Source of the DNA: a virus
Taxonomy: Duplodnaviria > Caudoviricetes
DNA: 25,143 nt
Strand: one strand, 5' to 3'
Virus record (IMG/VR): IMGVR_UViG_3300010361_000037
Span: 1 to 25,143 of that record
Shown here: positions 1 to 25,143 of the stretch, in pieces
Position numbering within the stretch: the first letter of the stretch is position 1
How the letters are laid out: each line of letters opens with the position of its first letter
Position numbers and translations under genes: made by a program
Notes under the pieces: model-generated
The model's database searches: none
Seen by the model: the letters and a program-made list of their open reading frames with translations, nothing else
What the model was told of the DNA's origin: nothing

Positions 1-6
1 AAATTC

Positions 7-38
7 CGGCACCGCCGCGTCCGGCACCGCCGCGTCCG
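7..38. repeat. 15-bp tandem repeat CCGGCACCGCCGCGT x2
   Basis: Two exact adjacent copies; a further partial copy (TTCCGGCACC) lies near 48-57. Confidence 0.85.
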
Positions 39-351
39 GACGGCGGTTTCCGGCACCCGCTCGGCGCGTAAAATGCCATTTGTTGGCGTGCAGGAGGCCC
101 TAGAATCGATCGGCGGAGGGTGCCCGGTACCGCAGCACCCGGCAATCGCAAATGTAGCGCTAACGCGGCTGAGCTGAGGTGTAGACTGATCACGGGTTGG
201 GACGGCTGCGCCCAACGGCCGGAGTTAGGTTTGTAAGTCGTTGAGTTAAAATGGGATAGAGCGAAAGGGCAAGCGTGGCGCACACGGGGAAAAAGGCGCC
301 ATAGCGCGGAAGCGCTCCCGGGGCTTGTGTCGCGCCGGAGTGAACGGCACG

Positions 352-369
352 CGGTAATTGAGATTACCG
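352..369. promoter_or_regulatory. Palindromic operator-like site CGGTAAT-N4-ATTACCG
   Basis: Perfect inverted repeat; near-identical site at 16627-16644. Confidence 0.5.
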
Positions 370-582
370 CGCGTCGGACGGACACTCCAGACTACCATGG
401 TAAGCGTAAGCTAGGACTAGGGTTAGCCATAGGCACGAGACGAAGTCTAGCTTAGAGCGTAGTTACGCGCGCGGGTTATGCGCGCGCGTTGTCCGGGGGC
501 TGGCCCGGCAGCGGAGCGGGTTGACCTCATCTCCGGATAAAATTTTCGTCGGAATTTTCGTTATTTGCGTTAGGATTCCGGC

Positions 583-999
583 GTGATGCTGATGGGGCGG
601 ATTTACTTGACAAGCATCCCGGTGTGGCTGCGCCGCGACACTTTGCATGGGCTGCCTTCCCCAGTCCGCTTCAGGCATTTGCGCGGGGGTGTTGACCATA
701 AGCGGATAGCGGGCCCAGAAACGGTGACAGTTGAAGAGATTTGCCGTAGAGCGGAAGCGCGGGAAGCAGAGCGCGTGCTCCAGCCCGTAGAGGCCCCGGT
801 GCATCTGCTACGGGGGTCGCCATGCGTGCGCGCCTGGTCGCGGTACGCTTCGACGGTGGCGGGGTGGACGCTGTGCGGGATCAGGCTTCCCCGGCGGCCT
901 TTCCGCCGCCAGGCGGCTTACGTGGAGGAGGCCGGGCGGGTGAGCTGCCGCTTCTGCCTGATGCTGATCGGGGCGGCGAAAAAAGGGCGGGCTTTGTAG
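583..999 (+). CDS. Hypothetical protein with probable Zn-binding C-terminus (true start probably downstream of 583)
   Basis: VHLL...TLCG...VSCRFC pattern typical of small phage Zn-binding proteins; the N-terminal part does not look protein-like. Confidence 0.5.
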   Translation: MMLMGRIYLTSIPVWLRRDTLHGLPSPVRFRHLRGGVDHKRIAGPETVTVEEICRRAEAREAERVLQPVEAPVHLLRGSPCVRAWSRYASTVAGWTLCGIRLPRRPFRRQAAYVEEAGRVSCRFCLMLIGAAKKGRAL

Positions 1000-1041
1000 G
1001 TACCATGACGGTACCCAGGTGGGATTACGTATAGAATGGGT

Positions 1042-1169
1042 GGAACCCGGGCCCGCAGGCCTGGCTTAGCCTTTCCTTCAGCCGGGCGGTGCGGGCCGTT
1101 CCCCCGAGTCGTAACGGGAGATCCTCAAGACGGTGGGGGCGGCGGATCTTCACCGTTTCCGCCGCCCCC
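1042..1169 (+). ncRNA. Structured leader or small RNA with two hairpins
   Basis: TAGAAT -10-like hexamer at 1032-1037; long interrupted stem 1042-1102; perfect 12-bp stem 1135-1146/1158-1169. Confidence 0.4.
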
Positions 1170-1182
1170 GGGGAGTAGATTT

Positions 1183-1452
1183 ATGCGACCGCCACCGAAG
1201 CCTGGGATGGTGCGGATGCGTCTTCGGCTCAGCCGGGAGGTGATGCGGCTGATCGAGCGGGAGATGCGGCGCACGGGCGGGACCGTGGATCAAGTGATTC
1301 AAGGCCTGGTCGACCAGCTCGAGAGGGTGGACCCCTCCTCCCGCTGGTTGACCCCGCCCATCAGTGACGGGGAGGCTCGTGAGCTTTGGGGGGACAATTG
1401 GGAGGGCGAAGTGATCAGCGATTTGGCGATCCGTTTTCTGCGGGTGAATTGA
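1183..1452 (+). CDS. Ribbon-helix-helix-like DNA-binding protein (89 aa)
   Basis: GGGAG SD before ATG 1183; VRMRLRLSREVMRLIEREMRRTGGTVDQVIQGLV fits the RHH strand-helix-G-helix pattern. Confidence 0.55.
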   Translation: MRPPPKPGMVRMRLRLSREVMRLIEREMRRTGGTVDQVIQGLVDQLERVDPSSRWLTPPISDGEARELWGDNWEGEVISDLAIRFLRVN

Positions 1453-1456
1453 ACCG

Positions 1457-1618
1457 ATGCGTTTTTACTTGCATGGCGAGGTGGTGGAGATGACCGAGGA
1501 GGCCTGGCAGCGGGTGGTGGAGCGGGCGGCCGAGGACGGGCGTTCGCTGGCCGAACTGCTCGAACAGCTGGTGGAGATGGGGCGGCTGGCGCGGGAGCGG
1601 GGCTGGGAGTGGGAGTGA
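1457..1618 (+). CDS. Small RHH-like protein (53 aa, absent from ORF track)
   Basis: Hand translation MRFYLHGEVVEMTEEAWQRVVERAAEDGRSLAELLEQLVEMGRLARERGWEWE; A..GRSLAELL is RHH-like; fills the gap between neighbours. Confidence 0.6.
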   Translation: MRFYLHGEVVEMTEEAWQRVVERAAEDGRSLAELLEQLVEMGRLARERGWEWE

Positions 1619-1633
1619 GAGTGAGAGTGAAAA

Positions 1634-1993
1634 ATGACCATCTACCGGGGTCGTAGAGTACGAGGCAATTACATCATCGAGCGAAGAGATGAATCGCAAA
1701 AACGCTGGTCAAATCTATCCCCGCGCAAAAGTTTAAAACTGTGGAATCATAGCCCAACTGGGTTTGCATGGGGCTATGCAGGAAGCGGACCTGCTCAGGC
1801 AGCGCTGGCGCTGCTACTGGATCATGCCGGGAATCGGGATCTGGCCTTGAACTTCTATCAGGATTTCAAGTTCGACGTTATTGCTCGACTGTCTGATGAA
1901 TGGGAAATGACAGGCAATCAGATTTCGGAAGCCATAGCAGCCATCAAACAAAAACGGGTAGATGAAGAAGCAGTCACTTGGCTAGGGAAATAA
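1634..1993 (+). CDS. DUF6166-family protein
   Basis: Signature NHSPTGFAWGYAGSGPAQAALALL; lower GC than the flanks. Confidence 0.8.
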   Translation: MTIYRGRRVRGNYIIERRDESQKRWSNLSPRKSLKLWNHSPTGFAWGYAGSGPAQAALALLLDHAGNRDLALNFYQDFKFDVIARLSDEWEMTGNQISEAIAAIKQKRVDEEAVTWLGK

Positions 1994-1994
1994 C

Positions 1995-2041
1995 CGGCGA
2001 AGGACCGGGTAACACACTCTCCCGAATCCGATCCTTCGCCG
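1995..2041. terminator. Hairpin between convergent genes, probable terminator
   Basis: CGGCGAAGGACCGG / CCGATCCTTCGCCG inverted repeat with one mismatch. Confidence 0.55.
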
Positions 2042-2092
2042 TTCTGAGTCATCGACTGATGTTCTCGCTTCCTGAATGCTACCACGCTCTGC

Positions 2093-2431
2093 TCACATGA
2101 TTGCCTCGACCGTGTTTTCCACCGCCGCCTGCAGCGCGGTGTCGGTGATTTCCGAGCCCGCCGCCTGCACCGCCGGGTCCATGACCACCGGCTGCTGGAT
2201 TTCCTGCGCCATCGTGTCCGGCATCTGGTAGGTGCGCTGCGCCCACTTCATACGCGTGTTGTGGCCCTTGACGGCGGGCAGCTCGAGCATGATCGCCTGC
2301 GCGAACTTCAGGCACGAGACCTTGCAGCGGCCCCGGAAGGTCGGATCGGTCATGAGGGTGGCGCTCTGCTCGTAGGTCAGGCCTCCCCCGAGCGTGGGAA
2401 CGACCTTGGACGGATAAGGCTGCGGGATCAT
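2093..2431 (-). CDS. Hypothetical protein downstream of tail fibres (112 aa)
   Basis: GC3-rich codons, G-rich SD, co-oriented and 10 nt after the fibre stop codon. Confidence 0.75.
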   Translation of the reverse strand: MIPQPYPSKVVPTLGGGLTYEQSATLMTDPTFRGRCKVSCLKFAQAIMLELPAVKGHNTRMKWAQRTYQMPDTMAQEIQQPVVMDPAVQAAGSEITDTALQAAVENTVEAIM

Positions 2432-2441
2432 GAAACCCCCT

Positions 2442-4382
2442 TCAGTTCTTCTCCAGCTTGGCGAGCCGCCGGTCCAGCTCCTGCACGGCCAGGATCATGT
2501 GAAAGTGAATCTCGTGGTTGTCGAAATCTAGGATCTCGGTCTCGTGTTCATCGGTCTCGCGCAGCTTGCCTCGGTGTGAAGGTACGCATCCCGGCAGGAT
2601 TTTCTTCAACTCTTCCACGATCACCGAGACCACCTTCGTTCCTGCGGGCGTACCGTTCAGGCCGTTGTACTGTGCTTCCACCGGCACGATCTGTTTGATG
2701 ATTGGAAGCCCGCCTTCAAGTGGCTTTACGTTTTGTTTTAAGCGGCTGTCGGAGGAGATGATCCAACCGTTGGAGTTAGGCTTGGCCGCACTGTCGCTTT
2801 GCAGGTGAAGCAGGTACGAGGGACTCATTCCAAGGCCGACATTGCCTGTGTAGAAAATGAAGCTTGAAGCCTGAAATTGGAGGGGCAGCCACGCAGTGTT
2901 AGGCGCGTTAAGAACATTAATATAGCCGTAGCCGTTATAGCCCATATATATTCTGTCGCCGCCGGAGGCACTAGCGATAGTAATAGCAGTGGTTCCAATT
3001 ACTTCTAGGGTACCGCGCGGACTCGTCGTCATAATGCCGACGCTACCACCGCTGGTCAAAACCATCTGCGGAGTCCCGTTTGACGGATTGATTGATGCAC
3101 CGAAGGTTAGTTGGCCGATGGCAACACCAATCCCGTAGGCTGCGCCCGAGCCGTTATCCCAGGTGGCGATCTTTACCGGAGCTATGGTCTGCGCGGTGCT
3201 CAACGACAGGCCGGCACTGATGGTCGTCTGGCCGATGATCACTCCGTTGTTGGTGATGCGCATACGTTCGGCGGGTGTGGGTTGTCCGGTGAAGAATTCA
3301 ATCTCACCACCGGCACCCGAGGCTGTCGTGACCTCGAACTTTATCTGGCTGCGAAGTATTCCGCCATCGTTGAACTGAATCATGGCGGCATTCCCGTAGG
3401 CGGCCCCATTGTTTCCCAACTCCAAGACGGGCCCGACAGCGCCGCTGGCAGCCTTATACAACGTCAATATTTGCCCCGGGCTCGTGGTTCCGATGCCGAC
3501 GTTGCCCGCTGCGCTGATATACAGCCGTGCCGTAGTGTTGGCGGAGTCGAACGCATTTCCTCCCTGCGCATTACTCTGGTTGATGGTGAAATCGCCAAGG
3601 TTCCAGTAGTTCGAGGAGAGCGCCCAGTTCCGCGATGCAGTACTGGCGTAGGTGTTGTACAGGCCCAAGCCAACTCCGGTTCCGCTCGTGCTTAAAATGG
3701 CCGTCGGAGTGTTGCTCACGGTCATCCTTACATCGAGAAGCGCTCCCGGGCTCGCCGTCCCGATGCCGACGTTGCCCGCCCCGGTGATGATCATGGAAGA
3801 GTGGCTGGTCGCGCTCCCGGCCGCCGTGGTGAAGAACTGGATATAGCCTTCGGTCGAGGCGGTAGTCCAGGCGGTGTTGGTATTGAAGGCGATCTGGCAG
3901 GGCGCGACCCAGCCGCTGCCGCTATAGCCGTAGGCGACGATATTGAGGAACTGATCGCTGGCTCCGGTTGCCAGCGGTGCGGCCATGGTGCCGCGCGCGC
4001 TGTAGCCGAGAAGCTGCAGGCCGAGGCTCGGATTGGACGCAGACCCGGAATAGGAGTCGCCGCGAATCGTGGCCCAGGCGCCGGAGGCGGAGTTGTAGTC
4101 GGCGGCCACGCGCAGGGTCGGATTGAGATTGTTCTTGTAGACCGCAAGGTCGTAGAGCGGAGTCGAGGTGCCGATCCCCAGCCGATTATTGGTGTTGTCC
4201 CAGAACAGATTGGCGCTAGCCCCGAGCGCGCCCGCGTTGTTCCACTGCACCTGGCCGGTGGCGCCGGCCGCGATCGGGCTCCCCGCCGTCGTGACCCACT
4301 TGGTGCCGTCCCACTTGTAGACCACGCTGCCGTTAGTGACGGTCTGGTTCAAGGTCGGGGTGTTGGGAAAGTCGAACGGCAT
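2442..4382 (-). CDS. Tail fibre protein with C-terminal peptidase S74 intramolecular chaperone
   Basis: Repeated GNVGIGTxSP units; SSDSRLKQNV autocleavage motif; terminal coiled coil LAVQELDRRLAKLE. Confidence 0.9.
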   Translation of the reverse strand: MPFDFPNTPTLNQTVTNGSVVYKWDGTKWVTTAGSPIAAGATGQVQWNNAGALGASANLFWDNTNNRLGIGTSTPLYDLAVYKNNLNPTLRVAADYNSASGAWATIRGDSYSGSASNPSLGLQLLGYSARGTMAAPLATGASDQFLNIVAYGYSGSGWVAPCQIAFNTNTAWTTASTEGYIQFFTTAAGSATSHSSMIITGAGNVGIGTASPGALLDVRMTVSNTPTAILSTSGTGVGLGLYNTYASTASRNWALSSNYWNLGDFTINQSNAQGGNAFDSANTTARLYISAAGNVGIGTTSPGQILTLYKAASGAVGPVLELGNNGAAYGNAAMIQFNDGGILRSQIKFEVTTASGAGGEIEFFTGQPTPAERMRITNNGVIIGQTTISAGLSLSTAQTIAPVKIATWDNGSGAAYGIGVAIGQLTFGASINPSNGTPQMVLTSGGSVGIMTTSPRGTLEVIGTTAITIASASGGDRIYMGYNGYGYINVLNAPNTAWLPLQFQASSFIFYTGNVGLGMSPSYLLHLQSDSAAKPNSNGWIISSDSRLKQNVKPLEGGLPIIKQIVPVEAQYNGLNGTPAGTKVVSVIVEELKKILPGCVPSHRGKLRETDEHETEILDFDNHEIHFHMILAVQELDRRLAKLEKN

Positions 4383-4384
4383 AG

Positions 4385-6436
4385 TTAGTTGCTCTCCAGC
4401 TTCTTGGCCAGCTGCTGCACGGCCAGGATCAGGTGAAAGAGGATCTCGTGGGAGTTGAAATCGTCGATCTCGACTTCTTCTCTGTCCTCTCTGCGGAGCC
4501 TGCCTCGATGCGTTGGCACGCAGTGCGGCAGGATCTTCTTCAGTTCCTGGGTAATCACGCTGACCACGCGCAGACCTTTGGGTGTTTCGTTCAGGCCGTT
4601 GTACTCTGCCTCGACGGGGCGGATCTGGTTGATGATCGGAAGCCCGCCCTCCAGCGGCCGTACGTTCTGCTTCAAGCGGACATCGCTGGCAATCGTCCAG
4701 GTGTTGGTGGAGGGCTTCGCGGCAGAATCGGCACCGACATGGAGATAGTAACTGGGACCTGTATTAGCAATACCAACGAGACCACTTGGTGAAACTGTAA
4801 GACGAGCCGCACCAGCCGTGGCATCATAAATGTTAAAATTACCCGGCCCGATCCCGCTACTGCCGGATGAAGAGAATAGAACCCATTGCCTTCCACTGGT
4901 GCCGGTATTTTCTAGGCGTATCCCCAGATCTGAGGCATTCGAGGTTAGCCTCAGAACACCCTGACCGCCTCCGGCTCCAGCACTTCCGCTAATATCAAGC
5001 GGATAACTCGGGCTCGTGGTCCCGATGCCCACCAGGCCTGCGACCGTTAGGACCATCTGTGCCGCGCCATTATTTGTGTAGAACTGCAGCGGATGGTTTG
5101 TGATACTGCCGAACGCTACCTTACCGGCATCGGCATACAAGGCTCCCTGCGCTGTGTTCATCCATAAGATCTGTCCGTTGGCTCCCGTGCCGCGAACATC
5201 CAACAGCGCTGCGGGACTCGTGGTCCCGATACCGACGCTGCCGGTCGGGTCAACCACCATCTTGATTGTCGGCTGCGTGGTATTATCGTCCGCGCTCTTG
5301 GTCATGAAGGCGACGGCTCCGCGCTGGCCTCCCGAACCTTGCGCGGGAAATCCAACAGCCGCGCCGGGAATGGGATTAGTGGAATAGAATCCGCCGACAC
5401 GCGAGTAGTTCGCCGCGCCAACCCCATCGATAGGAGCACCGTCCGTTCTGCCCTCGATTCCGCCGAAATTGGGGCTGGTTCCAGCCTGGAAAACAACCTG
5501 CGGACTCGCCGTCCCGATTCCCATCCGGAAATTGGTATTGTCCCAAAACAGGTTAGCACTGGCCCCGAATATACCGGCGTTGTTGAACTGCACCTGGCCG
5601 CTAGAGCCTGCCGGAGAAACAGCCGGCTGCTGATTGACCGTGATTACCCACTGCGAAGAAGTCGGGTCCGTGTACCAGACGTACAACTGTGTCCCGGCGG
5701 AATCGAACCAGAGCTGGCCGTTAGTGGGGGAGGCGGGGGCGGTGTCGCTGACGGTGACCCCGGGAGGGGGGGCCGGGGGCGCGACCCAGGTGGCGTCCTC
5801 GCGCAAGAATCTGGTGGTCCCAGCAGTCGCACCGGGATCGGGGACAATACCGATGGAATGGGCGGCACCGCTCGCCCCCATGGGGATGGCCGAAAGCGTG
5901 ACGTTAGCCGACAGCGGTCCGCCTCCCGCCAGCCCGCTTCCGGCGATGATCTGGGTGGAGATGGAGGGGTAGAAAGCGCTGTAGTCGTTGGCCTGCGCGA
6001 CTACCGCCCCCACTCTGCCGAAGACGCTGGCCAGGGCCACGCTGATGGTGCCGTCGCCAGTCACGCTCACGTTACTGCCGATCTTGACTCCGCCCAATTG
6101 CGTGGCCGTGGCCGGGATGGCCAGCCCCGCCGGCCCCTGCGGCCCCTGCAGCCCGGGAGGGCCCTGCGGCCCGGCGGGCCCGGGGGGTCCGGGGGCGCCG
6201 CTCACTCCGGGGATTCCGGACGGCCCCTGCGGTCCCGGCGGCCCGGGAGGCCCGGGGATACCCGCCGCCAGCTGAGCGCTGAACGCGTCCGGAGAGACCG
6301 TGCCGGTAAGTGCAGCCGAGGTCAGCGAACCCGAGAGCGCGGGCGGCTGCATGGCGCCGGTGAGCGAAGCCGAAGAAAGCGAGGCCGAGAGCGAGGGGGC
6401 CTGGAGCGAAGCGCTGAAGGGATTCTGCGGGGTCAT
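4385..6436 (-). CDS. Tail fibre protein with collagen-like segment and C-terminal S74 chaperone
   Basis: G-X-Y run ([13 protein letters not shown]...), [29 protein letters not shown] repeats, [10 protein letters not shown]. Confidence 0.9.
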
Positions 6437-6768
6437 GGGCGGGTCACCTCCTGGGTTACCTTCACGTTGCCCGCCAGGATGGTGGTGATGATCCCGGCCG
6501 ACGAGGTCAGCTGCAGATCCCAGACATATTGCCCGGCGAGGGTGGTGGTGACAGCGTGGGGGATGGAGAGCGAGACATTGGGCGAGTTCACGGCGGTCGA
6601 AATCTGGACCACGATCTGGGGATAGATGTCGGCCGGCCCCTGGCGGATCTGGGCTTGAGCCGTATATCCGGCCAACACCTGGGCGGGCGGGGTGGAGCCG
6701 CTAGAGACGGTGACGATGGCGCTGTAGTCGTCGCCCTGATAGATGTTCAGGTCGGCCGTGTCCGCCAT
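6433..6768 (-). CDS. Small virion/fibre adaptor-like beta-sandwich protein (111 aa)
   Basis: DLNIYQGDD...YTAQAQIR...YVWDLQLT...[14 protein letters not shown], a pattern common in proteins preceding phage fibres; ATGA overlap with the fibre gene; TATAAT 7 nt upstream of ATG 6768. Confidence 0.75.
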
Positions 6769-6799
6769 GGCTCGAATTATAGTGCTATCTTCGGAGCCG

Positions 6800-7021
6800 A
6801 TGGCACGGCGGACGCGCATGCCCAACCGCTTGGGCGAGCCGGTCGAGACCCGGCGCCGGAGAGTGCCGCGCGAGGTTTTCGGCTACCCGGCGACGGCCAG
6901 CTATCTCGAGGGCGAGCCCCGGCCCCCGGAGAAGGTTCCCGGCGATCCGGCCACCCTCGAGCGCACCCGGAGCACGAAGGCTCGGGCCGAGCGGCTGCGC
7001 GGCGCCAGGAAGAAGCGCTGA
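6800..7021 (+). CDS. Small basic hypothetical protein (73 aa)
   Basis: GGAG before ATG 6800; Arg-rich; GC3-rich. Confidence 0.5.
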   Translation: MARRTRMPNRLGEPVETRRRRVPREVFGYPATASYLEGEPRPPEKVPGDPATLERTRSTKARAERLRGARKKR

Positions 7022-7129
7022 TCAGTTCACCCAGCCGTTCCCTCCGTCGACGTAGCGGCCCGCAGCTACCGCCTTCCAGATAGCGTCGAACCAGGCGATC
7101 TGCTGCTCACTCAGCGGTATCAGGTCCAC
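7022..7129 (-). CDS. Possible 35-aa peptide
   Basis: GTG start after GGAAG; VDLIPLSEQQIAWFDAIWKAVAAGRYVDGGNGWVN; overlaps the upstream mini-ORF. Confidence 0.35.
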   Translation of the reverse strand: MDLIPLSEQQIAWFDAIWKAVAAGRYVDGGNGWVN

Positions 7130-7259
7130 CTTCCGAGTATGGATCGCACGTCCACTCTTCGATCGCGGGGCAGTCGCATTCAAAGGCGTGGTCCTGGTGG
7201 ATTCGACACCAGAATTCGCCGCATCCTCCGGGGCAGGGAATCCAGGCAGGGTTGGGCAT
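7107..7259 (-). CDS. Cys/His-rich mini-protein (50 aa, absent from ORF track)
   Basis: MPNPAWIPCPGGCGEFWCRIHQDHAFECDCPAIEEWTCDPYSEGGPDTAE; 6 Cys and 2 His. Confidence 0.55.
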   Translation of the reverse strand: MPNPAWIPCPGGCGEFWCRIHQDHAFECDCPAIEEWTCDPYSEGGPDTAE

Positions 7260-7302
7260 AAAAAACCGGCCAGGCCCCAATGACCCGAACCGGCCTGGCC
7301 GG
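7260..7302 (-). terminator. Intrinsic terminator
   Basis: Perfect 11-bp stem CCGGCCAGGCC/GGCCTGGCCGG followed by T6 on the minus strand. Confidence 0.75.
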
Positions 7303-7359
7303 GGCTTGAGGAGATGGAGCCTTCCCGATTTTAAATCCAGCCGTCAATTTTTCCCCATG

Positions 7360-7670
7360 GACTATAGCTATAGTCTCGCGCGCGCGCGTATCTAGTAGAG
7401 AAATACTATATCTCCGAGGGTGGTTGACTCTTACTGTATGTAGAGGATGTAGAGAATGAGGAAAAGGTGGAGATAGATGGAGTTTTTATAGTAGGGGGGT
7501 ATAAGGGGGGGGGCGGCTCCCATTCCTCCACCCCCATAGCCGGAGCCCGGACTCCCCTCCCTCTACACACAGAGCCGGACTCCACATTTTTCACGACCCC
7601 CCCGGCCTCCACACTTTTCACACCCTCCACACTGCTCCACATTCTCCACATACCTCCACACTCTCCACAC
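7360..7670. repeat. Putative replication origin: palindrome plus opposed GTRGAG / CTCCAC repeat arrays
   Basis: 16-bp palindrome GACTATAGCTATAGTC at 7360-7375; (CG)n run; GTRGAG at 7395, 7440, 7449, 7467; CTCCACA at 7580, 7607, 7625, 7635, 7644, 7654, 7663; lies just downstream of the replication operon. Confidence 0.6.
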
Positions 7671-7733
7671 CGGGCTATGATTCCGCCGGACAAGAGTATG
7701 GCTCTAAAAGGGATAGATGTGCGTGCGCGGGGG

Positions 7734-8264
7734 CTAGAAGTTCCAGTCTTCCCGGTTGTCGGCCAGGTGGACTTTTGAGACCTGTAACTCGGAAACAGGG
7801 CGCAGCTGCTCCTCGGGCACGAACCAGGCCTCCTCGTGCCCGCCGGGATTGGAGCGGAAGCGCGCCTGTTTGGCGTCCTTGCCGCGAATCCAGCCGATCA
7901 TCTCGTAGACCGGCATGGCCCCCCGTACCAGCACGTAAAAGCGGTCGTCGTGATCGTCGTCGCGCACGATCAGATCGCGCTTCTTTCCCGGCTTGTCCCG
8001 GCGCCAGCGGACCTCGATCGCGCCGCCCACGTCCGAGACCCCCTGCTTGAAGGTGTTGATGGCGGCGTGCCAGTCGAGGTTCAGGCGCTTGGCTACCGCC
8101 CGCTCCGCGCCCGCGCTCTCGATGTGGTTCAGGATCGAGGGTTCCTCGGAGTACTGCTTCTTGGCGTGCTCGGGGAAGCGGAAGACTTCGGCTTCCCGCC
8201 GCGCTCCCACGTAGATCGCCTGCTCGCATTCGTACCATTCGAGCGCGATGCATTCTTTGGTCAT
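7734..8264 (-). CDS. Hypothetical phage protein, possible PD-(D/E)xK nuclease fold
   Basis: GAERAVAK...SDVGGAIEVR...YVLV...MIGW...WFVP pattern; ATGA coupling to the upstream gene. Confidence 0.7.
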   Translation of the reverse strand: MTKECIALEWYECEQAIYVGARREAEVFRFPEHAKKQYSEEPSILNHIESAGAERAVAKRLNLDWHAAINTFKQGVSDVGGAIEVRWRRDKPGKKRDLIVRDDDHDDRFYVLVRGAMPVYEMIGWIRGKDAKQARFRSNPGGHEEAWFVPEEQLRPVSELQVSKVHLADNREDWNF

Positions 8265-8464
8265 TTCGTCTCCTCGTCTCTTATCGGTTCAGGGTCCTCG
8301 ACGAACTGGATCTTGCTGAAGGCCTCCCTCAAGGCCTCGAACTCTTCCTCCGCCCGCACCCGGAAGGTGCCGCACAAAGCGAAGGTGCGGTCGGGGGCCT
8401 GGGCGATGAACAGCGCGCACCAGACATGCTTGCCGTTCTTGCGGTAGCGGACCTTGAAGGTCAT
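8261..8464 (-). CDS. Hypothetical protein (67 aa)
   Basis: GAGG SD; ATGA overlaps at both ends. Confidence 0.75.
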   Translation of the reverse strand: MTFKVRYRKNGKHVWCALFIAQAPDRTFALCGTFRVRAEEEFEALREAFSKIQFVEDPEPIRDEETK

Positions 8465-10203
8465 TGGACGTGTTCCTCTTTTCCGTCTTTGCGGTTGGGG
8501 TTGAGGGTCTGGGTGTTGGCGTAGGTGCCATGGTCGGTCCTGACCACATGGCCCGAATCGCAGAGCGCATTCAGCAGACGGTGGGTGCCAGAGATCGCCT
8601 TGCGCAGCTGCTGCGCGATCTTGCTGACCTTCATCGGGCCCTGGTCGCGCAGCAGCTCCAGGATGTCTTTGCGCGCCTCGCTCTGCGTGATCTCGTCGCC
8701 TTCGCCGGTAATAGTCCAGGCGGCGTCCTGGATGCGTTTGAGGCCGAAGACGTTGTCGGCCACTTCGCGTCCGGTCACCGAAAGCATGGCTTCCCCTTCG
8801 GGGGTGCGCTTGAGCACCCAGACCGCGTCCGCCGCCGCCGTGGTGCCGCTGGTGCCCTGGATGCTGTCGAGGAACTCTCCGGCGGCCTTGCGGGTGTGGG
8901 CCACCAGCACCAGTGCGAGCGAGTGCTTCTCGCCCAGCTCGCGCAGCGTAGTGACGATGTTGTAGTCGGCCTGCATGGCGTCCAGGTTGGCGCGCTTGGC
9001 CTGCTTGACGATGGCTAGCAAACTGTCGATGATCAGCACATCCACCGGGCGCGCGGCCAGTTCACTGTCGAGCGTGACCGCCCCGCCCGCCATCAGCGGG
9101 CCCAATTCGAACAGGAAGCGCAGCTTGACCAGCTTGCGTTTGTCCTGGGCCAGGCGGCGCAGGCGGTAGCGGATCTGCCGCTCCCTGTCCTCGAGCGAGA
9201 CGTAGAGCACGCGGCAGGTTTTTTTGGCCTCCAGATACTGGGCCAGCTTTTCCTGGTTGGCCACCGCGATCGCCAGCTGCAGGGCGAGCCAGCTCTTGCC
9301 TACCTTGGGACGCCCGCCCAGAATGGTCAGCCCCGGGTAGAGAATGGGTTCGACGATCGGCTCCGGGTCCGGGTAGTCGGCATCATAGATGGCGGTCGCC
9401 TCCTTGGTCTCGGGCGGCTTGGCTTTGGGCGCGGGGCGCGGAGCGGCCGCATAGCGCCGGCTGATATCGGCGGCCAGCTTTTCGATGTGGGCGCGCGGGC
9501 CCGGCTCCTCGCACCGCTTCTCGTTGACCTCCCACAATGCCGCCAGGATCTCGGCTTCACTGCAGCCCTTATTCCGCATGGCGCAGCCCATCTTGAACAG
9601 GGTGGAATGCTGTTTGCCCTTGGGGATGCGCGCGGGCAGGTTGAAGGGCTCGCCCGAGTGGTGGTTGGCCACCGCCCTTAGCTCGACCATCAGCCAGGGA
9701 TTGGCGGGGCTGATGGTTTCCTCCAGGATCGAGCGCCGGGCGGTGTCCCAGACATACGGCTTGCCCGAGGGATGAATCGAGGGCGGCAGGAGCACGTAGC
9801 CACCCTCGCCCTTGATGTCGATCCCCGGCCACACCCCGGTGTGGCAGCCGATTTTGCCCTCCCGGGGCAGCGCCCAGAAATACTGCTTGCCGCCGCCCCC
9901 GGTCATCTGCTGGATGGTGTCGGTGAGCGCGGTGTGGCGTACGACCAGCGCCTCTAGCGACTCATCCCCGCCGTGGCGCGGGTCGATGTCCAGCACCCAG
10001 AACTTCACCCCGGTCGGCACCCCGATGTTGGCGTTGGGATGCTTCCCCCACCACTCGCGGATGATCTGTTCGTCTATGGTGGCGTCTTTGTGCCCGTGCG
10101 CAGAAAGCGGGTTCTTGGCGCGCGGATGAATCGGGAAGACCGGCCAGCCGAGGCGGGCGGCGTAAGCGAGAGCGGCACGGAGCAGGGGATTGCGTTCTTT
10201 CAT
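8461..10203 (-). CDS. Bifunctional primase-polymerase (Prim-Pol) fused to an AAA_25/RepA-type helicase with C-terminal HTH
   Basis: GWPVFP, NANIGVPTG, VLDIDPRHGG, GIDIKGEGGYVLLPPSIH; Walker A GRPKVGKS; VLYVSLED; Walker B VLIIDSL; LVAHTRK. Confidence 0.92.
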   Translation of the reverse strand: MKERNPLLRAALAYAARLGWPVFPIHPRAKNPLSAHGHKDATIDEQIIREWWGKHPNANIGVPTGVKFWVLDIDPRHGGDESLEALVVRHTALTDTIQQMTGGGGKQYFWALPREGKIGCHTGVWPGIDIKGEGGYVLLPPSIHPSGKPYVWDTARRSILEETISPANPWLMVELRAVANHHSGEPFNLPARIPKGKQHSTLFKMGCAMRNKGCSEAEILAALWEVNEKRCEEPGPRAHIEKLAADISRRYAAAPRPAPKAKPPETKEATAIYDADYPDPEPIVEPILYPGLTILGGRPKVGKSWLALQLAIAVANQEKLAQYLEAKKTCRVLYVSLEDRERQIRYRLRRLAQDKRKLVKLRFLFELGPLMAGGAVTLDSELAARPVDVLIIDSLLAIVKQAKRANLDAMQADYNIVTTLRELGEKHSLALVLVAHTRKAAGEFLDSIQGTSGTTAAADAVWVLKRTPEGEAMLSVTGREVADNVFGLKRIQDAAWTITGEGDEITQSEARKDILELLRDQGPMKVSKIAQQLRKAISGTHRLLNALCDSGHVVRTDHGTYANTQTLNPNRKDGKEEHVQ

Positions 10204-10278
10204 CGGGCTTGCCTGGGGGAGGTGCGCGGCGTCTATGGATGGCGGCGTCTATGGGCGCTGCAGAAAGCGGGGCCATGG

Positions 10279-10650
10279 CTAGGGCTCCTCGTAATCGCGC
10301 AGCCACTCTAGCAACGCTTCCACGCGATCCACCAGGGCGGTTTCCAGGCTCCAGTAATGCTTGAGCGAGCGGATCTTTTCCTGCTGCACGTCGCTCGCTT
10401 TTTTCCCGGGGGCTTTGACTTCCAGAAAGAACGCCGGGATGACGTAGTCCGGTATGCCCGGTTCGCCTACCCGGATGCGGGGCGCGCTGCTGCGGCAGGC
10501 TTCGCAGAGCTTGTCCGGATTGGGGAACAGCCCCGATTGCAGCCGGATCGGATAGTAATGCTTGTACTGGAGCAGCTGAATGCAGGCCTTCTCCACGTCG
10601 TTCTCGCTGAGCTGGATGGCCCCGTCGGGGCGCAGGCGGAAGCGTGCCAT
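10279..10650 (-). CDS. VRR-NUC-family nuclease (Holliday junction resolvase-like)
   Basis: SENDVEK...GEPGIPD...FLEVKAPGKKASDVQ. Confidence 0.85.
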   Translation of the reverse strand: MARFRLRPDGAIQLSENDVEKACIQLLQYKHYYPIRLQSGLFPNPDKLCEACRSSAPRIRVGEPGIPDYVIPAFFLEVKAPGKKASDVQQEKIRSLKHYWSLETALVDRVEALLEWLRDYEEP

Positions 10651-10678
10651 TACCAGTCCTCCTCCGGGTCGAGTGGGT

Positions 10679-10924
10679 TTACTCGCCAGGCGGCATTCTT
10701 TCGTTCCGCACCTCGCGCTGATTTATTTTGATCAGCTCCCCATCGTCTGTCCGGCACAGCAGCTGTCCCAAACCAAGCCGGCGCACTAGCGTGAGCCGCG
10801 TACCTTCCTTCAACCGGCGGCCGCCGATCACGATTACCCTGTGGCCGGCCTCCATGACCGGACTCGCACGCAGCCTGGCCTCCAGGCTGTTGATTACGCC
10901 GCTTCGCAGGCCTCGAAATTTCAT
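10679..10924 (-). CDS. Hypothetical protein (81 aa), possibly an SH3-like barrel
   Basis: GGAGG SD before ATG; protein-like composition; nested inside the alternative-frame ORF 10650-10958. Confidence 0.55.
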   Translation of the reverse strand: MKFRGLRSGVINSLEARLRASPVMEAGHRVIVIGGRRLKEGTRLTLVRRLGLGQLLCRTDDGELIKINQREVRNERMPPGE

Positions 10925-10957
10925 TCGTCGTCCTCCCCGGACACAGGTTTCGGTCCA

Positions 10958-11203
10958 TTAGGGCTCCTCGAGCGCGCGCAAAAACGCGCAGTAGGCCTCG
11001 CGATCGTGCCTGCCGAGGCGCTCGAGCGAGATGCCCAGGTGTTCGCAGTGCGTGATCAGGGCGGCCAGTTTGCCCGCGACTTCGGCCGCATAGGCGGAAG
11101 CGGGATGCTCCCCGACCAGGTGCGCCACGTAGCGGTCGCGCAGCCCGCGCGCCAGAGCCCCCCAGACGTGGAACGGGTTGGCCAGCGTGGTCATGTCTGT
11201 CAT
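10958..11203 (-). CDS. Hypothetical protein (81 aa)
   Basis: GGAGG SD and TAATG overlap with the upstream gene set the start at 11203. Confidence 0.7.
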   Translation of the reverse strand: MTDMTTLANPFHVWGALARGLRDRYVAHLVGEHPASAYAAEVAGKLAALITHCEHLGISLERLGRHDREAYCAFLRALEEP

Positions 11204-11577
11204 TACGCCACCTCCAGCTCCTTGCGCAGCTCCTCCAGCACTCCCCGGCAGCCCGGGCAGAGCTGTTCGCGCAGGCCGTCGTCCAGGCGCTGGTACTTCT
11301 TGAACCACTGCCGGGGGACCTTCTCCCCGCAGAAGGCGTGCGTCGGCTCGCCCGCCAGGCGGATGTGGAAGCGCTTGGCGCCCGCCGGATAAGTCAGGGT
11401 CAGCTCCCCCCGGCCCTTAAACACCTCGGGCAGGTATGCCTTCTGGCTCTCCAGATACACGGCCTGCGACTTTCTTTCCATGCATACCGGGCAGATGAGC
11501 GCGGTAATATAGCGGGTCTTGCCCTTCTCCCTGCGCGGCGCCCGGTCCAGGTCGGTCTTGCAGACGGGACAGATCAT
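11203..11577 (-). CDS. Zn-finger protein (124 aa)
   Basis: CPVC...CPVC plus H...HAFCG...CPGC; coupled at both ends. Confidence 0.75.
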   Translation of the reverse strand: MICPVCKTDLDRAPRREKGKTRYITALICPVCMERKSQAVYLESQKAYLPEVFKGRGELTLTYPAGAKRFHIRLAGEPTHAFCGEKVPRQWFKKYQRLDDGLREQLCPGCRGVLEELRKELEVA

Positions 11578-11861
11578 GGCTTCCTTCCGGCTTTGGCGAT
11601 TGTTTTGGGTTTGGCGGCGTTCTGGTGTTCCGCTGTCATGAGACGGATCAGCTTGTCGAACGAGCGGTTGATCAGGTTCTCGTAGTCGCGCAGGAGTACG
11701 CGGTCCTCCTCGGCGACCTTCACGTAATGGGCGTGCGCACTGGCCAGTTCCGCGACCGCGTTGAAAGAGCGCGTGGCCGCTTCCGCCGCGCGGGTTTGGG
11801 CTTCGGCGAGCTGCAACAGCGCCTGCTTGATGTTGTAGCCTGGATCGAGCTGGGGACTCAT
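11574..11861 (-). CDS. Helical hypothetical protein (95 aa)
   Basis: GGAGG SD; ATGA overlaps at both ends. Confidence 0.7.
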   Translation of the reverse strand: MSPQLDPGYNIKQALLQLAEAQTRAAEAATRSFNAVAELASAHAHYVKVAEEDRVLLRDYENLINRSFDKLIRLMTAEHQNAAKPKTIAKAGRKP

Positions 11862-12094
11862 GGCTTCGCCTCCCGGCACTGGTGTCCGTTGCGCTTCACC
11901 CAGCGGCCGCACGGCTTGCAGTAGAATCGGCACGAAGGGCAGGGCACGGCTACGTCGTAGCGCTCTTCATCAATCGTTTCGGGTACCACGCCCAGCCCGC
12001 CGCAGCGGACGCACACGCCGCGCGGAGCGTTGGCGGGCGGGTCGAAAAAATTCCGCCCCCAATGCTTCCCTCCCCACTCCACAAAACGGCTCAT
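11858..12094 (-). CDS. Zn-finger protein (78 aa)
   Basis: CVRCGGLG...CPSC...CKPC...HQC; GGAGGT SD. Confidence 0.75.
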   Translation of the reverse strand: MSRFVEWGGKHWGRNFFDPPANAPRGVCVRCGGLGVVPETIDEERYDVAVPCPSCRFYCKPCGRWVKRNGHQCREAKP

Positions 12095-13545
12095 GGCGCC
12101 ACCTCCGCAAAATGGGGAAATTGGGGAAATGCGGCGGAATCCGAGTAACTAAAAATGCCTTTGTGAACTTCTGTAACTCTATAACTTATTTGCTGCGAGT
12201 AAGTTCCACGATTCCACGTCGCGCTCTTCATATCCCTTTGTTTGCCATAATTTGCAGAAAAAATTCCGGAAATTTGGGGAAATTGGGGAAACGGTGCTAA
12301 AATGCCGAGATGCCGAACACACTCACCCTGCTGCGCCGTCACCGGCCCGCCTGCCAAGCCGGGCGCCCCGCCGACTCCTACTCCACCGAAGCCGAGGAAC
12401 GCCGCCATAATTTCGCCAAATGCCGCTGCAAGATCTACGCCCACGGCACCTTGAGCGGGGTCTTCAAGAAATTCGCGACCGGGGCCCGCGACTGGGACCG
12501 CGCCCGCGAAGCCGTCGCCCCCTATCTTCAGGCCGGACGCTGGGACCTCCCCGGGGACCCGCCTCCACCTCCGGCTCCGGCTCCCGCTCCCGCCGCCAGC
12601 GGGCTGGCCATCGCCGATGCCGTCCAGGCCTCGCTGGCAGCTCACGCCGCCGAGGGGGACGCGCCTAACACGGTCAAGAAATACACCGAGGTCCTGGGCC
12701 AGTTCGCCCGTTTCAGCCAGTCGCTCGGCCTGCGCTACCTCCACGAGTGGGATCGGTCGCATGTGCGCCAGCTGATGGCGGACTGGAGAAAACAGGGTAA
12801 CTGCCCGCTCACCGTCACTAAGAAGCTGGGGCTCTTGAAGCCCTTCTTCGAGCCCTATCTGGAGGACGGAATTCTGCTCGAGAACCCGGCCCGCATCCGC
12901 ACCCGCACCAACCGCGCCTCCCGCCTCAAGCAGGCCACCACCCGGCAGGTCAATCCCTTTACCGACGAGGAACTGGCTCGCATGTTCGCCGCCTGCGCCG
13001 CTCTCTCCAGAGGGCAGGTAGTCAGCATCAACCGGCTCCAGAGGGGCGAGGACCTGGCCGACTTCATCCACATCTCCTGCGCGACCGGCCTGCGCATCTC
13101 TGACGTGGCCACCTTCGACATCGCCCGCCTCACCTCTCAGGGCGAGGTCAACCTGCGCGCCACCAAGAACGGCAACTGGGTTAGCGTCTGGATTCCGGAG
13201 TGGCTGCGCGAGCGCATACGCACCCGCGCCGCGCGCGTCGGGCGGCTGATCTTCGGCACCCACTCGACCACCGACCTCAACGTCATCACCGCCTGCTGGC
13301 GCTACAAGCTGAACCGGCTCTGGGCCAAGTGCGGCCCCTGGGAGGAAAAGCCTACGCCGCATCGCTTCCGCCATACCTTCGTGCGCATCCTGCTCGAGCG
13401 CGGGGTGGCGCCGTCCGTGATCGCAGATTTGGCCGGGGATACCGAGCAGATGATCCGCAAACATTATTCCGCCTGGATGCCCGGGCGGCAAGAGCAGACC
13501 AGCCGCATGCTCGAAGAGGCCTTCCGCCATGTGCCGCGCTTCCAT
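12091..13545 (-). CDS. Antisense ORF (484 aa) spanning integrase and attP; translation unproven
   Basis: TAATG overlap with the xis-like stop and ATGA overlap with the next gene; no recognisable domain. Confidence 0.3.
   Translation of the reverse strand: MEARHMAEGLFEHAAGLLLPPGHPGGIMFADHLLGIPGQICDHGRRHPALEQDAHEGMAEAMRRRLFLPGAALGPEPVQLVAPAGGDDVEVGGRVGAEDQPPDARGAGAYALAQPLRNPDANPVAVLGGAQVDLALRGEAGDVEGGHVRDAQAGRAGDVDEVGQVLAPLEPVDADYLPSGESGAGGEHASQFLVGKGIDLPGGGLLEAGGAVGAGADAGRVLEQNSVLQIGLEEGLQEPQLLSDGERAVTLFSPVRHQLAHMRPIPLVEVAQAERLAETGELAQDLGVFLDRVRRVPLGGVSCQRGLDGIGDGQPAGGGSGSRSRRWRRVPGEVPASGLKIGGDGFAGAVPVAGPGREFLEDPAQGAVGVDLAAAFGEIMAAFLGFGGVGVGGAPGLAGGPVTAQQGECVRHLGILAPFPQFPQISGIFSANYGKQRDMKSATWNRGTYSQQISYRVTEVHKGIFSYSDSAAFPQFPHFAEVAP
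12113..12291. other. Candidate attP: arm-type repeats flanking a core-type inverted repeat
   Basis: TGGGGAAA at 12113, 12122, 12275, 12284; AACTTA-N11-TAAGTT at 12183-12205; AT-rich; directly upstream of the integrase. Confidence 0.7.
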
Positions 13546-13554
13546 TACTCGTGA
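12310..13554 (+). CDS. int: Tyrosine recombinase/integrase
   Basis: TGLRISD (Arg), RATKNG (Lys), HRFRH (HxxR), LAGDT..MIRKHY (Tyr); core-binding region NTVKKY; N-terminal Cys/His arm domain with Pro/Ala linker. Confidence 0.95.
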   Translation: MPNTLTLLRRHRPACQAGRPADSYSTEAEERRHNFAKCRCKIYAHGTLSGVFKKFATGARDWDRAREAVAPYLQAGRWDLPGDPPPPPAPAPAPAASGLAIADAVQASLAAHAAEGDAPNTVKKYTEVLGQFARFSQSLGLRYLHEWDRSHVRQLMADWRKQGNCPLTVTKKLGLLKPFFEPYLEDGILLENPARIRTRTNRASRLKQATTRQVNPFTDEELARMFAACAALSRGQVVSINRLQRGEDLADFIHISCATGLRISDVATFDIARLTSQGEVNLRATKNGNWVSVWIPEWLRERIRTRAARVGRLIFGTHSTTDLNVITACWRYKLNRLWAKCGPWEEKPTPHRFRHTFVRILLERGVAPSVIADLAGDTEQMIRKHYSAWMPGRQEQTSRMLEEAFRHVPRFHYS

Positions 13555-13811
13555 CTCCAGGGGTTGGCGGAGCGGCGCATAACCCGCTCCCAGACCGAGC
13601 GCGGCACGCGGATGATCGGCCGGTGGCTGCCCGGGGTGCGCACCAGCTCCACTCCGGGCTCGCTGCGGAAGAGGCGCCGCGCCGTGCCCCGGCTGCAGCG
13701 CATGAGACGCGCGCAGTCGTTGAGCGTAAGGAACTCCTCATCCCACTTTTCCTGGTGGCGCAGCTGCAGCTCCAGCTGGCGAGAGCTGCGTTCCTCCGGG
13801 GTGCGCAGCAT
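13545..13811 (-). CDS. Excisionase-like winged HTH protein
   Basis: FLTLNDCARLMRCSRGTARRLF...IIRVPRS; convergent with and overlapping the integrase. Confidence 0.75.
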   Translation of the reverse strand: MLRTPEERSSRQLELQLRHQEKWDEEFLTLNDCARLMRCSRGTARRLFRSEPGVELVRTPGSHRPIIRVPRSVWERVMRRSANPWSHE

Positions 13812-13812
13812 T

Positions 13813-13980
13813 TCAGGGCCTCACCAGGGTGGAGATCAGCCACAGAAACAGCCCGGCCGCGATCAGAGAGGCACGCCTCGGCTGCGGCCCGGGCGTGATC
13901 ACGGGGCCGGTCACCTCGAGCGCAGCCAGCAGAAAGCAGACTAGAGCCAGAATGGCTAACACCAGATGCGCGCTAATCAT
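13813..13980 (-). CDS. Two-TM membrane mini-protein (55 aa, absent from ORF track)
   Basis: MISAHLVLAILALVCFLLAALEVTGPVITPGPQPRRASLIAAGLFLWLISTLVRP; AAGGAGG SD; ATGA overlap. Confidence 0.75.
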   Translation of the reverse strand: MISAHLVLAILALVCFLLAALEVTGPVITPGPQPRRASLIAAGLFLWLISTLVRP

Positions 13981-14861
13981 GCACCCTCCTTCGGCTTTTC
14001 GCCGCCGGCGGCGGCGGACTCCCGCTGGGCGCGCCGCGCCGCCAGCCGCTCCTTGATCACTCTCATCCTTCCGCCTCTCTTCTCCTCGTCTTCCTCGCTC
14101 GGAATGGCGAAGGCCTCCTCCACCGTCAGTTCCTTGTCCTTGATCGCCGTGCCCAGGCCGATCAACAGCGAGAGATCTTCCAGGTTCACGCTCTCCACGG
14201 CTTCTTTGTCCAGCACGCCCAGGATGCGCTCCTTGTCCACCCCCATCGAGTAGAAGCGCTTGAAAATCTTGTCGCGCTTGGTGGCCAGCGTGCTGACATT
14301 GCCGGTGACCACCTGCTTAATCTCCTCGTAGACCGGCTTGATCAGGGCGAACGGCACCACCTGGAAGACCGCGTTGCGCTTGGCGATACTGCAGCAGGCG
14401 GCGGCGGTCACCAGCTGCATATCCTCGCTATAGGGCGAGCCATCTTTGTGGGTGATGCGGCGTGAGACCTCGGCGAACATGGACACGTTGTTTTGCAGAT
14501 CGACGCAGATGCCGTGCGCGGTGACTTTCTTGCCGTCGTTGTCGACCGTGCGCGCTCCCGCGCGCAGGTTCTGCCAGCGCACCGTCAGGATCTCCGCCAG
14601 GCGGATACTGGGGCCCTGGATCAGCTTATCCTTTCCGGTCTCCCGGTCGCGGCGCTTGAGCGTGTAGATGCATGACTCCGCCGTCTCCTCGTCGACAATG
14701 GCGTCGTCCAGCATGCGCTGGCGGATCTTGCCGATCTCCGGCCGGGGATGGCTGTAAGCCCAGTCCATCATACTCTTGATCTGCGCGTGCTCCATGATTT
14801 CGAGCGCGGCGGGCGCGATCGGAACGAGCGGGTCCGGCACGGCCGGCAGTTCAGCTGGCAT
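13977..14861 (-). CDS. Putative ssDNA annealing protein (YqaJ partner)
   Basis: GPSIRLAE..W.NL motif family that I recall next to YqaJ genes; the function is inferred from gene context. Confidence 0.65.
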   Translation of the reverse strand: MPAELPAVPDPLVPIAPAALEIMEHAQIKSMMDWAYSHPRPEIGKIRQRMLDDAIVDEETAESCIYTLKRRDRETGKDKLIQGPSIRLAEILTVRWQNLRAGARTVDNDGKKVTAHGICVDLQNNVSMFAEVSRRITHKDGSPYSEDMQLVTAAACCSIAKRNAVFQVVPFALIKPVYEEIKQVVTGNVSTLATKRDKIFKRFYSMGVDKERILGVLDKEAVESVNLEDLSLLIGLGTAIKDKELTVEEAFAIPSEEDEEKRGGRMRVIKERLAARRAQRESAAAGGEKPKEGA

Positions 14862-15093
14862 GGTTCTTCTCCTCTTCGCGGGTATGTTGCTCGAGCTTAA
14901 GGGCTACGTATTCCAGGGCGCGCGCGAAGCCGCTCTCCTCGGCCCCGGCCACCCAGCCGAGCGTCTGGAAGGCCGCCCGGGCCTCGCGTTCGGCTTCCGG
15001 ATACCGGTGCCAGACGAACCAGCGCAGCTCCGCACAGCCAAAGCTGGCCCCCAGGATGGCGATCGCCTGCCGCACGTCGTCTTCGCTTCTCAT
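14851..15093 (-). CDS. Hypothetical protein (80 aa)
   Basis: ATGA overlap with the YqaJ stop; overlaps the next start. Confidence 0.7.
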   Translation of the reverse strand: MRSEDDVRQAIAILGASFGCAELRWFVWHRYPEAEREARAAFQTLGWVAGAEESGFARALEYVALKLEQHTREEEKNHAS

Positions 15094-16043
15094 GCCGCCT
15101 TCCCCTTGAGCAGCATGCGCCGGTAGCCCTCCACCACATGCGTGTACTCGGCGATCGATTGGGCCGCGTCCTTCTCGGACAAGGCGAGCAGCAGCTGCCT
15201 GGCCAGCTTCTGCCAGTCGGTCTCCTCCCGGTCCCTGGTCTTTCGCCAGGTCAGTTCGCCCTGCCCCCACTTCAGGCCCTCGGCGTCGCCGATGGCCAGC
15301 TGCAGGCGGTTCTCCAGTTCCTCTCGGCGGATCTCCCGCTCTTTGAGTTCGGCGCGCAGTACCGCATACTCGCCGACCAGCGCCATCTCCTCCGGCGTGG
15401 CCGGGCGCGATTTGGTTTTGGGGCGCGGAAAACGCTGCCGGAGAAAATCCCGCGAGCGCCGGCTGGCGCCGATCGGCGGCTCCACGTCGGCCAGCAGGTA
15501 TTTCCGGAAGAAGTCGTAGCCCTCTTCCAGCAGCCACTCCTCCAGCTCCGGGTTATGCTCGATGCGGTAGACGCGGAAATCATTGCCGCCGATCAGGACC
15601 GCGACATAGGCGGTCTTGAGCTGGGTGGTGCTCATCTGCCACTCGACCTGGACCCAGTAGTATTCGGGAATCCCGTCCTCGTTCTCCGCCTCCCGGTCCC
15701 ATTCGCTCGCCATGTGCAGGCCCGCAGTCTTACATTCGAGCAGCATCCTGGGCTCGCCCTGGATGAAGGCGTCGGGGCTACTGTACTGCCAGGCGCGCAG
15801 ATCGCTGTAGATGCGCCGGTTGAACCATTCGACCTCCATGCCCATCTTCATGCCGAAGACCTTGGCCACCACCGGCTCGAGCATCGTGCCCCAGAACATG
15901 GGTTCGGTCTGCTCGACCTGGATGAGACCTTTTTTGCGGTTCCACACCTGACAGGCGTCGCCGAAGGGCGAAATGCCCAGGACTTGGGCGATCTCGCTGG
16001 CCCCGATGGCGAGCGCCTCCACGGCTTCGCGTGCGCTAGTCAC
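15090..16043 (-). CDS. YqaJ-like viral recombinase / lambda-exonuclease family
   Basis: IGASEIAQVLGISPF, WGTMLEP, SSPD, LLECKT, YWVQVEWQM, AVLIGG. Confidence 0.92.
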   Translation of the reverse strand: MTSAREAVEALAIGASEIAQVLGISPFGDACQVWNRKKGLIQVEQTEPMFWGTMLEPVVAKVFGMKMGMEVEWFNRRIYSDLRAWQYSSPDAFIQGEPRMLLECKTAGLHMASEWDREAENEDGIPEYYWVQVEWQMSTTQLKTAYVAVLIGGNDFRVYRIEHNPELEEWLLEEGYDFFRKYLLADVEPPIGASRRSRDFLRQRFPRPKTKSRPATPEEMALVGEYAVLRAELKEREIRREELENRLQLAIGDAEGLKWGQGELTWRKTRDREETDWQKLARQLLLALSEKDAAQSIAEYTHVVEGYRRMLLKGKAA

Positions 16044-16094
16044 ACACCTCTCCCTGGGCCGATGCCCATTGCCTATTTCGGACCCGATTTACTT

Positions 16095-16337
16095 TTATTT
16101 CCTGGCGCTGCGCGGTGCTTCCTGGGTGGGATTGCGCAGCAGCTTCAGGAAGCTGCGGTGGTCGTGCTGGGCGTTGACGATGATGCGGGATAACAGCATT
16201 CCCATGCTGGGATCGCGTATTCCTTCCCGTTTGCCGAAGGCCTTCCGCGCTTCCTCCCAAAGATCTTTTTCTGGGTTTAACAGATATCCGCCGAAGCGCC
16301 TGTATGGCCTGTCCCCGTTTTCATGATTGCCGTGCAT
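16095..16337 (-). CDS. Hypothetical protein (80 aa), possible regulator heading the early operon
   Basis: GAGAGGGGGG SD before ATG 16337; lower GC. Confidence 0.55.
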   Translation of the reverse strand: MHGNHENGDRPYRRFGGYLLNPEKDLWEEARKAFGKREGIRDPSMGMLLSRIIVNAQHDHRSFLKLLRNPTQEAPRSARK

Positions 16338-16505
16338 GAAATAGATCCCCCCTCTCAATACCCCTAGCGGGAGAGATTTCACTTCTACGTCCCCGCCCGG
16401 CACCGTTCCGATCCCAGCATGGCGCCGCAACGGGTCCGGGCGAAAAAAGAACAGTAACCCCGTACACTTCCGAAGTCAAGCTAAATCGCCTGGAATCAGC
16501 TTCGT

Positions 16506-16644
16506 GGGACCAGCACGGTACCATCGTGGTTCCAGCCTGGTGCCGAGATCACGATCAGATCTAACTAGGCGTCCTGGTACCTGCTATGGGTTACCCCGGG
16601 CAGCCGCAAGTTTTACTTAAATATCCCGGTAATGCGCGTTACCG
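16506..16644. promoter_or_regulatory. Early control region with phased GGTACC-like hexamers and a palindromic operator
   Basis: GGGACC/GGTACC/GGTTCC/GGTGCC at 16506, 16517, 16528, 16539; CGGTAAT-N4-GTTACCG at 16627. Confidence 0.5.
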
Positions 16645-16658
16645 TAACCCAGCCAAAT

Positions 16659-17651
16659 CTAACTATGGGAATTCTTACAAATCGGCGACGGGCGGCAGCC
16701 GAAGGCGTGGCCCGCCAGCACGTCGACGACCCCCTGGCGGTGCTCGTCGGCCATGGCCCAGTGCTTCTTCTGCGAGTCCCACCGGATCACTCCGTTATGG
16801 TGCAGCCTTCTTAGCTCCAGCCGGGCTCCGTGCCCGCTTCTGCGGGTGGCTTCCTCGAGCCCCATGCGCCGCTCGAGCGTCAGCGCCTGGTGGGGGCCGT
16901 TGAGGAGCAGCCCGAGGGCGGTACTGATCCAGGGCGGGATCGAGTCCCTGGCCACGCGCGCCATCGCCCGGTGGTCCTCGGCTTCGGTTTGCCTGCGGCC
17001 GTACAGGCAGGCGTGGCGCACCCCCAGTATGGCGAAGGTTCTGAGCAGCGTCTCCCAGTCGGGATACCACGGCGCCAGGCGCTGGATCAGCTCCAGGTGA
17101 TAGAGAAAGTTCGGCGGCTCTTTAAACGCGGGCGGATCGGGGGGCCGCGCCCCCACTCGGTCCTCGAGCACGCCGCGCGCCAGCGCCGAGAGCTGATCCT
17201 GCCGCCGCTCCTCCTCGCGTTCGTCGAGCGCGCGCAGCCCGTGGCCCACCCGGTTAGAGTGCGTGCGCAGGCGCAGCGAGCGCTGCAACAGGTACTGGGC
17301 ATTGGTGAGACGGTGGAAGCGGGGATAGCGCTCGAAGTCCGGCTCGATGAAGAGCCGCTCTTCCCCGGCCGCGTCCAGCCACTCCACCGTCAACGCCTCG
17401 ATCATGCGCCAGGGCGAGCGCGCGCGCAGCTGCGGCAGCGAATACGGCAGCCACTGCTCGCCGAAGCTGAACCAGGCCTCCCGGCACTCCCTCGAATACC
17501 AGTTGGTTTCGAGAATCAGCCATACCCCCGGCGTGCGCGGGCAGGGGACCAGCGCGGAGAGCAGGATGTCGATGGCCGCCCGGTCCTCCACTGCCCAGTC
17601 GCGCGAGAGCTGGTGCGCCACCTCGTCGATGCGCGCGCCCCAGTCCAGCAT
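16659..17651 (-). CDS. Hypothetical protein resembling a degenerate MCM/MoxR-type AAA+ protein with C-terminal winged helix
   Basis: HACLYGRRQTEAEDHRAMARVARDSIP resembles the AAA+ lid; VWLILE is not followed by a P-loop. Confidence 0.6.
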   Translation of the reverse strand: MLDWGARIDEVAHQLSRDWAVEDRAAIDILLSALVPCPRTPGVWLILETNWYSRECREAWFSFGEQWLPYSLPQLRARSPWRMIEALTVEWLDAAGEERLFIEPDFERYPRFHRLTNAQYLLQRSLRLRTHSNRVGHGLRALDEREEERRQDQLSALARGVLEDRVGARPPDPPAFKEPPNFLYHLELIQRLAPWYPDWETLLRTFAILGVRHACLYGRRQTEAEDHRAMARVARDSIPPWISTALGLLLNGPHQALTLERRMGLEEATRRSGHGARLELRRLHHNGVIRWDSQKKHWAMADEHRQGVVDVLAGHAFGCRPSPICKNSHS

Positions 17652-17660
17652 CCGGCTACG

Positions 17661-18215
17661 CTACTTTTTTGGCCCTGCCTCGGGCGGATGGGGCGGAGGC
17701 GGAACCACCACCCAGCCCACTCCGCGCCAGAATTGCAAGGTCCATCCCGAATCGCCGATGGGGACGATGGGCGGTCCCTGATCGGGCCTTTCAGGCGGCG
17801 GCGGCGGCGGCGGTTGCGGCCAGATGACGGCGGGCGGTTGAGGCGGCGAAGGCCAGATGCCGGGAGGAGTGCCGGGGGCGGGCGGAGTCGGCCAGACACC
17901 AGGCGGCTGCGGCCAGACGCCGGGGGGCGGCCCGGGCCAGATACCGGGGGGAGTTCCGGGCGGGGGCGGACTGGGCCAGACTCCTACCGGCGGCGGAATG
18001 ATCGGGCCTCCGCCGACAGAGGGCGGCGGGGACGGCCAGACGCCGGGGGGCTGAGTTGGCGGGTAATAGATCGGCGGTGTGACCACTCCGGCCGGAGGCC
18101 AGATGCCGGGAGGAGTGCCGGTGGGCGGGGACGGCCAGATGCCGACCGGCGGGGACGGCCAGATACCGGGCGGCAGGCCACCGCCGACGGGAATAACGAT
18201 GCAGAGTGTTGCCAA
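17661..18215 (-). CDS. Proline-rich PG[IV]WP repeat protein
   Basis: TTG start after AAAGGAG; nine G[IV]WP units plus one VIWP. Confidence 0.75.
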   Translation of the reverse strand: MATLCIVIPVGGGLPPGIWPSPPVGIWPSPPTGTPPGIWPPAGVVTPPIYYPPTQPPGVWPSPPPSVGGGPIIPPPVGVWPSPPPPGTPPGIWPGPPPGVWPQPPGVWPTPPAPGTPPGIWPSPPQPPAVIWPQPPPPPPPERPDQGPPIVPIGDSGWTLQFWRGVGWVVVPPPPHPPEAGPKK

Positions 18216-18335
18216 TGCTTAGAACTCCTTTCGCGGCCATCTTACTACTACATTTGTAGAAAACAATGACAAAACACCCCCAAGCACCCCCTCCACTGCC
18301 GGTTTTGGCCCCGATCGGCGTATACTGGGGCGCAT

Positions 18336-18917
18336 ATGCCGCTGCCCTCGATGCTCTGCTATAACGAGCTGGACGGAAGCGAGGTGGGCCACATCCTGGA
18401 GCGGCGCTTCGAGCAGGTCATGCAATCGGTTCCGTATTTTCAGCGGCACATCACCTTGCCGCGCGTGCGCATGACGCTTCAAGTGAAGCTTGAAATCTGG
18501 GCCGACCAGCCTGCCCCCGAAACCCTGAACATCGGCGACACCCTTACCGTGGTGCTGGACGAGCCGGTTCTGGATACGATCACGGCCGAATCGGTGGACT
18601 CGACCGCGCCCGGCAGCGGCCATCCGCCGGACCAGCTGCGCGAGATGCACGGCCTGCCGGTCTCCCAGCCCGCGCGCGGCGCGCGCGAAATCGGCGGCCA
18701 GGTGGCCATCGGCGACCAGTATCCTGCGCCGGGTGCTGGCCTCGAGGGCCGCGAAGTCGAAGGCCTGCCCGGGCTCAAGATCAGCCGCACCGGCAGCGGG
18801 GTGATTGACGGCCTGCCCACGGCCCGTGGGGCCACCGTGGCCCTGATCGACCAGGGGCCCGCCGGCCTGCGCGCCAACGAGATGAACCGCGAAGCCTGGC
18901 GCTTCGGGAGGAAGTGA
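18336..18917 (+). CDS. Hypothetical protein, first gene of the late operon
   Basis: TATACT at 18321-18326; strong GC3 bias. Confidence 0.75.
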   Translation: MPLPSMLCYNELDGSEVGHILERRFEQVMQSVPYFQRHITLPRVRMTLQVKLEIWADQPAPETLNIGDTLTVVLDEPVLDTITAESVDSTAPGSGHPPDQLREMHGLPVSQPARGAREIGGQVAIGDQYPAPGAGLEGREVEGLPGLKISRTGSGVIDGLPTARGATVALIDQGPAGLRANEMNREAWRFGRK

Positions 18918-19201
18918 TGGAAGTCGGCAGCATCGTGCGCTTCAGCGTGCCCGGGTCCTATGAGACCGAGGGGCAGGCGCGCATCGTCCCGGCGATCGTC
19001 ATCAGCCAGTGGCCCGACGGCAGCCTGGAGCTGTTTGCCTTCAATTTCGCGGGCCCCTATCTCATCCATGCCAAGCCGCCCGGGGAAGTCGAGGTGGTCA
19101 TGAGCCGCGCCGAGTTCGACGCCATCCACCGCCGCCTGGCGCAAATTGAGAAGGTCCCCCGGGAAGATTCCAGGTTTGCGCTCGCCGATGACCCTCGTTG
19201 A
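18917..19201 (+). CDS. Hypothetical protein (94 aa)
   Basis: GGAGG SD; TGATG overlap with the upstream stop. Confidence 0.75.
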   Translation: MEVGSIVRFSVPGSYETEGQARIVPAIVISQWPDGSLELFAFNFAGPYLIHAKPPGEVEVVMSRAEFDAIHRRLAQIEKVPREDSRFALADDPR

Positions 19202-19571
19202 ACTGCATGTCGATCTCAGCCGCACCGCCGACGCGCTGGAGCGGATCGCCTTCCTGCTCGAGCAGCTGGCCTTTCCGCCAAAGGCGCAAGCTGCGCCCGT
19301 CATTCAGGCCACGGTCGACGACTTGCATACCGTAAGCCCGGAAGATTACGCTTCCATGCGCGCGGAGCAGATGGCCTTCGCCGAGCGCTACCGGGTAGTC
19401 CCGGGAAGCGAAGCCTTCGCGCGCGAGCTGGCCGCCTGGGAGCAGGAGCAAAGGAGTCTGCATGGAGAAGCATGGCAAGCGCCCGACTGGGCGGCGGTCT
19501 TTGCCGCCACCCAAGGACCCGTTCGAGAACCAGCCGACCAGCCTGCCGTCCCCGCCGGTGAACGTCAGTGA
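19188..19571 (+). CDS. Hypothetical protein (127 aa)
   Basis: ATG 19188 overlaps the previous gene end; GC3 bias. Confidence 0.7.
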   Translation: MTLVELHVDLSRTADALERIAFLLEQLAFPPKAQAAPVIQATVDDLHTVSPEDYASMRAEQMAFAERYRVVPGSEAFARELAAWEQEQRSLHGEAWQAPDWAAVFAATQGPVREPADQPAVPAGERQ

Positions 19572-20151
19572 GCCCAAGCAGCCGAAGCTGGCGCCGTCCA
19601 GCCGCAGTCCGCTTTCGGTCGCCTTCCGCCACATCCGGCCCGACTGGCGGCGCTATGTCGAGTTTGTCGATCTGGCGGCGCGCAAGGGCGATGCCGCCAT
19701 GGCGCGCTACCGCGACTGCTACCAGGCGCTCGCCCCGCTCGACAAAATCCGCGCCTGGCCGGAGCAGGTCTGCGACCTGGCCAACGTCAGCCCGGGCGAA
19801 TTGGTGGGCGCGGTCTGCCGCGCCATCTGGGAGTCGAAGGCCGCCGAAAGCTCGATGGTCAGCTCCATCGCTCATCCTGAGCTATTGCTGGACACGATCA
19901 AGTTCGCGCGCAAGGAAGAGAACTACCGCGACCGCGAGTTGTACTTCCGCATGATGGGCAGCCTGCCCGACCGCAAGGGCGCCAGCATCAACATCTTCAA
20001 TCAGGCCGCAGGCCAGGTGGGCGAGCTGCCGGATCTGACGCGCGCCAAGTTGCGCAGCTTCGACGAGGAAGTGATCGAGATGAGCCGGGATCTGGAAAGC
20101 CCCGATCCGCCGTTTCTGGTGAAGCCGGATGTTCCATCCCAAGATCATTAA
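19558..20151 (+). CDS. Candidate terminase small subunit (start uncertain: 19462 or 19558)
   Basis: Helical protein directly upstream of and overlapping TerL; C-terminal SINIFNQ strand; the call rests on position. Confidence 0.5.
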   Translation: MNVSEPKQPKLAPSSRSPLSVAFRHIRPDWRRYVEFVDLAARKGDAAMARYRDCYQALAPLDKIRAWPEQVCDLANVSPGELVGAVCRAIWESKAAESSMVSSIAHPELLLDTIKFARKEENYRDRELYFRMMGSLPDRKGASINIFNQAAGQVGELPDLTRAKLRSFDEEVIEMSRDLESPDPPFLVKPDVPSQDH

Positions 20152-22309
20152 CCGCACCCTCGAGCGCTGGGCGGCGAAATCGGGGAACTTCAGCCCCGAA
20201 TATCACAGCGTGCTCGAGGCCGAGCGCATTGCGGCGCATTTCAATGCCCTGGTCGAGCCCGATCCCGACGGCGGGCTGGTCAGCCTGCGCGCCCCCGGCA
20301 AGGACTGGCGCGAGACCCTGGAACCCGATGAAATCCGCCTGATCCGCAACGAGACCATCCTCTGCCGCGCGGATTTCTCTTACTTCGTTTCGCGCTACGC
20401 CTGGATCAAATCCGACGAGGACCGGGTGGTGAGGATGGAGCCGTGGGTGTCGCAGCAGATCTTCCTGTCGATCCTGGCCGAGATGCAGGAGCAGGAAGTC
20501 TGCCTGATGTTGATCATCCTCAAGGCCCGCCAATTAGGCCTGAGCCGCATCATCTCGCTGATCCTGCTGCACGCCGTGCTCTTCTTCGCCCACACCAATG
20601 CCTTCCTCGCCTCGAGCACCGAGGACAAGACCGGCCTCTTGTTCGACATGCTCGATTTCGTGCTCGAGAGGCTGCCGTTCTGGATGCGGCCGGGCGAGAA
20701 GTACCGCCGCGAAAACAAGTTTCTCGAATTGATGAACGGCAGCGCGCTCACCCTGCAGCACGGCCAGCAGTCCACCGGCATCGCGCGCGGCACCACGCCC
20801 ACCAAGTGCCATATCTCCGAGTTGAGCGAGTTCGACGAATTCAAAGTATCGGATTTGATCGACAGCTCGCTGTTGCGGGCCATGCACGACTCGCCGCAAA
20901 CTTTCCTCGCCCTGGAAAGCACGGCCAAGGGGATGAACAACTGGTGGAACGACAAGTGGAACAGCGCGGTGGCCGGATGGCCGGAGCGCCGCTCGCGCCT
21001 CAGGCCGCTGTTTTTGCCCTGGTTCGTCGGCGGGCTGTATCCCAAGCAGCACTGGCTGCGCGCGCACCCGGTGCCCCCCGATTACGCCTCGCGCATGCTG
21101 CCCTGGGCCGCCGCCCACGCCGAGGGCGCCGAGCAGTATGTGCGCAAGACCGAATATCTCTACCAGCGCCTCTCTCGAGATTGGGTCATGCCCATCGAGC
21201 AGGTCTGGTATTACGAGTGCGAAAGAGACGCGGCCATCCGCGAACGGCGGCTGAATAAATTCCTGCAGGAGATGCCCGCCAACCCGGATGAGGCCTTTCA
21301 GTCCACGTCCATCAGCGTGTTCGACAACGAGACCCTGGTCTTCTACCGCGACAACGCGCACTCGCAGGAGCTGCTCGGCGCCTACGGCCTGGTGGGAGCC
21401 GCCGAGGTGGTCAATCCGCGCCTGCAGCCGCCGGAGCTATTGCGCAACCCCAACCTCGCGCCCATCACCGTGCGCAGCGAGCGCGCCACCGGCTACCCGG
21501 TCCAGTTCGATTTGGTGCCCCTGCGCTTCGACGGCTGGCCGCTCGAAAGCGGGACCGACAAGATCTACATCTGGGAGATGCCGGTGGCGGGCGAGGTCTA
21601 CGGCATCGGCATGGACACCAGCGATGGAATAGAAAAGGACCGCACCGTGCTCGAGGGCCTGCGCAAGGGCAGTATCAATGGGCCGACCAAGCAGGTCTTT
21701 GAGTATGCCTCGGGCAAGATGAATGCCTTGGATTCATGGCCGTTCGCGCTCGCTCTGGGCACGCTCTACTCGGTGCCCGATTCCACCGGCATGCTGCAGC
21801 AGCCGCGCATGGCGATCGAGTGCAAGGGCCACGGCGATCTGGCGCAGAACCTGATCCGGCAGATGGGATGGACAAATTTTCACCCCTGGAATGACAAACA
21901 GCTCGACAACCGCGCGCCCAAGCTCTCCCACTTCCACAAGATCGGCGTCTACACCACCAGCTGGTTCAGGGACGGCATGATCGAGATGCTGGTCAAGATG
22001 CTGCGCGACGGCGACATCGAGATCTGCTCGCCGTTTTTCGTGCAGGAGATGGCCTCGCTCCAAGGTGACCAGTTCGTGCAGAGCTTGAAGGCCGGCTACG
22101 GCGGCTTCGACGACCGCATCATGGCCTTCGGCTTCATCCTGGTCTCGCTCTACAAGTGGGACGCCGATTATTTCCGCAGCGCTAAGATCGCCGCCTACAG
22201 CGGGCGCAATCCGCTGGCCCGTGGGGAGGTCAAGCGCCAGTACGCGCAGTGGGTCTACAGCGCTCAGGAGCGCAGTGACATGGGAATCTATGAAAAGCGG
22301 GAGTATTAA
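20129..22309 (+). CDS. terL: Terminase large subunit
   Basis: Walker A IILKARQLGLS; Walker B CHISE; coupling motif LESTAKG; LFLPWF; nuclease GIGMDTSDG, AIE, DDRIMA. Confidence 0.93.
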   Translation: MFHPKIINRTLERWAAKSGNFSPEYHSVLEAERIAAHFNALVEPDPDGGLVSLRAPGKDWRETLEPDEIRLIRNETILCRADFSYFVSRYAWIKSDEDRVVRMEPWVSQQIFLSILAEMQEQEVCLMLIILKARQLGLSRIISLILLHAVLFFAHTNAFLASSTEDKTGLLFDMLDFVLERLPFWMRPGEKYRRENKFLELMNGSALTLQHGQQSTGIARGTTPTKCHISELSEFDEFKVSDLIDSSLLRAMHDSPQTFLALESTAKGMNNWWNDKWNSAVAGWPERRSRLRPLFLPWFVGGLYPKQHWLRAHPVPPDYASRMLPWAAAHAEGAEQYVRKTEYLYQRLSRDWVMPIEQVWYYECERDAAIRERRLNKFLQEMPANPDEAFQSTSISVFDNETLVFYRDNAHSQELLGAYGLVGAAEVVNPRLQPPELLRNPNLAPITVRSERATGYPVQFDLVPLRFDGWPLESGTDKIYIWEMPVAGEVYGIGMDTSDGIEKDRTVLEGLRKGSINGPTKQVFEYASGKMNALDSWPFALALGTLYSVPDSTGMLQQPRMAIECKGHGDLAQNLIRQMGWTNFHPWNDKQLDNRAPKLSHFHKIGVYTTSWFRDGMIEMLVKMLRDGDIEICSPFFVQEMASLQGDQFVQSLKAGYGGFDDRIMAFGFILVSLYKWDADYFRSAKIAAYSGRNPLARGEVKRQYAQWVYSAQERSDMGIYEKREY

Positions 22310-22517
22310 GTGGCCTCGCACCTGGCGGGGTTGGAGGAACCTCGTCCTGCTCACCTTGCGTCGGTGTCCAAGGTGCAAGCAGCGACTGCTGCGCGACTTT
22401 CCTCAATACGATGACGGAGATACCGTCTATTGCTTACATTGCGACGGCCTTATCCTGCCCAGAGGATTGATCCGGACACTCATCTGGAATGCGGCCGCAC
22501 GGGAAGGGAAGGATTAA
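22290..22517 (+). CDS. Small Zn-ribbon protein (75 aa)
   Basis: CPRC...CLHC; overlaps the TerL end. Confidence 0.6.
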   Translation: MKSGSIKWPRTWRGWRNLVLLTLRRCPRCKQRLLRDFPQYDDGDTVYCLHCDGLILPRGLIRTLIWNAAAREGKD

Positions 22518-22526
22518 ACTGATCGC

Positions 22527-22772
22527 ATGCCAGTCGCCCAGTCCAGCCATCTCCAGTCATACGACTACGACACCAACAGCCAGACCCTGACGGTGGAGTT
22601 TACCAACGGCACCGTCTATCAGTACCCGGGCGTGTCGCTCGAAGATTTCAACCGGCTGGCCCAGAGCGGAGGCGGGGGCACCGCCTTCTGGGCTTTCATC
22701 CGCAATAAATATACCGGCGCCAAGGTGGCCGATACGCGTAGGAGGAACCAGGGTGACCACCACGCGGTGTGA
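22527..22772 (+). CDS. KTSC-domain protein
   Basis: SSHLQSYDYD..SQTLTVEFTNGTVYQYPGV...F..L..S...G..F..FIRNKY. Confidence 0.9.
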   Translation: MPVAQSSHLQSYDYDTNSQTLTVEFTNGTVYQYPGVSLEDFNRLAQSGGGGTAFWAFIRNKYTGAKVADTRRRNQGDHHAV

Positions 22773-23283
22773 TCGCTTTCGGTTACCGAAGACTCAATTA
22801 TTCGGCCAAGTTTTTGACCGATTGACCGTCATCGCTTACGCCGGAAGAAAATCTTTTCTCACTCACAGGACACCGCAATGGCTTTGCCAATGTCGATGCG
22901 GCAAGTACACTGTAGTTGCAACTCATTCTCTCAAGTCCGGTCATAGCCGGGGATGTGGTTGCAGTCGTTATTTTAGTAGAACTAGGCATGGTCACGCCAA
23001 ACGCGCCAAGGGATTAAAGCCGAGTTCTGAATACGTGTGTTGGCTGGCAATGAAGACCCGTTGCTACAATCTCAAATGCAATGCGTATTCGTTTTACGGA
23101 GGACGTGGTATTCGTGTTTGCGATCGATGGCTTGAATCGTTCGATAATTTCATTGCGGATATGGGTTTAAAACCAGATCCTTCATATTCGCTAGACCGAA
23201 AAGATTGTAATGGTGATTACGAACCAAACAATTGCCAATGGGCCACGGTCGCTGAGCAGGCATGTAATACAGGGCCGAAATAG
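22753..23283 (+). CDS. HNH-type homing endonuclease-like protein lacking its usual C-terminal domain
   Basis: WLCQCRCG, LKSGHSRGCGC, WLAMKTRCYN, YGGRGIRVCDRW, SLDRKDCNGDYEPNNCQWAT..EQ; low GC. Confidence 0.85.
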   Translation: MTTTRCDRFRLPKTQLFGQVFDRLTVIAYAGRKSFLTHRTPQWLCQCRCGKYTVVATHSLKSGHSRGCGCSRYFSRTRHGHAKRAKGLKPSSEYVCWLAMKTRCYNLKCNAYSFYGGRGIRVCDRWLESFDNFIADMGLKPDPSYSLDRKDCNGDYEPNNCQWATVAEQACNTGPK

Positions 23284-23286
23284 GAA

Positions 23287-23550
23287 ATGGGCACTGAATG
23301 GACAACGAAGCAGCGCGACGATCTGACCACATGCCCGTTCTGTGCGACGGCGGCGATTGAGCAGGGGCGGATGGCTGAAAGTGACACCACTACGCAATGG
23401 CGGATTCAATGTGGCAACCCGTTCTGCGAAGTGGTCTGCCAGACCCGGATATTCGCTGCATTGTCGGACGCGGAACGTGCTTGGCAGGAAAGGTACGCCA
23501 ATGTGGGCATGGGCATCATTGGCAGACAGCCATCCACAGGGCGAAGTTAA
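23287..23550 (+). CDS. Lar-like (restriction alleviation family) Zn-finger protein
   Basis: LTTCPFC...WRIQCGNPFC...AERAWQER. Confidence 0.65.
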   Translation: MGTEWTTKQRDDLTTCPFCATAAIEQGRMAESDTTTQWRIQCGNPFCEVVCQTRIFAALSDAERAWQERYANVGMGIIGRQPSTGRS

Positions 23551-23690
23551 CCTTCGGATCAGAAACTCTATCCCTTACGGATTGGGCTAGAAAATTGAAG
23601 GTTCATAAAAGGACGATTAGCGCGAGGTTAGCTAAAGGGATGTCAGTTGCTGAAGCTCTGGCTGATGCGGTACAGGTACGAAGGGCTTAA
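23538..23690 (+). pseudogene. Detached C-terminal HTH segment of the HNH gene
   Basis: RAKLTFGSETLSLTDWARKLKVHKRTISARLAKGMSVAEAL matches the tail normally following the EQxxN motif in this family. Confidence 0.7.
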
Positions 23691-24221
23691 ATGACAACCA
23701 CGTGCAATCAGTGCGGGCACGAGATCGAGTTCGGCCAATGGGCCTTCTGTCCGCATAGCGCACTTTCCACACGTAATGCGCGCCGCTGGGAACCGATCGT
23801 GGTATGGCAGGCGGTCGGCGATCCCGATCACTACTCGTTTCCCGGTCAGGCCGATGAGCCATGTCCCCAAGGCTACCGGAAGATCGAGTTGACCAATCTA
23901 AGCGAAGCCGACAGATTTGTGTCACGCATGAACGCGATCGAGCGCCGCAAAATGGAACGGGCGCGCGATCTCAACTACCAGGCGCTGGATGAGCAGACCA
24001 GGGAGCGGAGGGCGGACATGCTGGCGCGCATTCGCGGCAACCCGCGTGCCGAGGCTCTCTTCCGGGCGGCGCGCGAGTGGGCCGATCGGCGCCGGGAAGA
24101 AAAGCGCAGCCGCCAGCGCAACCTTGATCCGCGCTTCCACTCCCAGGTGCTCTCCTTCGACAGCGGCCACCGCAATTCCTACTCCGGCCCTGAGACCGGA
24201 TGGAAGGAGCGCAAGGTATAA
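23691..24221 (+). CDS. Hypothetical protein with N-terminal Zn ribbon (176 aa)
   Basis: CNQC...FCPH; GC3 bias returns; lies before the portal-like gene. Confidence 0.75.
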   Translation: MTTTCNQCGHEIEFGQWAFCPHSALSTRNARRWEPIVVWQAVGDPDHYSFPGQADEPCPQGYRKIELTNLSEADRFVSRMNAIERRKMERARDLNYQALDEQTRERRADMLARIRGNPRAEALFRAAREWADRRREEKRSRQRNLDPRFHSQVLSFDSGHRNSYSGPETGWKERKV

Positions 24222-24318
24222 TTACGGTACCCTACCATAGCTGTCTGTCGATCAGCCTGCCGGGCCTTCTGCAACCTTCTGCAACCTCCGGCAGGCTTCC
24301 ACCGCGTAGAATACCCAT

Positions 24319-25143
24319 ATGCCGGGAGTGGATTCGGCGTACCTGTGTCCCGCGCCTTTTGAGGGCGCGTCGGACAACCGCGAGATCGCGAGCGCCAATT
24401 CGCTGCTGGCCTGGGCCAAGGACATCGTCAGCGACGGCCGCTCCTACCTGCGCCTGCAGCCCGCCTATCCTTTCATCCAGGATGGGCTGGACCTGGTCAA
24501 CGGCGAGACCCAGTCCACCCCCGTGGGCACGCTTTCCAGGATGCGCACCGACCAGACCGTGCGCAACGCCAAGGAGCTGATCGCGGCCCAGACCAATATC
24601 CGCATCATCCCCGCCTTCAAGTCGACGATGGAGGAGTTCAAGCGCCAGGAGAGCATCCTCAACAAGAGCTTCATGGCCTGGCAGTCCATGACCTTCGCCG
24701 ATAGAAAGCTGCGCAAGGCCTGGCAGTACGCCGAGATCGCCGGGACCGGCTATGTGGGCACGCGCTACGATCCTAACCACTGGTACCGGGGTAGAGGAGA
24801 TATCGTGTGGGACGCCTATGGCCCGCTCGACGTGCTGCCGGTGGGGATGGGCCGCCAGCACGATCTGCAGAAGGCCTACGCTGTGGCGCTCCGGGTCGAG
24901 ACCCCGGTTCATGAGGCCTGGCGCCTGTTTCCGCTCTATGTAGATCAGATCAAGCCGGCGCGCGATTCGCGCGCGGGCCACGGCGTGGTCATCAGCCAGG
25001 CGGTCAAGTTCGCCACCGCCGTGCTCAAGCGCTTCGGACAGGGGGCGCGCTACGAGCGCGAGCCCGCGCCCTGGGCCATGGTGGATGTTTTCTACATCTA
25101 CGTGGACGACGACTCGGTCAACGATACCGGCGAGCCGGTCAAG
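24319..25143 (+). CDS. Probable portal protein, N-terminal 275 aa (runs off the window; absent from ORF track)
   Basis: Open frame MPGVDSAYLCP...AWQYAEIAGTGYVGTRYDP...GDIVWDAYGPLDVLP, a pattern like P22/T7-type portals; downstream of TerL; TAGAAT 6 nt before the ATG. Confidence 0.75.
   Translation, partial: MPGVDSAYLCPAPFEGASDNREIASANSLLAWAKDIVSDGRSYLRLQPAYPFIQDGLDLVNGETQSTPVGTLSRMRTDQTVRNAKELIAAQTNIRIIPAFKSTMEEFKRQESILNKSFMAWQSMTFADRKLRKAWQYAEIAGTGYVGTRYDPNHWYRGRGDIVWDAYGPLDVLPVGMGRQHDLQKAYAVALRVETPVHEAWRLFPLYVDQIKPARDSRAGHGVVISQAVKFATAVLKRFGQGARYEREPAPWAMVDVFYIYVDDDSVNDTGEPVK

Follow-up and report, generated by a model that had tools for sequence, protein, structure and literature searches.

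The window, by which is meant the whole stretch of DNA that was analysed, spans an entire virus record of 25,143 bases, a fragment of 25 kb. Its genes were called with our own codon-score script, which may miss or misplace starts, and the features of the integrase locus are collected in Table 1. The tyrosine integrase gene (int) is inverted relative to the early genes on either side of it. The catalytic set is present, with the invariant columns R262, K286, H351, R354 and Y386 in addition to the Pfam match, and homologues of the integrase occur in Acidobacteriota. At 75 homologue loci (one of them a duplicate), xis-like homologues are convergent with int. On the opposite strand runs an open reading frame, here called the bridge, which is in register with int for 412 codons and continues for 72 codons past the int start, across an att gap of 216 nt (45% GC) that contains both direct-repeat clusters. 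The original prediction had described a minus-strand ORF of 484 codons, joined by TAATG to the xis stop and by ATGA to the gene starting at 12094, and this description was confirmed.

Table 1. Features of the window at and around the integrase locus
Feature	Position	Strand	Remarks
Bridge ORF	12091..13545	-	484 codons, in register with int; no Pfam/PHROG family match for its product
Tyrosine integrase (int)	12310..13554	+	414 aa; Pfam Phage_integrase E 4e-10, PHROG 1 E 3e-31
xis-like small HTH protein	13545..13811	-	weak HTH_17 match; stop overlaps bridge start (TAATG)
First gene behind att	11858..12094	-	78 aa, CxxC motifs; ATGA overlap with bridge stop; homologues after att in L321 and L300
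Left direct-repeat cluster	12104..12138	.	likely arm-type Int sites of attP, from position and like repeats in relatives
Candidate attP centre, AT-rich	12139..12264	.	without tRNA match; crossover point of the window not located
Right cluster, same direct repeats	12265..12300	.	likely arm-type sites
Extended -10 promoter-like site	12295..12303	+	6 nt before int ATG, within bridge; like sites at the same place in several relatives
Predicted hairpin burying Shine-Dalgarno and start of 12094-11858	12060..12129	-	partly formed by left repeats; opening energy 15.4 kcal/mol, z 2.5 vs flank shuffles
Terminator-like hairpin and U-tract in bridge	12473..12491	-	region count 7 vs 6.5 in shuffles; not a conserved site
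Coupled small-gene chain (11861, 11577 Zn-finger-like, 11203, 10958) ending in VRR-NUC-like nuclease (10650-10279)	10279..11861	-	junctions and family labels
Prim-Pol/AAA_25 primase-helicase	8461..10203	-	preceding 75-nt gap unbridged
First early-operon gene	16095..16337	-	possible ribbon-helix-helix regulator (lead only): MetJ cluster, feature score 0.93; no Pfam/PHROG match

Matches to VRR-NUC are weak for the nuclease of the window (Pfam E 0.028, PHROG 93 E 2e-4); its homologues give stronger ones, down to E 4e-12. Within the same chain, the minus-strand ORF at 10650-10958 (102 codons, low GC3 of 0.52) is coupled at both ends and is possibly a second small bridge; a different frame within it holds an ORF of 81 codons that has a Shine-Dalgarno sequence of its own. 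Elsewhere in the window, a tandem pair of tail-fibre genes, both encoding a Peptidase_S74 chaperone domain, occupies 2442-6436 on the early strand, opposite the terminase gene, and an unannotated, repeated Pro/Gly-rich stretch with ORFs on both strands occupies 17700-18215.

Conservation of the antisense frame in close relatives

A single-protein scan of viral contigs with the window int gave no match, and the homologues came from alignment-based scans. The integrase-alignment scans yielded 124 intact int homologues besides that of the window, 12 of them without an in-register antisense stop; the three close homologues with a GC3 of 0.85 or more were all open. Six distinct phage contigs (L001, L005, L006, L007, L008 and L009) encode integrases that are 37-60% identical to that of the window. 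A single bridge ORF of 479-526 codons is present in the window and these six relatives, in which it crosses int and 70-90 codons of att gap. In the seven phages the bridge starts at -1, +2 or +5 from the xis stop. It ends in ATGA in five of them (the window, L005, L006, L008 and L009), and 7 nt (L007) or 32 nt (L001) into the next gene in the other two. The gene next to the bridge varies, being VRR-NUC-like, Zn-finger-like, PHROG 18407 or unknown. Five of the six relatives are complete circular genomes, all with a VRR-NUC-like nuclease and a primase/helicase behind att.

Related phages had been proposed as a check on the frame, and in these six it is open with coupled ends despite their divergence. 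Stops in relatives had been named as grounds for abandoning the idea; they are absent from close relatives with the same layout and present in relatives with other layouts and in most genomic islands. The viral kin of the same clade with other layouts (L002 and L026, with a terminase cassette, L004 and L010) have stops and no bridge, and most genomic islands carry stops in the antisense frame.

Distant integrases and a prediction fixed beforehand

A scan anchored on VRR-NUC genes, in which the antisense frame was not used for selection, gave 56 loci. An inverted tyrosine int was found at 12 of these (10 distinct phages), and all 12 were open from within the last 30 int codons through the int start and for 49-354 codons further. 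Five of the VRR-NUC-anchored loci have integrases only 21-26% identical to that of the window and represent a second integrase group. The frame is a single leg in L325 and three coupled legs in L321 and L323, while L331, L333 and L371 require a last leg with its own Shine-Dalgarno sequence 73 nt before the stop of the long ORF, an arrangement that would fit a local promoter too. In the att regions of L331, L333, L371 and L373, a Shine-Dalgarno-led start lies exactly 73 nt before the stop of the preceding leg. The codons for the conserved int His-Tyr residues (at about 13464 in the window) yield an in-frame antisense ATG or GTG, where the relay restarts in the second integrase group.

A prediction was fixed beforehand and the second integrase group was used in a further scan, which returned 13 loci, 7 of them new (two of these near-copies). 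As predicted, the new ints were open from the catalytic His-Tyr to the start in 7/7, and 45 or more further codons were open in five of the six assessable new loci; L373 stops 9 codons past the int start. The predicted absence of bridges in other layouts failed for L377, which has a single leg of 497 codons. L378 has two legs and L374 three, the middle one running for 1,084 codons over four opposite-strand genes in one register. Extra opposite-strand genes were in the int register in 8/8 cases (L374, L368, L323 and L333; two loci with homologous genes), and one frame was stop-free over the last 150 nt of the att region in all nine second-group regions.

The loci are kin. On a 34-row tree the bridged label changes 5 times, so that the observations represent a handful of independent lineages and not 19. 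Among 55 unrelated phage integrases that were scored, five have an inside-opposite layout by our own gene caller and only one of these is open (L031), indicating that the trait is not general there. L031 is a different phage with a like layout, in which the frame is open 60 codons past the int start and the next start follows 24 nt on; L034 was ambiguous for a bridge.

Other integrases in the same slot

L300, closely related to the window (75% identity at one gene), has an unrelated int in the sense direction and a coupled ORF of 91 codons over the att gap. This short bridge ends on the same downstream gene as that of the window (null P 0.135). A sense serine recombinase lies upstream of the VRR-NUC gene in 27 further loci (57/109 long ORFs scanned), and its stop overlaps a start codon in 27/27, compared to 47/117 for other genes before gaps of more than 40 nt. 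The overlaps in these loci (L312-L352) are ATGA in 16, GTGA in 10 and TTGA in one. A hairpin with a U-tract follows the serine recombinase in 16/27, a count without a null, and short ORFs often run through it. Furthermore, 26 of the 27 serine recombinases end in Ala, mostly VA or AA, which could equally be a degradation tag. L317, with a sense tyrosine int before VRR-NUC, has no bridge.

Chance or selection

TTA, CTA and TCA codons, whose use had been suggested as a check, are absent among the 57 Leu and Ser codons of the window int (GC3 0.85); at the rate of these codons in the other genes of the window a 400-codon antisense frame would be open by chance with a P of 0.083. The YqaJ gene of the window (317 codons) is also fully open antisense, and 5.6% of shuffles leave the att segment open. 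Taken alone, therefore, the bridge ORF of the window is suggestive and could still be due to chance (about 0.08 x 0.06). Chance is excluded because the relatives keep the frame open. When int was recoded by phage-wide codon use and the gap was shuffled for the 8 one-leg loci, a one-leg bridge arose in 1/1,600 trials. Other genes of 300 or more codons in these phages were open in 6/69 cases, none of them longer than 345 codons. Three bridged ints have a GC3 of only 0.70-0.72 and are still open, where about 4 stops are expected, and the att gaps are open in the bridge frame at 39-48% GC while their remaining frames contain stops. A Fisher test of coupled start against open frame (10/0/3/61) gave p 4e-10, a value that is overstated by kinship and omits 50 loci without a detected xis. 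Together these comparisons leave little doubt that the open, coupled frame is under selection.

A proposed translation relay

The reading that we favour, with somewhat better than even confidence, is that the antisense ORF serves as a translation relay to the genes behind att and would be cut by integration. Ribosomes leaving xis would restart on the bridge and translate it across the inverted int and attP, up to the hand-over at the first gene behind att. Continuous translation may shield the early transcript from termination or decay over 1.3-3.5 kb of otherwise untranslated antisense RNA, and the ribosomes terminating at the end of the bridge may unfold the structure over the start of that gene.

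Untranslated operon RNA is liable to Rho-dependent termination, and Rho prefers C-rich loading sites. The likely hosts are Acidobacteriota, and Rho was present in 5/5 genomes tested. The early strand over the window int has 359 C and 474 G, unlike a Rho loading site; because it is G-rich, cryptic terminators and RNA decay are candidates as well as Rho. No conserved terminator was found within the tyrosine-type bridges, and no antiterminator among 30 early proteins scanned, a subset of the genes. Opening the start region after att takes more energy than in controls, with a median of 15.4 kcal/mol (n=13) compared to 9.5 kcal/mol (n=107; p 3e-5). Much of this difference comes from local composition, and with flank shuffles as the reference it is modest overall (median z about 0.5, p 0.02).

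Integration, the attachment core and the genes behind it

The att gap of L001 holds 27 nt identical to the 3' end of a host tRNA-Ser(GGA), at codon 463 of the 526-codon bridge. In the host register past that core, a stop follows one codon later in 9/12 loci holding the core. The crossover was located in L001 only, with a tRNA-like sequence in L300; in the window the repeats and the gap lie inside the ORF. The suggestion that attP is inside the ORF is thus borne out by the L001 core, and for the window it extends to the repeats and the gap, where no crossover was located. With the crossover inside the ORF, integration would separate the bridge start from the hand-over. In a prophage these two would lie at opposite ends, so that expression of the genes behind att would have to await excision; this would be a second lock in addition to a repressor.

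L178, an island at tRNA-Ser(GGA) in a Bryobacteraceae genome, shows the expected cut form at the one end that was seen. The islands L178 (GC3 0.66), L114 and L213 are at tRNA-Ser and have open, coupled antisense frames; 25 further island-type int loci all have stops, except two copies of L178. A search for prophage forms in samples of 401 genomes each returned no close int and no VRR-NUC match, no att junction was seen in sequencing run X1, from which the window may derive, and no GenBank phage matched the L005 int.

In the window and in G001-G005, att separates the promoter side from replication genes that run in the same direction. It had been proposed that recombination disconnects the Zn-finger, VRR-NUC and Prim-Pol/helicase genes from the early promoter. 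This would apply as far as the nuclease, where the coupled chain ends, and fits less well beyond it: the primase gene is uncoupled from the chain in 4/6 (the window, G002, G003 and G004), and L377 is bridged with only one small gene and no replication genes behind att. The chain end and L377 indicate that the rule concerns access to whichever gene follows att, rather than to replication genes in particular. The gap before the primase gene contains a 13-nt direct repeat in the window (10204-10278) and hairpins in G002 and G004 (L259 17092-17201 and L263 17270-17416), and is a candidate origin, operator or terminator.

HTH_3 repressor-type genes are present in 4/5 complete bridged phages and, in 3/5, lie opposite the early operon and are cI-like. 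The window has no HTH_3 repressor at that slot, and the statement that no cI-like repressor is visible in it agrees with the scan of its proteins, which covers a 25-kb fragment. Since such genes occur in three of the five complete relatives, integration is unlikely to be the only switch, and the idea of integration as the sole off-switch for replication, which the original prediction had favoured, now appears improbable. In G004 the first early gene (L263:12068-12547) encodes a PAS-domain protein and no HTH_3 was found. G001, G002 and G004 have a second tyrosine recombinase elsewhere (L259:8211-9179, with homologues at L257:8043-8966 and L264:10536-11453).

Alternative explanations

The possibility was considered that translation mainly drives the early transcript through the int promoter and silences the opposite cassette during lytic growth, by collision or antisense pairing, the supply of downstream genes being secondary. 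Promoter-like sites on the int strand numbered 14 in 19 att gaps, against 4.2 expected, many of them an extended -10 about 6 nt before the ATG, which places the int promoter within the bridge. Such a site was seen in the window (12295-12312), L006, L007, L008, L009, L377 and L378, and the int mRNA is likely leaderless. Bridged L377 with its single small gene behind att, and the integrated islands L178, L114 and L213 with open, coupled frames, also fit silencing. However, silencing does not need a stop placed on the next start, yet this is so in most loci although the next genes differ. Moreover, L300 and the serine-integrase kin have coupled ORFs and no antisense gene to silence. Silencing as the main role is therefore judged unlikely; it is compatible with a relay and the two are not exclusive.

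Alternatively, the genes downstream might be served by a promoter inside att and a short leader ORF, in which case only the last leg would matter and the long stretch open over int would be inherited or incidental. Short Shine-Dalgarno-led ORFs do begin in the att of L331, L333, L371, L373 and L374, and early-strand promoter-like sites were found in the same scan of 19 gaps. These sites numbered only five, however, against 4.5 expected by chance, and stood at differing places, which argues against a separate promoter in att. A promoter left of the attP core had been named as a finding that would speak against the antisense ORF as a switch, and the gaps have no early-strand excess of that kind. 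An att promoter would also leave unexplained the open frames over int, the extra genes in register and the coupled xis start, and we give this alternative a low probability.

Still less probable is that the ORF encodes a working protein and that integration exchanges its C-terminus, in the manner of integration-dependent immunity. The similar length of the ORF in seven phages and the att core inside it would be consistent with such a protein, as would the slightly higher fourfold-site identity of bridged int pairs over genomic-island pairs. This excess vanished against genes of the same phages: in a comparison of 7 int pairs with 53 other gene pairs in three identity bands, excess identity at fourfold sites, which are near saturation and could hide weak selection, was 0.19-0.20 for int and 0.21-0.23 for the other genes. 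The bridge proteins are 25-46% identical, as expected for a shadow of int, and their att-encoded tails match only at the DNA repeats. No conserved residues were found beyond the int shadow, and the bridge C-termini differ among the seven phages. The protein had no homologue among 7,999 candidates and no family match in Pfam or PHROG, and its model had a pLDDT of 27, which is weak evidence as the alignment held 7 sequences. In a sibling contig (low depth, errors possible), five of five changed gap codons altered the residue and none became a stop. The bridges vary between 91 and 1,084 codons, and several phages have theirs divided into legs. This variable length, the splitting into legs and the unselected residues suggest that translation is the selected trait. 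It is quite probable, on these sequence comparisons, that translation rather than a product is what is selected, and any protein made is likely a by-product.

Finally, a mere GC-rich shadow, where open antisense frames in register are frequent and any second codon beginning with A produces ATGA, would suit the GC3 of the window int, the open YqaJ gene, the three open close homologues of equally high GC3 and the coupling in L114 and L213, which may stem from a double stop, but it is largely refuted by the frames open at GC3 0.70-0.72 and over AT-richer gaps, the recoding null and the prediction that held for new ints, and is scarcely credible.

Significance and comparison with known systems

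Where GC-rich genomes contain long antisense ORFs, these are usually set aside as shadows, or it is debated whether they encode hidden proteins. A translation relay offers a third, testable answer, that the frame is selected and the protein is not, with a genomic signature that can be scanned for: an open frame, coupled ends and neighbours in register. The tolerance of an operon for untranslated RNA could be tested on it directly, and a prophage would have a possible means to withhold nuclease and replication genes until excised. Codon use in integrases and the design of attP would be under a further, hidden constraint. A broader proposal, to which we give even weight for and against, is that there is a class of bridge ORFs without a functional product, by which phages can accommodate inverted cassettes in a translation-dependent early operon, with int codons, att and gene spacing locked by selection in one open register for up to 1,084 codons. 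Recombination in the bridge would then be a translation-level switch that enforces excision before expression behind att, and the coupled ORFs that pass through hairpins after serine integrases would be a miniature of the same device. The literature searched, mostly open-access journals, yielded no account of an ORF without a product that bridges an inverted integrase.

Recombination inside an open reading frame has precedents. In the Mx8 and SSV1 type, attP is inside int and integration rewrites the ORF at att; here int stays intact and the ORF that would be cut is on the other strand. In Tn916, transcripts reportedly read across the attachment site once the element is circular (Celli and Trieu-Cuot 1998). 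The likeness is that att recombination joins or separates an upstream promoter and the replication or transfer genes. Tn916 is a conjugative element said to rely on transcript read-through, whereas here a coupled ORF spans an inverted integrase.

The embedded antisense ORFs of prokaryotes are long in-register frames, which the genetic code explains in part and for which protein function is asked (PMC7457138). The bridges differ from these in that the frame and the junctions are conserved and the residues are not. Translational coupling through ATGA and TAATG overlaps in operons, in which translation of the upstream ORF supports the next, is known from earlier work (PMC2174442). The junction types are the same, with a stop-start overlap or near-overlap at both bridge ends; unlike the coupled genes described there, the bridge extends over 440-1,084 codons, antisense to up to four genes and att, and its product has no apparent function.

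Integration-dependent immunity in the mycobacteriophages BPs, Brujita and Charlie, where attP is in the repressor ORF, on the same strand as int and with no xis, and the repressor protein is itself the effector (PMC3694055), shares with the present locus an attP inside an ORF that is cut by integration, so that the regulatory state would change. In contrast to those phages, the bridge is antisense to int, an xis-like gene is present, the product is apparently unselected and has no HTH repressor match, and the seven bridge C-termini differ and hold no conserved degradation tag.
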